This document shows, piece after piece, positions 1 to 64,000 of a stretch of 64,000 nt of DNA. Numbering within the stretch: position 1 is the first letter of the stretch; each line of letters starts with the position of its first letter. Both the position numbers and the translations under genes were made by a program. Source of the stretch: a virus; the IMG/VR virus record IMGVR_UViG_3300025128_000015, positions 32,001 to 96,000 of that record; one strand, written 5' to 3'. The notes under the pieces are model-generated. The model worked only from the letters and a program-made list of their open reading frames with translations. It made no database searches and had not been told where the DNA came from.

Positions 1-1
1 T

Positions 2-337
2 GTGATGTGTAAATTAGAAGTCTTGTCGACTCCAAGTGGACAAGTACTTAAAGAACTAGTTAAATCAGGCGTAAAGCTTGGCATATCCTCCAGAGGATTA
101 GGATCTGTGAAAAACCAGAATGGACAAACAATCGTCGAAGATGATTTTAAATTGATTGGTTTTGATATGGTTTCCGACCCATCAACACCTGGCGCATTTG
201 TAGCTCCTGAAAAAACAATAAGCTCAAGCCCCGAGTTGGCTAGCTTTTTATCAAAAGTTTCAGAAGGTAAATCAATTACAGAAAATACTAAAAACGACAA
301 ATTTAATAATGTCTTGGATGACATTTTAAAAAGCTAG
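2..337 (+). CDS. Prohead core protease (T4 gp21-like), 5'-truncated by the window edge
   Basis: KLEVLSTPSGQVLKELVKSGVKLGISSRGLGS and FDMVSDPSTPGAF match the gp21/HK97-type protease C-terminal half; lies upstream of scaffold and capsid genes. Confidence 0.9.
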   Translation: MMCKLEVLSTPSGQVLKELVKSGVKLGISSRGLGSVKNQNGQTIVEDDFKLIGFDMVSDPSTPGAFVAPEKTISSSPELASFLSKVSEGKSITENTKNDKFNNVLDDILKS

Positions 338-348
338 AGAAGTAATAA

Positions 349-750
349 ATGAAAAAAAGTGAAATTAAAAAAATTATCAAACCAATTGTAAAAGAGTGCA
401 TTAACGAAATCTTATTACAGAAAGAAGGTGTTCTTGCTTCTGTTGTATCTGAAGTCGCTCGTGGTTTACAGCAAGGTGGTACCCCAATTGTGGAAAACAA
501 GGCCAATGTTCAAAACAATACAGAGATTAGAGAGCTAGAAAAAAAGTACGAACAAGAAAGGCAAGAGCGTATAAAGAAGTTGAATGAGTCCATCGGCTCA
601 GATTTTTTTAAAGGAACAGCCCCCGCCCCCGCAGCTCCTGAATCTTCTACCAGTGGACCTCTATCTGGCGTAAGTGCTAAGGACCCTGGAGTTGACATCA
701 GAGGCTTGATGGCAGTTGCTGGAAACAGATGGAAAAAACACACAAAGTAA
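349..750 (+). CDS. Hypothetical protein, probably head-associated
   Basis: 133 aa ORF in the head module; carries several (I/L)xE motifs (INE, IVE, LNE). Confidence 0.6.
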   Translation: MKKSEIKKIIKPIVKECINEILLQKEGVLASVVSEVARGLQQGGTPIVENKANVQNNTEIRELEKKYEQERQERIKKLNESIGSDFFKGTAPAPAAPESSTSGPLSGVSAKDPGVDIRGLMAVAGNRWKKHTK

Positions 751-756
751 ATAAAG

Positions 757-999
757 ATGAGTAGAAAAAGACCTGTTAACGTCGAAGTTAAACTTCGACA
801 CCCAAAAGATGATTCTAATAAACTTATTAGAAAATTTATAAAAAAAGTTAAAAAACAAAAAATCATAGAAGAGCTTCGTGAAAGAAGATACTATGAAAAA
901 CCTGCAACCAAAAGAAGAAAGGCTAAGATTAAAAAATTAAAAAATGCCAGAAAGGGGCAGGCAGAGAGAGATAAAAAAATAAAGCTACAGACCAAGTAG
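757..999 (+). CDS. rpsU: Phage-encoded 30S ribosomal protein bS21
   Basis: 80 aa, very basic; LIRKFIKKVKKQKIIEELRERRYYEKPATKRRKAK matches the bS21 core (RxFKxxxxxxxIxxExRxRxxYEKPxxKRxxK). Confidence 0.9.
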   Translation: MSRKRPVNVEVKLRHPKDDSNKLIRKFIKKVKKQKIIEELRERRYYEKPATKRRKAKIKKLKNARKGQAERDKKIKLQTK

Positions 1000-1011
1000 G
1001 AGAGGTAAGAG

Positions 1012-1485
1012 ATGGCGTCAAAAATAAAAAAAGGTACCTTAACGGTGAGGTTATCTGAAGATATCGTTCTCAACGGACAACAACAAGGCGGAACAAATAT
1101 TCTTACCATTCCAAGTATCAACGAGACATCAAAAAGAATCTTGACAATAACAACATCTAAGCATGATGTAATGAGTTTCTCTAGTATTGTCGGTAAAGGC
1201 AATTATAGCTTAGCCGATATGAGATACATAAGATTTACAAATTTAGATGACACGAACCATTTATTCTTAATTTTTAAGAATGAAGACAATGACGAATTTA
1301 TTGTTAAACTAGACAAGGGACAGTCTTTTATTTACAATGGTGACCTTGCAGGTGGTACAAACGACACTATGGAAGCCTTAACTGCAGGAACGGCCAGTGT
1401 AAGCAACGTTGGATATCTTTTAAGTGTTTCTGCTCAAGCAGACACCGCTTCGTGCGATTTAGAACTATTTATAGCTTCAGCATAA
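1012..1485 (+). CDS. Hypothetical virion structural protein
   Basis: 157 aa, beta-rich composition, AGGAG-type SD, located in the head module. Confidence 0.55.
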   Translation: MASKIKKGTLTVRLSEDIVLNGQQQGGTNILTIPSINETSKRILTITTSKHDVMSFSSIVGKGNYSLADMRYIRFTNLDDTNHLFLIFKNEDNDEFIVKLDKGQSFIYNGDLAGGTNDTMEALTAGTASVSNVGYLLSVSAQADTASCDLELFIASA

Positions 1486-1550
1486 AAAAGTTTTTTTAAT
1501 AATAAACAAACTAAATATTAATAACAGAGTGATTTTTTTGGAGAATTAGA

Positions 1551-2030
1551 ATGGCAGTACACAAATATTCAGCAGGATTGAGCAACGTAGGCTCATATCA
1601 AGTATCTGGTCGACCATGGATAACCGGATCTTCAGATTTAGATGCTAACAGAGTTCATATGCTTGAGTTTCCCCGCGTAACTAAGTCTATCACCGTTATT
1701 AATAATAATACAAGTAACGGAGAAGATATTCGAGTGCACTTTCAAAGTGGTACAGCCGCGGCCGTCACTGTCGTTGGCGCTGAAGGTGCAACAGCGATTG
1801 ATTCTGCTGCGTCTGACGTTATTGTGCACAATCACTACATTACAGTTCCTTCCGGATACGGGAGTCTGACAATGGACGTTAAATGCAAGAAGATGTATAT
1901 CTCTAATGGTACTGCCACAAGCAATTTAAAATATCAAGTATTTGCAGAGTTAACTCAGATACCTTCAGGTTCAATGTTTAATTTAACTGGATCCGGCGTA
2001 TGTGGCGGTGTACCGTACAGTGAATCATAG
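1551..2030 (+). CDS. Hypothetical virion structural protein
   Basis: 159 aa, S/T/G/V-rich, GGAGA SD, located in the head module. Confidence 0.55.
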   Translation: MAVHKYSAGLSNVGSYQVSGRPWITGSSDLDANRVHMLEFPRVTKSITVINNNTSNGEDIRVHFQSGTAAAVTVVGAEGATAIDSAASDVIVHNHYITVPSGYGSLTMDVKCKKMYISNGTATSNLKYQVFAELTQIPSGSMFNLTGSGVCGGVPYSES

Positions 2031-2040
2031 GAGATAATTA

Positions 2041-2982
2041 ATGGGTAGTTTTAAAGCAAATGCATCACCAACTGTTTTAACAGACTTACAAGTTGATGGA
2101 ACGACAGTTGTTGTCGACGAGACAAACAATAGAGTTGGGATCGGTACTGATGCTCCTGGGACAATGCTCCAGGTTGAAGGCGCCGATGCTTATCTTACAC
2201 TTAAGAACACTACTGCTGAAAATGGCGACGGTGGTGCTGAAACAAAGATTATCTTTGAAGATCACGCAAATGCAAGTTTGGCAGTTATTCAAGCAAGTCA
2301 CGACGGCACTGCTGATGATACCAAAGGCGACTTAATTTTCTCCACAAATAATGGCTCTGGACTTGTTGAAGCATTTAGGGTCGCTTCTGATAAGCATGTT
2401 ACATTTGCTGGCGAGACTACTTTTGCTGGACCAATAAATTTTGATAGCTTTTCTGATGACCTTGTTTTCGCTTCAGCGAATAACGTGTTTAGTTATAATT
2501 TTTGGAAAGCATCTGCATCTGGCGGACTTACAGTACAAAACAATACTGGCGGAATTATTTTAGATGCGACAGACATTATCAGAGGCGATGCAAAGGCTTT
2601 TACTATCGCCCCAGCTGCAACATCCTCAGACAATACTGCGGGACAAACAATCTCAGCAGCAAATTTAATTGGTGGATTATGGTCTGCTATGAATAGAAAC
2701 GCTAGTCAAGATGACACTACAGATACTGCCGCTAATATTGTAGCTGGTATCCCAAGTTGTGCAGTGGGTGATACTTTCGAGTTTACATTTATTAATGTTA
2801 GCTCCAATTCTGTCGATTTGGTCGGAGGTACCGGCGTTACTCTCCTTGCCGGCTCCGCCGCATCATTTGCCATCGCTGCCGGCAAAGGACGTCGTTTTAT
2901 GTTTCGTGTAACTAACGTGTCAGATAGTTCTGAAGCAGCACATATCTTTGCGGTAACTGATTCATTTAATCACTCTTCATAA
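2041..2982 (+). CDS. Fibre/decoration-like structural protein
   Basis: NRVGIGTDAPGTMLQVEG is a motif typical of phage fibre proteins; A/T/S/G-rich 313 aa. Confidence 0.6.
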   Translation: MGSFKANASPTVLTDLQVDGTTVVVDETNNRVGIGTDAPGTMLQVEGADAYLTLKNTTAENGDGGAETKIIFEDHANASLAVIQASHDGTADDTKGDLIFSTNNGSGLVEAFRVASDKHVTFAGETTFAGPINFDSFSDDLVFASANNVFSYNFWKASASGGLTVQNNTGGIILDATDIIRGDAKAFTIAPAATSSDNTAGQTISAANLIGGLWSAMNRNASQDDTTDTAANIVAGIPSCAVGDTFEFTFINVSSNSVDLVGGTGVTLLAGSAASFAIAAGKGRRFMFRVTNVSDSSEAAHIFAVTDSFNHSS

Positions 2983-3019
2983 GAGAAATAAGACAATTTG
3001 TCTTTTATGTAAAAAAGTT

Positions 3020-3027
3020 ACTATTTA
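3020..3027 (+). promoter_or_regulatory. Putative late promoter motif ACTATTTA (scaffold and capsid operon)
   Basis: Intergenic copy of the recurrent ACTAHTTA motif, upstream of ATG 3062. Confidence 0.6.
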
Positions 3028-3061
3028 TTAACAGTATATACTGAATCAGGAGTAAATTTTA

Positions 3062-4345
3062 ATGTCTTCAATGTTAGAACAAGCGATCGTTGACGCAAAT
3101 GCGTTAAGAGAAGTGGCGATAAAAACGGCCGAATCAAATTTGATAGAAAAATATTCAGGTCAAATCAAAGAAGCAGTTGAAACTTTATTGGAGCAACCGT
3201 TACCTGGCGAAGATGATCCTTTTGCCGCTTTACAGGACCAAGCCGCCGACATGGCTACTCCTGGTCCAATGCCAATGCCAGGCGAAGAACCCATGGATGC
3301 AGAAGAAGACGATATAGAAGCTCCACTAGCTGCTACCGAGGGCGAAAAGCTTTGCCCATGTCCAGACGAAGAGGAAGTTGTTGTTGTTAATCTAGATGAT
3401 TTAATTAAGCAAGCCTCCGAAGACGATATGGGTATGGGAGACGAAGAAGGAATCTCTCCAGAAGAAGTAGAAGATCTCGGTGAACCTGTCGAAGATGAAA
3501 TGATGGACGATATGGAAGATGAGGAAGAAGATCTAATGGAATCTAGTTGTGGTAAAGACGACGATGACGAAATGGACGAAGCTCATTGTCCAGGTAAAGA
3601 TGACGACGAGATGGACGAAGCTCATTGCCCAGGCAAAGACGACGATGACGATGACGAAGATCTTAACGAATCAGTTGAGCTTGAAGAAAACGACTTAATT
3701 GATCTTTTAGAGACGCTTAAAGTTGACGTTAGCCCTGATTCTGTCCGCGGAGGTTGGGCCGGAATGCCAAGTGCTTATTTAGATGAAGCAGAAGAACTTG
3801 AGCTAGCTCGCCGTCGCGACGATGAAGTCTCAGAAGACTTAGAAGAACTATTAGCTGCAGCAGAAGAGTTGCAGGAATCAAACGAACACTACGAGAATAT
3901 GTTACTTGAAGCCAAGAAGTACATCGCGAGCCTAGAAAAGCAAAATCAAAATAAACTTGATAAAGCCGCTCAGACCTTGGAAGAAGTAAAAGAAGTAGCA
4001 TACGCTCTTAAAAACAAATTAGACGAAGCAAACAAATCGAATGCTCGTCTTTTGTACACGAATAAAGTATTATCAAACAGCTCGTTGAATGGGCGGCAAA
4101 AAAATCAAATTGTCGAAGCTTTGATCAATACTGATTCTGTTGAAGAAGCAAAAACAATATATGAGACGCTTCAAAGCGCAGTGGGCAGCACCGGTAAATC
4201 AACAAAAAGACAGCCAGAATCACTGAGCGAGGTGGTAAATAATTCTTCAGCACCAATGTTACCTCGATTGAATGAGGGACAACAAAATAAGCAAGATACA
4301 TCGGTTTCTAATCGATGGAAACTCTTAGCTGGTATTAAAAATTAA
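3062..4345 (+). CDS. Prohead core scaffold protein (T4 gp22-like)
   Basis: Very acidic, coiled-coil C-terminal half, many LxE protease-type sites, directly upstream of the major capsid gene. Confidence 0.8.
   Translation: MSSMLEQAIVDANALREVAIKTAESNLIEKYSGQIKEAVETLLEQPLPGEDDPFAALQDQAADMATPGPMPMPGEEPMDAEEDDIEAPLAATEGEKLCPCPDEEEVVVVNLDDLIKQASEDDMGMGDEEGISPEEVEDLGEPVEDEMMDDMEDEEEDLMESSCGKDDDDEMDEAHCPGKDDDEMDEAHCPGKDDDDDDEDLNESVELEENDLIDLLETLKVDVSPDSVRGGWAGMPSAYLDEAEELELARRRDDEVSEDLEELLAAAEELQESNEHYENMLLEAKKYIASLEKQNQNKLDKAAQTLEEVKEVAYALKNKLDEANKSNARLLYTNKVLSNSSLNGRQKNQIVEALINTDSVEEAKTIYETLQSAVGSTGKSTKRQPESLSEVVNNSSAPMLPRLNEGQQNKQDTSVSNRWKLLAGIKN
3551..3658 (+). repeat. In-frame tandem repeat (about 39 bp unit, GKDDDEMDEAHCP x2 plus a partial copy)
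   Basis: ggtaaagacgacgatgacgaaatggacgaagctcattgtcca / ggtaaagatgacgacgagatggacgaagctcattgccca / ggcaaagacgacgat. Confidence 0.85.
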
Positions 4346-4388
4346 AGACAAATAAATTTCAATTAATAATATAAGGAGGAAAATTAAA

Positions 4389-6188
4389 ATGTCTGTTTTA
4401 CAAAAGTTGACTGAAGGTCTTGTCAAACGCGACCTCCAGAAAGAAGGTGCTGCTCTCTTAGATAAGTGGGAAGCTACTGGACTTCTTGAGGGTCTTGATA
4501 ATGACCATGGTAAAAATACAATGGCTCGCTTGCTTGAAAACCAAGCATCTGAGCTTCTTAGAGAGGCCAGCTCAATGGCAGCTGGTGACGTCGAAGGTTT
4601 TGCTTCCGTAGCATTCCCTATCGTTCGTCGTGTTTTTGGCGGACTTATCGCCAATGATCTAGTGTCGGTCCAGCCGATGAGCTTGCCTTCGGGACTCATC
4701 TTCTTCATGGACTTTCAATATAATACGGGCCGAATGGGTGTTGACGCAAACGATTCCCTCTTCGGTGGAGGACGTGTCGGTAAAGGCATCATCAGTGGTA
4801 CTGCGGACATCACTGAAGAAGGCGGCGGATTCTACAATCTTGCCAACCACTACTCGTCTCCAACAGGTTCTACGTCTGATCAAGGTTTGGAATTTGACGG
4901 TGATGGTGCACTTATTTCAAGTAAATTGGTCAGCGCACTTACAGAGGCTGAAAAGAAAATCGTTCGTTTTGATCCGGATCTTTTAGCTAACACAACTAAG
5001 TATGTCGCAGTTATTCGTAGTCAAGGAAGCGCTCTTACCGGTACATATGGTACTGGAGATGAGGCCGCATCAGGACTAGTAGGCTTGAACACTAATGCTC
5101 TTGGTGGTATCGAGTGGACAGGCGCCAATGCAGGCACCGATCCAGTAGACCTCGGAGCCGCAACGAACCCTGTAATTATTCGTCGTTTGACCAGTATCGA
5201 TTCTTCAAACCGAATCACTCTTGTTGTTCAAACCGATGGCGCACTTACGGTAGATGCAAATGCAAAGAGAATTCCTCTTGTTTACCCACTTAGGGACACC
5301 TTTGTTAAGGGCCCAGATGGTCTCGGTAATGTTGTTGGATCTACCCCATGGGGACTTGAAGGCGCAACAAACTCGGCTACAGCCGATGGCGACTTCGCCG
5401 GCGTCAAAGATGCGATCCCAGAGATTGACATCAAAGTTGACAGCACACCGGTCACAGCCGTGACCAAAAAGCTCAAAGCTAAGTGGACTCCGGAACTCGG
5501 TCAAGACCTCAATGCTTACCACAACCTCGACGCTGAAGTTGAGCTTACCTCGATTCTTTCCGAGCAAATCGCTCTTGAGATCGACCGTGAGATCCTCAAT
5601 GACCTCGTTCAAGGTGCAACTGCTGGTACATACTACTGGTCGCGTTCACCTGGTCTCTTCGTCAAGAAGGACACTGGCGTCGAGCTTGGTGCTACTGCTG
5701 CTGCTCCGGACTTTACCGGTACTGTCAGCGAATGGTACGAGACGCTCGTTGAAACAATCAACGACGTATCGGCCCAAATTCACCGCAAGACACTTCGCGG
5801 TGGAGCTAATTTCCTTGTAACTTCGCCTGAAGTTGCCAACATTCTTGAGTTCACCTCTGGTTTCCGTGCCAATGTCACTGCTGATGCTGACAAAGGTACA
5901 GTCGGAGCCGTTAAGACAGGTGCACTTAGCAAGAAGTGGGACATCTATGTTGATCCTTACTTCCCACGTAATGTTGTCCTCGTCGGCCGCAAGGGAGGAA
6001 GCTTCCTTGAAAGCGGATTTGTTTACGCTCCTTACGTGCCTCTGCAAGTCACTCCTACCATCTTCGGTACGGAAGACTTCACACCACGTAAAGGCGTGAT
6101 GACCCGTTACGCGAAGAAGATGGTTAGACCTGATATGTACGGTCTCGTCATTGTACGCGGATTGCTTGGTGAAGCTGGCGCTAGCTAG
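4389..6188 (+). CDS. Major capsid protein (T4 gp23-like)
   Basis: FPIVRRVFGGLIANDLVSVQPMSLPSGLIFFMD, KLKAKWTPELGQDLNAYHNLDAEVELTSILSEQIALEIDREI and YAPYVPLQ...FTPRKGVMTRYA are gp23 hallmarks. Confidence 0.97.
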   Translation: MSVLQKLTEGLVKRDLQKEGAALLDKWEATGLLEGLDNDHGKNTMARLLENQASELLREASSMAAGDVEGFASVAFPIVRRVFGGLIANDLVSVQPMSLPSGLIFFMDFQYNTGRMGVDANDSLFGGGRVGKGIISGTADITEEGGGFYNLANHYSSPTGSTSDQGLEFDGDGALISSKLVSALTEAEKKIVRFDPDLLANTTKYVAVIRSQGSALTGTYGTGDEAASGLVGLNTNALGGIEWTGANAGTDPVDLGAATNPVIIRRLTSIDSSNRITLVVQTDGALTVDANAKRIPLVYPLRDTFVKGPDGLGNVVGSTPWGLEGATNSATADGDFAGVKDAIPEIDIKVDSTPVTAVTKKLKAKWTPELGQDLNAYHNLDAEVELTSILSEQIALEIDREILNDLVQGATAGTYYWSRSPGLFVKKDTGVELGATAAAPDFTGTVSEWYETLVETINDVSAQIHRKTLRGGANFLVTSPEVANILEFTSGFRANVTADADKGTVGAVKTGALSKKWDIYVDPYFPRNVVLVGRKGGSFLESGFVYAPYVPLQVTPTIFGTEDFTPRKGVMTRYAKKMVRPDMYGLVIVRGLLGEAGAS

Positions 6189-6207
6189 AAACTAAGTGGC
6201 TAATTTT

Positions 6208-6237
6208 AAGCCCCACCTTCGGGTGGGGCTTTTTTTT
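6208..6237 (+). terminator. Intrinsic terminator with a cUUCGg tetraloop
   Basis: AAGCCCCACC-TTCG-GGTGGGGCTT followed by a T run, right after the capsid gene. Confidence 0.92.
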
Positions 6238-6266
6238 GATTTATTTGGATTTAACAAATCCAACAA

Positions 6267-6274
6267 ACTATTTA
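6267..6274 (+). promoter_or_regulatory. Putative late promoter motif ACTATTTA
   Basis: Intergenic, after the terminator, upstream of ATG 6322. Confidence 0.6.
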
Positions 6275-6321
6275 CTACTGATTGATAAGGCAACAAAGCC
6301 TTTAGAAAAGGAGAAACGAAC

Positions 6322-6741
6322 ATGAGTAAGTTAGGAAGATATTCAGCAGACAGAAAGAAGGTAGCTACCTTGACCAACGCCGTGTCAACAGCAGGCACAG
6401 TAGCTCAGTGTGGCACTGTTTTTATTGCCACAGGCGCTTCGGGTACCACTACATATGTGTTACCTGCAATTGCCGACGCCGGAAAAGGCTGGTGGTGTAA
6501 AGTTGTCAAAAGCGCCGCAGCAGGCGGCGGAGGAACGATTGTTGTGGCCGGACACGCGGACGATGGAGGAAGTTGTATGGTGGGTATTGAAAGCTCGTTA
6601 ACTTCTGTTGCTATCGCCGGCGATGATATTACGCTAGCTAACGGGACAGATCCAGGCGCCCTTGTTGAAGTTATTTGCGATGGAAGCCAATGGCTTGTAC
6701 ACGCTGTCGCTTCGACCGCCGCCGATATTCAAATCGCGTAA
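6322..6741 (+). CDS. Hypothetical structural protein (capsid decoration-like)
   Basis: 139 aa, A/G/T/V-rich, AGGAG SD, has its own promoter motif and terminator, follows the capsid gene. Confidence 0.55.
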   Translation: MSKLGRYSADRKKVATLTNAVSTAGTVAQCGTVFIATGASGTTTYVLPAIADAGKGWWCKVVKSAAAGGGGTIVVAGHADDGGSCMVGIESSLTSVAIAGDDITLANGTDPGALVEVICDGSQWLVHAVASTAADIQIA

Positions 6742-6765
6742 AACCTTAGCCTTATCAAAAGCATC

Positions 6766-6798
6766 AAGCCTCATGTCCAAATGGACATGGGGTTTTTT
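6766..6798 (+). terminator. Intrinsic terminator
   Basis: GCCTCATGTCCA-AA-TGGACATGGGGT followed by TTTTT. Confidence 0.8.
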
Positions 6799-6867
6799 GT
6801 TATATCTAAACAAACTCAAAATGCTGATCTGCCAAAAAATTATCGCAGGCAATTTTTGAGATTTTTG

Positions 6868-6875
6868 ACTATTTA
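6868..6875 (+). promoter_or_regulatory. Putative late promoter motif ACTATTTA
   Basis: Upstream of AAGGAG SD and ATG 6898. Confidence 0.6.
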
Positions 6876-6897
6876 TTACTAACCAAGGAGACCTAAA

Positions 6898-7287
6898 ATG
6901 GGTAAACGCAAAAGAAGACTTAATAGTAAAAAATACGCTAAAAAGTACGCTAGTGTAAGAGCAACAATCGCCAAACTAAAAGGCGAAGTTGTCGAAGCTT
7001 TAGAAGATGGAGTAGTAACTCCAGTTGAAGAAAAGAAGATTGAAAAAGCTGCACAGCAAGTTGTTGATGTCGTAAAAGAAACACAAGAAAAAACAACTCG
7101 TACTTTATATGCAGAGCCTGTCGTTGAGAAAGTAGAAACTCAAGCAACTAAGCCTGAAGTCAAGAAAGTCACTACCACAACTCCAGTGGCCAAAAAGACT
7201 AATCGCACAAGCACAACAACTGCAAAAAAAGCTACGACAAAGACGACTCGCTCTACTGATCGACGCTCCTCTAGATCCTCTAAGTAA
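6898..7287 (+). CDS. Hypothetical basic K/T-rich protein, possibly DNA-binding
   Basis: N-terminal MGKRKRRLNSKKYAKK; low-complexity K/T/R/S tail. Confidence 0.55.
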   Translation: MGKRKRRLNSKKYAKKYASVRATIAKLKGEVVEALEDGVVTPVEEKKIEKAAQQVVDVVKETQEKTTRTLYAEPVVEKVETQATKPEVKKVTTTTPVAKKTNRTSTTTAKKATTKTTRSTDRRSSRSSK

Positions 7288-7327
7288 GCAATGCTTGAGG
7301 AATGATATGGGTTTTCCATCTATGAGA

Positions 7328-7335
7328 ACTATTTA
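7328..7335 (+). promoter_or_regulatory. Putative late promoter motif ACTATTTA (neck operon)
   Basis: Upstream of AGGAG SD and ATG 7358. Confidence 0.6.
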
Positions 7336-7357
7336 CTCTAGATAGGAGAACTTATGC

Positions 7358-8656
7358 ATGTCAGCGCCTACTTTAAAACCAAAACAAAGAGCTAGCGTCA
7401 CAGTATTACCAATAACTGGTACGCTCGTCGAAGCCAAGAGTCAAATAAATTATGCTTTTGGTGTTTATTCTGTTCACGGACAGCCATTATACGATGACAA
7501 TTTTGTTCAAGGTGCTGTTGACCAAGTGTCTTACACGTACAAAAAGCTTGGCGGAGATGTATTAGATATTGAGCTTACTCCAGGAAACGTTTATACTGCC
7601 TATGAGGAAGCCGTTCTAGAGTACTCATACATTGTCAACATACATCAGGCTAAAAATGCTCTTCCAAGCATGTTAGGCGCCACTACAGGCACGTTTGACC
7701 ACGATGGAAATCTATCCGGCCAAGACGGGCAAGCACTACTTGATGACTTAGATGGAAAAAGAGTGGAATTGGCTTATCCGAAGTATAAATTTACTTACTG
7801 GAAAAGAGTTGCAGAGGGATATTCAACAGAAGCCAACATCGGAGGTACAGAAACGATCAGATCTGCCTCATTTGAGCCAACAAACAGTGTTCAAGATTAT
7901 GACTTGCAAGCTATATTAACAAGTTCACTTGGTGGTGATGGAAATCTTTTAGAAAAAAACAAGAAAGTTTCAATTAAAAGAGTATTCTATAAGACTCCGC
8001 ATGCAATGTGGAGATTTTATGGATATTATGGCGGAATCAATACAATTGGTAATTTATCGACATACGGAATGTACTCGGACGATTCAACTTTTGAGGTAAT
8101 TCCAGCTTGGCAAAATAAAATGCAAGCCATGGCATATGAAGATGCAATTTACACTAGAAACTCGCATTATTCTTACGAGATCAAAAACAATAAATTAAGA
8201 ATATTTCCTTCCCCAGTAAATAACTCACCAGATAAGTTTTGGTTTGAATACGTTGTTCAGACAGATCCTTGGGAAGAGGATGCATCTTCAGGCGGAAAAG
8301 CAAACACGGATGGTGTCAACAACATGAATACTCTTCCTTTTGCCAATATTCCTTATAAGAACATAAACTCAATCGGAAAGCAGTGGATTCGTCGCTTTGC
8401 TCTTTCCTTAACAAAGGAAATGCTTGGACAAGTTAGAGGGAAATTTTCTACAATCCCTATTCCTGGTAATGATTTAACTCTCAACGCAAATGATTTACTT
8501 TCACAGGCTCAGGCAGAGCAACAAACACTTAGAGAAGAGCTAAAAGCTACTTTAGACGAGTTGACCTATAAGCAAATAGTCAACGATCAGTCTGCCATGG
8601 CCGCCCAAGTTAATGAGACAAACAAACACATACCAATGGGCATATATCACGGTTAA
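7358..8656 (+). CDS. Neck / head-completion protein (gp13-like)
   Basis: LGGDVLDIELT...AYEEAV at the N-terminus; WIRRFALSLTKEMLGQVRGKFSTIPIPG...LNANDLLSQAQAE at the C-terminus; position after the capsid genes. Confidence 0.75.
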   Translation: MSAPTLKPKQRASVTVLPITGTLVEAKSQINYAFGVYSVHGQPLYDDNFVQGAVDQVSYTYKKLGGDVLDIELTPGNVYTAYEEAVLEYSYIVNIHQAKNALPSMLGATTGTFDHDGNLSGQDGQALLDDLDGKRVELAYPKYKFTYWKRVAEGYSTEANIGGTETIRSASFEPTNSVQDYDLQAILTSSLGGDGNLLEKNKKVSIKRVFYKTPHAMWRFYGYYGGINTIGNLSTYGMYSDDSTFEVIPAWQNKMQAMAYEDAIYTRNSHYSYEIKNNKLRIFPSPVNNSPDKFWFEYVVQTDPWEEDASSGGKANTDGVNNMNTLPFANIPYKNINSIGKQWIRRFALSLTKEMLGQVRGKFSTIPIPGNDLTLNANDLLSQAQAEQQTLREELKATLDELTYKQIVNDQSAMAAQVNETNKHIPMGIYHG

Positions 8657-8669
8657 AAGGAGAGCTTAA

Positions 8670-9158
8670 ATGGCCGACAACAAATGGAAACAGCCAAAAT
8701 CGCCTCCGCCACCTCTCTTTGCTGGCGAAAAAGAGCGAAATTTGGTAAAACAAGTCAATGATGAGCTTATTGAGCGAGTTGTCGGGCAACAAGTACTATA
8801 TTATCCAATCGATATGGAAACAACCAACTTTCATCCTTTATATGGCGAGTCATTGAACAAAAGTTTCTTGCCTCCCATTCAAATATACGCTTTAGTCGAC
8901 TTTGAAGGCTTCCAGACAACAACAGAGAACTATGGACTAGACAAAACTGCTAGTATAACCGTTCATTTTCATAAAAGACGTCTAACTGAAGATCAGAACT
9001 TGTATGTTCGCGAAGGTGACTTCGTTTTATATGGCGAACAATATTATAAGATAGTATCTTTGGCCGAGCCAAGAGAAATATTTGGACAAGCAGACAGAAG
9101 AGTAGAAATATCAGCAAAATGTATCAAGGTAAGGGAGGGAATGTTCGATGCCAACTAA
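8670..9158 (+). CDS. Neck protein (gp14-like head closure)
   Basis: VNDELIERVVGQQVLYYPID...LYGES and VREGDFVLYGEQYYKI; synteny. Confidence 0.65.
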   Translation: MADNKWKQPKSPPPPLFAGEKERNLVKQVNDELIERVVGQQVLYYPIDMETTNFHPLYGESLNKSFLPPIQIYALVDFEGFQTTTENYGLDKTASITVHFHKRRLTEDQNLYVREGDFVLYGEQYYKIVSLAEPREIFGQADRRVEISAKCIKVREGMFDAN

Positions 9159-10026
9159 CGAAACAGAAATACCTTTTGGACCATCAACGATTGAAACTAT
9201 AGACTATGCAGTTTTTAATTGGGTCAATGAAGTATTGAACGTTCACTCGGAAACTAACAGAGGCTTTAAAAAAGTGCCTGTGGTATGGGTCTCTGCAGAA
9301 CGTTCTTTTCAAATAAAGAATAACGTTGATTTAAGAGAAACGACAGGCGTATTTTCTTTACCTGTAATTACACTTGAGAGAACCAATATGGTTAAATCAC
9401 TAAGTTCAAAAGGAAGTATATACGGTAATGTGTATCCAGTTAATGATGATCAGGGTGGTTCGATTGCCATAACAAAGCAAATTAATCAATACAAGAGCAG
9501 TAACTTTATTAATGCAGACTCAGCCAGAAGCACTTCAGACCCATATCACAAATCAAAAAGAACTGGTATTAGATACGCAATCAAAACAGAAGAAAAGCCC
9601 AAAATAGTTTACGAGACGATTACAATACCAATTCCAGTATATGTAAACGTATCTTACACAATTGGCATCAAAGCAGAGTTTCAACAGCAATTCAATCAGA
9701 TCATAACACCTTTTATGACGAGGCCAGCTGGACTAAATTACGTCTCCTTAAACCACGAGAGGCACGTTTTTGAAGGCTTCTTGGGAGAAAACTTTGCTCA
9801 ATCCACTAATGCTTCTGCACTAGAAGAAGAGGAGCGAAGATACGAAAGCAACATCGATTTTAAAGTCCTTGGTTACCTTATTGGAGACGATAAAAACCAA
9901 ATTACTCCGAGAGTGGTTAGAAGGCAAAATTTCGTCGATGTTAAAATCCCTAGAGAGCATGTTATTCTTGGAGACATTCCAGAACATACAGGTTCATTAA
10001 GTAGTGAACCTTTCTATAGAGAATAA
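9148..10026 (+). CDS. Tail terminator / completion protein (gp15-like)
   Basis: Lies between neck and sheath genes; FSLPVITLERT and IPIPVYVNVSYTI resemble gp15-family strands. Confidence 0.5.
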   Translation: MPTNETEIPFGPSTIETIDYAVFNWVNEVLNVHSETNRGFKKVPVVWVSAERSFQIKNNVDLRETTGVFSLPVITLERTNMVKSLSSKGSIYGNVYPVNDDQGGSIAITKQINQYKSSNFINADSARSTSDPYHKSKRTGIRYAIKTEEKPKIVYETITIPIPVYVNVSYTIGIKAEFQQQFNQIITPFMTRPAGLNYVSLNHERHVFEGFLGENFAQSTNASALEEEERRYESNIDFKVLGYLIGDDKNQITPRVVRRQNFVDVKIPREHVILGDIPEHTGSLSSEPFYRE

Positions 10027-10060
10027 GATTGCTAAAAGATGTCGTTTTGAGATTAAAATT

Positions 10061-10068
10061 ACTATTTA
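10061..10068 (+). promoter_or_regulatory. Putative late promoter motif ACTATTTA (sheath and tube)
   Basis: Intergenic, upstream of ATG 10137. Confidence 0.6.
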
Positions 10069-10136
10069 TTAAAGAAGTTAGTATAAATCTAAACTCTATT
10101 GAAAAACCAAGTTTCGCATAAATAGGAGAAAAATCC

Positions 10137-13100
10137 ATGGCTGAGAAAAAGTTTAAATTCGTATCTCCAGGAATCTTTATCGATGAAATCGACGATTCTG
10201 GAGTACCAAATTCCGGTGGTGACATTGGTCCCGTCGTTGTTGGTCGATCGACCCGAGGGCCGGGAATGCGCCCCACAAGAATCGAATCTTTCTCTGAATT
10301 CGTTCAAGTTTTCGGTGCACCGACACCAGGAAACGACACAGAAAAAGATGTTTGGAGAAGCAACAACCCTGTTGGTCCGACATACGCTGCCTACGCTGCT
10401 CAGGCATGGCTTAAAAACAATACACCCCTTACGTTCGTTCGTTTGATGGGTGAGGAGCATCCTGCTTCTTCTACTTCAGGTAAGGCTGGTTTTAAAACAA
10501 CTAACACGTTTAATGAGACTAACTCTAGTAACGGCGGCGCCTATGGCCTTTTCTTGATTAATTCTGCATCTATTAATGGCGGAGACCAAGCGGGTCCCTT
10601 TAATCTTCCTACTGGAACCCTTGCTGCTGTTTGGTACATCCAACGCGGCGGAATGGCCCTCTCTGGAAACGTGCCAGTTGGCGCCCGCGGACACGATATA
10701 AGTGCCGTTGCAACCGTGGGACACTCAGCGGAAACAGCTTCAGCAGGTGGATTAATTCAGAATGCTGCTAGCAATACATGGACAGTTGTACTTAACGATG
10801 GCGCCTCAACAGACAGCACCAACGGAGTTATTTCCGGTAAAAAATACACTTTCAACTTTGATAGAAATAGCTCAAAGTTTATCCGAAACGTTTTTAATAC
10901 AAATCCGGTTTTAACTAATTCAAATATTGCTAGCACACAGCAGTATCACTGGCTTGGTGAAACATTCGAAGGATCCGTTGCGAAACATATTACAAGCGGA
11001 TCCACTGCAGGAACAGTTTTTGGATTCATCGCTGGATTAGGTACATCAACTACGGTAGGACATCACCACCGTCAGATGCCAGCCCAGCCTTCTAAGACTG
11101 GTTGGTTTATTTCGCAAGACCCGAGAGCCACAAATGCCAACTTTACTCCGGACGGACAAGCTTATGTAAAACAACTTTTTAGGTTTGTTTCTCTTGACGA
11201 TGGTGAGTGGGCTCAGAGCAATCTTAAGATTTCTATTGCAGACATTAAAGCACCAAGAAACAACTACGAAAAGTACGGTTCTTTCAGTGTTCTAATTCGT
11301 GATATTCGTGATGCTGACAATGCTCCAAGTATTGTTGAAAAATTCACAAATCTTAACTTAAACCCTTCTTCTGAAAACTTTATTGCAAAGAGAATCGGAG
11401 ATCAGCATCTAGTTTGGGATGATGAATTAAGTGTCCCAGGTGGAAAAGCCCGTTATAAACTACGTGGAGATTACCCGAACGTTTCTAGATTCTTTAGAGT
11501 AGAACTAAATGATGAAGTCAAGCTCGGATTAGACAACACAGAGCTACTTCCGTTTGGTGTCAGAGGACCATTACGCTACAAAGGCTGGTCTTTCAAAGGA
11601 CGTGACACACAGGCTTACCAAATTAATCAAAAAACTTCCATCGCTGCAGCACCCGCCGTAGCAATGTTTCAATTTTCTGATAACATCAACGATGAATCTA
11701 TATTTACATTTACAGATGCACTAGGGACGTCAGCAACGTTTGAAGTTGATCGCGCCTCCGCCGATGGGGCAGCGACCGCCGGCGCAGTCGCCCTGGCAGG
11801 CTATGCAAACAACGGAGAGGGACTTGCAACCGCGCTTAAAACTGCACTTGATGCATCTGCTCTACGAATTGATACAGTCCGTTCCACCGCAAAATTGACC
11901 CTTACAATGCAGGACGCCGGCGCCTCTGGTAATACACAGATCATAACTACTGCTGGCGTCGATTATAATGTTAATGAATCCCATCAAGGGGTCAAGCCTC
12001 TCGACGCAATGCCGACTCAATTTGAAGACGGCGCCGATGCTTTGGGACCAGTGCACACGGCTGCTACTTTATTCCTTGAAGCCGACCCGGCAGTAATACC
12101 TTATAAACATGGTGTACACAAGGGCGCAGGCGCCGAACAAGCTGCTGGAAAAAATCCAATCGCACCAGAAAGTATCCCTGCTCACAGTGCTTCCGCGGCC
12201 GGCTATTCGGCCAAGCCAATACAAGCACTATCTGGAGCATTTGTATTCCCAGCTATCTCCATGAGATCTTCTTCTTTAGACGGAAATCTTTCTGATAGAA
12301 CAGATGCTTACTTTGGCGCAACTTATAATCGATTAGGTGAAGCAACAAAATCTAATCTATTTGATGAGAGTTCGATCGATGTCGTCCGCGCTCTCGCAGC
12401 TAGTTATTCCAAGAACACTTGGGATCCCGCCGCCGAAGATACCGCAGTCGAGCATTCTTGGACGTTTACCTTGGATGACTTACAGAAAGCTTCTGGAACA
12501 GACTTCTTGTCGGCCATATATGTCTCTGGCTCTAGAGCAAGTGGAGAATCTTTTACAGCTGTCTCTCAATCCTATAGAGAGATTTTGAGCAATGGTTACG
12601 ATAGATTTACCGCCGCTCTTTATGGTGGATTCAATGGTCTCGATGTAACAGAAGCTGAGCCATTCGGAAACCATAGACTGGATGACAGCAGTAATGTAAA
12701 AGATAACTATGCTTACTACTCAGTTAAGAAAGCTATCGACACTGCTAGCGATCCAGAAGCTGTCGAAATGGACCTTCTCACTGTTCCAGGTGTAACCGAC
12801 TCTAGCCTCACAGAACACATGATTAATGTTTGTGAAGATAGAGGCGATGCTCTAGCAGTTATTGATATCGTCAACGACTACATTCCGCGTTACGAAAGTA
12901 ATTCTTCGGAAGCATCTAGAATCGGAACGGTAGTATCGGCTGTCAACACATTCAAGGATAGAGGGCTCAATTCCAGTTACGGATGTGCATTCTATCCATG
13001 GGTACAGGTAAGAGATTCTGCCTCTGAGACCGTCCCTGGTAAGCTTGTATGGCTTCCACCTTCGGTTGCAGCCCTTGGTACGTTCTCTAGTACTCAGCGC

Positions 13101-13631
13101 AACGCAGAATTGTGGTTCGCCCCTGCAGGCTTCAACCGCGGTGGGCTTTCCGAAGGAAGCTCCGGACTTAATGTTGTAAACGTGCGACAGAGATTGACTT
13201 CTGTTGACCGTGATCGCCTCTACGGCGCCAACATTAACCCAATTGCCAAGTTCCCATCGGAAGGAATTGTAGTCTTCGGACAGAAGACACTACAAGTAAC
13301 ACCTTCTGCACTTGACAGAATTAATGTTAGAAGACTTCTCATCTTCCTTAAGAAGAGAATTTCTAGAATCGCTGCAGGCATCTTGTTTGAGCCAAATGTT
13401 CAGACAACATGGGATCGTTTTGTTGGCCGTGTCAATCCATTATTAGAGAGTGTCAAGGCTCGCTTCGGATTAACAGACTTCAAAGTTGTCTTGGATTCCA
13501 GCACAACAACAGATGATCTTATCGATCAAAATATTCTTTACGCCAAGGTCTTCTTGAAGCCCACTAAAGCTATCGAATTTATCGCACTCGACTTTGTAAT
13601 TACAAATAGTGGTGCATCGTTTGAGGATTAA
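10137..13631 (+). CDS. Contractile tail sheath protein (gp18-like) with large insertions
   Basis: FVSPGIFIDEID N-terminus; WLPPSVAALG, WFAPAGFNRG, INPI..FP.EGIVVFGQKTLQ..PSALDRINVRRLLIFLKK C-terminal sheath motifs. Confidence 0.96.
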   Translation: MAEKKFKFVSPGIFIDEIDDSGVPNSGGDIGPVVVGRSTRGPGMRPTRIESFSEFVQVFGAPTPGNDTEKDVWRSNNPVGPTYAAYAAQAWLKNNTPLTFVRLMGEEHPASSTSGKAGFKTTNTFNETNSSNGGAYGLFLINSASINGGDQAGPFNLPTGTLAAVWYIQRGGMALSGNVPVGARGHDISAVATVGHSAETASAGGLIQNAASNTWTVVLNDGASTDSTNGVISGKKYTFNFDRNSSKFIRNVFNTNPVLTNSNIASTQQYHWLGETFEGSVAKHITSGSTAGTVFGFIAGLGTSTTVGHHHRQMPAQPSKTGWFISQDPRATNANFTPDGQAYVKQLFRFVSLDDGEWAQSNLKISIADIKAPRNNYEKYGSFSVLIRDIRDADNAPSIVEKFTNLNLNPSSENFIAKRIGDQHLVWDDELSVPGGKARYKLRGDYPNVSRFFRVELNDEVKLGLDNTELLPFGVRGPLRYKGWSFKGRDTQAYQINQKTSIAAAPAVAMFQFSDNINDESIFTFTDALGTSATFEVDRASADGAATAGAVALAGYANNGEGLATALKTALDASALRIDTVRSTAKLTLTMQDAGASGNTQIITTAGVDYNVNESHQGVKPLDAMPTQFEDGADALGPVHTAATLFLEADPAVIPYKHGVHKGAGAEQAAGKNPIAPESIPAHSASAAGYSAKPIQALSGAFVFPAISMRSSSLDGNLSDRTDAYFGATYNRLGEATKSNLFDESSIDVVRALAASYSKNTWDPAAEDTAVEHSWTFTLDDLQKASGTDFLSAIYVSGSRASGESFTAVSQSYREILSNGYDRFTAALYGGFNGLDVTEAEPFGNHRLDDSSNVKDNYAYYSVKKAIDTASDPEAVEMDLLTVPGVTDSSLTEHMINVCEDRGDALAVIDIVNDYIPRYESNSSEASRIGTVVSAVNTFKDRGLNSSYGCAFYPWVQVRDSASETVPGKLVWLPPSVAALGTFSSTQRNAELWFAPAGFNRGGLSEGSSGLNVVNVRQRLTSVDRDRLYGANINPIAKFPSEGIVVFGQKTLQVTPSALDRINVRRLLIFLKKRISRIAAGILFEPNVQTTWDRFVGRVNPLLESVKARFGLTDFKVVLDSSTTTDDLIDQNILYAKVFLKPTKAIEFIALDFVITNSGASFED

Positions 13632-13639
13632 TAAAAAAT

Positions 13640-13663
13640 GAGGGCGAAATATCTTTCGCCCTC
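13640..13663. terminator. Hairpin between sheath and tube genes (terminator or processing stem)
   Basis: GAGGGCGAAA-TATC-TTTCGCCCTC, a perfect 10-bp stem; A run upstream but no T run downstream on +. Confidence 0.5.
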
Positions 13664-13705
13664 TAATTAAAAATATAGAACTTATATTATTTGGAGGATT
13701 AAAAA

Positions 13706-14260
13706 ATGGCATCAGGTTACTGGGCAGATCAAGGCATTCAGCCGAAAAGACAATATAAATGGATACTACAATTTAGTGAGCTTGGTAGTGCCACTGGAGC
13801 AGGAGCAGTGCTCCCACAGTGGATTGTAAAAACAGTAAGCAAGCCATCTTTTACTATTGGTGAAGCTTCACATGCTTTCATTAATCACACCTTTCACTTT
13901 CCAGGTAAATTAACATGGTCGGCAATCGACGTGACAATGGTTGATCCTATTACTCCAAACGCTTCTGATGCTCTTATACAAGCTATCCGTGCTTCGGGAT
14001 ACCAATACCCCAATGAAGGACAAAATGGCACTTCTGCTGGTACCTCCTTCAGCAAGGCTGCAGCTACAAGCGTATTAGGCGAAGTTAAGTTAATTCAACT
14101 TGGTAACACAATCAATGAGAGAGTTGAAGAGTGGAATCTAAAGAATGCTTGGATTAAAGATGTTAACTTTGGAAGTCTTTCTTACGACACAGAAGAATTG
14201 ACAACTATCAGCATGACATTGCGTTATGACTGGGCTCAATACGAAAAGTTGTTGGGTTAA
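13706..14260 (+). CDS. Tail tube protein (gp19-like)
   Basis: QPKRQYKWIL, VSKPSFTI, FPGKLTWSAIDVTMVDP, EEWNLKNAWIKDVNFGSLSY; follows the sheath gene. Confidence 0.9.
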   Translation: MASGYWADQGIQPKRQYKWILQFSELGSATGAGAVLPQWIVKTVSKPSFTIGEASHAFINHTFHFPGKLTWSAIDVTMVDPITPNASDALIQAIRASGYQYPNEGQNGTSAGTSFSKAAATSVLGEVKLIQLGNTINERVEEWNLKNAWIKDVNFGSLSYDTEELTTISMTLRYDWAQYEKLLG

Positions 14261-14282
14261 TACATTTTTTTCAATTAAACTA

Positions 14283-14311
14283 TTAACGCAAAATCGAACA
14301 TAAAGTATAAT
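14283..14311 (+). promoter_or_regulatory. Sigma70-like promoter TTAACG-N17-TATAAT
   Basis: Intergenic, upstream of the chaperone gene at 14342. Confidence 0.5.
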
Positions 14312-14341
14312 TATAGTATAACTACTTTATCGAGGTGACTA

Positions 14342-15229
14342 GTGTCTAGAAGAAATAGCCGTGCTCGTTCGGGCGGCACGGAGAAAAAAACGCCCGCTGA
14401 TTCCTCTGCTGAAGCAGCACTTAGCTTGCAAAAAGAAGAAGGCTCTGGACTTCTTTCTTTTGTTGCTCCAACAGAGTTTGTTAATTTGCCATCACAAGGC
14501 AAATTTTATCCACCAGAACATCCTTTGCACAATGAAGGTGTCGTAGAAATTAAATATATGACAGCAAAGCATGAAGATATTCTTACTTCACAAACTTTAT
14601 TGCGTAAAGGCGTTGCAATCGATCGCTTAATAGAAAACTTGATTATTGATAAGAGCATCAAATTAGATAGTCTTCTTTTAGGTGATAAAAATGCAATTAC
14701 AATTGCAGCTAGAAAAACTGGCTATGGCAGTGAATACACTACTGGCATGACATGTCCTAGTTGTGGTAATAAGCAAGATCATTCTTTTGACTTGGATGAG
14801 CTTGGCCATAATTTTCCGTCTAAAGAAGAGTTGGATGAGTTTGGGATTGAATTAACAGAGACAGGTACTTTCCTTATTGCGCTCCCACAAACAAAAGTTG
14901 TTCTTGAAACAAGACTTTTAACTGACGCAGACGAGAAGATGCTAGAAAAAACTAGCAAGATGCGTAAAAAGCATAATCTTGGACGCGGTGAGATTACACT
15001 GACAGATCGTCTTAAATCTGTAATCGTATCAGCAAATGATGAAACCAAGAGATCTATGATTGAACAATTTGTTGATAATATGCCAGCCTTGGATGCTAAG
15101 TTCTTTAGAACTGCATACGCTGCATTAACTCCTAACGTTGACATGAAGCAAGAGTATCGATGTGAAGCTTGCGGACACGAAGAGGAGGTTGATGTGCCGC
15201 TCTCGGCAGACTTTTTTTGGCCTGGGTGA
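14342..15229 (+). CDS. Baseplate hub assembly / tail assembly chaperone (gp26/gp51-like, G part)
   Basis: VNLPSQGKFYP, IKYMTAKHEDIL, LLLGDKNAITIAARKTGYG, two CxxC pairs, ends in FFWP; GTG start; upstream of tape measure. Confidence 0.8.
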   Translation: MSRRNSRARSGGTEKKTPADSSAEAALSLQKEEGSGLLSFVAPTEFVNLPSQGKFYPPEHPLHNEGVVEIKYMTAKHEDILTSQTLLRKGVAIDRLIENLIIDKSIKLDSLLLGDKNAITIAARKTGYGSEYTTGMTCPSCGNKQDHSFDLDELGHNFPSKEELDEFGIELTETGTFLIALPQTKVVLETRLLTDADEKMLEKTSKMRKKHNLGRGEITLTDRLKSVIVSANDETKRSMIEQFVDNMPALDAKFFRTAYAALTPNVDMKQEYRCEACGHEEEVDVPLSADFFWPG

Positions 15230-15416
15230 AAAATATATTGAATCTGTTTATGAACAATTCTTCTTGCTTAAATATCATGGCGGCTGGAGTTTTATCGAAG
15301 CATACAACCTTCCAATCCCCTTGAGAACTTGGTTTGTCAACAGACTAGCCAAGCAATTTGAAATTGAAACAGAGGAAATAGAAAAAGCTTATAAGAAAGC
15401 AAAAAGCTCTAAATAA
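15162..15416 (+). CDS. Tail assembly chaperone T-like ORF, probably expressed by +1 frameshift from the upstream gene
   Basis: Overlaps the 3' end of 14342-15229 in the +1 frame across TTTTTTT (15212-15218); YEQFFLLKYHGGWSFIEAYNLPIPLRTWFV resembles GT-type chaperone C-terminal domains. Confidence 0.7.
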   Translation: MKLADTKRRLMCRSRQTFFGLGEKYIESVYEQFFLLKYHGGWSFIEAYNLPIPLRTWFVNRLAKQFEIETEEIEKAYKKAKSSK

Positions 15417-15417
15417 C

Positions 15418-15449
15418 AAGCCGGCTCTATGCCGGCTTTTATTTTTTTT
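15418..15449 (+). terminator. Intrinsic terminator
   Basis: AAGCCGGC-TCTAT-GCCGGCTT followed by a long T-rich run. Confidence 0.85.
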
Positions 15450-15454
15450 AATTA

Positions 15455-15462
15455 ACTACTTA
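15455..15462 (+). promoter_or_regulatory. Putative late promoter motif ACTACTTA (tape measure operon)
   Basis: Immediately after the terminator, upstream of ORF 15473/15488. Confidence 0.55.
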
Positions 15463-15487
15463 TTTATATGATGTGAGGATGCGCTTT

Positions 15488-15823
15488 ATGAAAGAAAATA
15501 CAATTGAAATTGACTTAGATTATAAAAAAACTAAAAATTTAGAAGAAGGTGTTGTGCACACCGCTCCTGCAGCCCTTGGAGACGCTGTAAAAATAGCTCT
15601 ATGGGATATGTTTGGATATCAGTCAGCACCTTCAATTGATCTTAAGGGTACACCTCAACAAATTAGCGCATTTGTCACTGCTTTAAGCGGAGAAAAGAAA
15701 TACTTGGACAGCATTATGAGAAACGGACTAGATAGTCCTATGACCTATAAAAGCAAGTATTCTTTAGAGAACGCAATAAGTAATTTTGAAAGAGAAACTG
15801 GTATAGAGTGGCCAGTTAAGTAA
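15488..15823 (+). CDS. Hypothetical protein (ORF track start 15473; ATG 15488 fits the GAGG SD better)
   Basis: Open frame with an SD, directly upstream of tape measure. Confidence 0.6.
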   Translation: MKENTIEIDLDYKKTKNLEEGVVHTAPAALGDAVKIALWDMFGYQSAPSIDLKGTPQQISAFVTALSGEKKYLDSIMRNGLDSPMTYKSKYSLENAISNFERETGIEWPVK

Positions 15824-15834
15824 GAGGACCTTGA

Positions 15835-18441
15835 ATGGATGAAGAACTGAAAAGTTTATTAAGGGATTTGATTTCTAAAATGAATCAAAACCAGAATAAC
15901 CAAGGCGGACCCGCGCCCCAAGGCACTCCCATGGGTCCTAGTCCTGTACAGGATTATCAAAGCCGAGCACAAGCTGTTCAACAAGAAGCTGCAACTCTAA
16001 CTCAAATCGAACAAATGAATATACGACGTCGCTCCGCCGAAGACGCAATCACTCGCAATCTAGAGACACAAAAAGCTGCAGCAAAAAACATTGAGAGCAC
16101 AGTAGCGCGGATTGTAAAAGAAAGAAGGCTTGAAGCAGATGCAGCAAGATCCTCTTACAGTGAACAAGAAAAAATTGTTAACGCTCTCCAGAGAGACCTA
16201 GAATTAACTCGTCAAAGCGGAGAATTTACTCAAGGAGAAATACGATACAAGGAACGACAATTAGTATTAGGCAAAGAGGTTCTTCGCGACTTGCAACAGA
16301 AAGTGCAACTAACACAGGCTGCAGCCCAAGAAGCACAGCGAGAAGCTGCCCTTGTAGCTCAAGTTCGCGATAGAACGCAGTCTTTGGTATCAACGTTGAC
16401 ACAGGGTGTCTTAACGGCTAACGCAGCTAGCAAAACTGGCATGTTTGGTGCCTTATTCGGTTCCGGGTCAGGAGCAGGGTTCTTCGAAAAGTTAAAAACA
16501 GGTGGTCAAGCAATTGGACAGATCATTTCTCCTTTAAACGCTTCTTTGAGCGTTGTGGGTTATTTGACAGATGCGTTCAAGAAGCTTTTCTTTGCAACAG
16601 ATCAATCTGCAGCCCAATTTAGACGAGCAACTGGCGCAGGGCAAGAATATACAAAAGTTCTAACTCAAACAATTCAGAGAAACACCAAATTTGCTGTTAT
16701 GTCTGACGAAGCTGGAAAAGCGATGACCACACTTTTCAATCAAGTCCGCTTGTTCTCAGGAATGACCGACACAGCACAAAAATCTGTTTTAGATTTAACA
16801 GTTCGCATGAATCGCTTAGGTGTTGCAGAACAACAAACTGCTCAAATGACAGATATGCTCACGAAAGCCATGGGAATGAACATAAATCAGGCCATCGGCG
16901 CCATTGATAAATTGGCTGTATACGCTCGTCAGATTAAAATAAGCGAAGGCGAGGCTACTCAAGCATTTATGCAGTTTTCTGGTGTTCTTGCTGCTCACGG
17001 ACCAAACATGATGAATGTTTTTAAAGGTTTATTGCAAACCGTTAAGAACACTGGTATTGAGATGAGCAGCTTGATGCAGATTGCTAGTCGGTTTGACACA
17101 TTTGATCAAGCTGCAGCTTCAGTCGGTACTTTGAATGCTCTATTGGGTGGTAATTACTTAAATAGCATTAGAATGGTTAATGCTACGGAACAAGAAAGAC
17201 TGAGCTTGGTCGCACAATCGATCCGAGCGTCTGGAGCCAATCTAGATGCAATGGGAAGGTTTCAACAAAAAGCCATTGCACAGGCTATTGGAGCAAAAGA
17301 TGCAGCCGAAGCTATGAGACTTCTCAGAGGCGAACTTGGCATGCTAACTCCAGCAGAATTAGAAGCTGCTCGCGCTGCCGAACTTAACAAACAAAAAGCA
17401 CAAGAAAACATGGATATCCAAATGAAATTAAGAACGATATTCATGTCACTTGTACACTCACTAATGCCTTTAATCGAGAAGCTTCATGAAAATAGAGACG
17501 CAATTGTTAGATTGGTTGACAGAGTAGCCAAGTTTATGCAAGAAAATGGAAAATTGATTGCACAGTTTGCCGTATTATATCCTATCTTGCGAACAGCCGC
17601 CACTGCTATCGGAGGAGTTACTACAGCTTTTAGGGTCATGGGTGCTGCCTCGGGAGCCGCCCGATTGGGTATAGTAGGACTGGCCGGCGGATTTACTTAT
17701 CTAGCAATGCAGTTATTCAAACCACTCTTTTCGCCACCTCTTTATTTAGGAATGAGGGATTTTGGAGATTCGATTAAAAGGACTGGTTCAGCTGCCAATT
17801 CTGCGGCACCCAATTTTCGTAATTTAGGACAATCAACCGGAGAGCTAGCTAAAAACACTTCAGTTGCTTCACAAACCACTGCACAACTTGGAAGTGCAAT
17901 AGGTCTTATAGGCAAAAATTCTTCTGCAGCCGCCACCGGTATAAGAAACATCGCCACTGCAGGAATCACAGCTAGCAGGGGCATGAGTGATGCAGCCAAT
18001 AGCACAGCACAGCTAGCTTTTGGAGTTCAATCGATACAGAAAAACGTTGACAATTTAAATACTGCCAAACTAGCTGATTTTGGTGAAAAGATAAAACGTG
18101 TCAACGAAAACATGAACTTAAGCGCGACAGAAAATGAAAACGTCGAGAGAACAATAACTAATATTAATAGAGTTGCTATTGTTGGACAACAAGCAACTGA
18201 AGCTGCTTCTGCTGCTGGTGTAGAACGCCTTGCTGCAGCCGCACACAAGTTTAGTCTAACACAGGTCAATCAGTCAACTCAGGTCGCCGCAGCAGCCTCT
18301 GGGGGTCAAGGTTCGAGCGTGCACGTTGTCGAAGCACCTAGATCTGTACAGATCGACCTTGATGGAGTGTTGGTTGGTGAAGCGGCCTTAAACTTTGTAA
18401 ATAGAGAAAGAGACTCACAGACTTTGGTCGGTAGAGCATAG
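15835..18441 (+). CDS. Tape measure protein
   Basis: 868 aa, A/Q-rich, helical; FDTFDQAAASVGTLNALLGG motif; position after chaperone genes and before baseplate genes. Confidence 0.88.
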   Translation: MDEELKSLLRDLISKMNQNQNNQGGPAPQGTPMGPSPVQDYQSRAQAVQQEAATLTQIEQMNIRRRSAEDAITRNLETQKAAAKNIESTVARIVKERRLEADAARSSYSEQEKIVNALQRDLELTRQSGEFTQGEIRYKERQLVLGKEVLRDLQQKVQLTQAAAQEAQREAALVAQVRDRTQSLVSTLTQGVLTANAASKTGMFGALFGSGSGAGFFEKLKTGGQAIGQIISPLNASLSVVGYLTDAFKKLFFATDQSAAQFRRATGAGQEYTKVLTQTIQRNTKFAVMSDEAGKAMTTLFNQVRLFSGMTDTAQKSVLDLTVRMNRLGVAEQQTAQMTDMLTKAMGMNINQAIGAIDKLAVYARQIKISEGEATQAFMQFSGVLAAHGPNMMNVFKGLLQTVKNTGIEMSSLMQIASRFDTFDQAAASVGTLNALLGGNYLNSIRMVNATEQERLSLVAQSIRASGANLDAMGRFQQKAIAQAIGAKDAAEAMRLLRGELGMLTPAELEAARAAELNKQKAQENMDIQMKLRTIFMSLVHSLMPLIEKLHENRDAIVRLVDRVAKFMQENGKLIAQFAVLYPILRTAATAIGGVTTAFRVMGAASGAARLGIVGLAGGFTYLAMQLFKPLFSPPLYLGMRDFGDSIKRTGSAANSAAPNFRNLGQSTGELAKNTSVASQTTAQLGSAIGLIGKNSSAAATGIRNIATAGITASRGMSDAANSTAQLAFGVQSIQKNVDNLNTAKLADFGEKIKRVNENMNLSATENENVERTITNINRVAIVGQQATEAASAAGVERLAAAAHKFSLTQVNQSTQVAAAASGGQGSSVHVVEAPRSVQIDLDGVLVGEAALNFVNRERDSQTLVGRA

Positions 18442-18452
18442 GAGGATAATAG

Positions 18453-19220
18453 ATGTCAGTTTGGAGTAGTACAGATGCGAGTAACCAAAAAGAGTTTACC
18501 GATATTGAATTTACATATGCCTCTATAGGGACTAAAAACAAGAACTTTTATAAAGTTCGCTTTAGTGCTTTTGTTACAGCTTTTTCTGATAACTTTTCAC
18601 AACAATGGTCGTCTACTGCCGTATATGGTAAGCCTGATGCAATCGAGACTTATCAAGGTACACGACGTTCGATCGATTTGGCATGGGATGTTCCCTCGAA
18701 CGGGCCAAAAGAAGGCTACAACAATATGATCAAGCTCGAAACACTTCTTAAGATGCTGTATCCAATGTATGATATACAATCAAAAAAATCCACTTCCAAC
18801 GTTGCAACGATAAATAAGCCACCTTTGTTGAGATTAAAGTTTGCAAACTTGATTCACAACAATTTAAACGGAAGAGGACTTTTAGGACATGTCAACGGCT
18901 TTAGTTTTAATCCTGCCATGGACCAAGGCATGTACAACACAAAAGAGCCAAGGCAAAGAGCAATTGGAATTCCAGATGTCGGCTTGATCCCAAAAGTCTA
19001 CAGCATGCGCTGCACTTTTACCGTACTTCACGAACAAGATTTAGGATTCAGTGCATCGAGAAATAGATTCTTTAACAATAGCTTTCCATATGGCTTTACT
19101 AAAGGTGTTGATGATATCACGGCCGCAAATAAAGGCACAGCAGTGTCTAAGCCCGAAACCGGAGCAACTGTCGACAAAAGCGCTGAGGCCGCAGTAACAA
19201 AAGCCAACAACGGGAGTTAA
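18453..19220 (+). CDS. Tail tube initiator / baseplate protein (gp48/54-like)
   Basis: FSAFVTAFSDNFSQQWSSTAVYGKPDAIETYQGTRRSIDLAW...PPLLRLKFANL; follows tape measure. Confidence 0.65.
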   Translation: MSVWSSTDASNQKEFTDIEFTYASIGTKNKNFYKVRFSAFVTAFSDNFSQQWSSTAVYGKPDAIETYQGTRRSIDLAWDVPSNGPKEGYNNMIKLETLLKMLYPMYDIQSKKSTSNVATINKPPLLRLKFANLIHNNLNGRGLLGHVNGFSFNPAMDQGMYNTKEPRQRAIGIPDVGLIPKVYSMRCTFTVLHEQDLGFSASRNRFFNNSFPYGFTKGVDDITAANKGTAVSKPETGATVDKSAEAAVTKANNGS

Positions 19221-19222
19221 AA

Positions 19223-19567
19223 ATGTCATTTATCAAAAGAGATCTCAACAGAAGCATAATTGTCAACGATAAAAGGTTTTATAAGTCTTTTTTTATAAAA
19301 AGAGATATAAATGGTGTTGAACAATATGACACACCTGTTTTATACTATCCTGAACAAGAGGAGATAAATGATTTTGAAATCGAACGTGTTGTATGGAAAG
19401 TTGGCGATAGATTCTCAAAATTGGCTCACGAGCACTATGGAAATGCAAAAATGTGGTGGGTCATCGCCTGGTATAACAAAAAACCAACAGACTCAGACGT
19501 TGAATATGGAGAGGTTATTGAAGTCCCTTTTCCTCTTCGCGACGTTCTCTCCGCTTTCGGCTACTAA
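19223..19567 (+). CDS. LysM-like baseplate protein (gp53 / tail X-like)
   Basis: VWKVGDRFSKLAHEHYGNAKMWWVIAWYN...GEVIEVP LysM-type pattern. Confidence 0.75.
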   Translation: MSFIKRDLNRSIIVNDKRFYKSFFIKRDINGVEQYDTPVLYYPEQEEINDFEIERVVWKVGDRFSKLAHEHYGNAKMWWVIAWYNKKPTDSDVEYGEVIEVPFPLRDVLSAFGY

Positions 19568-19583
19568 AAAGATGATATAGATT

Positions 19584-22500
19584 ATGTCGAGTTTAAATTT
19601 TACAAACATTATTGATAAGATCAAGTCTGACCCAGTAGTCGGAGATTGCGCCACAAAATTGAGCGCACAGCAGCTTTTAGAGGCAGAAAACGGCGCCCAC
19701 CTTGAAACATTGGCAGCGATTAGTTCGAAAATGGGTCATTATTTTCGCCTATTTAAAGTTTTTAAAAGGGGAAGATCTGCAATCTTGAAAAAAATAAAAG
19801 CCGATGAAGAAATCACACTTGAGGGGCTCGTAGGATTAGGTTTTCGTGCAGGCGGGGAATTTAATGCAAAGCATTTCAAAGATGGCAAATATGAGCAGGT
19901 AACAAGTCAAGAACTGCTTAAAAGCTTTGGTGAAGATATAAATGACAGAGCAGACTTGGCAAAGAATGTTTCTTTTGGCGAGATTATCGAGAAGCTTAAT
20001 GACTATGCCTATTTGGGAGCCAGAATCCTTGGGGCTCATCAAAATCTCCAACAAAGGGTCGAGCCCGGAGGCACTGATTTGAGAAAATCCGCCTCTATTA
20101 TTGGCATGCCCACCCTCTATAGAGGCCCAGCTTCTAGGCCGACGGATGAAGATAAAAAAGTCTTAAAAGGTATAAAAAAACTTATAAATGAGCGAAATAG
20201 CACCGTGGTGGGACAACTAGCAGTTGATAATAATAGCGAAACAAAAATAAGACAGGACAAATTTAAATTTGCTTTGTTCAAAAGTATACAAGATTTATTG
20301 GAGTCCAATATCGGTAAAATGTTTCTTTTCTATACAAATCCAAATCAGACTGCTCCACTTTCGGCAGGAACAAGCCTATTTGAAAGCATACACGCCCCTC
20401 TTTATTTATCTCCCTCTAGAGGAAAAGTAACATCGGAAGATGTTTCAGCAAAAACAAAAGCTTTTATCAAAGAAATACTTAACGTAAAATTAGTTGTATC
20501 TGATAAGAAGGTAGAAAAAACTTATAAAGAATTATTTCAAGAAAGATTTCTCGTAAGATGTAGAGCTTTCATATCCGGAGATGTTGAGACCACTGAAGAT
20601 AAGTTTCCTCAAATTAATAGTGAACTTGAACTTAAGAGAAAGAGACTCCAGAATGTAAGATGCGTCCTGCCCTTGTTTGAAGATTTATATTCTTCAAGTA
20701 ACATTGCGACTTTTACTGACAGCGGAATGACAGGTGTTTATTCAAAGAACTATAAACACACACTAAACTCATTAGGACTCAAATCAGCTAGTTCTAAGAA
20801 AAAGTTTTTCACTAGCCAACATCATCCATTGATTTTTGCCTATACGAAAGATTCTCATTTTTTTGTTAATAAATTGTTTAATAAAGGTGATTCAAGATCA
20901 ACTTTGAAGTCGTTTTTAGAAGCTACAAATACTGATATTTCTTTTTTGCAGCCAAGAATTAGAGTCTATAAAGTTTTTGAAACACAAGAAGGCAAAGAGC
21001 AAGAAATACCGATAGAGTTTTCAAATAAAATTGAGCTTACCAAGTCTTCTGGTGTGTATGAGCGAGAAAATGCCGGCATCGAACGAGTTAGAATAAGAAG
21101 AACTGGACAAACACCCGCAACCTTTGATAAATTAATTGACGTCAATATTCGTCTTATTTTTGACAGCATTAATGCTTTTACAAAGTGTAGGACGACTTCT
21201 ATTGGCAAGAAAAAGTATTCATATGTTGATCTTTTGAGAAGACCAGTAGAACTAAAACAAACAGACAAGCAAATTGGTGATGTAAAAAGAGGAGCTTCAG
21301 AGTTAGAAAGATTTGGATCGAAAGAGTTAGAAAAGTTTATTGATAAGGCTCAAGAAATAAACATTGATAGTTATAGTCCAGACAAGTTTCAAATTAAACT
21401 AGAAGTGGGCTGGTCTTTTAATGATCAAGTATTCCAAAATCAGACTGCAGCGTCTAAGCGTGCACGCCTCGAAAAATTTATTTCAGAAACAAATTTGGTT
21501 ATGTATTTAACACTTCAGACACACGATTTTACGTTCAGAAACGATGGCACAGTTAGTTTAGATGTTAGGTACATGGGACGTGCAGGTGGCCAACTTATCG
21601 ACGCATTTCAGACAAATATTTTTCATACTCCCAACCTTGGACGACTTAGCAAAGCGGTCACTGTCGTTGATGATATATTGAGATTCTCTGCAGATAACAA
21701 AGATTTTTCTGTAAATCGGAATGTTATGCAGCAGAGAAAAAACCAATTAGTACATAAACTGAATACTGAAAGATCTAATTTAACTAGTCAAGTATGGAAG
21801 CGCTTGGTTGATGCATCTGTAGACCCAAATAATTCTAATGGAAGCACGCTTCTATCTTCAGCTTCAGGCAACGAAGCCCCTACTCATTTTTTAAGACTAA
21901 ATGTGCCTAAATCTTTTTTATTTTTTGACGCTGAATTTTTTACGAAGCTCGGGGTAAAAACTGATGAATCAACCACTGATAAACTCAAGGAGACTGCCAG
22001 CAGCCGCGTAACAAACACTGATCTCCTTCTTAGTTATTATAGAAATAAATTCCTAGAAGGGTCCGCCTCTGAGACCGATAATTTAAAGCTTGAAGTTGTA
22101 GCAAAAAAAGACAGCCCAACCAGCGCTGAAGGTACAAACAAAAACTTAAAAGGAGAAGATGCAATTAAGGATCCAGACCTTGCGCAAGATCCATTAAGGC
22201 CAGAAGATTTTGAAGAACAACTAGATGATGGCACCTTCGACTCACAAGTTTTTAAAAATACTTATTTAACAATTCCAGGTGGAGGCGATAAAAAAACAAG
22301 TATGTATTGTCTTAGGTATGGATCCGTTGTGCATTCCGCAATACAAAACATTTGGCAGTTTAACCCAGAAGGGCTAAAAGATATTGTCGTTATATTGGCT
22401 TCCTCACGATTTGAATCAATATCTGGGGGGGTTCGACATTTTAATTTTGCTGATATTCCAATTTTGTTTGAGGATTGGAAAAGGTTTATGATCGACAAAG

Positions 22501-23297
22501 TTGTTAATAAAAAGAAGGTCAATTATGCGCTCATTGATTTTATAAGAGATTCGATGATGGAGCTTTTAATCCCAGCAATGGGTGCAATTAATACAGGTTG
22601 CAAAGACGGCACGCAGATCGCTTCTCCTCTTAAAGCAGTAAAGCCTCGACTAACTTCTTTTAGTGCTCGTCGCCAACAAGGTTTAAGTCCCAATGATGGC
22701 AGTATATCTGTTAGTTTAGATAAAAAAGAGGCTGCTTTATTGGTTGGTAATAAACTGATAGGTAATGAAAATATTGTCGACGGTAAAGAACATTTGAAAC
22801 ATTTTTTGGTTATTTATGATGCCGGCTTTTCGACAGCAGCTAGCTTGGAAAAAGGGAGAAAGCCAAAGCTTTATGATACAAACCTTAAGCATAATATTCC
22901 TCATGTTTTTATCGGTGCCAACAGAGGAATTATGAGATCAGTCAGCTTTAGAAAAAGCACTGTTCCATTTTTGCAGGAATCTAAGGTGCTTGACAGGGGT
23001 GACACTGATTTCGGACTCTTGAGAGAAAAATACGATGTTACTCTAGAAACTGTAGGTAATCCTCACTTTCACCAAGGAATGAGATTCTATTTAGATCCAA
23101 CATTTACTGGTATGTCTAGCCACAACATCGACGTCGTTCAAGGAGTCTTAGGTTTAGGCGGATATTATGATATTGTAGATGTAACATCTGATATAAGCAA
23201 TTCCGGATTCAAAACCAGCATTGTTGGCTCTTGGCAGGCTTTTCATGAGGGCTATGATTCCAAAAAACGCCATGTTGACCCCTGTAAGGACAAATAA
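19584..23297 (+). CDS. Large baseplate hub protein (gp27 / gpD-like C-terminus)
   Basis: 1237 aa; C-terminal YDVTLETVGNPHFHQGMRFYLD...LGLGGYYDIVDVTSDISNSGFKTSIVG is typical of hub proteins. Confidence 0.6.
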   Translation: MSSLNFTNIIDKIKSDPVVGDCATKLSAQQLLEAENGAHLETLAAISSKMGHYFRLFKVFKRGRSAILKKIKADEEITLEGLVGLGFRAGGEFNAKHFKDGKYEQVTSQELLKSFGEDINDRADLAKNVSFGEIIEKLNDYAYLGARILGAHQNLQQRVEPGGTDLRKSASIIGMPTLYRGPASRPTDEDKKVLKGIKKLINERNSTVVGQLAVDNNSETKIRQDKFKFALFKSIQDLLESNIGKMFLFYTNPNQTAPLSAGTSLFESIHAPLYLSPSRGKVTSEDVSAKTKAFIKEILNVKLVVSDKKVEKTYKELFQERFLVRCRAFISGDVETTEDKFPQINSELELKRKRLQNVRCVLPLFEDLYSSSNIATFTDSGMTGVYSKNYKHTLNSLGLKSASSKKKFFTSQHHPLIFAYTKDSHFFVNKLFNKGDSRSTLKSFLEATNTDISFLQPRIRVYKVFETQEGKEQEIPIEFSNKIELTKSSGVYERENAGIERVRIRRTGQTPATFDKLIDVNIRLIFDSINAFTKCRTTSIGKKKYSYVDLLRRPVELKQTDKQIGDVKRGASELERFGSKELEKFIDKAQEINIDSYSPDKFQIKLEVGWSFNDQVFQNQTAASKRARLEKFISETNLVMYLTLQTHDFTFRNDGTVSLDVRYMGRAGGQLIDAFQTNIFHTPNLGRLSKAVTVVDDILRFSADNKDFSVNRNVMQQRKNQLVHKLNTERSNLTSQVWKRLVDASVDPNNSNGSTLLSSASGNEAPTHFLRLNVPKSFLFFDAEFFTKLGVKTDESTTDKLKETASSRVTNTDLLLSYYRNKFLEGSASETDNLKLEVVAKKDSPTSAEGTNKNLKGEDAIKDPDLAQDPLRPEDFEEQLDDGTFDSQVFKNTYLTIPGGGDKKTSMYCLRYGSVVHSAIQNIWQFNPEGLKDIVVILASSRFESISGGVRHFNFADIPILFEDWKRFMIDKVVNKKKVNYALIDFIRDSMMELLIPAMGAINTGCKDGTQIASPLKAVKPRLTSFSARRQQGLSPNDGSISVSLDKKEAALLVGNKLIGNENIVDGKEHLKHFLVIYDAGFSTAASLEKGRKPKLYDTNLKHNIPHVFIGANRGIMRSVSFRKSTVPFLQESKVLDRGDTDFGLLREKYDVTLETVGNPHFHQGMRFYLDPTFTGMSSHNIDVVQGVLGLGGYYDIVDVTSDISNSGFKTSIVGSWQAFHEGYDSKKRHVDPCKDK

Positions 23298-23333
23298 ATG
23301 CCTTGTTTTTCAACAATAAACAATAATTAAAGT

Positions 23334-24809
23334 ATGGCCAATACGATAAAAATATTTAATGCGGCACAAGCAGAAGAGATTGAAAGATATATAGCTCCTG
23401 CCACTCAGAACGCCAGCCTGTATGTGCAAAATATAATTGATTTTTCTCAAATGAATCATTATGGGCTCGTTGATCCTTCTGGACAAACAATAATGCCAAA
23501 GATTTCAAACGACACTTTGTTATCTTTAGAAAACGCGCAGACATACGGAATAAGTTCCGTTGGCGGATCTGCTCAGGTTTTAGATTTCGTTGCCGATGCA
23601 TTCACAGATATGTCAAGTTATTTACAATCGGTTAGATTCCGCGCAGGAGAGTATTCACCAAAAACTTACACAAACAAAGCCGGCCAAACCACAGAAACAT
23701 TCATACAAAGTTTGGTTCCCGCAAGCGGATATGTAAATCCTGTTTCGCTGCACAAAGAGCATGTTAATATTATCTATGACCATTTTATAAGATCGTATCT
23801 AGAGCAAAACAATCGTCACAAGAGCATAAACAATCATCGTGATTTTATAAAAATGTTTGTGAATTATGTTTTTAGCGACTTGTATACAGATATTGCCAAT
23901 ATAAACCTTTCTTCTCACATAAGAAGATCTCTCATTCCGATTGAGTGTAACGGTATTACAATTAAGCTGTCATCAATAGACACTAATGATCAAGCTGAAA
24001 TAGATGAGATATACTATGGAGATCCTAATTTTAACTTATATGCCTCTACTGTGCACAAGTTCGGATTTTATATTGATGAAAAGAGACCTTTTATGCTTGT
24101 GGCCAATCTACGCTCTAAGAAAATGAATGAATATGCTCAAAATAGAGGATCCTTCTTGGTAAATTCGACACCAGATTCAGGATATACTTCTGCTGGTGGA
24201 TTAGGGCATGTGCATGAATACGAGATAGACGCAAATGGAAATGGTAAAACAGGATATACCTCTGCTGGTCCTTATCACGAACACGTTATTGAAAGTTATT
24301 GTGTTAAACACGCGCAAATCGGAGCATCTCACAAGCACGAATTGCCAAGACAGGACGTGTTCACTAAGTATTATGTCCGGGCTCAAGAAAATGAACTCGA
24401 TCGACTCAAATCACTTCTTTTTAGAATGTACGATAGCTATATTAAGCAGAGTCCACAAAATATAGTCAATACTTTTCCTAAAGGAGCCCTCGTAAAGAAG
24501 GCGAGAATAAGAAAACCAGTAACCGAGAAAGATTTTGCTTTATCCATGTCAAATCAAAAATGGATTCGTCTGTATTTTGACCTTAAGATCAATGAAGAGA
24601 GAGTTATCTTAAAAAGAAGCAAGTATTTAAATATTGTCCGAAAAGCTCAAGAAATGTTGAAAGTCGCCACTGTACAAGAAGCGGTCGAGTATATCAATAA
24701 AGAAATCTATAAAAGGGTTCAAACTCTTGTGCAGGGTCCAAATGTAAACAGTAGCTACCATAATCTCCCTGGTAGCAATACTTTAAAGAAACTGTCTGAG
24801 TATTTTTAA
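23334..24809 (+). CDS. Hypothetical protein with an internal His-rich (HxH) module
   Basis: 491 aa; GHVHEYEIDANGNGKT...YHEHVI...HKHEL. Confidence 0.6.
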   Translation: MANTIKIFNAAQAEEIERYIAPATQNASLYVQNIIDFSQMNHYGLVDPSGQTIMPKISNDTLLSLENAQTYGISSVGGSAQVLDFVADAFTDMSSYLQSVRFRAGEYSPKTYTNKAGQTTETFIQSLVPASGYVNPVSLHKEHVNIIYDHFIRSYLEQNNRHKSINNHRDFIKMFVNYVFSDLYTDIANINLSSHIRRSLIPIECNGITIKLSSIDTNDQAEIDEIYYGDPNFNLYASTVHKFGFYIDEKRPFMLVANLRSKKMNEYAQNRGSFLVNSTPDSGYTSAGGLGHVHEYEIDANGNGKTGYTSAGPYHEHVIESYCVKHAQIGASHKHELPRQDVFTKYYVRAQENELDRLKSLLFRMYDSYIKQSPQNIVNTFPKGALVKKARIRKPVTEKDFALSMSNQKWIRLYFDLKINEERVILKRSKYLNIVRKAQEMLKVATVQEAVEYINKEIYKRVQTLVQGPNVNSSYHNLPGSNTLKKLSEYF

Positions 24810-24837
24810 TTGTCTTTTGACAATGTGTGATTATCTT
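24810..24837 (+). promoter_or_regulatory. Sigma70-like promoter TTGTCT-N16-TATCTT
   Basis: At the start of the replication module. Confidence 0.5.
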
Positions 24838-24854
24838 ACTTGAAGAGGTTTGTT

Positions 24855-26048
24855 TTGTATTTTCAGATTATTGATGATAAGACAGAATGCATTGGAATAT
24901 ATGCAAATGAAAAAATCTATTATGATGAAGTTCCATCATCGATCGCAGCAACCTGGAAATACGCGCCAATCCTCCGTGATCGTAATGATATAAAATACGC
25001 TAGCTTATATTGCGGAGATCACGACTTAACTCGTTCTTGCCCAGAACACTTGGAAAAGAGGCTAAGCAACATTTTAGATAGATTCCGAGCTTATCTGACA
25101 TCGTTCAAAGAAGCAAAGATATCTTTATATGATAACTGTTTTTATGATTTAGTTCCAGAGCGTTTTGTGTTAGAATATTGCGATGTTAAAAACGAGATTA
25201 CAAAACACATACTAGAAAACAACGACAAACCAAAAAACTACAATTTTCTCGTCTCACTCAGCAAAGTTTTGGAGGACATAAAATATTTGCCTTTAAATTT
25301 AGACTTTGCTGATTTTAACTTTGGATCAACAAGAGGTAGAATGTTCCACAAGAAGATCAAGCAAAAAGGACCAAACATTGTATATGATCTATTTGGTTCG
25401 AAGACTGGCCGCTTGACAACAAAGAAGAACAGCTTTCCAATACTGACTATGGACAAGAAATACAGAAGCATTATCAAACCAAAAAACGACTGTTTCTTAG
25501 AGCTTGATTTCAATTCAGCCGAGATCAGGACTTTTTTAGCCCTACAGGGACTTGAGCAGCCAAAACAAGATATCCATGCGTGGACAGGCAAAAATGTCTT
25601 TAAGGGGCAATTAACAAGGGATGAGGTGAAGAAAAAGTTCTTTGCATGGCTATATAATCCAGAAGCAAAAAATGATAAACTTGAAAGCATCTTCGACAAG
25701 AACAAGATTCTAGAGAAATATTGGAACGGATATAATGTCGAAACACCCTATAATAGAAAAATGGAAGCAGGAAAGAAGCACGCATTGAATTACTTAATTC
25801 AGAGTACAACCAGTGACTTGTTTTTACGACGAATGATCGACGTATGGCATCTTCTAAAAAATAGAACATCTCATGTGTCTTTCTGTATTCATGATTCTTT
25901 GGTGATAGACTTTTCTGTCGAAGATCGATCGCTCTTACAAGAAATTGTAGACAAGTTTTCAAATACAGAATTAGGATTCTTTAAGATCAACCTAAGTGCT
26001 GGCAAGAATTATGGTGAAATGAGGAAATTAGAATGGAAACAATCATAG
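24855..26048 (+). CDS. Minimal family-A DNA polymerase (polymerase domain only; ORF track start 24840, TTG 24855 fits the SD)
   Basis: KTGRLT, motif A LDFNSAEIR, motif B-like RDEVKKKFFAWLY, ALNYLIQSTTSD, motif C IHDSLVID. Confidence 0.8.
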   Translation: MYFQIIDDKTECIGIYANEKIYYDEVPSSIAATWKYAPILRDRNDIKYASLYCGDHDLTRSCPEHLEKRLSNILDRFRAYLTSFKEAKISLYDNCFYDLVPERFVLEYCDVKNEITKHILENNDKPKNYNFLVSLSKVLEDIKYLPLNLDFADFNFGSTRGRMFHKKIKQKGPNIVYDLFGSKTGRLTTKKNSFPILTMDKKYRSIIKPKNDCFLELDFNSAEIRTFLALQGLEQPKQDIHAWTGKNVFKGQLTRDEVKKKFFAWLYNPEAKNDKLESIFDKNKILEKYWNGYNVETPYNRKMEAGKKHALNYLIQSTTSDLFLRRMIDVWHLLKNRTSHVSFCIHDSLVIDFSVEDRSLLQEIVDKFSNTELGFFKINLSAGKNYGEMRKLEWKQS

Positions 26049-26896
26049 GCTTAGGTTCTGCAGGGTGTAAAATAACAGAGAAGTTTGCTGAGTATCCGCA
26101 ATACGCTACATATAGAATTGATTCAGAGAAGCGACCTGGCCCAAAATTCAAACAACTCAAGAAATCTAGCTCACATGAAGAATACGAAAAGAACTGCCCT
26201 TCATTCAAGAGATTCTTTAAAGATGCGAAGCCACCGTATCTTTTTATTGTCTCAGGTGCAGGCGCGATATCTGGAGCCGCATTGAGAATCTTGGAACAAC
26301 TTAACTCTAAAGAAATATATGTCTTATATATAAGACCTGACGTATCTCTTCTTTCTGAAATGAAAAGAAAGCAAGAACGCGCTGGTTTTCACATATTACA
26401 ACAATTTGCGAGATCTGGGCTGTTGAAAAGAATCTTTCTTGTTAATAATTCCAATTTAGAGCAAATTATTCAAGACACTCCCGTGATAGGATATTACGAT
26501 AAATTAAATGAGTTGGTAGTTTCAGTAATTCATATGATTAACGTTTGCACTAATTCAGAACCAGTTTTAGAGACTTTCGATGATCCTGTTGAAGCTGCGA
26601 GGATATCAACTTTAGGAATTGTTGAGCTAGAAACTGGCCAAGAAACTTTATTTTTTGATTTAAAAATGCCTCGGGAAAAGGTATACTTCTATATGATTCA
26701 CGAAGACAAGTTGAAAAGCGACGGAGAGCTTCTGAAGAACATTACAGGACAAGTTCGTTCTCGTATGGAGGGCGGTAAAATACAAACATCTTTTGGTATA
26801 TATTCTACAGAATATCAGCAGAATTACGTTTATGTTTTAGCGCATACTTCTTTAATACAAAATGAACTTTTTTTCTTGTCTGACGAAGAATCGTGA
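26033..26896 (+). CDS. Divergent tubulin/FtsZ-family protein
   Basis: N-terminal IIGLGSAGCKI (T1-like loop); SGAGAISG at the GGGTGSG position; YVLYIRP and FLVNN strands in FtsZ order. Confidence 0.65.
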   Translation: METIIGLGSAGCKITEKFAEYPQYATYRIDSEKRPGPKFKQLKKSSSHEEYEKNCPSFKRFFKDAKPPYLFIVSGAGAISGAALRILEQLNSKEIYVLYIRPDVSLLSEMKRKQERAGFHILQQFARSGLLKRIFLVNNSNLEQIIQDTPVIGYYDKLNELVVSVIHMINVCTNSEPVLETFDDPVEAARISTLGIVELETGQETLFFDLKMPREKVYFYMIHEDKLKSDGELLKNITGQVRSRMEGGKIQTSFGIYSTEYQQNYVYVLAHTSLIQNELFFLSDEES

Positions 26897-26903
26897 TTAT
26901 ATT
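26876..26903 (+). promoter_or_regulatory. Sigma70-like promoter TTGTCT-N16-TATATT (ssb)
   Basis: Spans the end of the tubulin-like gene, upstream of SSB. Confidence 0.6.
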
Positions 26904-26923
26904 ATACAATGATAACTAAACAG

Positions 26924-26947
26924 ATACTTGGAATATTTGCCAAGTAT
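26924..26947 (+). promoter_or_regulatory. Leader hairpin upstream of the SSB ribosome-binding site
   Basis: ATACTTGG-AATATTTG-CCAAGTAT, 7 nt before AAGGAG. Confidence 0.5.
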
Positions 26948-26967
26948 ACTATACAAGGAGAAATTTT

Positions 26968-27723
26968 ATGGCTATCAATATGGATAAAATGAAAGCAAGG
27001 CGAGAAGCCTTACAAAGCCGCGGCAGCGGTGGGAGCAACAAGGAAATGTTTTGGCGTCCACAAGACGGTGAGAGTACAATTCGAATTGTTCCAAGCGAAG
27101 ACGGTGATCCGTTTAAAGATTACTGGTTTCACTACAACGTAGGTAACAATCCTGGCTTTCTGAGTCCCAAGAAAAACTTTGGTGAGGAAGATCCTTTGGA
27201 TAATTTTGTCCGCTCCCTTTTCAAAGAAGGATCCGAGGACAGTATTAAAATGGCTAAGAGTTTAATGGCTCGTCAAAGGTTTTTTGCACCGGTTCTTGTT
27301 CGAGGAGAAGAAGAAAAAGGTGTAAGAGTCTGGGGATTTGGTAAAATGGCTTACCAAGAACTTTTGAATCTTGTTTTAAATCCGGATTATGGAGACATCA
27401 CAGATGTTGACGACGGTACTGATTTGGTAATTACTTATGGAAAGCCTCCAGGGGCACAATTTCCTCAAACCACAATCACACCACGTCGCAAGTCTTCACC
27501 GCTTACAAAGACAAAGAAGCAAACAAAAGATTATCTAGAGCAGGTACCTGATGTTACTACTCTTTTTGAGAAGAAATCACCTAACCAGGTACAAGAAATG
27601 CTAGACCAATTTTTGCTTGGAGAAGAAGACGCGGAAGAAGTGTCGACAGAGACTAAGAAGTACCAGAATAAATCTGATACTCCAACGTCTGTTGATCAAG
27701 CTTTTTCTGAGTTTGGACTCTAA
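26968..27723 (+). CDS. Single-stranded DNA-binding protein (T4 gp32-like)
   Basis: FWRPQDGESTIRIVP, WFHY, RQRFFAPVLVRGEEEKGVRVWGFGK, DYGDITDVDDGTDL; acidic tail ending SEFGL. Confidence 0.85.
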   Translation: MAINMDKMKARREALQSRGSGGSNKEMFWRPQDGESTIRIVPSEDGDPFKDYWFHYNVGNNPGFLSPKKNFGEEDPLDNFVRSLFKEGSEDSIKMAKSLMARQRFFAPVLVRGEEEKGVRVWGFGKMAYQELLNLVLNPDYGDITDVDDGTDLVITYGKPPGAQFPQTTITPRRKSSPLTKTKKQTKDYLEQVPDVTTLFEKKSPNQVQEMLDQFLLGEEDAEEVSTETKKYQNKSDTPTSVDQAFSEFGL

Positions 27724-27741
27724 TAAGAGCAAGCATGTTTT

Positions 27742-27777
27742 TAGACTCTTCATGTTAACAAAAAGAGTCTATTTTTT
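27742..27777 (+). terminator. Intrinsic terminator after ssb
   Basis: TAGACTCTT...AAGAGTCTA followed by TTTTTT. Confidence 0.65.
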
Positions 27778-27793
27778 ATAAACCTCATCTCGA

Positions 27794-27821
27794 TTGCCAC
27801 CGGCGCTTGAGATGCTATAAC
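27794..27821 (+). promoter_or_regulatory. Sigma70-like promoter TTGCCA-N16-TATAAC
   Basis: Upstream of AAGGAG SD and ATG 27848. Confidence 0.55.
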
Positions 27822-27847
27822 ATGCCGACTGGCAAAAGGAGAAAAAA

Positions 27848-28891
27848 ATGGTTTTACAAAAAGTACAAAATAATAGCGATATTAAGCCTGGGTTTAACGG
27901 GCAAGGCTATATCAATTTAAAAGATTATGATAAATTAAAGCCCATAGCTTTTAAACAAGCAGAATATTCACATCATGTCTTTGTTGATCTCAATGACATT
28001 GATACCGAAGATTCTCAATTCTGGAACATGGGTATTCGAGGAGAGGGTACTGATGAAGACGAAAGGATTGAGTCTTTCAGGGTTTCTTTTGGCCGCCATG
28101 GATGGATGACCTCATTCTGGTCACCTAGTATGGATGTTGAAGGAAATTGGCTAGGAGGACGTGGAAGGCTCCGTGCAGCAAAGAAGAACGGGGAAAGATG
28201 GGTACCCGTCGCCGTATATCGTAGAGCTGACATGTCAAAAAGAAACACTATTACAAACGGATTAATCGAGAATAAACACTTACCCCAATACGCCTCTACA
28301 TTTAAAGATTATATTGGCGCCGGCGTAGGACTCATAGCTGCCGGAGAGCTAAAAGCTGATGAAAAGTCCGTCCAGGTCTGGCTAAGAGAGGATGTTGGGA
28401 TCGATGATATATATGACAACTCTCGTGGCGGCGCCGTAACTCAGCTGGTCAAAAAAATCCTTGCAAAAGCAGCAGAGGATAAGTCTCTTGTCAGGGTACA
28501 ATCAGACAAGGCATGGAAAGACTGGATCGAATCTAAATTGGATCTGAAGAAGAACGAGTATGTGTTAATGAATACGAAAGACAACACTCGCTCTGTGAGG
28601 CTTTGGTGCAATCAGATATTGCCGGCAGTCGCAAATAAAAAAGATCCTGTCAATATTATTTTTTACGCTTCTGATTATAGTCCAAAAGAGTTGAGGAAGA
28701 ACTTAAAAGATAGAATTACCGAGCTTGATACGTTCTATAAGCAGTCCTATCAGCTTGTCAATAGTGGTATCACAGGCATTAATATTGATACGCCAGAAAA
28801 CAAGCACTATAAGATTCTAGGCGCCCTCCCTCAGATTGAAAAAGATCATGACATAGAAGGTAATCGTCTAGTAAAGATCGAGGAATATTAA
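27848..28891 (+). CDS. ParB/Srx-like domain protein
   Basis: NWLGGRGRLRAAKKNGERWVPVAVY resembles the ParB/Srx DGxxRxxAxxxxGxxxVPVxV motif. Confidence 0.5.
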   Translation: MVLQKVQNNSDIKPGFNGQGYINLKDYDKLKPIAFKQAEYSHHVFVDLNDIDTEDSQFWNMGIRGEGTDEDERIESFRVSFGRHGWMTSFWSPSMDVEGNWLGGRGRLRAAKKNGERWVPVAVYRRADMSKRNTITNGLIENKHLPQYASTFKDYIGAGVGLIAAGELKADEKSVQVWLREDVGIDDIYDNSRGGAVTQLVKKILAKAAEDKSLVRVQSDKAWKDWIESKLDLKKNEYVLMNTKDNTRSVRLWCNQILPAVANKKDPVNIIFYASDYSPKELRKNLKDRITELDTFYKQSYQLVNSGITGINIDTPENKHYKILGALPQIEKDHDIEGNRLVKIEEY

Positions 28892-29703
28892 TGAAGACTC
28901 CACTAAGATATCCAGGCGGTAAATCACGCGCCGTTAAAACGATATTGGAGTTTGTCCCTGAAGACTGTGGGGAGCTATGCTCCCCCTTTCTTGGGGGCGG
29001 ATCTGTTGAACTAGCACTGGCCGAGAAGGGCGTCAAGGTTCATGGATACGAAGGGTTTAAACCTGTAGTTTGGTTTTGGCAAGCTATCTTAAAAGATCCT
29101 GAAAAACTCGCAGATCTAGCGGATTCATTCAGAAAGAAAAAGGTTTATGAGCATCAAGGCAAAAAGCTCAAAGAACGCGGATTACCCGAAAGAACATTTC
29201 ACAAATTAAAGAGAGATTTAGTTCGTGCTCTTAGAAAAGGCGAAGGTTTTAGTTTTGAACTAGCAGCCAAATTCTATGCGCTCAATCGAAGTAGCTTCTC
29301 TGGAGCGACTCTATCAGGCGGATTTTCTGAAAGAGCGTCCTACGCACGCTTTACAGATAGTCGATTAGAATATATAAGGAATTTCAAAGCTCCGAATCTC
29401 ACTGTACAACACGCAGACTTTAAAAAGTCGATAAAGAATCATGATTGCTTGTTATATCTTGATCCTCCATACTTTCTTGGAGAAGCTCGCAGCAAGCTAT
29501 ATGGAAATCTTGGCGATATGCATAAATTCTTTCCTCATTTATCTTTATATTCTGAGTTAAAAGAGAAAAAGAATTGGATTTTATCTTATAATAATTGCGA
29601 TGAAATTCGACATCTTTATAGAGATTATGATATTCATGATGCATCTTGGACTTATTGCATGACAGCTAAGGAATCTTCAGAGATTATTATTACCAATTTA
29701 TAA
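28891..29703 (+). CDS. dam: DNA adenine methyltransferase (Dam / D12 class)
   Basis: KTPLRYPGGKS, SPFLGGGSVE (SAM binding), YLDPPY catalytic motif. Confidence 0.9.
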   Translation: MKTPLRYPGGKSRAVKTILEFVPEDCGELCSPFLGGGSVELALAEKGVKVHGYEGFKPVVWFWQAILKDPEKLADLADSFRKKKVYEHQGKKLKERGLPERTFHKLKRDLVRALRKGEGFSFELAAKFYALNRSSFSGATLSGGFSERASYARFTDSRLEYIRNFKAPNLTVQHADFKKSIKNHDCLLYLDPPYFLGEARSKLYGNLGDMHKFFPHLSLYSELKEKKNWILSYNNCDEIRHLYRDYDIHDASWTYCMTAKESSEIIITNL

Positions 29704-29759
29704 AACCGCAGGGAGGCACGGGTTACAGGCGCCTCAACTCACAAATATAAGGAAAAAAC

Positions 29760-30194
29760 ATGAGTTTGATTAAAGAGGGACACAATGTGAAGGTCCATTA
29801 TAAAGGCACATTAACTGACGGAACAGAGTTTGATAATTCGAAAAATAGAGGCACACCTCTAGAATTTAAGGTTGGTTCTGGTCAGGTTATTAAAGGGTTT
29901 GATAGTGCCGTAATGGGACTGGGACTTGGAGAGGTGAAAACCTTCACTTTGGACCCTACAGAGGCTTACGGAGAAGTAAATCCGGACGCCATTCAGGAGA
30001 CGCCTAAAGCTATGTTTCCACTTGGGTTTGATTTCCAAGTTGGATCAACAGTTCAAGGACAAGGACCGGGTGGACAACCTTTGGTCGCAAAAATTCTCTC
30101 TGAATCAAATGATTCGGTCGTTTTGGATCATAACCATCCTTTGGCTGGTGAAGAATTGACTTTTGAGATTGAAATTATTGAGTACGATGAATAG
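29760..30194 (+). CDS. FKBP-type peptidyl-prolyl isomerase (SlyD/SlpA-like, no His tail)
   Basis: VKVHYKGTLTDGTEFDNS, GSGQVIKGFD, EAYG, DHNHPLAGEELTFEIEI. Confidence 0.93.
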   Translation: MSLIKEGHNVKVHYKGTLTDGTEFDNSKNRGTPLEFKVGSGQVIKGFDSAVMGLGLGEVKTFTLDPTEAYGEVNPDAIQETPKAMFPLGFDFQVGSTVQGQGPGGQPLVAKILSESNDSVVLDHNHPLAGEELTFEIEIIEYDE

Positions 30195-30217
30195 AGCCAA
30201 AAACACATGGAGGGAAC

Positions 30218-31318
30218 ATGGCAAGGAAAGCTAAAAAATTAGGAAAACTTAGTCTGGACGATATGCGAAACCTTATTAATCGTAAGGCAGGATTAGAAGT
30301 CGCCCACGATCTAAGAGAAGAGAACCCAACTGAGGTAAAAGAGTGGATCTCCACTGGATCAACTTGGTTGGACAACATTGTTTGCAGAGGAAAAAAGGCC
30401 GGCATTCCAGTAGGTAAAATTACTGAGATTGCTGGTCTAGAAGGAGCGGGTAAATCGTGGATGGCTGCAGAGATTGCTGCCAATGCTCAAAAAATGGGTA
30501 TTGACGTTGTTTACTTCGATTCAGAGTCTGCTATCGATCCAAGTTTATTGTCTAGGTTAGGCATCGACTTGGAAAGATTTCTTTATGTGCAAGCATCAAG
30601 TGTTGAATTTGTTTTAGAGACGATCGAAGAACTATTAGGCTCTAACGATAGTCAAATGTTATTTATCTGGGACTCTCTGGCTCTTACGCCGGCCATAACA
30701 GATGTAGAAGGTGATTTCAACCCTCAGTCATCGATGGCTGTGAAGGCTCGAATCTTGGCGAAAGGGATGTCAAAACTTACTGTCCCTATCGCCAACACAC
30801 AGTCAACATTTTTGGTATTAAACCAGCTTAAAACAAATATCGCTTCAAATCCTGCGCAGAGAATGGAGATTATGACAACACCGTATGTCACTCCAGGTGG
30901 AAAAGCTATGCACTATGCATATTCACTGCGCATTTGGTTAACCGGCCGAAAAGCTAAGTCTTCGTTTATTATGAATGGAGACGACCGCGTAGGATACCAA
31001 GTACAAGTTAAACTAGAAAAATCACGCTTTGGAACATCAGGACGAAGGTGTCATTTTAAAATTATGTTTGCTGGTGAAGTTGGTATTCGTAATGAAGAGA
31101 GTTGGCTCGAAGCTTTAATAGGCTCAGAAAACCTAACTCAATCAGGTGCGTGGTACACACTACACTTTGAAGATGGGACATCACAAAAATTTCAATCAAA
31201 AAATTGGCTTGAAAAATTAAAAAGTAGTGAACAGTTCCGTGAAAGAGTGTTAGAGTTAATGCATGAAGAGATTGTTTTGAAATACGAAAGAAAGACAGAA
31301 CAATCTTCTTCTACATAA
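30218..31318 (+). CDS. recA: RecA/UvsX-like recombinase
   Basis: ISTGSTWLD, GIPVGKITEIAGLEGAGKS (Walker A), FDSESAID, IWDS, LVLNQLK, TPGGKAMHYAYSLRI. Confidence 0.92.
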   Translation: MARKAKKLGKLSLDDMRNLINRKAGLEVAHDLREENPTEVKEWISTGSTWLDNIVCRGKKAGIPVGKITEIAGLEGAGKSWMAAEIAANAQKMGIDVVYFDSESAIDPSLLSRLGIDLERFLYVQASSVEFVLETIEELLGSNDSQMLFIWDSLALTPAITDVEGDFNPQSSMAVKARILAKGMSKLTVPIANTQSTFLVLNQLKTNIASNPAQRMEIMTTPYVTPGGKAMHYAYSLRIWLTGRKAKSSFIMNGDDRVGYQVQVKLEKSRFGTSGRRCHFKIMFAGEVGIRNEESWLEALIGSENLTQSGAWYTLHFEDGTSQKFQSKNWLEKLKSSEQFRERVLELMHEEIVLKYERKTEQSSST

Positions 31319-31332
31319 GTCCCTCCCGTGTT

Positions 31333-31371
31333 AAGCCCCCGATGTTTAATTTAAGCAAAGGGGGCTTTTTT
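31333..31371 (+). terminator. Intrinsic terminator after recA
   Basis: AAGCCCCC...GGGGGCTT followed by TTTT; long loop. Confidence 0.6.
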
Positions 31372-31373
31372 AA

Positions 31374-31381
31374 ACTAATTA
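31374..31381 (+). promoter_or_regulatory. Putative late promoter motif ACTAATTA
   Basis: Directly after the terminator, upstream of ORF 31406. Confidence 0.55.
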
Positions 31382-31405
31382 ATTAATACTATCTAGGAGA
31401 GAGTT

Positions 31406-31777
31406 ATGTCCAAAAGAATTAAGAAATTGATTGTGGAAGCAATATCGGATAAAGTTCAAGAAGCCGAATGCATGATCCACACATCAGCAAAAGTAAACCT
31501 TACAGATGTTTTGACATCTATCCGAGCAATCGCCGGCGTGACAATTGTAAATTTAGTTGGATCGTCGAATAGAGTTTCAGATGATAGAGATGCGTCTTAT
31601 TTGAAAATTAAATTTATTCCAAATGTAACCTCTGCAGATGCATACATGAGAAACCTTGTTTCTTACGTGAGAAATCTGCCAAGCGTATTTACATTTGAAA
31701 TTAAAAAAGTTGAAAACCTAAAACAAAAGCTAGCCAGAAGAAGGCAGCAAAAAGATTTAGTAAAAATTGATATATAG
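31406..31777 (+). CDS. Hypothetical protein, candidate late or head-associated
   Basis: 123 aa, AGGAG SD; N-terminal KKLIVEA. Confidence 0.6.
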   Translation: MSKRIKKLIVEAISDKVQEAECMIHTSAKVNLTDVLTSIRAIAGVTIVNLVGSSNRVSDDRDASYLKIKFIPNVTSADAYMRNLVSYVRNLPSVFTFEIKKVENLKQKLARRRQQKDLVKIDI

Positions 31778-31786
31778 AGGAAAACA

Positions 31787-32764
31787 TTGAAAACTAAGAG
31801 ATTATTATTAATCGATCAGCTAAACTTATTCTTTAGATCGTATATTGTCGATCCATCGTTATCAACAAATGGACAACCAATTGGCGGATTAAAGGGAGTA
31901 ATTAAATCTTTACAAAAGATTATCAGAGAGTCAAAGCCAGACCAAGTTATTATCTGTTGGGATGGACAAGGAGGCTCAACCCGCCGCAAAATCTTAAATA
32001 AAAACTACAAAGCTGGGCGCAAGCCACCTCGCCTGAATCGCGGCGCAAGAGTGCTAACAGAATCTGAAGAACTAACAAACAAATCGTGGCAACTCCAGAG
32101 GCTAACAGAGTATTTTAATGAAATGCCATTGATGCAATTTATGTTCAGCGGTGTCGAGGCAGATGATGTGATAGCTTATTTGGCAAGACACAAGCATTAT
32201 GAAAGCTGGCAAAAGGTTATTGTTTCAAGTGATAAAGACTTCTTTCAATTACTGGATGACAAGACAGTTTTATACCGGCCAGTACAAAAGCAGGTTTTAA
32301 ATAAAAAGAACTTGATAGAAAAGCACAACATACATCCTAACAATTTTGCCCTTGCCCGAGCCATGGCCGGCGATAAGAGCGATAATCTTGAAGGTGTAGG
32401 TAATATTGGTTTGGCTACAGCATATAAAAGATTTCCGTTTTTATCTGGATCAGATCCTGTTACGTTGACAGAAGTACTAGAGTACTCTGAAGAACAACTA
32501 AAAAATAGAAAATTAAAAGCATATGAAAATGTGGTCAACAATTCTGACATTCTTAAAAGAAACTATAAGATGATGCAACTCTACGTTCCAATTTTAGATA
32601 TTAATTCGAAAAAAACAATTCATGAGACAATACAGGACGCAGAGCTAGGCTTTAACAAAACAGAGGTCATCAAAATGATGACTCAGGATGGTTTTGGCGA
32701 GATAAACTTCAATGAGCTATTTGTGCACTTTAACAAAATAGTGATTGACAATAAACCTCTCTGA
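31787..32764 (+). CDS. 5'-3' exonuclease / flap endonuclease (T4 RNase H, PolI N-domain-like)
   Basis: LLIDQLNLFFRSY, CWDG, NKNYKAGR, EADDVIA, VSSDKDFFQL, GDKSDNLEGVGNIG; TTG start. Confidence 0.92.
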   Translation: MKTKRLLLIDQLNLFFRSYIVDPSLSTNGQPIGGLKGVIKSLQKIIRESKPDQVIICWDGQGGSTRRKILNKNYKAGRKPPRLNRGARVLTESEELTNKSWQLQRLTEYFNEMPLMQFMFSGVEADDVIAYLARHKHYESWQKVIVSSDKDFFQLLDDKTVLYRPVQKQVLNKKNLIEKHNIHPNNFALARAMAGDKSDNLEGVGNIGLATAYKRFPFLSGSDPVTLTEVLEYSEEQLKNRKLKAYENVVNNSDILKRNYKMMQLYVPILDINSKKTIHETIQDAELGFNKTEVIKMMTQDGFGEINFNELFVHFNKIVIDNKPL

Positions 32765-32773
32765 TCCTATATT
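32745..32773 (+). promoter_or_regulatory. Sigma70-like promoter TTGACA-N17-TATATT (helicase and nrdJ)
   Basis: Near-consensus, upstream of ATG 32800. Confidence 0.7.
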
Positions 32774-32799
32774 AACTCTATACATTTAAAAGGGATGAG

Positions 32800-34170
32800 A
32801 TGAAAGAAGAACAGGCGAATTTTGCCAAATATGGCAAGAGCTTTCAAGAAATGCTAGCTCAATTAATTGTAAACGATCGTCCGTTTGCTGATCAAATCGA
32901 AGAAGTGCTTGATGTTAATTTCTTCGAACTAAAATATCTTCGTATTTTTGTGAGCAAGATATTTGAATATCGCAATAAATACGGTGTGCACCCAACAGGC
33001 AAGATTATTGCGTCTGTCTTGCGAACAGAACTGGACAACGAAAATGAGGCTGTACAAAAACAGGTCAGAGATTACTTTGCAAGGACTCTAGCTCGCCCAG
33101 TTGAAGATATAAAATATATTAAAGAGATAAGCTTGGATTTTTGCAAGAAGCAAAATTTGAAACAAGCTATTTTAAAATCTGTGGAACTTCTACAGTCCTC
33201 CTCTTATGACGAGATAAAAGATGTTATTGATAATGCACTTAAGCTAGGCGTTGATAATGATCATGGTCATGATTTTAAGAAAGACTTTGAGATAAGATAT
33301 ACACCACACGCAAGAAATCCTGTTTCAACCGGGTGGAAGATCATCGATGCAATCACAAAGTCTGGTCTTGGCAAGGGCGAACTTGGAGTGATCATTGCTC
33401 CCACAGGCGCCGGAAAGTCAATGGTTTTAGCACATTTAGGAGCGAAGGCGGTACAAAACGGAAAGAGTGTTGTACATTATACATTAGAGTTATCTGAAGC
33501 TGTTACGGGTCAAAGGTACGACAGTTGTATCAGCGGCGTTCGTTTATCCGATCTTATGTCGATGAAAGATATGGTATATGAAAGGATTAACGACGTAGAG
33601 GGTGGATTGTTGATAAAAGAGTATCCAACTAAGTCAGCATCAGTCAATGTTTTGCGGACTCACTTAGAAAAATTAAAAAAAAGAAATCAAAAAATCGATA
33701 TGATTTTAATAGATTACGCCGATTTGCTCAAGCCCACTACAAATTATAAAGAGAAAAGGACTGAGTTGGAATCTATTTATGAAAGCCTAAGAGCTTTAGC
33801 ACAAGAGTTTAATTGTCCAGTGTGGACAGCCTCACAAACTAATAGATCTGGGCTAAATGCAGAAGTTGTGACAATGGAATCGATCTCAGAGGCTTTCAGC
33901 AAATGTTTTGTTGCTGATTTTATTCTCTCAATCTCAAGAACAATCAAGGATAAGAATGCTAACACAGGCAGGATGTTTATCGCAAAAAACAGGAATGGTG
34001 TCGACGGACTCGTGTATCCTATCTTCATGGAGCCGGCCACTGTGAAGATTAAAGTTTTTGACCAAGAAGAGGACGCAGCTGAACTTCTAAGAGAGAAGAC
34101 TCCTAAAGAGAACGCTGATGCAATGAAAGAAAAGTATAAGAGTTTCAAAAAGCAAGCAAGGGGAGCATAG
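32800..34170 (+). CDS. Replicative DNA helicase (DnaB / gp41-like)
   Basis: STGWKIID, IAPTGAGKS (Walker A), YTLE, LIKEYPT, ILIDYADLL, VWTASQTNR, IAKNRNG. Confidence 0.92.
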   Translation: MKEEQANFAKYGKSFQEMLAQLIVNDRPFADQIEEVLDVNFFELKYLRIFVSKIFEYRNKYGVHPTGKIIASVLRTELDNENEAVQKQVRDYFARTLARPVEDIKYIKEISLDFCKKQNLKQAILKSVELLQSSSYDEIKDVIDNALKLGVDNDHGHDFKKDFEIRYTPHARNPVSTGWKIIDAITKSGLGKGELGVIIAPTGAGKSMVLAHLGAKAVQNGKSVVHYTLELSEAVTGQRYDSCISGVRLSDLMSMKDMVYERINDVEGGLLIKEYPTKSASVNVLRTHLEKLKKRNQKIDMILIDYADLLKPTTNYKEKRTELESIYESLRALAQEFNCPVWTASQTNRSGLNAEVVTMESISEAFSKCFVADFILSISRTIKDKNANTGRMFIAKNRNGVDGLVYPIFMEPATVKIKVFDQEEDAAELLREKTPKENADAMKEKYKSFKKQARGA

Positions 34171-34171
34171 A

Positions 34172-36028
34172 ATGGAAGAAGCATCAAAAATATTATCAGA
34201 CATTGCCGTGTATATGAAGTATGCACGATACCTGCCTAAAAAGCAGAGAAGAGAGACGTGGAAAGAACTTGTTACGAGAAACAAGAAAATGCACATAAAA
34301 AAGTATCCTCACTTAAAAGAAGAGATTGAAGAGAATTATAAGTTTGTATACGATAAGAAGATCCTACCTTCAATGCGCTCAATGCAGTTTGCAGGAAAGC
34401 CAATTGAAGTTGCTCCTAATAGGATCTACAATTGCGCCTATCTTCCAATTGATGATTGGAGGTCTTTTAGCGAGGCTATGTTCCTTCTTTTAGGTGGTAC
34501 CGGCGTGGGTTATTCTGTACAAAAGCATCACGTTGAGAAACTTCCAGAGATTCGAAAGCCGAACAAGAAGAGAACTAGGAGATATCTTATTGGTGATTCG
34601 ATTGAGGGCTGGTCTGACTCTATTAAAGTGTTGGTGCGCAGTTATTTTGAAGGAATGTCTGACGTCCGCTTTGATTTTTCAGACATTCGGCCAAAGGGAA
34701 GTATGCTTGTAACATCAGGTGGCAAAGCTCCAGGTCCACAACCCCTGAAGGAATGCCTGGTTAAAGTTAAAGGAATATTAGACGAGAAAGAAAATGGCGA
34801 CAAACTTACAACTATTGAAGTACATGATATTGTATGTCATATTGCGGACGCTGTACTTGCCGGCGGTATTCGCCGCGCAGCTCTTATCTCTCTTTTTAGT
34901 GCCGATGATGACGAGATGCTCGCAGCCAAAGCAGGCAAGTGGTGGGAAACAAACCCACAAAGAGGTCGATCGAATAACTCTGTCGTCTTGATGAGGCATC
35001 GAATTACAAAAGAGTTCTTCTTAAGCATTTGGGAAAGAGTTAAGGCATCTGGCTCTGGAGAACCGGGGTTTTATTTCACGAATGATAAAGACTGGGGGAC
35101 GAATCCATGCTGTGAAATCGCTCTGCGTCCTTATCAGTTCTGCAATCTTACAGAGGTAAATGCAAGTGATTTACAGAATCAAGAGGAATTGGAACGCCGC
35201 GTTCAAGCGGCAGCATTTATTGGCACACTTCAGGCTGGATATACTGACTTCCACTACTTGCGCGATATTTGGCAAAGAACAACTGAAAAAGACGCCCTAG
35301 TTGGTGTTTCTATGACAGGCATTGCCTCCGGCCGCGTTCTAGATTTAGATATGAGCGCTGCAGCCAAAATGGTTAAAAAAGAAAATGCAAGAGTCGCGCT
35401 AGAAATAGGAATCAATCCTGCAGCCCGCACCACCACTGTTAAGCCTGCAGGTACAACTTCCTTGACCTTGGGCACTTCCAGTGGAATCCATGCCTGGCAT
35501 AGTGACTATTATATCCGTCGAATGCGCGTTAGCAAGAACGAGCCAATTTATACCTATCTTTTAATACATCATCCAGAGCTGTTAGAAGATGAGTTTTTCA
35601 GACCGCATGATACAGCCGTGATTTCTGTACCGCAGAGGGCGCCAGATGAAGCTATAACGAGGAATGAGACCGCACACGATCTCTTAGAGAGGATCAAAAA
35701 GGTAAGCCAGGAATGGGTAAAGACCGGTCATAAACGAGGACAAAATACACATAATATCTCTGCCACTGTCACTGTGAGAGAGGGTGAGTGGGAAAGTGTT
35801 GGACAGTGGATGTGGGAAAACAGGAGAGCCTATAATGGACTTTCAGTTTTACCACACTCGGATCATACATATAAGCAAGCGCCTTTCGAAGATTGCACAA
35901 AAGAAGAATATGAAGAGATGATTCAGAATTTGCACAATATTGACTTAACAAAAGTAGTGGAAATGGACGATAATACAAATCTGGCCGGGGAACTAGCTTG
36001 TTCTGGCGGCTCCTGTGAAGTAAAGTGA
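34172..36028 (+). CDS. nrdJ: Class II (B12-dependent) ribonucleotide reductase
   Basis: LPSMRSMQFAG, YNCAY, GGTGVGYS, GGIRRAA, GTNPCCEI, TTVKPAGTTS, C-terminal CSGGSC. Confidence 0.93.
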   Translation: MEEASKILSDIAVYMKYARYLPKKQRRETWKELVTRNKKMHIKKYPHLKEEIEENYKFVYDKKILPSMRSMQFAGKPIEVAPNRIYNCAYLPIDDWRSFSEAMFLLLGGTGVGYSVQKHHVEKLPEIRKPNKKRTRRYLIGDSIEGWSDSIKVLVRSYFEGMSDVRFDFSDIRPKGSMLVTSGGKAPGPQPLKECLVKVKGILDEKENGDKLTTIEVHDIVCHIADAVLAGGIRRAALISLFSADDDEMLAAKAGKWWETNPQRGRSNNSVVLMRHRITKEFFLSIWERVKASGSGEPGFYFTNDKDWGTNPCCEIALRPYQFCNLTEVNASDLQNQEELERRVQAAAFIGTLQAGYTDFHYLRDIWQRTTEKDALVGVSMTGIASGRVLDLDMSAAAKMVKKENARVALEIGINPAARTTTVKPAGTTSLTLGTSSGIHAWHSDYYIRRMRVSKNEPIYTYLLIHHPELLEDEFFRPHDTAVISVPQRAPDEAITRNETAHDLLERIKKVSQEWVKTGHKRGQNTHNISATVTVREGEWESVGQWMWENRRAYNGLSVLPHSDHTYKQAPFEDCTKEEYEEMIQNLHNIDLTKVVEMDDNTNLAGELACSGGSCEVK

Positions 36029-36035
36029 GGATAAT

Positions 36036-36296
36036 ATGAAACCTTTTAACAGATACATAACCATAAAACCAGTTGAAGAGGAGCAAGAAGGTCCTTCAAT
36101 ATTGGTACCAGATGACTTCAAAGTCAAGAGAGCATCTTTTGTAAAGGCAGTGGTGCTCGAATGTGCGGATGACATTTCTCTAGCTCTAAAGAAGGGACAG
36201 ACGATCGTTGTAAATTCTGCCATGACTGAGGAGGTTACAATCGATGGAAACACTCATCATTTAATCCTAGAAAATTATGTTATGGGCTTGATATAA
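36036..36296 (+). CDS. groES: Co-chaperonin GroES / cpn10-like
   Basis: MKPFNRYITIKPVEE...ILVP...LKKGQTIVV...IDGNTHHLILENYVMGLI. Confidence 0.75.
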   Translation: MKPFNRYITIKPVEEEQEGPSILVPDDFKVKRASFVKAVVLECADDISLALKKGQTIVVNSAMTEEVTIDGNTHHLILENYVMGLI

Positions 36297-36319
36297 AAAA
36301 GCTTTTTTAGGTCATCATG

Positions 36320-36327
36320 ACTACTTA
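36320..36327 (+). promoter_or_regulatory. Putative late promoter motif ACTACTTA
   Basis: Intergenic, upstream of ORF 36370. Confidence 0.5.
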
Positions 36328-36369
36328 TGGAGTGAACAAGGCAGCTAGCTGCTTAGGAGTTAAAAAGAT

Positions 36370-36960
36370 ATGAGTTCGTTGATTATGATGTTGTTGACCG
36401 CCCACGTTGCGGGAACTGTTCCGAATGTGGAAAAAGAAGAAATAAGCTATTTTGAAGTGGCCGAGCAGGCGATATTTAATTGCCCTACTTATAAGAATAA
36501 TTTAACTAAAGTTAAGCCGTCTGTTGTATTTGATCTTGTAGGAATAGAGAGAAAGTTTAGAGTACCATCAGAACTACGTGGTATGATGCTAGCGCATGCA
36601 TGCACTCATAGTGGTCTAGATGGCAGCATTTCAACTCTGCGCTATTGGAGAACAGACAAGGATCAAAACAAGGTAAAAACAATCTTTGATCTAGCAGACA
36701 ATCAGAAATTGACAAGATTTAACAGATTCCAGTTTCAGAGAACAGCCGACGTCTGGATGCGACGGGTTGTTAAGGGGCTAGACAAGAATAAGAAAAGGTG
36801 CCTTAAAGGTGACGAGTCCTGTAGTTGGATTAACGCCTGGCTTAATAGCGTAAAAAAATACAAAAAGTCCCCAAAGAAAGAATATAAGTTATTAAAGACT
36901 TGGCACCAGAAAATAAAAGAAAGAAAACAGCCTAAGAGACACGCTGCGTGTAATTGTTGA
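36370..36960 (+). CDS. Hypothetical exported protein, possibly a degenerate transglycosylase fold
   Basis: Hydrophobic N-terminus; LRGMMLAHACTHSGLD resembles SLT AxxxxESxx but has His at the catalytic Glu position. Confidence 0.4.
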   Translation: MSSLIMMLLTAHVAGTVPNVEKEEISYFEVAEQAIFNCPTYKNNLTKVKPSVVFDLVGIERKFRVPSELRGMMLAHACTHSGLDGSISTLRYWRTDKDQNKVKTIFDLADNQKLTRFNRFQFQRTADVWMRRVVKGLDKNKKRCLKGDESCSWINAWLNSVKKYKKSPKKEYKLLKTWHQKIKERKQPKRHAACNC

Positions 36961-37781
36961 AGAGCCCAGTTTATAAATGGCCACATGTTGTCATTGGAGG
37001 TAATTTAAATGCTTTTTTCTACGCACACAAAAAGGGTTATCACATCATCCCTAATATTGTGGATATCCCTTATGCTTACGACAGGCAACGCCTTGAAAAT
37101 GATTTGGGGGTAGAGTTTCCAACTGCACATGAAGAGTGGCAATACCTAGCTTATCGATTGAATCGGTTAGGTAAGAATCCATTTTCCAATAAGGTAAAAC
37201 AAATAAAAGTCTACCCTGAAGAAAAGCGCCTGCAAATCAATATTGGATCTCCAGTATTGTTTGATATCCAATATGAAGACCTTCGCGTTTTTGATACAGA
37301 AAATGTTATTGGTCTTGAAGAAGCAGAGGAGAGGATAAAGGGGTATTGTGTTTATGATTGGTATGACGTTAGGTCTGGGATGCTTCATAATCTAGACAAG
37401 ATTGAAGATGGAAACACTAATTTTGTTAAAAAAATCAAGTTTTTCCTATCCGAAAGAATTGATGGAAACCAAAATAAGAAAGACTTGGTTGCAGAATCGT
37501 TTTTAACACCGGATCAACTTCATGACATCGATTACTCAGAGACTTATTCAAGACTTAAATCTATTGATATGATGAAGCAGTCCGGTATAAAAGGAAAGAA
37601 GAACGGTTCAGGTAGTCATGTTTCTATAAAATTAGAATTATGGAAGCGAGAAATTAAAAAAATAAAAAGTGTAAAATCTTTTAAAAGAGATGGTATAATT
37701 GTTGATGGAAGACCTTTAGAGGAAGTGGTGAATGAGTTTTCATTTGGCGGGACTGATCCCGTTAGCAGGGCACGCTCTTGA
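36954..37781 (+). CDS. Hypothetical protein with a Rossmann-like N-terminus
   Basis: HVVIGGNLNAFFYA resembles a degenerate GxGxxG dinucleotide-binding strand-loop-helix. Confidence 0.45.
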   Translation: MLKSPVYKWPHVVIGGNLNAFFYAHKKGYHIIPNIVDIPYAYDRQRLENDLGVEFPTAHEEWQYLAYRLNRLGKNPFSNKVKQIKVYPEEKRLQINIGSPVLFDIQYEDLRVFDTENVIGLEEAEERIKGYCVYDWYDVRSGMLHNLDKIEDGNTNFVKKIKFFLSERIDGNQNKKDLVAESFLTPDQLHDIDYSETYSRLKSIDMMKQSGIKGKKNGSGSHVSIKLELWKREIKKIKSVKSFKRDGIIVDGRPLEEVVNEFSFGGTDPVSRARS

Positions 37782-38556
37782 TTTTAAAATGCCTTGGCAC
37801 GATTCGTTGATGCCAATAGGTCCTGATTATTTGGCCGTTGAAAGAAGCGTTGTAGAGTGTGCCAATGCCGGCTGCGAGACAATATGGCTTATATGTGACA
37901 ACGACGTTCAGCCCTTGATTCGTCATCGCTTAGGCGAATATGTCCAAGATCCAGTTTGGGTCACTAGACATTATTCTCCCAGAAAAGGAGAGCACAAGAA
38001 GCCAATACCTTTATATTATGTGCCATTGAACATAAGAGATAAAGGAAAGAAAGACAGCCTGTCTTGGAGCATATTGCATGGAGCATATGTCGCAAATAAG
38101 ATATCATCCAAAATGAGCTTTTGGCTCCGTCCAGATAAGTTTTATGTTTCTTTTCCATACGGCTACTACGGACCAACGCTTACACGACAGCACCGCGACT
38201 TGATATCTAACAATAAAAACTTTTTTATTTCATATAATGACAAAACAGTTGTTGACGGAGAATATTTGGGGTTTACATTTAATCATGAGGACTATAAAAG
38301 ATTATTGGAAAACTTTAGAGAATCATATCACTTAGATGTTCATAAAACTAATTTAGACTTTTCCCTAAGTGAAATCTTCGATGTGATGGATAGAAAAAGC
38401 GCTAATGTGATTGACTTTATGAATTATTGGAGAATAGATAATTGGGAAAATTATTGTAAGTATATGTCAGAACAAGGGCACAGAACAAAGAGACCTTCAG
38501 AGCACATATTAAAATATCATGAATGGAACGATATTGGGGTAGATGAGACTAATTAG
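37732..38556 (+). CDS. Nucleotidyltransferase-like (NTP_transferase / GT-A) protein, divergent
   Basis: LAGLIPLAG...PWHDSLMPIG...VERSVVECANAGCETIWLI parallels GxxLAGGxGTR...PKxLLP...L..AGI..I.I; the R/K residues are not evident. Confidence 0.6.
   Translation: MSFHLAGLIPLAGHALDFKMPWHDSLMPIGPDYLAVERSVVECANAGCETIWLICDNDVQPLIRHRLGEYVQDPVWVTRHYSPRKGEHKKPIPLYYVPLNIRDKGKKDSLSWSILHGAYVANKISSKMSFWLRPDKFYVSFPYGYYGPTLTRQHRDLISNNKNFFISYNDKTVVDGEYLGFTFNHEDYKRLLENFRESYHLDVHKTNLDFSLSEIFDVMDRKSANVIDFMNYWRIDNWENYCKYMSEQGHRTKRPSEHILKYHEWNDIGVDETN
38548..38555 (+). promoter_or_regulatory. Putative late promoter motif ACTAATTA
   Basis: Overlaps the upstream stop codon; 3-6 nt before ATG 38559/38562. Confidence 0.45.
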
Positions 38557-38558
38557 TA

Positions 38559-40388
38559 ATGATGAAGATTGGTGAAATATTAGATAGAAGAGGGAAAGAG
38601 TTACTCTCTGAAGCTCGTACCCCGTCCCAGAAAGAGATCGAAACTCATGCTCTGTCCATGGCGAAAAAGTATAATGTCCCTTTTGACATTATCATGCGCC
38701 ACATGTGGGTTGAGAGTCGCTATAATACAAAAGCAAGAAGCGAAAAAGATGCATATGGATTAATGCAGTTGATGCCAAATACAGCAAAGGGACTGGGAGT
38801 TGATCGATATGATTGGAAGCAAAACATTGAAGGCGGCGCCAAATACTTAGATCTCTTAAGAAAGAGGATACCTAAAAGAACTCAAAAAACCACCAACGCC
38901 AAAGGCGTGAAGAATATATGGCCGGCAATTGCCGTGGCATACTATTCTGGTGGCGGTGGGCTCAACAAGGTCGTCACCGCCGCCGCAAAGGCCGGCTATG
39001 TCGACAAAGAAGGCATGGTCGATTGGATGAGATACAGCAAGGAGACTGGAAGGTTCGCAAGGCGCATTCGCTACGCAGATGCAATTTATGATCCTAATCA
39101 TAGAATACAGAGGAGCCGTCTTAAGCGCCACCCTACATATACTATTCCGGTGCCTAAAGAACATATACACTCTAGCGGGCTGGAGGATTTTGGACAATCT
39201 CCAACTGGTACTGACGGCAAGACGACCGTGAGAGACTCAAGTGCTGCTCCTACGGTTATCTATATTGGAGACTCTACAACAGGCGGGATGGCACGTCATA
39301 TGAAAAAGGTCTTCAAGAAAAACGGTGTTAACGCACATGTTTTTCATGTCAATGGCGCCGGCGCAGCACTCATGCACACGATGGTAACAGGAAGATTTAA
39401 TAAATGGTCTAGCAAATATGACAAAGCTAAAAGAGAGAAGGCTATGTCCATTGCAGCCAAAATTGCCAATCTAAAAGCGCAAGGACCAGTATCAATTAGA
39501 ATTAATACTCTGGGTGGTAATGATCGCTTTCGTGTTGGTAGTGAGAAGAGCATAAGCAAGTACGTTGAGAATTATGTTAAGCCTCTTTTTAAGATGGTCG
39601 ATGAAGTGGGCGGTTCTGGCCGGTCTAAAACATATGATGCGGACTTAAAGAACAAGGCTATCGATGAAAAATATAGAGCGGCTGCCGAAGAGGTGGGCAC
39701 TCCCTACTATAGCGCCCGCGGCGCTGACGGCAAACCACAATCGTTTGGTAGTCCCTGGGCGCCAAGTGAACAATTTCCATGGAGAGAGAAGCAGGGCATC
39801 ACGGCTTATTACAGGCGACAAGCAGAAGAAAGAATCAAATTTAGCCTAAGCAATAAGAATATTAAATTTAGCCCCGGCCAGGCGCACCAGCCTGAGAAAA
39901 AGTTTTCTTTTAAGCCTTCATCCTCTCCGAGAGGACGGTTCTTGAGAAGCTACAAGTCGTTCCTTAAAAAGAATCCAGACTTTAATTTTGATAAATTTTA
40001 TAAAGATGTGGAGACTCATCTTGGTAGTGTTGCTTACGCCATGCCAAAACACGGATCCGATTACATTTTTGGACCAGAACACATGAGAACTTGGAAAGCT
40101 TTACAAAAGAAAAGATCAGCAAATTCTTTAAAACCGGATGCTATAGCTACTCCGACTGGTGCACCTATTGGCCCGATGACCAAAGAAAAAGAGCAAGAAT
40201 TGATTGATAAGACGCTTGCTCCTGTACAGGCTACAACAACGTCACCCACCCTAGTCAAAACTCCCACACCACCGTCTCCCGAGGTTAGCACCTCTACCAA
40301 CAAGACATCCCCTGATAAGCTTGTTAAAAAGGGATATAAGCCTGAAGACGGTGATTGGGTTGATGGTAAGTGGTATCCACACTATTAA
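38559..40388 (+). CDS. Lytic transglycosylase (SLT) fused to an SGNH/GDSL-like domain with a P/T-rich tail
   Basis: MWVESRYN, AYGLMQLMPNTAK, QNIEGGAKYL, AVAYYSG (SLT motifs); YIGDSTT, VNGAG, LGGND (SGNH blocks I-III). Confidence 0.8.
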   Translation: MMKIGEILDRRGKELLSEARTPSQKEIETHALSMAKKYNVPFDIIMRHMWVESRYNTKARSEKDAYGLMQLMPNTAKGLGVDRYDWKQNIEGGAKYLDLLRKRIPKRTQKTTNAKGVKNIWPAIAVAYYSGGGGLNKVVTAAAKAGYVDKEGMVDWMRYSKETGRFARRIRYADAIYDPNHRIQRSRLKRHPTYTIPVPKEHIHSSGLEDFGQSPTGTDGKTTVRDSSAAPTVIYIGDSTTGGMARHMKKVFKKNGVNAHVFHVNGAGAALMHTMVTGRFNKWSSKYDKAKREKAMSIAAKIANLKAQGPVSIRINTLGGNDRFRVGSEKSISKYVENYVKPLFKMVDEVGGSGRSKTYDADLKNKAIDEKYRAAAEEVGTPYYSARGADGKPQSFGSPWAPSEQFPWREKQGITAYYRRQAEERIKFSLSNKNIKFSPGQAHQPEKKFSFKPSSSPRGRFLRSYKSFLKKNPDFNFDKFYKDVETHLGSVAYAMPKHGSDYIFGPEHMRTWKALQKKRSANSLKPDAIATPTGAPIGPMTKEKEQELIDKTLAPVQATTTSPTLVKTPTPPSPEVSTSTNKTSPDKLVKKGYKPEDGDWVDGKWYPHY

Positions 40389-40399
40389 AAGAGAGAATT

Positions 40400-41257
40400 A
40401 TGAATATCGACAGCCTTATCGGCAACACCCCTTTGATCAAGATCACGGATAAGATCTACGCCAAGCTTGAAACTTATAATCCATCTGGCTCAATTAAAGA
40501 TCGCATGGCTTCATATATTTTGAAGAAGGCAGAAGAAAACGGTGATCTACGACCAGGACATACCATTGTGGAAGCCTCTTCCGGTAATACCGGCATTGCA
40601 TTTTCGATGCTTGCAGCTAATAAGGGTTATGGGTGTGTTATTATCATGCCCAAGAACATGAGCGAGGAACGAAAACAGATGATGAAATCCTTTGGAGCCA
40701 GAATAATTGAGGTGGGTGACAATGCTTTTAAAGACGCGATTAAAACAAGAGATGATTTAGTCAAGAATTTTGGCACGTACTGGTCTCCCATGCAGTTCAG
40801 TAATCACTACAACATCGAATGTCATGATCAAACGACCGGCGCCGAAATTGATAGACAGTTAACTGATATGAATTTAACCATAGCAGCCCTCGTCACAGGC
40901 TCAGGAACCGGAGGAACCATAATGGGATGCACTAAGCATTTAGGTAAATTATGGAAAAACATGAAAACAATTTTGGTTAAACCATATGAATCAGCTGAAT
41001 CTCATGGTATACAGGGTATTAATGACGGAGCCGACTTTTTGTGTGACATGAGGAAGGTGGATGAGGTCATAGAAATCAAAACAATAGAAGCTAAAGAAAA
41101 AGCAAGAATGCTGGCCAGAAAAAACGGCCTCTTGGTGGGTATTAGTTCTGGTGCTAACATCCTTGCAGCTGAAAAGTGGGTTCAAGAGAACGATCCGAGG
41201 GGTGTTGTCGTTACGTTCTTATGCGACCGCGGCGAGAGATATTTAAGTTGTATATAG
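40400..41257 (+). CDS. cysK: Cysteine synthase (CysK/CysM family, PLP); ORF track start 40370
   Basis: LIGNTPL, AKLETYNPSGSIKDR (PLP lysine), EASSGNTG, GSGTGGTIMG, HGIQGI, GISSGAN, CDRGERYLS. Confidence 0.93.
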   Translation: MNIDSLIGNTPLIKITDKIYAKLETYNPSGSIKDRMASYILKKAEENGDLRPGHTIVEASSGNTGIAFSMLAANKGYGCVIIMPKNMSEERKQMMKSFGARIIEVGDNAFKDAIKTRDDLVKNFGTYWSPMQFSNHYNIECHDQTTGAEIDRQLTDMNLTIAALVTGSGTGGTIMGCTKHLGKLWKNMKTILVKPYESAESHGIQGINDGADFLCDMRKVDEVIEIKTIEAKEKARMLARKNGLLVGISSGANILAAEKWVQENDPRGVVVTFLCDRGERYLSCI

Positions 41258-41260
41258 ATG

Positions 41261-41288
41261 TTGACTTCTGCTTGTTTGTTTCTATAAT
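41261..41288 (+). promoter_or_regulatory. Sigma70-like promoter TTGACT-N16-TATAAT (dnaE)
   Basis: Near-consensus, upstream of GAGG SD and ATG 41311. Confidence 0.75.
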
Positions 41289-41310
41289 ATAACAAACACA
41301 AAGAGGTCAC

Positions 41311-44300
41311 ATGGAACGTACTAAATCATCTATTGCATTCGTGGGTCTGCACGCACACAGTGTTGCAGGATCACCATTCGATGGCTTCGGCTATCCACAA
41401 GAGCATATGGATTATGCTTATGAAAACGGCTGCAGCGCGCTCGCACTTACCGATCATGGGAACATGAATGGGCTGTCTCATCAAATTTTACATGCCAAAA
41501 AAATGAAGGAAGAAGGCAAAGACTTTAAACCAATCTTTGGGGTTGAAGCATATTTTGTTCCATCAGTTAAAGAATGGAAAGATGCATATGAAAAAGCCAA
41601 AGAGGATAAAAAGACTGCTAGAGATTTAGAAAGTGACCCAACGAAGACCGCCAATGAGGACGAGGGAGTTTCGAAGAGCAAATCCGATAACATTATTAAG
41701 GCGCGCCGTCACCTCATATTGATTGCTCAGAACCAAGCAGGTCTCAATAATATTTTCAAGATGATTTCTACATCTTTCCAAGGAGACAATTTCTACCGGT
41801 ATCCTCGTGTTGACTATGATTTGCTAAGCAAGCATAGCGAGGGGGTTATTGCCTCTTCAGCATGCTTGGGCGGCGTCTATGCGGGCAACTATTGGGACAA
41901 CCGTGAAGAGGGACCAGAGGCTGTTCTAGATGCCATGCGTAAGACTACCAAACGAATGAAAGATATCTTTGGTAAAAGGTGGTATGGAGAATTACAGTGG
42001 AACGATATTCCAGAGCAGCACGAGTTGAACAAGGCTGTGCTGCAAATGAGAGATGAGTTTGGCATCGAAGTGATCTCCACGGCCGATAGCCACTATCCCA
42101 CTCCAACGGCTTGGAAAGATCGCGAATTGTATAAGCGCTTAGGTTTTCTTAACAGACCAAAGAAGCCAGATTGGATGACATCTGAGCTTCCAATTGATGT
42201 AGAAGAGATTGGTTACGAACTATATCCAAAGAATGGCGACCAGATGTGGGAGTCATATAAGAAATATTCATCTGAAACTGGTCACGAATACGACGATCAA
42301 GTTGTATACGACTCACTCACAACAACTCATTGGATTGCTCATGAACTCATCGAAGATTTCCTACCAGACGATACGGTTCGCCTCCCAGGATTCGTTGTAC
42401 CAGAGGGAAAAACTGCGACACAAGCTTTAGCTAGAGCATGCGTTACTGGCTTGACAGATTTGGGGTTTAGCGAAAATGAAGAGTACATAAACAGACTCAA
42501 GCACGAGCTTCATGTAATTGATGACAGAGGGTTTAGCAAATACTTCTTGACGATGAAAGCAATTGCAGACAAAGCTAATGAGAATATGTTATCTGGACCC
42601 GGCCGAGGATCTGCAGCAGGATCTTTGGTTGCGTATGTTTTGGGAATCACACAGGTTGACCCAATCAAATATGGGCTTCTATTTAGCCGTTTCTTACGCG
42701 CTGACGCCACAGACTATCCTGATATTGATTATGATGTTAGTGATGCTTTTGGGCTAAAAGAGATCCTTGCAGAAGAATGGGGCGAGACGACAGTTGTGCC
42801 TATCTCAAATTTCAACACGTTGCAGCTGCGCAGCCTGATTAAGGACATTAGTAAATTCTATGAAGTACCTTTCACAGAAGTTAATCCTGTCACATCAAAG
42901 ATGATGCAAGAAGCTACACCGAGAGCCAAACAGGTTCATGGTGTCAAAGCTGGAGTATACATTCCAACATTCGAAGAGATCATGGAATACTCTGAATCAT
43001 TGCAGAAGTTCCTTAATAAGTATCCCCACATCAAGACTCACGTTGAAGCTTTATATGGGCAGGTACGTTCAACCAGCCGTCATGCAGGCGGCGTTGTGAT
43101 TGGAGAGGACCTAGACAAGCACATGCCATTAATTAATTCAGGTGGCGTTGTTCAGACTCCATGGTCTGAAGGGCAGAACGTTCGACACTTAGAACCACTT
43201 GGCTTTATTAAATTCGATTTATTGGGCTTGTCGACCTTGGAAATGATTCAAGGCGCCGTCGAACATATTCTCAAGCGTCATCATAAGGTTGAAAATCCTA
43301 CGTTTGATCAGATTAAAGATTGGTATGATAAAAACCTGCATCCTGATTCTATCAATTTAAATGATAAGAAAGTATACAAGAATATTTTTCATAAAGGCAA
43401 ATTCGTCGGAATCTTTCAGTTTACGAATGAAGGCGCACAGAAATTCTGCATCAAAGCAAAGCCTAAAAACATTATTGATATCTCTGCTATTACTTCAATC
43501 TATCGGCCAGGTCCTTTGAGCGCTGACGTCGATGAGCTTTACGTTGATGCAAAAGAGAATCCAAGCAAAATAAACTATCCTCACGACATTGTAAAAGGTA
43601 TTACAGAAGAGACGGCCGGCTTTCTTATTTTCCAAGAACAGATTGCTCTCTTGGCAAATAAGCTTGGTGACAACATCTCATTGGATGAGGCAAACAAACT
43701 TCGCAAGCTGTTGACTAAAAAAGGTACAGGCAAGGGGGCAAGAGAGAAAGATAAGATCCGTAAGAAGTTTGTTGCAGGCTGCATGAATAAAAAGATCGAT
43801 AAAGCGACAGCAGAAGCTATGTGGGAGAAATTTGAATACTTCTCAGGATATGGTTTTAATAAGTCGCATGCCGTATCTTATTCTATCTTATCCTACCAGT
43901 GTGCTTGGTTATTAAATTACTATCCTGCTGAATGGACGGCTGCATTCCTGGACAAAGAACCAGAAAAGCGCAAAGAGGCTGCAATTAATTTGGCACAAAA
44001 ATACGGCTTCAGTATCGAGCCAGTCAATATTAACACTTCAAATTGGCACTGGGATATATCTAAAGACGGAAAGACGATGATTCAGCCTTTAAGCTCAATC
44101 AAGGGCTTGGGCGATAAAGCTATTGAGCAGATTATTGATAATAGACCTTTCAATAGTGCTGAAGACTTGCTTTTTAACGAGGGCATCATTTATTCTAAGT
44201 TCAATAAAAAAGCTATGGATGTCCTCTGTCGATGCGGAGCCATGCGAGATTTACTAGATGAGAGGTTCTCAGGTATGAAACATTTCTGGGCTGCATGTGT

Positions 44301-44745
44301 TGCTGATCGACCGAAGAACAAGAAGAAGCTAGTTGAAAACATAGAATTGTATAAACCAGAGGGAGAGTACTCAGACGAGGAGAAAATCGAAAACTTGTCT
44401 TCGCTAACTGGTATATTCCCTATTACTTTGGTCATGACCCGCGATGTCCGAGAACGCCTTGAACATTACATGGTGCCGCCACTGGGGAGCACTGATCGTG
44501 AATTGGGTGATGTTGTCTGGTTTATCCCGCGAGAAATTATTCCAAAAAAGACAAAGACAGGAAGAACATATTGGATTGTCAGGGCTATTGACAGCACATC
44601 AACCGTAACAAGCATTCGTTGCTGGGGTGTTCGCGACAATGATAGACTTCATATTAATCGTCCATATATGGCCAGATTAGATTACGATCCAGCATGGGGC
44701 TATTCTACAAAGTCTATAAAGCATAATTTCAAACTTTTAGGTTGA
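41311..44745 (+). CDS. dnaE: DNA polymerase III alpha subunit (family C)
   Basis: PHP domain LHAHS and ALTDHG; GPGRGSAAGSLVAY, YPDIDYD, RHAGGVV, IKFDLLGL, YRPGP, IFQEQ, GYGFNKSHA; no intein seen. Confidence 0.96.
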   Translation: MERTKSSIAFVGLHAHSVAGSPFDGFGYPQEHMDYAYENGCSALALTDHGNMNGLSHQILHAKKMKEEGKDFKPIFGVEAYFVPSVKEWKDAYEKAKEDKKTARDLESDPTKTANEDEGVSKSKSDNIIKARRHLILIAQNQAGLNNIFKMISTSFQGDNFYRYPRVDYDLLSKHSEGVIASSACLGGVYAGNYWDNREEGPEAVLDAMRKTTKRMKDIFGKRWYGELQWNDIPEQHELNKAVLQMRDEFGIEVISTADSHYPTPTAWKDRELYKRLGFLNRPKKPDWMTSELPIDVEEIGYELYPKNGDQMWESYKKYSSETGHEYDDQVVYDSLTTTHWIAHELIEDFLPDDTVRLPGFVVPEGKTATQALARACVTGLTDLGFSENEEYINRLKHELHVIDDRGFSKYFLTMKAIADKANENMLSGPGRGSAAGSLVAYVLGITQVDPIKYGLLFSRFLRADATDYPDIDYDVSDAFGLKEILAEEWGETTVVPISNFNTLQLRSLIKDISKFYEVPFTEVNPVTSKMMQEATPRAKQVHGVKAGVYIPTFEEIMEYSESLQKFLNKYPHIKTHVEALYGQVRSTSRHAGGVVIGEDLDKHMPLINSGGVVQTPWSEGQNVRHLEPLGFIKFDLLGLSTLEMIQGAVEHILKRHHKVENPTFDQIKDWYDKNLHPDSINLNDKKVYKNIFHKGKFVGIFQFTNEGAQKFCIKAKPKNIIDISAITSIYRPGPLSADVDELYVDAKENPSKINYPHDIVKGITEETAGFLIFQEQIALLANKLGDNISLDEANKLRKLLTKKGTGKGAREKDKIRKKFVAGCMNKKIDKATAEAMWEKFEYFSGYGFNKSHAVSYSILSYQCAWLLNYYPAEWTAAFLDKEPEKRKEAAINLAQKYGFSIEPVNINTSNWHWDISKDGKTMIQPLSSIKGLGDKAIEQIIDNRPFNSAEDLLFNEGIIYSKFNKKAMDVLCRCGAMRDLLDERFSGMKHFWAACVADRPKNKKKLVENIELYKPEGEYSDEEKIENLSSLTGIFPITLVMTRDVRERLEHYMVPPLGSTDRELGDVVWFIPREIIPKKTKTGRTYWIVRAIDSTSTVTSIRCWGVRDNDRLHINRPYMARLDYDPAWGYSTKSIKHNFKLLG

Positions 44746-44769
44746 CAAATGGAAAAAGGAGTTTATAAT
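44742..44769 (+). promoter_or_regulatory. Sigma70-like promoter TTGACA-N16-TATAAT
   Basis: Perfect hexamers at the dnaE stop codon. Confidence 0.75.
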
Positions 44770-44776
44770 GGGTAAT

Positions 44777-45043
44777 ATGTCTCGTAAAATTAAGCGCAAT
44801 AAGAAAAAGAAAGCTAAAAAAGAACTAGCAACAAAAGTAGCGCTATTCGGACAAATAGGCGATGCATGTATGACATGCGACAAGTCTTTTGACAAGAAAG
44901 ACAGAGAGCAAGTTATGTCCTGGTCTGTTGTTGTTAGAGAACAAGAAAAGAAAGTAAACTTGTACTGTCCTGACTGTTGGGACAAGGCAAAAACAATTAT
45001 AGAAGAATTTAAAAAACATTTGGAGGATAAAAATGATTCTTGA
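44777..45043 (+). CDS. Hypothetical zinc-ribbon protein (ORF track start 44768)
   Basis: CMTC...CPDC; basic N-terminus. Confidence 0.65.
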   Translation: MSRKIKRNKKKKAKKELATKVALFGQIGDACMTCDKSFDKKDREQVMSWSVVVREQEKKVNLYCPDCWDKAKTIIEEFKKHLEDKNDS

Positions 45044-45488
45044 ATATGCTAAAGTAAGAGAAAAAGCAAGAGCCCCAGAAAGAGCAAACCCAAGCGATGC
45101 TGGTTTGGACGTGTTTTTCAACCCAGAAAAGTCTGATATGGTAACTCTTAACCCAGGCGAGAGTGCACTTTTTTCAACTGGTGTCCGTTTCGGTGTGCCT
45201 CATGGATACATGCTGCAGGTCATGAATCGCTCCAGCATGGCTGCTAAACGAGGGCTTATCGTCGGCGCCCACTGTGTCGACAGTGGTTATGATGGAGAAG
45301 TCTTCATTGATTTGCATAACATTGGAAACCAGGTCAGAAATATTGAACCAGGAGACAAGATTGCGCAAGTGGTCCTTATCCCGGTGGTACCATTCCGTGC
45401 CCTGGAAACGTCTTCAGGGAACCTCTACGACTGGTATCCGATCACAATATCTGATCGTGGAGAAGGCGCCTTGGGGAGTACAGACTGA
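45033..45488 (+). CDS. dut: dUTPase (trimeric)
   Basis: DAGLD, NRSSMA, CVDSGYDGE, GDKIAQ, RGEGALGST. Confidence 0.93.
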   Translation: MILEYAKVREKARAPERANPSDAGLDVFFNPEKSDMVTLNPGESALFSTGVRFGVPHGYMLQVMNRSSMAAKRGLIVGAHCVDSGYDGEVFIDLHNIGNQVRNIEPGDKIAQVVLIPVVPFRALETSSGNLYDWYPITISDRGEGALGSTD

Positions 45489-45868
45489 TGATATCACATA
45501 AGAGTTTTGAACCCGGCGAAGATCATTTGCCCTACAAAAAAGCCTTGGCTGGCCATGACTTCGGCTTTGGAGATGTTAGAGAACAGGAGAATGATGTCAT
45601 GGAAACTAAAAAAGGATGCAAGAAATGTGGAAAAGAAAAAACATGTAAACCAAAAAAAGAAAAGGTCAGTAACCCGGCGCATTATAACACTGGGAGGATC
45701 GAAGTTATCGATGCCATTGAAGATTGGGACCTTGGTTTTAACGACGGAAATGCGATTAAATATATTGCGAGGCATAAACACAAAGGCGACTCCGTACAGG
45801 ATATTGAAAAAGCTATTTGGTATCTCCAAAGGCATTTGAAAAATCTCAGGAGCGGTGTGCTCAGATGA
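45488..45868 (+). CDS. DUF3310 (SaV-like) domain protein
   Basis: VSNPAHYNTGRIEVIDAI...FNDGNAIKYIAR..HKG...DIEKAIWYL. Confidence 0.85.
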   Translation: MISHKSFEPGEDHLPYKKALAGHDFGFGDVREQENDVMETKKGCKKCGKEKTCKPKKEKVSNPAHYNTGRIEVIDAIEDWDLGFNDGNAIKYIARHKHKGDSVQDIEKAIWYLQRHLKNLRSGVLR

Positions 45869-46902
45869 ACTTTAAGAACTTCAGAAAGAGTTTATCATTC
45901 GATGATGTTTTGCTAATTCCACAGTATAGTGACATTGAAAGCAGATCTCAGGTTGATATAAGTAGCGAACTGGATGATAACTTTAAATTTAGGCTTCCCG
46001 TTATTTCTAGCCCCATGGACACTGTGACAGAAGAAGCCATGGCCATTGCTCTGCACGAGGCAGGAGGCTTCGGAATCATTCATAGATACAACACAGTCAC
46101 AGAGCAAGCTGATATAGTCAGAAAACTGCGAGAACGCAATAATACTATGCCGATTGCTGTGGCAATCGGGGCAACGGGAGACTATCTTAATCGTGCAGAA
46201 TCCGTGACTAAAATAGGCACGAATATACTATGTATTGATACTGCTCACGGACATCATGTGGCCATGGAACGAGCCATAAAAACTTTAAAAGATAATTATG
46301 GAGACAATATTCATATTATGGCTGGAAACGTCGCAACATTGGAGGCGTTCAATGCCCTGTCTGAGTGGGGAGCCGACAGCATTCGGGTCGGTATTGGAGG
46401 TGGAAGTATATGTTCAACAAGACTTGTAACTGGACATGGTATACCAACGTTGGAGAGTGTGATGGAATGCGCTCGCACAGGACACTCCACAAAAATTATT
46501 GCAGATGGAGGTATCAAGACCAGTGGAGACATTGTAAAGGCTTACGCAGCCGGCGCCGATTTTGTCATGATTGGATCTATGCTAGCGGGGACGGAGGAAA
46601 CACCAGGTGAAACGTTTCATAGTAACACAGGGAAAAGGTATAAGGTATACAGAGGAATGGCCTCCGCCGAAGCCCAATCAGATTGGAGAGGAAAATCTTC
46701 AACACCAGAAGGAGTCGCAACCACAGTTACCTACAAGGGAAAGGTTGCTCCTATATTGGATAATCTTGTGGGTGGTATTAGGAGTGGATTTAGTTATTCT
46801 GGTGTGCGCACATTGAGAGACTTTCAATTGAAAGCTAAATTCATCCGTCAGTCGGCCGCAGGACAGATAGAAAGTTCCACACATATTATGAGGCAAAAAT
46901 GA
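45865..46902 (+). CDS. IMP dehydrogenase / GMP reductase family, no CBS domain (ORF track start 45817)
   Basis: LSFDDVLLIP, SSPMDTVTE, IDTAHGH, MAGNVAT, VGIGGGSICSTR (catalytic Cys), IADGGI, YRGMAS, PEGV. Confidence 0.9.
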   Translation: MNFKNFRKSLSFDDVLLIPQYSDIESRSQVDISSELDDNFKFRLPVISSPMDTVTEEAMAIALHEAGGFGIIHRYNTVTEQADIVRKLRERNNTMPIAVAIGATGDYLNRAESVTKIGTNILCIDTAHGHHVAMERAIKTLKDNYGDNIHIMAGNVATLEAFNALSEWGADSIRVGIGGGSICSTRLVTGHGIPTLESVMECARTGHSTKIIADGGIKTSGDIVKAYAAGADFVMIGSMLAGTEETPGETFHSNTGKRYKVYRGMASAEAQSDWRGKSSTPEGVATTVTYKGKVAPILDNLVGGIRSGFSYSGVRTLRDFQLKAKFIRQSAAGQIESSTHIMRQK

Positions 46903-47216
46903 AATATATATTTATATTAGCCTTGTTGTTTGTTGGTTGCAACAAGCCAAAGGTATATGAATGCCGCGGCTGGGATAAGAGAGCATGCATGTGCCCGAAT
47001 GGAGAAGTCGGCGTGCAAAAGTGTTCCCGTGGACCTGCCTTTGCAGATCCCCCACCGGTAAGGACATGGCTCCCATGTAACTGTTGTTTTATCATTAAGA
47101 AAGACGAACATGGCATTTATTATATAAATTATGATGATGCTTCTGGGTGTTGGGATGATATATATGACCCCTCCGTCCCATCCGTAGAGGAAATTATAGA
47201 GGAGGACACCGATTGA
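46899..47216 (+). CDS. Cys-rich putative lipoprotein
   Basis: MKYIFILALLFVGC lipobox; CxxxxxxACxCPNGxxGxQxC pattern. Confidence 0.6.
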   Translation: MKYIFILALLFVGCNKPKVYECRGWDKRACMCPNGEVGVQKCSRGPAFADPPPVRTWLPCNCCFIIKKDEHGIYYINYDDASGCWDDIYDPSVPSVEEIIEEDTD

Positions 47217-47554
47217 AAGATCCAACAGTACCAGACCCAAGAGATCGTAAGAAGTTCATGTTCTATGACACGGAAAAGAGGCAAGCGGATTTACGCATTA
47301 AACTTCAACATGATGGAATGACTCAGAGTACATTTTTTCGAGTCATGATATCGGGATACTTAGAGAATGATGAAAATATTATAAATTATCTTAACATTTT
47401 TCAAGAAAAGTATAAAATGCGAGGTAAACATAAAATTAAAAAAGTTAAAAAATTGATTGATAAAGGTGAAGAATTGAAAAAGAAATTTAATATTGATGCT
47501 GGCGATATCGAAGATATATTTGATCTCGTCGAAATGGAGGGTCCTTCTCTATGA
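47213..47554 (+). CDS. Putative ribbon-helix-helix DNA-binding protein
   Basis: KKFMFYDTEKRQADLRIKLQHDGMTQSTFFRVMISGYL fits the RHH strand-helix-G-helix pattern. Confidence 0.5.
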   Translation: MKDPTVPDPRDRKKFMFYDTEKRQADLRIKLQHDGMTQSTFFRVMISGYLENDENIINYLNIFQEKYKMRGKHKIKKVKKLIDKGEELKKKFNIDAGDIEDIFDLVEMEGPSL

Positions 47555-47787
47555 AATGTTTAGAAAAGTGTATTGAGTTAGGTGTCTCGTGCCCTGTTAT
47601 AGACTGTCGGGCATGGATTGAGAGCGAGTCAGAATACAACTGTATTCATGAAGCTGTCGACTCTCAGGGAGAAATGACCCTTCGCGAAGTTGCCAAGAGA
47701 TTGAATGTTAGTTTTGTTAGAGTGAAGCAGATAGAAGATAAGGCAATAAAAAAATTAGGTAAAATCAAGAATTTTAAGACTATTTAG
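47551..47787 (+). CDS. Stand-alone sigma70 region-4 HTH protein with a Cys-rich N-terminus
   Basis: EMTLREVAKRLNVSFVRVKQIEDKAIKKL matches sigma 4.2 (TLEEIG..F.VTRERIRQIE.KALRKL); five Cys in the N-terminal half. Confidence 0.8.
   Translation: MKCLEKCIELGVSCPVIDCRAWIESESEYNCIHEAVDSQGEMTLREVAKRLNVSFVRVKQIEDKAIKKLGKIKNFKTI
47779..47786 (+). promoter_or_regulatory. Putative late promoter motif ACTATTTA
   Basis: Overlaps the stop codon of the sigma-4 ORF, upstream of acidic ORF 47853. Confidence 0.5.
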
Positions 47788-47852
47788 AATAGTGAAATAA
47801 TTTGTGTTTTCAGCACAATCAAATGTAGAAAAGTTTCAAGGAGTTACATAAA

Positions 47853-48404
47853 ATGAAAAAACGTTTACTTAACGAACAAAAAACCCGGCGCTTTATGAAG
47901 CTGGCCGGCATTAGAAATCTAAGTGAGAACTTCATCGACGAGACAGATGTTGAAGAAGGTGAAGATCTTGAAGAAGGCGAACATGCAAAAGCTGACGATA
48001 TGGAAGAAGGAAGCTATGCAAAAGCAGACGACGAAGTAGAAGAAGGAGTTCATAGCGAGCTTGACGAACAGGAAGTCGATGGCGACACTCTTGCTGACTT
48101 TTTGGACTTTATCGCAGCGAAAGTAGAAGACTACGCAGACGAAAAAGACATTGATCTTGAGGTTGATGTTGAAGAAGAGCCCGGTATGGAAGACGATGAC
48201 ATGGACATGGACCTGGAAATGGACGATGAAGAGGGCGACGAGCCCGGCGCCATGGACCTGGAAATGGACGATGAAGAGGGTGAAATGGATCTTGACGCTC
48301 CAGAAATGGAAGACGAAGAAGATGAGCCTTCCATGGAAGAAGAGCTGGTTAATGAGGTTGCGCGTCGGGTAGCTCTCAGAATACTTAGCGAAATGAAACA
48401 ATAA
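47853..48404 (+). CDS. Very acidic, scaffold-like / internal head protein candidate
   Basis: MKKRLLNEQKTRRFMKLAGI leader; repeated (L/M/V)EEG; D/E/M-rich. Confidence 0.6.
   Translation: MKKRLLNEQKTRRFMKLAGIRNLSENFIDETDVEEGEDLEEGEHAKADDMEEGSYAKADDEVEEGVHSELDEQEVDGDTLADFLDFIAAKVEDYADEKDIDLEVDVEEEPGMEDDDMDMDLEMDDEEGDEPGAMDLEMDDEEGEMDLDAPEMEDEEDEPSMEEELVNEVARRVALRILSEMKQ
48206..48280 (+). repeat. Exact 30-bp direct repeat, two copies 45 bp apart, in frame (MDLEMDDEEG)
   Basis: catggacctggaaatggacgatgaagaggg at 48206-48235 and 48251-48280. Confidence 0.9.
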
Positions 48405-48425
48405 ATAAATGGAATAAAATGACTC

Positions 48426-48453
48426 TTGACTTTTCAGAAAAACCCGCTATATT
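48426..48453 (+). promoter_or_regulatory. Sigma70-like promoter TTGACT-N16-TATATT
   Basis: Upstream of 48487; the -10 lies inside the inverted repeat at 48438-48467. Confidence 0.6.
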
Positions 48454-48468
48454 TATAGCGGGTTTTTT
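48438..48468. terminator. Perfect 14-bp inverted repeat, probable bidirectional terminator
   Basis: AAAAACCCGCTATA-TT-TATAGCGGGTTTTT. Confidence 0.8.
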
Positions 48469-48486
48469 ATTTACAGAGAGGTCATA

Positions 48487-48864
48487 ATGGAATCAGGTGG
48501 TTGGGAAGTTTTTCTATGGTATTCCCTTGGTGCAATATCATATATGTTTGTTTCTAGAATCATGAGATACGTTAATTTAGCATCTTTATATGATAGCGCT
48601 CTTACTGCTTCGTTAAATATTATCTTTATAGCAGATAAAGAGGTTAAATTTATGAACGAGTATCGATATAATAGTTTAAAAGATGCTGGGATTACTAGCG
48701 AAGAGATACAAAATTTAGAGGAAGCCAATAATCGTGCGATAGATTTGTGGCGCTTTCTCGTGATACAGAGTTTAATAACCATGACTCCCATATCGTTGCG
48801 GTCAAATTTAAAATTCAAAACCTGGGATCAGGCAGTTAAATTAATAGAAAAAAATAGGAAATAA
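48487..48864 (+). CDS. Hypothetical membrane protein
   Basis: N-terminal hydrophobic segment WEVFLWYSLGAISYMFV. Confidence 0.6.
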   Translation: MESGGWEVFLWYSLGAISYMFVSRIMRYVNLASLYDSALTASLNIIFIADKEVKFMNEYRYNSLKDAGITSEEIQNLEEANNRAIDLWRFLVIQSLITMTPISLRSNLKFKTWDQAVKLIEKNRK

Positions 48865-48865
48865 T

Positions 48866-49582
48866 ATGCTAGCAGAAGATAAAAAGCGTAAGAAGAAGAA
48901 GAAAGAAGAGAAAGAGCCTGAAGAGGTAGTCGAGCCGGATGAGCATGCGGACCAAGAAAAGGAGGATTCTGATTCTCCTATGTTGTTTGATATTAGTGCT
49001 CTTGCACCGCAGGAAAGTCCAAAGATCCGCGCCATGGGTATCTACGGAACCATAAATGAGGAAAAGTGTGCTGATGCTTTGTTTTCTCTCGTTGTGCTCA
49101 GTGAGACCGGCAAGAACGATGTGCTTGAAGATCCAAAGGACATGAACTCTAAAATAATTTCAGAGTATTTGCCAATAGATTTTTATATTTCTACGTATGG
49201 TGGTTCCGCGACTGACATGTTTGCTGTCTATGACGCAATAAGGCAAGTGAGAGAAACGTGTCCTATTCACACAGTGGGACTGGGGAAGGTAATGTCAGCC
49301 GGCGTACTTCTTTTGGCCAGCGGAACAAAGGGTGAGCGTAAAATTGGCGCCAATTGTCGTGTAATGATTCACGGTGTTATGTCCGGACAACAAGGACATC
49401 TTCATGATCTAGAAAACGAGATGGAAGAGGCAAAGTTTACTCAAAGACAATATGTTAAAGCTTTGGCCAAAGAGACAAACATGACTGAAAAGTACATCAA
49501 GAAGTTGATGGACAAAAAGATAAATGTTTATCTCGACGCAGAAGAAGCGGTTGATTTAGGTATCGCTGACATAATTATTTAA
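48866..49582 (+). CDS. clpP: ClpP-family protease subunit (copy 1)
   Basis: YISTYGGSA, GLGKVMSAGVLLLASG (catalytic Ser), RVMIHG (His), YLDAEEAVDLGIAD. Confidence 0.9.
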   Translation: MLAEDKKRKKKKKEEKEPEEVVEPDEHADQEKEDSDSPMLFDISALAPQESPKIRAMGIYGTINEEKCADALFSLVVLSETGKNDVLEDPKDMNSKIISEYLPIDFYISTYGGSATDMFAVYDAIRQVRETCPIHTVGLGKVMSAGVLLLASGTKGERKIGANCRVMIHGVMSGQQGHLHDLENEMEEAKFTQRQYVKALAKETNMTEKYIKKLMDKKINVYLDAEEAVDLGIADIII

Positions 49583-49587
49583 AAGAA

Positions 49588-50487
49588 ATGAATTGGTTTA
49601 AAATAAGATACAACAAGAGATCTGCAAAGAAATATGGATGGAAACCTTCATGGTTCGGCGCTAACGAATTTAACTCCGAATTGTTAGAAAACATCAAAGA
49701 ATTCCAAGAGTTGCATGATTTGAAAGTCGACGGGCTCTGTGGGGAAATGACATATCGCAGAGCTTACACAAACAACTTAGCTTATAGCACTGGAGTTGAT
49801 GATAGCATGAACACAATTATCAAACAACATCGCATAATCTGTAATGGTGTCTCTGTACCAGTTAGGTGGGATAAGATTGAACTAAGTTGGATAAAAGAAA
49901 GTTGCTATTCGAAAGTAAAGCGCAAACCACGCAAGCCAACTATGGTGGTAACCCACTGGGACGCTACGTTATCGGCCGCATCTTGCAAGAGAATATTAGA
50001 GAAGCGAGGAATATCTACTCATTTTGTAATAGATAACGATGGCACTATAGTACAGCTTGTCGATACGCAAGACGTCGCTTGGCATGCAGGGATCCGCCGC
50101 GTAAATAAGGCTTCGATTGGTATTGATTTCAGTAATGCAGTTTACACTAAATACAACAAAGCGTATTCTAAAAAAGGTTTCGGCCTGCGCCCTGTCATAA
50201 GTGGATGGCGAGTGCACGGCTGGCGACCGAAACCATTCCTTGGGGCGTACCCAGTGCAGGTTGATGCCTACAAGGCTCTCCTAGAGGCTCTACACAAACA
50301 CTATGGGATTCCCCTAGAGTGCCCCTTAGATGACGATGGAAGCCTCTTAACTAGGATACATAAGCCCTCCAAGAGAGCTAAGTTTAAAGGGGTAGTTAAT
50401 CATTACAACCTGTCTAAGAAGAAGTGGGATACTCTAGGACTGCAGCTAGATGAAATTCTTGAAGAAATAAGACGTAACAAGGACTAA
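49588..50487 (+). CDS. N-acetylmuramoyl-L-alanine amidase (Amidase_2) with a PG-binding domain; endolysin candidate
   Basis: FQELHDLKVDGLCG (PG_binding_1-like); VVTHWD, STHFVIDNDGTIVQLV, AWHAG, SIGIDF, VVNH. Confidence 0.85.
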   Translation: MNWFKIRYNKRSAKKYGWKPSWFGANEFNSELLENIKEFQELHDLKVDGLCGEMTYRRAYTNNLAYSTGVDDSMNTIIKQHRIICNGVSVPVRWDKIELSWIKESCYSKVKRKPRKPTMVVTHWDATLSAASCKRILEKRGISTHFVIDNDGTIVQLVDTQDVAWHAGIRRVNKASIGIDFSNAVYTKYNKAYSKKGFGLRPVISGWRVHGWRPKPFLGAYPVQVDAYKALLEALHKHYGIPLECPLDDDGSLLTRIHKPSKRAKFKGVVNHYNLSKKKWDTLGLQLDEILEEIRRNKD

Positions 50488-50490
50488 TTA
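50483..50490 (+). promoter_or_regulatory. Putative late promoter motif ACTAATTA
   Basis: Overlaps the amidase stop codon; 5 nt before ATG 50496. Confidence 0.45.
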
Positions 50491-50495
50491 TAACC

Positions 50496-51980
50496 ATGGA
50501 TAAGAAAGTAATAGATAGATTATATGAACTATACGAACCAAAAGAAAGTATAACGTTCGATTCACTTTTGAATATGATAACAGAACAGATGTCTAATATT
50601 CAATTTCTTAGAGAAGACGAAGCTAGTACCTCTGTGTTTGATCAAGAAGAAATAAACATCAGTTTGCCGACGATTCGAATTACAGAAGATTTTGGAAAGG
50701 TGGGCACCAAGGACCGTGCAATGATCGAAAAGTTCGCCAGAAATATTGCCGGCAACACTTTAGAAGAAAAGTTGGCTAACTTAAATTCTGTTTTGACAGA
50801 GAAGAAAGAAGGCGCAACAGTGGGAGAGATTCTCTCAACAATGGTGATGGCTGAAATGTTGTATGCTATCCTAACGTCGTTTACTGAATCAGCGGGTGGA
50901 TTTATTTTTGAAGGCTTTCTTGCCGGATTGTTCGGAGATAAATCTGTTCAAATCACAACCCCCGAGGACATTCCGGGCATGGACGCAAAAGGGAAGCCAA
51001 TTACTGACGTTGTACTAAATGACAAGCATTATTCCTTGAAGCTTCTCGGTCAAACGACTGGTGTAAAGGGCTCGTTCAACAACATGGTGGAGCACTTTAA
51101 AGCTGTCCCCCATGTTATTTATTTAGATGCACGCCGCATAAACAAAGATCAGGGACTTCAGTTCGGAGAGTTCACTATTACGCTAGAAGGATTCTTGGAT
51201 ATATTTGTAACTCCGTTTTTAAAAACCGTATGGAGGCAAGAAGCCGATAATTTCGAAGATGCTGCGGCCTTTCAGCAAAAGATATATGAGTTGAAAAACT
51301 CGAATGTTGGTGTAAAACGAATTGCTTTTGGAAGGAAAGGCTTTTCGGAGCAAAATCCAAATTGGGCTATATTTGACTTCTCTCCGAAGGCAGGAATGTT
51401 ACAAGAGGGCAAGATCAGCCCAGAGGCAATGTCTCAGCTGATGGATCAGATTATCGGCGCCAATCCGGAGGAGTTGCAAAACTTTGCGAACTTCGCAGTA
51501 ATTTATGCTGAGAGTAAATTTGAGGGAACAAAAGCAGAAAAGCTCTTTGGCTCATACGGACTAGTCGACGAGATTAGAGAGGCGATAAATGATAAGAATC
51601 GAGCGGAAATTCTGAGGCTATTGGAGCTAACGCCAGGATACAAAGACCCGCAGCAATTCGAATTCACCAGAGACCAAGCAGAATCTATTGGTAATTTTAG
51701 AGAGGTGGGTACCTTGATGATCGGTGAACGGTACATGAAAGCAACGTGGGCAAGCTACGCAGACTTACTAAAAGAAACTATTGGACCCGTCTATCGTCAA
51801 TTACAAGCGTTTACAGATAACGTTAATAATTACTTCTTGGGTGTGACCGAAGAAGAAGACCAACAAGGCAGATCTGTATACGCACAAGATGCAATAGATG
51901 ATGCTCAAAAATTACAAGTGGTTACAACTAACGCTGTGGACAAGCTTGAAACCACCGAGCAAACAAAACCATCCGTTTAA
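50496..51980 (+). CDS. Hypothetical protein (494 aa)
   Basis: Long open frame; FEGFLAGLFG...TDVVL...YSLK segment. Confidence 0.65.
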   Translation: MDKKVIDRLYELYEPKESITFDSLLNMITEQMSNIQFLREDEASTSVFDQEEINISLPTIRITEDFGKVGTKDRAMIEKFARNIAGNTLEEKLANLNSVLTEKKEGATVGEILSTMVMAEMLYAILTSFTESAGGFIFEGFLAGLFGDKSVQITTPEDIPGMDAKGKPITDVVLNDKHYSLKLLGQTTGVKGSFNNMVEHFKAVPHVIYLDARRINKDQGLQFGEFTITLEGFLDIFVTPFLKTVWRQEADNFEDAAAFQQKIYELKNSNVGVKRIAFGRKGFSEQNPNWAIFDFSPKAGMLQEGKISPEAMSQLMDQIIGANPEELQNFANFAVIYAESKFEGTKAEKLFGSYGLVDEIREAINDKNRAEILRLLELTPGYKDPQQFEFTRDQAESIGNFREVGTLMIGERYMKATWASYADLLKETIGPVYRQLQAFTDNVNNYFLGVTEEEDQQGRSVYAQDAIDDAQKLQVVTTNAVDKLETTEQTKPSV

Positions 51981-51997
51981 TTTATTTAACTTTTCCG

Positions 51998-52025
51998 TTG
52001 ACTTAGGTATAATGGTTACTATTGT
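51998..52025 (+). promoter_or_regulatory. Sigma70-like promoter TTGACT-N16-TATTGT (groEL)
   Basis: Intergenic, upstream of AAGGAG SD and ATG 52052. Confidence 0.55.
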
Positions 52026-52051
52026 TACGTATATAACTACAAGGAGTTACC

Positions 52052-53632
52052 ATGGTTAAGAGTTATTCGCAAGGAAAAGACTTACGCGAAAAGATTCTCC
52101 GAGGCGCCAGTGTCCTGGCTGATAACGTTGCCTCGACATTAGGTCCCAAAGGACGAAACGTTATCTTACACAAAGAAGGCGCAAGCCCAATGATCACTAA
52201 AGACGGCGTAACAGTTGCAAAGTTTGTTAAACTGGAAGATCCGTTTGAAAACTTAGGTGCTCAAATTATCAAGCAGGCTGCGTCTAATACAAATAGCACA
52301 GCCGGCGACGGTACTACGACGTCGACTGTACTAGCCCGAGAAATGCTCTCTAAGGCACAGAAGTACATCGCTGCAGGTGCTAATCCAATTGATATCAAGA
52401 GAGGCATGGACAAAGCCACAGAGGCTATTGTAACAGAGTTAGAGAGACTAGCCAAGCCAATTAAATCAGAGGAAGATGTGCGACACATTGCAACAATCTC
52501 AGCCAATGGCGACACTAGTATCGGTGAGATGATTGCCATGGCCGTTGATAAGATTGGAAAAGATGGAGCCATATCAATTGAAGAGGGTCGATCGATGAAG
52601 ACGTCTTTGGATATTGTCGAGGGCTTTAGATTTGATGCTGGATATTGTGCACAAGCTTTCGTAACAAACAAGCGAAAGCAATCCATCAACTACGATGATG
52701 TTCTATTGCTGGTTACGAACTACAAGATTGAAATGCTTGAGGAAATTTTGCCTATACTTGAAGTAGTTGCAAGAGAAGGTCGACCATTCATAATTGTATC
52801 AGAAGAGTTAGAAGGACAAGCATTAGCTGCCCTTATCATGAATACCGTCAGAGGTACAATGAAGGTTGCAGCAATCAAAGCTCCAAGATACGGACAAGAG
52901 CGCAGGAGTATTCTAGAAGACTTGTGTATTTCTACAGGCGCCACCTTTGTCAGCAGGGATTCTGGACTCAAGCTATCAGATGTAAAACTTAAACATCTGG
53001 GTAGTGCTAAAAAGATTGAAGTGCTTAAGAATCAAACAACAATTGTGGATGGAAAAGCAGATTGGTCAAAGGTTGACGAAAGAATCGAAAGCCTTAAGTC
53101 TGAGATTAAACAGACAGATGGTATAGCAGAGTGTGAAAAACTTCAAGAGCGAATCACAAGACTTTCTTCTGGTGTTGCTGTAATTCGTGTTGGTGCACCA
53201 ACTGAGATTGAGATGGTTGAAAAGAAACATCGGATTGAAGATGCTTTGGAAGCAGTTAGGTCAGCACAGTTAGAGGGCACACTCCCTGGCGGAGGGACTA
53301 GCCTTATCCGAGCAGTTCAAGACTTAGAAGTTGAGACAGGTAACGATGATCAGCGTCTTGGCGTCGAGGTTATAAGACAATCAGCTTACGGCCCATTGAA
53401 ACAAATGTCAAAGAATGCCGGAGAGTCGTATGATTTGATTCTGAACAAGTTGTTAGATAGTCCGAACACACACGGCTGGAACTTTGCTACTAATGAAGTG
53501 GTAAACATGTATGAGAATGGTATCATTGATCCTGCTAAGGTAACCAGGACAGCTTTGCAAAATGCTACTTCTGTCTCATCGACTTTGATCACAACTAATC
53601 ATGCAATCGTGGAGGCCACAATTGAGAGTTAA
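52052..53632 (+). CDS. groEL: Chaperonin GroEL
   Basis: TLGPKGRNV, ITKDGVTVAK, AGDGTTTSTV, EGFRFDAGY, AAIKAPRYG, IEDALEAVRSA..EG.LPGGG, IIDPAKVTR; no GGM tail. Confidence 0.96.
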   Translation: MVKSYSQGKDLREKILRGASVLADNVASTLGPKGRNVILHKEGASPMITKDGVTVAKFVKLEDPFENLGAQIIKQAASNTNSTAGDGTTTSTVLAREMLSKAQKYIAAGANPIDIKRGMDKATEAIVTELERLAKPIKSEEDVRHIATISANGDTSIGEMIAMAVDKIGKDGAISIEEGRSMKTSLDIVEGFRFDAGYCAQAFVTNKRKQSINYDDVLLLVTNYKIEMLEEILPILEVVAREGRPFIIVSEELEGQALAALIMNTVRGTMKVAAIKAPRYGQERRSILEDLCISTGATFVSRDSGLKLSDVKLKHLGSAKKIEVLKNQTTIVDGKADWSKVDERIESLKSEIKQTDGIAECEKLQERITRLSSGVAVIRVGAPTEIEMVEKKHRIEDALEAVRSAQLEGTLPGGGTSLIRAVQDLEVETGNDDQRLGVEVIRQSAYGPLKQMSKNAGESYDLILNKLLDSPNTHGWNFATNEVVNMYENGIIDPAKVTRTALQNATSVSSTLITTNHAIVEATIES

Positions 53633-53957
53633 GATTAGTTATTCTGTCGCGCTGGACGAGATACCTGATAAAGCTAGGCAGTTGTTATATGATGTAGAGA
53701 AGAGTCTTCTATCTTCTTCTGAATGCATTCCAGAGTTTGAAGAGAGAGACTTATACGGAGATAGATACGGTGCATTCAAAGATAAGATTGACAAGACTAG
53801 GCGAAAGCTTTTCGTCGCTGATTCTAAACTACAAGATATTGTAACAATATTAGATGACTGGAAAAGAGCATCTTTAGCATTGGAAGTGGAGAAGTTTGAG
53901 TCACCTGCCATGGCAGCAGAAGGAGCAGAGAATGTTGAAATCAGCGATCAAGGGTGA
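53622..53957 (+). CDS. Hypothetical protein (ORF track start 53601; TTG 53622 fits the GGAGG SD)
   Basis: Open frame overlapping the groEL stop codon. Confidence 0.55.
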   Translation: MRVKISYSVALDEIPDKARQLLYDVEKSLLSSSECIPEFEERDLYGDRYGAFKDKIDKTRRKLFVADSKLQDIVTILDDWKRASLALEVEKFESPAMAAEGAENVEISDQG

Positions 53958-54171
53958 CCTTGTATATATACCCTCGCAAGTAACACTTTATAGATACTTC
54001 AGCACTTCAAGAGGGATGCAGGTGAGAGACTTTTGTAAGTTAGACTCTCCAAAACTGTTCTTGGTTGTTGAGTCTGTTCGAAATGAAAGAGAGATTGGTG
54101 TGCACCACGACGGAGACACCTGGTACGTTAAGCAGGCTGATATAATTTTAGAGGAAAGGGGTGCAAAATGA
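53932..54171 (+). CDS. Small GDLV / SH3-like hypothetical protein (ORF track start 53896)
   Basis: AIKGDLVYIPSQ; AGGAG SD before ATG 53932. Confidence 0.55.
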   Translation: MLKSAIKGDLVYIPSQVTLYRYFSTSRGMQVRDFCKLDSPKLFLVVESVRNEREIGVHHDGDTWYVKQADIILEERGAK

Positions 54172-54434
54172 TAATGCTAACAGAAGTTTACAAAAAAGGA
54201 TCTAAAATGCTTAACGAAAGTGAGTTTTCTTTGAGAGAGATCTTAGTAAATCCTAATAATGTGTTGATAATAAGAGAAGATGACAAGATTGAAAGTGATT
54301 TCAAGACCGGTCGACTTCCTGCTGGGTTGGATGAGAGACAAAAATTTACTAAAATACATTTAAGTTCATTAAATAATCACTCCATAACCGTGGTGGGAGA
54401 CATGATTTCAATTTGTAAGCGACTAGTGGGGTAA
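54168..54434 (+). CDS. Hypothetical protein
   Basis: 88 aa, ATGA overlap with the previous gene. Confidence 0.6.
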   Translation: MIMLTEVYKKGSKMLNESEFSLREILVNPNNVLIIREDDKIESDFKTGRLPAGLDERQKFTKIHLSSLNNHSITVVGDMISICKRLVG

Positions 54435-54437
54435 CAC

Positions 54438-54674
54438 ATGGAAAAATATGTTCTTTTTATTATAGATGAATGTTCTTTCTGTTCAGAGGCGGTGCTTCTG
54501 TTAGAAGAAAAATCAAAAGATTATAAGATTGTCGATATTACTGATGACCTCAACGCCCGCGCCCAAATTAAGATGGCTTTCGGTTGGCCAACTTTTCCTA
54601 TTGTTTTAACAAGAAATGAAATGAAACTAAAACTTGTCGGCGGATACACGGATCTAAAAGAGGTCATCCGATAA
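54438..54674 (+). CDS. Glutaredoxin-like protein
   Basis: CSFC active site, WPTFPIV (cis-Pro), LVGGYTDL. Confidence 0.85.
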   Translation: MEKYVLFIIDECSFCSEAVLLLEEKSKDYKIVDITDDLNARAQIKMAFGWPTFPIVLTRNEMKLKLVGGYTDLKEVIR

Positions 54675-54675
54675 A

Positions 54676-55020
54676 ATGAAGCAAGATGAAACCTATTATT
54701 CAATGCCTAGAAAGAAAGTTTTAGATTATGTGACCAATGCACGCAAAGAAATTACTCTTTGTAGAGAATTAATAAGACAATATTTGAAGAACATAGGTGA
54801 AGATAGATGGTTAATAACCTCTCTATGTGATTTATATTCAGCTAACTACAAAATGTTGAGTGAACTATCTTTAATGTTAGAATACGGCTCTGATAAAGAA
54901 AATGATGTTGTATTGATGACAAAAGAGGATGTATCGATTATTGAAACCATTATTATTGCAAAACATTACTCTGCAAGAGAATTAAATATGAGAGGAAATT
55001 TGTCAATTTCATTACATTGA
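54676..55020 (+). CDS. Hypothetical protein
   Basis: 114 aa open frame in the operon. Confidence 0.55.
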   Translation: MKQDETYYSMPRKKVLDYVTNARKEITLCRELIRQYLKNIGEDRWLITSLCDLYSANYKMLSELSLMLEYGSDKENDVVLMTKEDVSIIETIIIAKHYSARELNMRGNLSISLH

Positions 55021-55179
55021 TTTGAGGTTTTAAAAATTGCAGTTAAATAAAATTTCATATTTTAACTAAATTATTGAAAATTTTAAGAAAAACTGGTACT
55101 TTATAAAAATAATTTTATATTTATTATGTGGGTGTAAAAAATTTTACACACCGTTCTTTCATTTGGGTGGAGGGGTTGA

Positions 55180-55836
55180 ATGCCTGTCTTGCGAAAAGCT
55201 AATTATATGCTTGTTTTCGGTGCGTGTAACTTGTTCGTATATTTTCTTATACAGGGTTATGTGTCGAATGAGTATAATTTTTTGACACCCTTTGATACAG
55301 CTTTTCCATTTATGCCAGAATTCGTTTGGATTTATCAGAGTCTTCTGCCGGTGATCGCCTTGACAATGGTTCTTTTGGTTAAATCCAAACGACTCTTTTT
55401 CAATACTTTTTGGTCATGTCTGGTCGCCACAGTTGTGATTCATCTCTTTTGGCTTTTGTTTCCGTCTTTCTATCCACGGCCAGAAATAGATCCAGTAACT
55501 TTGTCTGAAGCTTTTGTGCAGTTATCATATGAGATAGATAATTCATCTAATACTTTCCCATCAGGACATGTGGCCTTTTCTTGGATTATGTATTTGGGAG
55601 CGAGGAAGAGCGAATTAGCTAAAAAGACTTCTGGTTTGTCTAATTTATATCTTTTGTGGGCCCTCGGCGTGTCACTTTCAACTTTGGCGATCAAAATGCA
55701 TTATGTTATCGACGTGATCGGCGGATTAGCAATAGCTAGCTTTTGTTTCTATCTAGTAGGCTGGGCGATAAGAAGATTTAATTGGTATCCCCCCGAAGAT
55801 ACTAGTTATAGATATGAAGGCATACAAAATAACTGA
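55180..55836 (+). CDS. PAP2-superfamily membrane phosphatase / phosphotransferase (AUR1/IPC synthase-like)
   Basis: Several TM segments; YPRP, NTFPSGHVA, HYVIDVIGG (PAP2 C1-C3 motifs). Confidence 0.85.
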   Translation: MPVLRKANYMLVFGACNLFVYFLIQGYVSNEYNFLTPFDTAFPFMPEFVWIYQSLLPVIALTMVLLVKSKRLFFNTFWSCLVATVVIHLFWLLFPSFYPRPEIDPVTLSEAFVQLSYEIDNSSNTFPSGHVAFSWIMYLGARKSELAKKTSGLSNLYLLWALGVSLSTLAIKMHYVIDVIGGLAIASFCFYLVGWAIRRFNWYPPEDTSYRYEGIQNN

Positions 55837-56311
55837 TGACGAGAAGATATTAAAAACTCCGTGTAAACCCTGTCGCACAATCGAAGAGGGCGAACAAGTT
55901 GTCGCCATTTTGAAAGAGGTCTTGGGACAGAGCAAGGACGGCGTAGGACTAGCTGCGAATCAAATAGGCATACACAAAAGCGTCTGTCTGATTAACGTAA
56001 AGAAACCTATTGCCCTAATCAATCCTAAAATAGTTGCTAAGTTTGACAAATTCACGTACAAAGAGGGTTGTCTATCCTATCCGGGTGATTATGTTTTAAC
56101 TGAGAGGTTTAAAAATATTGTGGTGAAGGCAGATAATCATAAAAACTTGTTGAAATTTTCTTGCAACACACCCGAGGATACACTGGAGTGTGCTTGTATA
56201 CAGCACGAGATTGACCACCTAAACGGCATCACTATGCACGACCGAACCCCAACTCTGGCTATGCCAAAAGCAGCAGACTTGTTGATAAAGGGAATTAAAG
56301 ATGGCAAATAA
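55814..56311 (+). CDS. def: Peptide deformylase
   Basis: GVGLAANQIG, EGCLS, QHEIDHLNG. Confidence 0.95.
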   Translation: MKAYKITDDEKILKTPCKPCRTIEEGEQVVAILKEVLGQSKDGVGLAANQIGIHKSVCLINVKKPIALINPKIVAKFDKFTYKEGCLSYPGDYVLTERFKNIVVKADNHKNLLKFSCNTPEDTLECACIQHEIDHLNGITMHDRTPTLAMPKAADLLIKGIKDGK

Positions 56312-56480
56312 CTACATCGAGGACAAAGATGATGAGTATGAGTACGCATATTTGAGAGTTTCTTTGCAATCTCAAGACGAGGAATACGCCCTCTATAAGA
56401 GGTGGGTCCAGAGCCAGATTGAAATAGAAAACGATGCAGAGCCAGAAGAAGAGGGAGTGATTATTATTGATATGGCATAG
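56301..56480 (+). CDS. Small acidic hypothetical protein (59 aa; not in the ORF track)
   Basis: MANNYIEDKDDEYEY...VIIIDMA read directly from the sequence. Confidence 0.5.
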   Translation: MANNYIEDKDDEYEYAYLRVSLQSQDEEYALYKRWVQSQIEIENDAEPEEEGVIIIDMA

Positions 56481-56488
56481 TTACTTAT

Positions 56489-56734
56489 ATGAAGCAAATC
56501 ACCATAGTCGTTTCTAGATTAAGATTGGTTGTGGTTTGTTTGCTGTTAGGTTTTATAATTCTAGTTAGCCTTTTTACTCCAAAAAACGAAGAGTCAGAAA
56601 AGATGATAGTTGAATATAATGACACCGACACCTGCGAAATTCTATTGTGGAATGATGACAGACTTGTCGCACGCCTATACTCTAATGATTACAAAGACTG
56701 TAAGTTTTATTTAATAAAAAACTCGTCCCATTAG
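56489..56734 (+). CDS. Small membrane-anchored hypothetical protein
   Basis: Hydrophobic LVVVCLLLGFIILVSLF segment. Confidence 0.5.
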   Translation: MKQITIVVSRLRLVVVCLLLGFIILVSLFTPKNEESEKMIVEYNDTDTCEILLWNDDRLVARLYSNDYKDCKFYLIKNSSH

Positions 56735-56744
56735 GATTACTGCT

Positions 56745-56752
56745 ACTATTTA
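56745..56752 (+). promoter_or_regulatory. Putative late promoter motif ACTATTTA
   Basis: Intergenic, upstream of GGAGG SD and ATG 56780. Confidence 0.5.
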
Positions 56753-56779
56753 AAAGTGGGCATAGGGAGGTTATTTTAG

Positions 56780-57103
56780 ATGGCTGGTGACAATGGTTGG
56801 AGTGAATATTCAAAGCTTGTTTTAAAAGAGCTTGAAACTCTATCTAGGGGCATTGCTGGATTAAATGAAGAGATTCAGGCACTTAAGAGTGATATAACAG
56901 AACTACGGTCCCGAGAAGATAAAGTTGAAGAGCTTCGCGCCTGGAAACAACGCTGTGATGAGATAGCGTCCCCTACTCAAATGAGAGCCTGGATCCGCGA
57001 AGTTGAAAGGTTAAAAACTTTCAAGACAAAATCAGTTACCATCTTCCTCGTTGTTCAAGGACTCATGACCGGAGCGTTAGCATTAAGTAACTTTTTCAAC
57101 TAG
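56780..57103 (+). CDS. Coiled-coil protein with a C-terminal TM segment (holin/hemolysin-like architecture)
   Basis: Heptad-rich middle; C-terminal VTIFLVVQGLMTGALAL. Confidence 0.5.
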   Translation: MAGDNGWSEYSKLVLKELETLSRGIAGLNEEIQALKSDITELRSREDKVEELRAWKQRCDEIASPTQMRAWIREVERLKTFKTKSVTIFLVVQGLMTGALALSNFFN

Positions 57104-57128
57104 ACAGTTGAACATTTGTTCTTATAAT
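57101..57128 (+). promoter_or_regulatory. Sigma70-like promoter TAGACA-N16-TATAAT (purA)
   Basis: Upstream of AAGGAG SD and ATG 57151. Confidence 0.65.
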
Positions 57129-57150
57129 TTTGGTAGACAAAGGAGTCATT

Positions 57151-58152
57151 ATGCTAGCCGATATTGTAGTCGGCGTGCAGGCCGGTGACGAAGCAAAAGG
57201 CAAGGTTACTCATCACTTGTGTAAGAGTGGTGATTATACGCATGTCTTAAGGTTCAATGGTGGCTGCAACGCTGGGCATACTATTTACCATGAAGGTAAA
57301 AAATTTGTAACACACCACATACCTGCTGGAGTATTCTATGGAATAAAATCAGTTATTGGTTCAGGTTGTGTTGTTAATGTAAACCAGTTCTTTAAAGAAT
57401 TGGAAGAACTCAAAGAGGGAGGAATAAACGTTGATGGAAAAATCTCTATTGCTGGAAACGCTCACGTCATTACTGACGAACATCTTGAACAAGATGGCAG
57501 AGATACTAGCATCGGTACAACAAAGCGCGGAAACGGCCCTGCTTATCGCGACAAGTATGATCGCAAAGGTAAGTTAGCTTCGCAGGTGCCAGAATTGCAG
57601 CATTATTTAGTTGATCTTTATGATGAGTTGCATAATAACGGCAGTGTAAAAGTATTATGCGAAGGCGCCCAAGGATTTGAACTAGACATTGATTGGGGTG
57701 ATTATCCATATGTAACTTCTAGTCATTGCACCTCTGCTTCAGCTTTATTAAATGGAGTTCCGTTTAATTGGGTTAGGGATGTGTGGGGAGTCGCAAAAAT
57801 ATATGAAACATATGTTGGAGCTAAAAAGTTTGAACCAGACGGATCAGAGTTTCCGCTTTTGCGAAAATATGGAGAAGAGTTTGGTGCTACAACTGGACGA
57901 CCAAGACAATGTAATTGGCTTAATTTAGATAGGCTCATTAAATCCGTAAAGGTAAACGGAGTCACCAGGTTGGTGATAAATAAAATGGATGTAATGAGAC
58001 AATTGGGAAGGTGGACACTAATTAGTGATGGGAAAGAGGTTAATTTTAAAACAGAAAACGACTTAAAAATGTTTTTACGACAAAAACTCTCCGGACCCGA
58101 TATTACTAATCCGGCTTTATTGTATTTTTCAGACAATAAGCACTCAATTTAG
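57151..58152 (+). CDS. purA: Adenylosuccinate synthetase, short form (ORF track start 57130)
   Basis: GVQAGDEAKGK, RFNGGCNAGHT, IGTTKRGNGPAY, EGAQG, YPYVTSS, GATTGRPRQC. Confidence 0.95.
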   Translation: MLADIVVGVQAGDEAKGKVTHHLCKSGDYTHVLRFNGGCNAGHTIYHEGKKFVTHHIPAGVFYGIKSVIGSGCVVNVNQFFKELEELKEGGINVDGKISIAGNAHVITDEHLEQDGRDTSIGTTKRGNGPAYRDKYDRKGKLASQVPELQHYLVDLYDELHNNGSVKVLCEGAQGFELDIDWGDYPYVTSSHCTSASALLNGVPFNWVRDVWGVAKIYETYVGAKKFEPDGSEFPLLRKYGEEFGATTGRPRQCNWLNLDRLIKSVKVNGVTRLVINKMDVMRQLGRWTLISDGKEVNFKTENDLKMFLRQKLSGPDITNPALLYFSDNKHSI

Positions 58153-58163
58153 GAAAACAAGAT

Positions 58164-58325
58164 ATGAAAGTGGTAATTCCTGACCCAACTGAGAGCGTTC
58201 TTAGAAAAGTTCTAAAGGAACTTTACCTCTTAAAAATAGGGCTAAAAAACGAAAACTATGAAAGTTGTGCAAAAAAGATTGATTCCATACGTGCAATGGT
58301 TCAGGAAATAATTAACACAAAGTAG
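58164..58325 (+). CDS. Small hypothetical protein (53 aa; not in the ORF track)
   Basis: MKVVIPDPTES...EIINTK read directly; AGGA SD. Confidence 0.45.
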   Translation: MKVVIPDPTESVLRKVLKELYLLKIGLKNENYESCAKKIDSIRAMVQEIINTK

Positions 58326-58353
58326 TTGACTGTTGTATAATGGTTCTTATATT
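58326..58353 (+). promoter_or_regulatory. Sigma70-like promoter TTGACT-N16-TATATT (tRNA cluster)
   Basis: 16 nt upstream of tRNA-Arg. Confidence 0.7.
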
Positions 58354-58369
58354 ACTTTTAAACCAAAAT

Positions 58370-58446
<77 letters not shown>

Positions 58447-58466
58447 TAAACTATAAGGAGAAAAAA

Positions 58467-58637
58467 ATGGCTGATGGAAGAGTTACAACTAAACAGTTGC
58501 AGGAACAATTAAATACAGTGTCGAGCCGTCTTAGTAAGATGGTTGACGATATGTATGTTCTAAAAGAGGAGTTAGGTCGCTTTAAAGCTGCCGTGGCTCA
58601 GGATCTTACTAAAGTTATTAAGAAGATTAATGACTAA
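58467..58637 (+). CDS. Small coiled-coil protein between tRNAs (56 aa; not in the ORF track)
   Basis: AAGGAG SD; MADGRVTTKQLQEQL...KIND. Confidence 0.6.
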   Translation: MADGRVTTKQLQEQLNTVSSRLSKMVDDMYVLKEELGRFKAAVAQDLTKVIKKIND

Positions 58638-58642
58638 AGATC

Positions 58643-58718
58643 GGGCTCATAGCTCAGTGGTTAGAGCTGCCGGCTCATAACCGGTAGGTCCCTGGTTCAA
58701 ATCCAGGTGAGCCCACCA
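58643..58718 (+). tRNA. tRNA with CAU anticodon, Ile2-like (otherwise elongator Met), CCA encoded
   Basis: GGGCTCA stem with 1-72 paired, GCCGG-CT-CAT-AA-CCGGT, GGTTCAAATCC, ends ACCA. Confidence 0.9.
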
Positions 58719-58723
58719 AAACC

Positions 58724-58796
58724 GCTAATGTAGCTCAATTGGTAGAGCAGCTGATTTGTAATCAGCAGGCTGTAGGTTCAAGTCCTATCATTAGCT
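58724..58796 (+). tRNA. tRNA-Thr(UGU), no encoded CCA
   Basis: GCTAATG stem, GCTGA-TT-TGT-AA-TCAGC, GGTTCAAGTCC. Confidence 0.92.
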
Positions 58797-58820
58797 TACA
58801 CACATATAAAAAGGATAAAG

Positions 58821-59456
58821 ATGATTTCAACTAATTGGATATCTGAAGTAGATTCAGATGAGCAGCCGCAAGCACTAGCAATGGCGGCCGAGGAAGCAGG
58901 GAGTGCATCCGATAAAGACCAAGTTTTGCAGGTTAATAACAGGATATATTTTTATTCTGAAGTAAAAAGAGCTAAAATTCTTACTTTAAACAAGACTTTA
59001 AAGAACTTGGAAATTAATTTGGCCAATCGTGCCGGCACTTTACAGACGACACACATCGGAGATATATATCTTTACATTAATTCTTATGGGGGTAGTGTGT
59101 TTGCAGGGCTCTCTGCTGTTGATTATATTAAAAACTCAGAAGTTCCCGTAACAACAATTATCGATGGCTGCGCTGCTTCAGCAGCCACGATGATGAGTGT
59201 CGTTGGATCACACAGATTGATGAACGAGTATGCCTTTATGCTTATTCATCAGTTATCTGCTGGTAGTTGGGGAAAATATGAAGAATTGAAAGACAACATG
59301 TCAAATAACGACTTGTTGATGAAAACTATCAAAGACATCTACACCAAGCATACGAAGATACCTGCTAAAGAATTATCGAAAATACTGAAGCATGATTTGT
59401 GGTGGGATGCCAAGACGTGTTTGAAGTACGGGTTGGTCGATGAGATCATAACCTAG
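58821..59456 (+). CDS. clpP: ClpP-family protease subunit (copy 2)
   Basis: YLYINSYGGSVFAG, DGCAASAAT (Ser), MLIHQLS (His), DAKTCLKYGLVDEI. Confidence 0.9.
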   Translation: MISTNWISEVDSDEQPQALAMAAEEAGSASDKDQVLQVNNRIYFYSEVKRAKILTLNKTLKNLEINLANRAGTLQTTHIGDIYLYINSYGGSVFAGLSAVDYIKNSEVPVTTIIDGCAASAATMMSVVGSHRLMNEYAFMLIHQLSAGSWGKYEELKDNMSNNDLLMKTIKDIYTKHTKIPAKELSKILKHDLWWDAKTCLKYGLVDEIIT

Positions 59457-59540
59457 CCGAAGTGGTGGAATTGGTATACACAACAGACTTAAAATCTGTC
59501 GCTCTTTGTGGGCTTGCGGGTTCGAGTCCCGCCTTCGGTA
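59456..59540 (+). tRNA. tRNA-Leu(UAA), long variable arm, no encoded CCA
   Basis: GCCGAAG stem, TGGTGGAATTGG, ACAGA-CT-TAA-AA-TCTGT, GGTTCGAGTCC; G1 is the last base of the clpP TAG. Confidence 0.93.
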
Positions 59541-59547
59541 TTTTCTC

Positions 59548-59575
59548 TTGACCTTTGGTCATCGGTGCTTACTTT
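59548..59575 (+). promoter_or_regulatory. Sigma70-like promoter TTGACC-N16-TACTTT
   Basis: Just after tRNA-Leu, upstream of ATG 59611. Confidence 0.5.
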
Positions 59576-59610
59576 ATTAATAAGAAAAGAAACTACCAAA
59601 AAGAGGCTAC

Positions 59611-59751
59611 ATGTTAGATCACTTATTTAATTTAGTTTTAGCTTCTTCACAAAGTGAAGAGCTTTATAGGTTGGGCTGTTATGCCAGTGATACTTTTGCT
59701 GGGTATACAACAAATGGAAAATTTATTTTTTACGCAATGTGTGTTGCATAG
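59611..59751 (+). CDS. Small hypothetical protein (46 aa; not in the ORF track)
   Basis: GAGG SD; MLDHLFNLVLASS...MCVA. Confidence 0.45.
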   Translation: MLDHLFNLVLASSQSEELYRLGCYASDTFAGYTTNGKFIFYAMCVA

Positions 59752-59759
59752 GAGAATAC

Positions 59760-60008
59760 ATGAAGCTTTATTTATTAGTACAATATCAAAATCAGAGCGA
59801 TGACTCTTATGATTCCTGTGTGGTTGTGGCTAGAGACGAAGAAGCCGCCCGAAACGTACATCCAATGGGCGACTGGGACAGAGTAGACGTTTGGACTTAT
59901 GGACCTGAAGATATCGAGGTATCATATCTTGGCGAGGCCAGAGAAGACATAGAGAAGGTTGGCTTTTCCTTGAATGTAAATAATGTGATATGTTCTAGCT
60001 TTAATTAG
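59760..60008 (+). CDS. Hypothetical protein (ORF track start 59739)
   Basis: AGGAG SD; YDSCVVVARDEEAARNVHP. Confidence 0.6.
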   Translation: MKLYLLVQYQNQSDDSYDSCVVVARDEEAARNVHPMGDWDRVDVWTYGPEDIEVSYLGEAREDIEKVGFSLNVNNVICSSFN

Positions 60009-60023
60009 ATGAACAGAGAGTGA

Positions 60024-60096
60024 TGCGCGGTAGCTCAGTTGGTAGAGCCGGCGGCTGTTAACCGCCTGGTCGCAGGTTCGAGCCCTGCCCGCGCAG
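60024..60096 (+). tRNA. tRNA-Asn(GUU), no encoded CCA
   Basis: TGCGCGG stem, GGCGG-CT-GTT-AA-CCGCC, GGTTCGAGCCC. Confidence 0.93.
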
Positions 60097-60104
60097 TTTT
60101 TCCC

Positions 60105-60133
60105 TTGACCAAAAGCAAAGGAGTTGCTATATT
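60105..60133 (+). promoter_or_regulatory. Sigma70-like promoter TTGACC-N17-TATATT (uvsE)
   Basis: Directly upstream of ATG 60134/60140. Confidence 0.6.
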
Positions 60134-60139
60134 ATGGAT

Positions 60140-61102
60140 ATGAAAAATTTAGGCTACGCATGTATTAACATGCAATTATCTTATCCCACCAAGTGGGGCA
60201 ATCAACCACGCGGCACCAAACCAATTACTACTAATCGCTCTATGATCAAGCGCACCTTCCAAGAGCGCGGTCTATCCTATGCATCAGAACTTGCGTTGCA
60301 AAATTGCCGTGACTTGATCAAAGTCCTCAAGTGGAATCATGCCAATGATATCCACTTCTTTCGAGTATCATCAGACTTGTTCCCCTGGGCTTCCGAGTAT
60401 AAACTCAACGCACTACCTGACTATGAAGACATATGTGAGGCTTTGCAAGAGGCCGGCAATTTCGCTTACGACAACGACCATCGTATTACAACACATCCAG
60501 GTCCGTTTAATGTACTTGGCTCGCCTAAACAGCACGTTGTAGATAACACTATCAAGGAACTCAATACTCATGCAGAAGTCTTCGACCTGATGGGATTGCC
60601 TACGACCCCATATGCCAAGATTAACATTCATGTTGGTGGTACTTACGGTGGTGATTTTGCCGGCACCGCCAAGCGTTGGTGCACCAATTTTCACAGGCTA
60701 TCTGAAACCGCTCAAGCTCGGATTACTGTAGAGAACGATGACAAAGCCTCCATGTGGTCTACGCAATACTTATACGATTATATTCACAAGGAAATTCTTA
60801 TTCCTATCGTGCATGACGTGCATCATCATAAATTTTGCACTGGTGGTCTGACTGATAAGGAAGCTATGTCACTAGCAGCGTCGACGTGGTTTGGCGTCAG
60901 ACCTGTTATTCACTATTCACAGGATCGCAGGATAGAATACAACGATCCAAAAATTCGTGCACAAGCTCACTCCGATTCATATTGGATCCCTGTTGATACA
61001 CATGACTTAGACGTCGATGTTATGCTGGAGTGCAAACACAAAGAGATCGGACTTTACAAGATGAGAGAACTGTTGCAACAACAACAACTGAGAGCGGCAT
61101 GA
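60140..61102 (+). CDS. uvsE: UV damage endonuclease UvsE/UVDE (ORF track start 60134)
   Basis: LGYACIN, FFRVSSDLFP, RITTHPG, INIHVGG, RITVENDD, PIVHDVHHH, HYS, AHSD, VMLECKHKE. Confidence 0.93.
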   Translation: MKNLGYACINMQLSYPTKWGNQPRGTKPITTNRSMIKRTFQERGLSYASELALQNCRDLIKVLKWNHANDIHFFRVSSDLFPWASEYKLNALPDYEDICEALQEAGNFAYDNDHRITTHPGPFNVLGSPKQHVVDNTIKELNTHAEVFDLMGLPTTPYAKINIHVGGTYGGDFAGTAKRWCTNFHRLSETAQARITVENDDKASMWSTQYLYDYIHKEILIPIVHDVHHHKFCTGGLTDKEAMSLAASTWFGVRPVIHYSQDRRIEYNDPKIRAQAHSDSYWIPVDTHDLDVDVMLECKHKEIGLYKMRELLQQQQLRAA

Positions 61103-61103
61103 T

Positions 61104-61277
61104 TTGAAACCGGGCGATCTTGTAGTGATACTATATGAAGCACGTAAATATTATCTTGCCATCGAGCCCATAGATTTGCTAGGCTATCCTGAGCAAAGAT
61201 GGGCGCTATTAGGACCAAAGGGAAACATAAGATATGTTGTTAGAGCAGAGATAAGGGTTGTAAATGAAAGCGGGTGA
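61104..61277 (+). CDS. GDLV-family small protein (57 aa, TTG start; not in the ORF track)
   Basis: MKPGDLVVIL...IRVVNESG. Confidence 0.65.
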   Translation: MKPGDLVVILYEARKYYLAIEPIDLLGYPEQRWALLGPKGNIRYVVRAEIRVVNESG

Positions 61278-61479
61278 CCTTGTGAGAATCTATGACCCAG
61301 ACGAATCTCAACTGGATGGGCGCTCATACTCGGCCATCGGTTTACTGGTATCCATTGGATATAAAAGCTCGAACCCTGAGTCTTATCGAATATTTAATAT
61401 CTACTTGGATGGAAGTATTTCTTGGTTTGATGAGCCATATTGGGCTGCTGAAACTGTAAGCCCGGCCTTGACTGACTAG
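61264..61479 (+). CDS. GDLV-family small protein
   Basis: MKAGDLVRIYD...AIGLLV. Confidence 0.7.
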   Translation: MKAGDLVRIYDPDESQLDGRSYSAIGLLVSIGYKSSNPESYRIFNIYLDGSISWFDEPYWAAETVSPALTD

Positions 61480-61495
61480 GTTTGGTTATTATATT
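61468..61495 (+). promoter_or_regulatory. Sigma70-like promoter TTGACT-N16-TATATT
   Basis: Upstream of AGGAGG SD and ATG 61514. Confidence 0.65.
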
Positions 61496-61513
61496 ATTTT
61501 TGTAGGAGGAAAC

Positions 61514-61606
61514 ATGTATAAAAAAAGAAAAGAAGCTGACAATCTTTTTATGACCTTGGTCGTTGCAGGCATTCTTGCTGTACTTAGCTACAACGCCGTA
61601 GTATGA
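61514..61606 (+). CDS. 30-aa single-TM peptide (not in the ORF track)
   Basis: AGGAGG SD; MYKKRKEADNLFMTLVVAGILAVLSYNAVV. Confidence 0.55.
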   Translation: MYKKRKEADNLFMTLVVAGILAVLSYNAVV

Positions 61607-61794
61607 AGCTCGGTGATTTGGTTAAGTGGCGCGACCCTGTGCCAAATCACCCTACTTGCCCTTCATTGTTCGGCTTGGTAGTAAGGCATCTAAAGCCCGG
61701 CTGGGTGAGTATCCATTGGTTTGCTGATGATGTGCCTGGTAACCCTACCCGCGAGCCTGTAATGCACTTAGAGATTATCAGTGAACATCGGTGA
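61603..61794 (+). CDS. GDLV-family small protein
   Basis: MKLGDLVKWRD...FGLVV...LEIISE. Confidence 0.7.
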   Translation: MKLGDLVKWRDPVPNHPTCPSLFGLVVRHLKPGWVSIHWFADDVPGNPTREPVMHLEIISEHR

Positions 61795-61963
61795 CGTTGT
61801 AATAGTAAAGCCGTTTTACGAAACCTTAGAGATTGTCGAAGGTTACGGCATCGTCTTAGACATATACGAAGATGATGATGGCTTTAGATGGTATAAGGTC
61901 AGGTTTGACCTTATTTTTGAATGGTTTGAAGACTACAAATTGGAGTTGATAAGTGAATCCTAA
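61781..61963 (+). CDS. GDLV-family small protein (GTG start)
   Basis: MNIGDVVIVK...YGIVL...LELISES. Confidence 0.7.
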   Translation: MNIGDVVIVKPFYETLEIVEGYGIVLDIYEDDDGFRWYKVRFDLIFEWFEDYKLELISES

Positions 61964-62153
61964 ATGTATAGAATGTGATGAAGAATTTAATCCTAGACGA
62001 TATGAATTAGGTTATTATACTTGTATTGAGTGTGGAGAAGAAACTGCACAGAGAGAAATGTTGCGAAAATCAAAATGCATCGCACCTGCTTATAATAAAG
62101 GTGCATATATGTATGTGACAAGCTCACAAATGGCAAAAGATTTAGGAAGATGA
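61953..62153 (+). CDS. C4 zinc-finger protein (DksA/TraR-like finger; GTG start)
   Basis: CIECDEEFNPRRYELGYYTCIECGE. Confidence 0.6.
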   Translation: MNPKCIECDEEFNPRRYELGYYTCIECGEETAQREMLRKSKCIAPAYNKGAYMYVTSSQMAKDLGR

Positions 62154-62335
62154 AAGTTGGTGACCTAGTATCGTGTATCTTTGATCCTGATGACGTTGGT
62201 ATCATTACGGATTGTTATGAATCTTTGTGTCTTGATGGCACTTATGAAGCGGTGGCCACTGTGCATTGGGTTCTTTTTAGGACGACAACACAGGAGCGTC
62301 TAGGTGACGGTTTGAAATTATTAAACAGTGTATAA
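62150..62335 (+). CDS. GDLV-family small protein
   Basis: MKVGDLVSCIF...VGIIT...LKLLNSV. Confidence 0.7.
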   Translation: MKVGDLVSCIFDPDDVGIITDCYESLCLDGTYEAVATVHWVLFRTTTQERLGDGLKLLNSV

Positions 62336-62350
62336 AAAGGAAAAAACATT

Positions 62351-62560
62351 ATGAAAATTATATTAATAGCTTTGTTCGCATGTCTATCTTTAGGTTGTGC
62401 AACATCAAGTGGTAAAAACTTCAGCAAAAAAGAAGTTCTCAACGACTTCGACCGAGCCTGGGATAGCTATTGGTCCAATAACCGTGAACGTTCTTGGTCC
62501 AAGTCATCACTGAAAAGAGATATCAAAAGGGTTAAGTTAAAATCTCCGCTTGAAAAATGA
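62351..62560 (+). CDS. Small putative lipoprotein
   Basis: MKIILIALFACLSLGC lipobox. Confidence 0.6.
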   Translation: MKIILIALFACLSLGCATSSGKNFSKKEVLNDFDRAWDSYWSNNRERSWSKSSLKRDIKRVKLKSPLEK

Positions 62561-62754
62561 AAGTAGGTGACTTAGTAGAGTTTATGGATATGTCTTCCCA
62601 ACGCGACTCAAATGGCCGTAGAATCTTATTCCGTTCAGGTGTATACGGAATAGTCATTGGGAGGGACATTACCCGATCTTGGACTACTAGGTGGTTTGAT
62701 GGAGAAACAAGTTCGGACCCTGATTGGAGGCTAAGAGTGATTAGCGAGGTGTAG
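62557..62754 (+). CDS. GDLV-family small protein
   Basis: MKVGDLVEFMD...YGIVI...LRVISEV. Confidence 0.7.
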   Translation: MKVGDLVEFMDMSSQRDSNGRRILFRSGVYGIVIGRDITRSWTTRWFDGETSSDPDWRLRVISEV

Positions 62755-62906
62755 AATGGTAGATGGTTTAATAAGATTTTTGTTAGGATATATGGAGGAT
62801 GTAATCGTAAAAGCACGAGAAGAAAATCCTCACGTCTCCGTCATCATACAAAAGCATCTCGACGCGCTCAGAGAAGATTTGAATGAACATGATAAATTTT
62901 ATCCCA

Positions 62907-62934
62907 TTGACGATAAATAAGTTGTTCCTATAGT
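62907..62934 (+). promoter_or_regulatory. Sigma70-like promoter TTGACG-N16-TATAGT
   Basis: Upstream of GGAGG SD and ORF 62952. Confidence 0.6.
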
Positions 62935-62951
62935 TAAGTTGTAATCAGTGG

Positions 62952-63749
62952 ATGGAGGACACTATGTCTTGGAATGGAACTGTTAGATGCAGTTGGTGTG
63001 GACAGTCTGGTCATAATGCAGCAGGCTGCAAAGAAAAGCTTGAAAAAATGACAGGCTGGCTTGACAGCACCGATTTCGCAGAGCGCTCGCGAGCCACCAG
63101 ATACTTTGCGAAGAGAGGTCGAAAGGCTGAACGCGCTAAGAATCGTAGTTGTTCTTATTGCAGCGAGGTAGGACACACAAAGCGTACTTGCAAGGTGAGG
63201 AAGTCAGACATCTCTGTTTACGCGGAGATAATTTATGACGGACGGAAAAAGCTATACAAGTCTTTCCAAGAGAAAGGCTTCGGACCTGGTGCCCTTGTAT
63301 CCTACGAGGACAAAAGATGGTCCAGCGATACAGCCGAATACGTTACAGAAACGTATCTCGGCGTCGTCACGAGTGTCGAGCATGACGAATTGTCGCATAG
63401 AATTAATCACACACGATGGACCTGTAGCGACAGTAAATACGTTAAAGTGTCATGGATCAACCACCCTGCTGGTGGTATGAAATCGTGGCCCGCTTCTTTG
63501 CCTCTGCGCGCTATCGACGTTAAGAATCAATACTCGGATAGTTATAAGATAGAAGAAGTTGATTGGTCCCTGACTGACAGTGCAAGAATGAGGATTATTA
63601 CACCATTAGAAGACCCCGCACTAGCGTACCCTTCAATGTCTTCCTGTGAAAAGCTGGCATCGAAAATGTTAGATGAATCAGGAAAAGAGCGATGGAGAAT
63701 GCCATACGATTTGGAGGAGGAACTAGGCAAGAGGGGAGTGAAGGTGTGA
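62952..63749 (+). CDS. Protein with two CCHC zinc knuckles and an SH3-like segment
   Basis: CSWCGQSGHNAAGC and CSYCSEVGHTKRTC are both C-x2-C-x4-H-x4-C; GPGALVSY...YLGVVTSV. Confidence 0.75.
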   Translation: MEDTMSWNGTVRCSWCGQSGHNAAGCKEKLEKMTGWLDSTDFAERSRATRYFAKRGRKAERAKNRSCSYCSEVGHTKRTCKVRKSDISVYAEIIYDGRKKLYKSFQEKGFGPGALVSYEDKRWSSDTAEYVTETYLGVVTSVEHDELSHRINHTRWTCSDSKYVKVSWINHPAGGMKSWPASLPLRAIDVKNQYSDSYKIEEVDWSLTDSARMRIITPLEDPALAYPSMSSCEKLASKMLDESGKERWRMPYDLEEELGKRGVKV

Positions 63750-63850
63750 AAAAGTTTATCGAAGAATTAAGAGATATCTTTTCACATGTTCTACGTGTGT
63801 GTATTTTTGCCTTGTTTCTCATTTTTTGCTATCCCATGTTCTGATTTTCC

Positions 63851-63878
63851 TTGTCTAGTGTTTTGCCGTGCTTATAGT
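63851..63878 (+). promoter_or_regulatory. Sigma70-like promoter TTGTCT-N16-TATAGT
   Basis: Upstream of GGAG SD and ATG 63909. Confidence 0.55.
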
Positions 63879-63908
63879 TAAGATGTAACTGATTAATGGA
63901 GTCGAAAT

Positions 63909-64000
63909 ATGACTGACAAGATCAAGAATCGGATTGAAAAGCTCTCGAAAGAGGAAATGTTATCTAACTGGGAGCATGGCTTTCTTGAATCTCTCCTTAA
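63909..64000 (+). CDS. Hypothetical protein, 3'-truncated by the window edge
   Basis: MTDKIKNRIEKLSKEEMLSNWEHGFLESLL... Confidence 0.5.
   Translation, partial: MTDKIKNRIEKLSKEEMLSNWEHGFLESLL

Follow-up and report, generated by a model that had tools for sequence, protein, structure and literature searches.

The gp26-like gene of an uncultured ~190-kb phage is predicted from its sequence, with a probability of roughly 80%, to undergo a programmed +1 ribosomal frameshift near its 3' end, giving a short and a long form of one protein that resemble the G/GT pair of tail assembly chaperones. The gene was examined in a window of 64,000 nucleotides, the whole stretch of DNA analysed, which comprises bases 32001–96000 of a 189,594-base virus record rated complete by CheckV.

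Genetic context and 3' end of the gp26-like gene

The genes on the + strand of the window were found in the order tail sheath (10137–13631; phrog_23 at 3.4e-66), tail tube (13706–14260; phrog_4542 at 1.3e-23), the gp26-like gene (14342–15229), a 116-aa ORF (15473–15823) and an ORF for an 868-aa probable tape measure protein (15835–18441), with a gp25-like gene farther on. The gp26-like ORF starts with GTG and encodes a 295-aa product that matches the Pfam family PF12322 (T4_baseplate) at 55.1 bits, against a cut-off of 24.5, with residues 47–293 aligned to profile positions 7–219 of 219. This product also matches phrog_150 (E 1.4e-15), and is named here as a gp26-like tail or hub assembly chaperone. 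No other PF12322 gene is present in the whole 189,594-bp genome, and a blastn search of the region against 50,697 phage records returned no match.

The 868-aa ORF was assigned on its position and on its nearest named Atlas clusters, PhageMin_Tail and TMP_3. A Pfam search with this ORF was empty, no direct family match was obtained, and BLASTP detected no similarity between its product and the tape measure protein of phage immuto. Annotated tape measure genes occupy the equivalent place in phages immuto, SP-15 and HSE3. The gp26-like gene is located between the gene for the tail tube and that for the probable tape measure protein, which is the position of G/GT genes, and annotated relatives are ordered alike.

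The 0 frame of the gp26-like gene ends GAC (from 15209) TTT TTT TGG CCT GGG TGA (stop at 15227–15229), so that the short form terminates in ADFFWPG. The +1 frame is open from 15219 to a TAA at 15414–15416. Within the run of seven T residues (T7; 15212–15218), TTT at 15215–15217 followed by T at 15218 constitutes a UUU_Y site, at which re-pairing of tRNA-Phe in the +1 frame is possible; UGG would then occupy the A site in the 0 frame, and GGC in the +1 frame. With T 15218 skipped, reading continues GGC CTG GGT GAA and leads to a 357-aa product, the long form (14342–15416), which is read from 14342–15217 and then 15219–15413 and has the junction SADFF/GLGEK. Its C-terminal domain, here called the extension, consists of 65 codons and a stop (15219–15416, +1 frame), was aligned with its family, and includes the residues GLGEKY, WSF, YNLP and LR.

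A prior sequence-only reading had described these frames, the seven T residues, and the 295-aa product and 357-aa fusion running to 15416, all of which are present in the sequence. It had also placed a terminator at 15418, and a hairpin search detected an intrinsic-terminator-like hairpin (15418–15438) with a T-run, together spanning 15418–15449, directly 3' of the extension. A smaller hairpin (TGCCG-CTCT-CGGCA; 15195–15208) is located just 5' of the T7 run, with which it is terminator-like. Runs of seven T residues were counted 42 times in the window, against 62.5 ± 10.8 in shuffled sequence. As T7 by itself is not above chance, the significance of the run at 15212–15218 rests on its conservation.

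Conservation of the junction and of the extension

Relatives identified using tblastn included Microcystis phage Mel-JY01, Flavobacterium phage immuto and an uncultured 484-kb phage, all of which carry sheath, tube, gp26-like gene and small ORF in the same order together with a homologous extension in the +1 frame. The small ORF is followed by the annotated tape measure gene in immuto and by a long unnamed ORF in Mel-JY01. At the junction, Mel-JY01 carries T7 and immuto carries CTT_T. Two scans of IMG/VR yielded 94 further loci, from at least 595 relatives. An extension profile was scored in every forward frame, three per locus, of 95 loci (36–91% identity) in which the gene end was complete, and the homologous extension was found in the +1 frame in 92 and in the -1 frame in three. 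A UUU or CUU codon followed by U was present at the aligned junction in 91 of the 92 +1 loci; the exception, L002, has no YUU_U and carries its own +1-frame ATG just upstream. No recognisable signal was seen in the three -1 loci, and their existence indicates that there are other routes of expression in the PF12322 family.

The run TTTTTTT is retained in 72 of 82 distinct relatives. Over the 12 nt of the junction, the 82 distinct +1 loci with YTT_T carry TTTTTTTGGCCT (65 loci), TTTCTTTGGCCT (6), TTTTTTTACCCT (3), TTTTTTTGGTCT (3), TTCCTTTGGCCT (2), TTCTTTTGG(C/T)CT (2) and TTTTTTTGGCCA (1). The consensus TTT TTT TGG CCT is near-invariant, with 1.6–2.0 bits at each position, and the variants of the site are TTT CTT T, TTC CTT T, TTC TTT T and TTT TTT TAC. 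The +1-frame extension is shared by a deeper branch that comprises Bacillus phages SP-15 and HSE3 together with a Streptococcus phage, whose junctions read TTT TTT C or TTC TTT C; sites of the TTT_C type were found in SP-15, HSE3 and GXN1. All of these variants retain YUU followed by a pyrimidine. The Phe codon at the shift site is TTT in 69 of 69 cases, and elsewhere in the same genes TTT and TTC occur 553 and 157 times, respectively (78% TTT). Conservation of the T7 run and the +1 overlap across homologues, which the sequence-only reading had proposed as a check, was therefore observed. Two relatives from independent metagenomes, L004 (91% identity) and L005 (80%), have an identical T7 run and identical frames, which excludes a sequencing error as the origin of the run in the window.

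The extension itself is conserved among relatives as a protein domain encoded in their +1 frame, and is a three-helix unit in a structure model. The window extension reached 14.3 bits (E 0.044) against the Pfam family DUF6760 (PF20546), below the cut-off of 27, and weak matches to DUF6760 at E≤0.1 were obtained for 37 of 64 members of the extension family, the best at 1.8e-5. An NCBIfam search with the extension gave nothing meaningful, and a comparison of the extension alone with PDB structures gave generic helical matches only, none of them informative. In the public records examined, the extension is given an unlikely TTG start (Mel-JY01), appears as a truncated internal ORF (immuto, SP-15 and HSE3) or is absent.

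When the extension profile was searched against 1.84 billion cluster representatives of proteins, 1557 matches were obtained, mostly small ORF calls. Five proteins of 308–318 residues (P0033, P0044, P0077, P0110 and P0143) consist of PF12322 followed in frame by the extension, and hence have the architecture and the junction predicted for the long form. Their junctions, such as SIFGLSAENK, NVFGISSKDK and ISILGLEPKDK, fit the predicted DFF/GLGEK and are unlike the FFWP of the 0 frame. Four other candidate fused forms were rejected: P0005 and P0007, which stem from chimeric contigs or from read-through calls, have the extension fused with unrelated sequence, P0008 combines an internally deleted body with the extension on a 1.2-kb contig, and P0006 derives from L099, a contig labelled 2x that has T8 and a second frame break.

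Two of the contigs encoding in-frame long forms (L105 and L106) carry a short PF12322 paralogue just upstream, ending in FFWPSLGEIN or FFWPDVDV, in which Phe-Phe-Trp is encoded by TTC TTC TGG and no slippery UUU-pyrimidine is present. The Phe-Phe of T4 gene 26 is likewise encoded without a slippery site (TTC TTT G). Phe-Phe is thus retained everywhere, and the slippery nucleotides are found only where the extension is out of frame. A tree built from 64 sequences united the five in-frame long forms in one clade and placed their short partners within the +1 genes. The -1 loci, three in number, were nested as a single clade, the jumbo phages Atu_ph07 and XacN1, also -1, made up another clade apart from the +1 groups, and gp26 and gp51 are sisters on long branches.

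Predicted mechanism and alternative routes to the long form

Under the +1 frameshift, most ribosomes would read UUU UUU UGG CCU GGG to the UGA and produce the 295-aa short form. In a fraction of ribosomes, the peptidyl-tRNA-Phe on UUU 15215–15217 would re-pair on UUU 15216–15218, making GGC the next codon, and these ribosomes would run on to 15416 to produce the 357-aa long form, in which the shared N-terminal body is joined to a helical domain of ~65 aa. Slippage of the P-site tRNA by +1 on YUU_Y is compatible with every variant of the site. By analogy with lambda gpG/gpGT, both forms would bind the tape measure protein via the shared body, the extension would recruit another tail component, e.g. 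the tube protein, and neither form would remain in the virion.

The site appears to be a bare UUU_U (YUU_Y) shift-prone sequence that acts without an RNA stimulator, and as a consequence the efficiency of the shift is probably low and fixed. No conserved RNA structure was found downstream of the junction among relatives (alifold empty; mean z -0.44), and the small upstream hairpin has similar stems in differing registers (mean z -0.69, not significant). A Shine-Dalgarno (SD)-like motif is present 15–40 nt upstream of the junction in 59 of 81 loci. In the window, 26 nt separate the end of the SD-like GAGGAGG from the shift codon, a greater distance than that of known effects. The features of prfB-type +1 frameshifting were not found, as the SD-like motif is 26 nt rather than ~3 nt upstream and the A-site codon is UGG, not a stop. 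The UGG of the A site is not known to be a slow codon in the host.

The same tetranucleotide is known from bacterial UUU_Y shift-prone sites, in E. coli argI and the Yersinia YopN-TyeA fusion (PMC5009743). There too the P-site tRNA-Phe re-pairs one base downstream and neither a stop codon nor an SD stimulator is required. However, those are single genes, whereas the site described here is conserved across a large phage family with an out-of-frame domain.

The extension could instead be a separate small gene that starts at ATG 15192 and encodes a 74-aa protein, the overlap reflecting compact gene packing. In the window and its three closest relatives (L004, L005 and L006), and only in these, this +1-frame ATG is found 27 nt upstream of the junction and 3 nt after GAGGAGG (15182–15188; motif and ATG together 15182–15194), so some independent initiation is possible there. 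L002 has its own +1-frame ATG, and hundreds of such small ORFs are listed by gene callers. However, a spacing of 3 nt is below the usual SD optimum, and the ATG derives from a 0-frame GAT or AAT followed by GTN (Asp/Asn-Val); it is missing from most other relatives and from L017 (55% identity), where Asn is encoded by AAC. The sequence-only reading had listed two weak starts for the downstream frame. Of these, ATG 15192 is in frame at the distance given, but position 15162 proved to be a GTG, with an ATG at 15160 that is out of frame. In 29 of the 82 distinct loci, the +1 frame lacks any ATG, GTG or TTG over the interval that runs from the upstream stop to ten codons beyond the junction, and a stop no more than 15 nt upstream closes this frame in 32 loci. 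Where start codons are present their positions vary between loci, while the T-run is conserved. The startless relatives and the shifting start positions mean that independent initiation is unable to explain the family. In-frame fused forms also exist, and the T-run is gone where a separate long-form gene is present. A separate gene is hence an unlikely explanation, but initiation at ATG 15192 may add to expression in the window's clade.

Two kinds of slippage other than a +1 ribosomal shift would lead into the same frame. Slippage of RNA polymerase on the A7/T7 template, giving some transcripts with U6 or U9 that encode the long form, would suit the uninterrupted T7 of most relatives, and there are bacterial and phage genes known to undergo homopolymer slippage (PMC5009743). 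Nevertheless, the run is interrupted in ten distinct +1 relatives (TTT CTT T, TTC CTT T or TTC TTT T), and is TTC TTT C in Bacillus and Streptococcus phages; in all of these only a YUU_Y tetranucleotide is left, with the same +1 extension. A run of seven residues is also short for efficient polymerase slippage, and the 1-nt deletion or 2-nt insertion needed is the less common change, making this route very improbable. A ribosomal shift of -2, in which tRNA-Phe moves back two bases to insert an extra Phe (ADFFFGLGEK), is as improbable or slightly more so. On UUU UUU U this re-pairing would also be perfect, and the chaperone gene of phage Mu is reported to employ a -2 shift. However, with TTC CTT T, TTC TTT T or TTC TTT C a -2 slip would place UCC or UCU opposite the anticodon, a mismatch, whereas +1 re-pairing on UUU or UUC is good, and in the natural in-frame forms GL is preceded by one aromatic/aliphatic residue pair rather than by three such residues. 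Finally, homopolymer errors are common, and T8 and a further frame break are present in one low-coverage contig, L099. Even so, it is scarcely credible that the true gene is one ORF disrupted by a sequencing error or by decay, as many independent samples contributed the 72 distinct relatives that have an exact T7 with the same frames, L004, L005 and four complete isolate genomes among them.

Relationship to known tail assembly chaperones and to T4 gp26/gp51

An AF2 model of the short form (pLDDT 89, pTM 0.82) was compared with 48,161 PDB representatives, and only three chains had Z≥5, namely 3fgx (6.5), YqbN (3klu; 5.9) and the HK97 tail assembly chaperone (2ob9; 5.2). Each of these aligned to residues ~26–138, with 88 of 96 residues covered for 3fgx, and the next chain scored 4.2. 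The same three chains were matched by the model of a natural long form (pLDDT 93). As these scores are modest, all being below the Z of 8 taken as a clear match, the likeness in fold is supporting evidence. A PDB sequence search gave nothing for the body or the extension, and a Foldseek search against the PDB gave nothing at E≤0.001.

The lambda gpG/gpGT pair and the conserved frameshift of tail assembly chaperones have been described by Levin (1993) and by Xu, Hendrix and Duda (2004, 2013 and 2014) (summarised in PMC5009743). The window gene resembles lambda G/GT in its location between tube and tape measure genes, in its two predicted products, with a common N-terminus and one of them extended at the C-terminus, and in having a slippery site near its 3' end. 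As in a G/GT gene, this site is conserved and is followed by an out-of-frame extension that is often (29 of 82 loci) startless. However, the shift predicted here is +1 on UUU_U rather than -1 on a G_GGA_AAG-type heptamer, and the body, a PF12322 protein of ~250 aa that carries a Cys4 zinc-ribbon-like site, is roughly double gpG in size and shares no sequence similarity with it.

A +1 chaperone frameshift has been predicted for haloarchaeal myoviruses (HSTV-2, and the HF1 group with a TTT-CGC motif; PMC5009743, PMC7230728). There too the shift is between two ORFs in the interval from tube to tape measure, at a UUU_C as in SP-15, HSE3 and GXN1, but the hosts are archaea; in both cases the shift is a prediction. 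The two chaperone ORFs of HF2, the sole halovirus tested, matched neither PF12322 nor DUF6760. In the PF12322 jumbo phages Atu_ph07 and XacN1, inspection by eye placed the U-run in the -1 register, with an ORF resembling the extension in the -1 frame, and these phages therefore differ from the window in the register of the run and in the direction of the shift.

T4 gp26 (208 aa) and gp51 (249 aa) are hub assembly chaperones (Leiman et al. 2010, Table 2, PMC3004832), and their roles in hub assembly have been unclear for decades (PMC3004832). Both belong, like the window gene, to PF12322 and phrog_150. PF12322 is matched by gp26 over its full length and by gp51 over residues 1–201, after which gp51 continues. 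On the phrog_150 profile of 282 positions, gp26 covers 14–235 and gp51 covers 13–280; the window product aligns up to its junction, at 235, and natural long forms reach 272–280. The end of gp26 (EFFELL) hence coincides with the 0-frame end in the window (DFFWPG), and gp51 has a C-terminal extension of ~45 aa at profile positions 236–280, as do the natural long forms. When the extension profile was compared directly with the single T4 gp51 and gp26 sequences using hhalign, no match was found, so the case for homologous extensions depends on the transitive PHROG alignment. The pattern of gp26/gp51, a short form and a long one distinguished by a C-terminal extension, is thus also that of the window, with frameshifting as the predicted source of the long form in the window. 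However, T4 has two separate, divergently transcribed paralogous genes and no slippery run, whereas the window phage has a single gene.

The sequence-only reading had gone on to suggest that gp26-like 'baseplate hub' genes are frameshifting tail chaperones, and the position of the gene, the likeness in fold to the HK97 chaperone and YqbN, and the gp26/gp51 pair of T4 lend support to this. It is rather likely that the whole PF12322 'baseplate hub' family, including T4 gp26/gp51, represents the G/GT-type chaperone that has been missing from T4-like and jumbo phages and from many other myoviruses. The pair of short and long forms would then be so essential that it has been maintained in three interchangeable ways, by a shift of +1 on YUU_Y, by one of -1 on U_UUU_UUY, or by duplication into a short and a long gene, with several switches between them. 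The label 'baseplate hub subunit' is probably misleading. G/GT chaperone pairs are themselves known, and what is new is that the gp26/gp51 family would follow the G/GT logic by way of a +1 shift; a literature search, which had most subscription journals outside its reach, found no paper on frameshifting in the PF12322 family.

An unannotated or mis-started small ORF is found at the position of the extension in hundreds to thousands of phage genomes, e.g. those of Mel-JY01, immuto, SP-15 and HSE3, and the PF12322 junction constitutes a large natural data set for the bare UUU_Y +1 signal, with internal controls included. G-T frameshifting has been reviewed as conserved among long-tailed phages 'except T4' (PMC5009743), and the window locus and its relatives connect this exception with the unclear roles of gp26 and gp51. 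Judged from sequence comparisons and structure models, the gp26/gp51 family would have the chaperone position, a chaperone-like fold, and a short and a long form that are produced by frameshifting in most lineages and from two genes in T4. If this is true, T4 would not break the G-T frameshift rule, as has long been said of it, but would present the rule in a resolved version.

Sequence upstream of the proposed shift site

The region directly 5' of the run of seven T residues (T7 run) in the chaperone gene was found to include a 5-bp hairpin (window positions 15195–15208), which scored as terminator-like, and the motif GAGGAGG (positions 15182–15188), located 26 nt 5' of the UUU shift codon. 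Motifs resembling a Shine-Dalgarno (SD) sequence were present 15–40 nt upstream in 59 of 81 relatives, where the residues encoded by the motif differ, and small GC stems recur within the clade in differing registers. A cluster of five tRNA genes (positions 58370–60096; Arg-tct, Met-cat, Thr-tgt, Leu-taa and Asn-gtt) was also identified in the window, and none of the five tRNAs reads the codons of the shift site.

Neighbouring genes in the tail region

The chaperone gene is separated from the probable tape measure gene by an open reading frame (ORF) of 116 codons (positions 15473–15823), for which no family match was found. At the equivalent position, Mel-JY01 has a small ORF of 71 aa and the related contig L099 has one of 113 aa. 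The tail sheath protein (positions 10137–13631) is 1164 aa long, and sheath families matched only its last ~420 residues, with no match for the N-terminal ~740 residues.

Relatives with the extension in the −1 frame

Three related loci from IMG/VR (L067, L084 and L095), which form a single clade, encode the same C-terminal extension of the chaperone but in the −1 frame. In this clade, the gene for the short form (gene ends near L084 coordinates 2200–2300) terminates with either TTC TTC TGG CCT TCC CGG TAG or TGG CCC TCC CGG TAA, and both a U-run and an X_XXY_YYZ heptamer are absent at these ends. The −1 extension frame of L084 includes no start codon.

In the jumbo phages Atu_ph07 and XacN1, the register of the U-run is T_TTT_TTC or T_TTT_TTT, and an ORF that resembles the extension, as judged by eye only, is located 3' of the run in the −1 frame. 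The extension profile gave no score for these two ORFs.

Annotation and assembly of related loci

The public records of Mel-JY01, immuto, SP-15 and HSE3 were examined, and none of the four includes a joined CDS for the short form and the extension. Instead, the extension ORF is given a TTG start or is represented by a short internal ORF (37–56 aa), or its front part is unannotated. L099, an ENA contig labelled 2x, carries a run of eight T residues rather than seven, together with a second frame break farther upstream in the same gene. Misassembly of this low-coverage contig is the most likely explanation for both, and would account for P0006, the apparently fused short form and extension from L099 in the protein collection.
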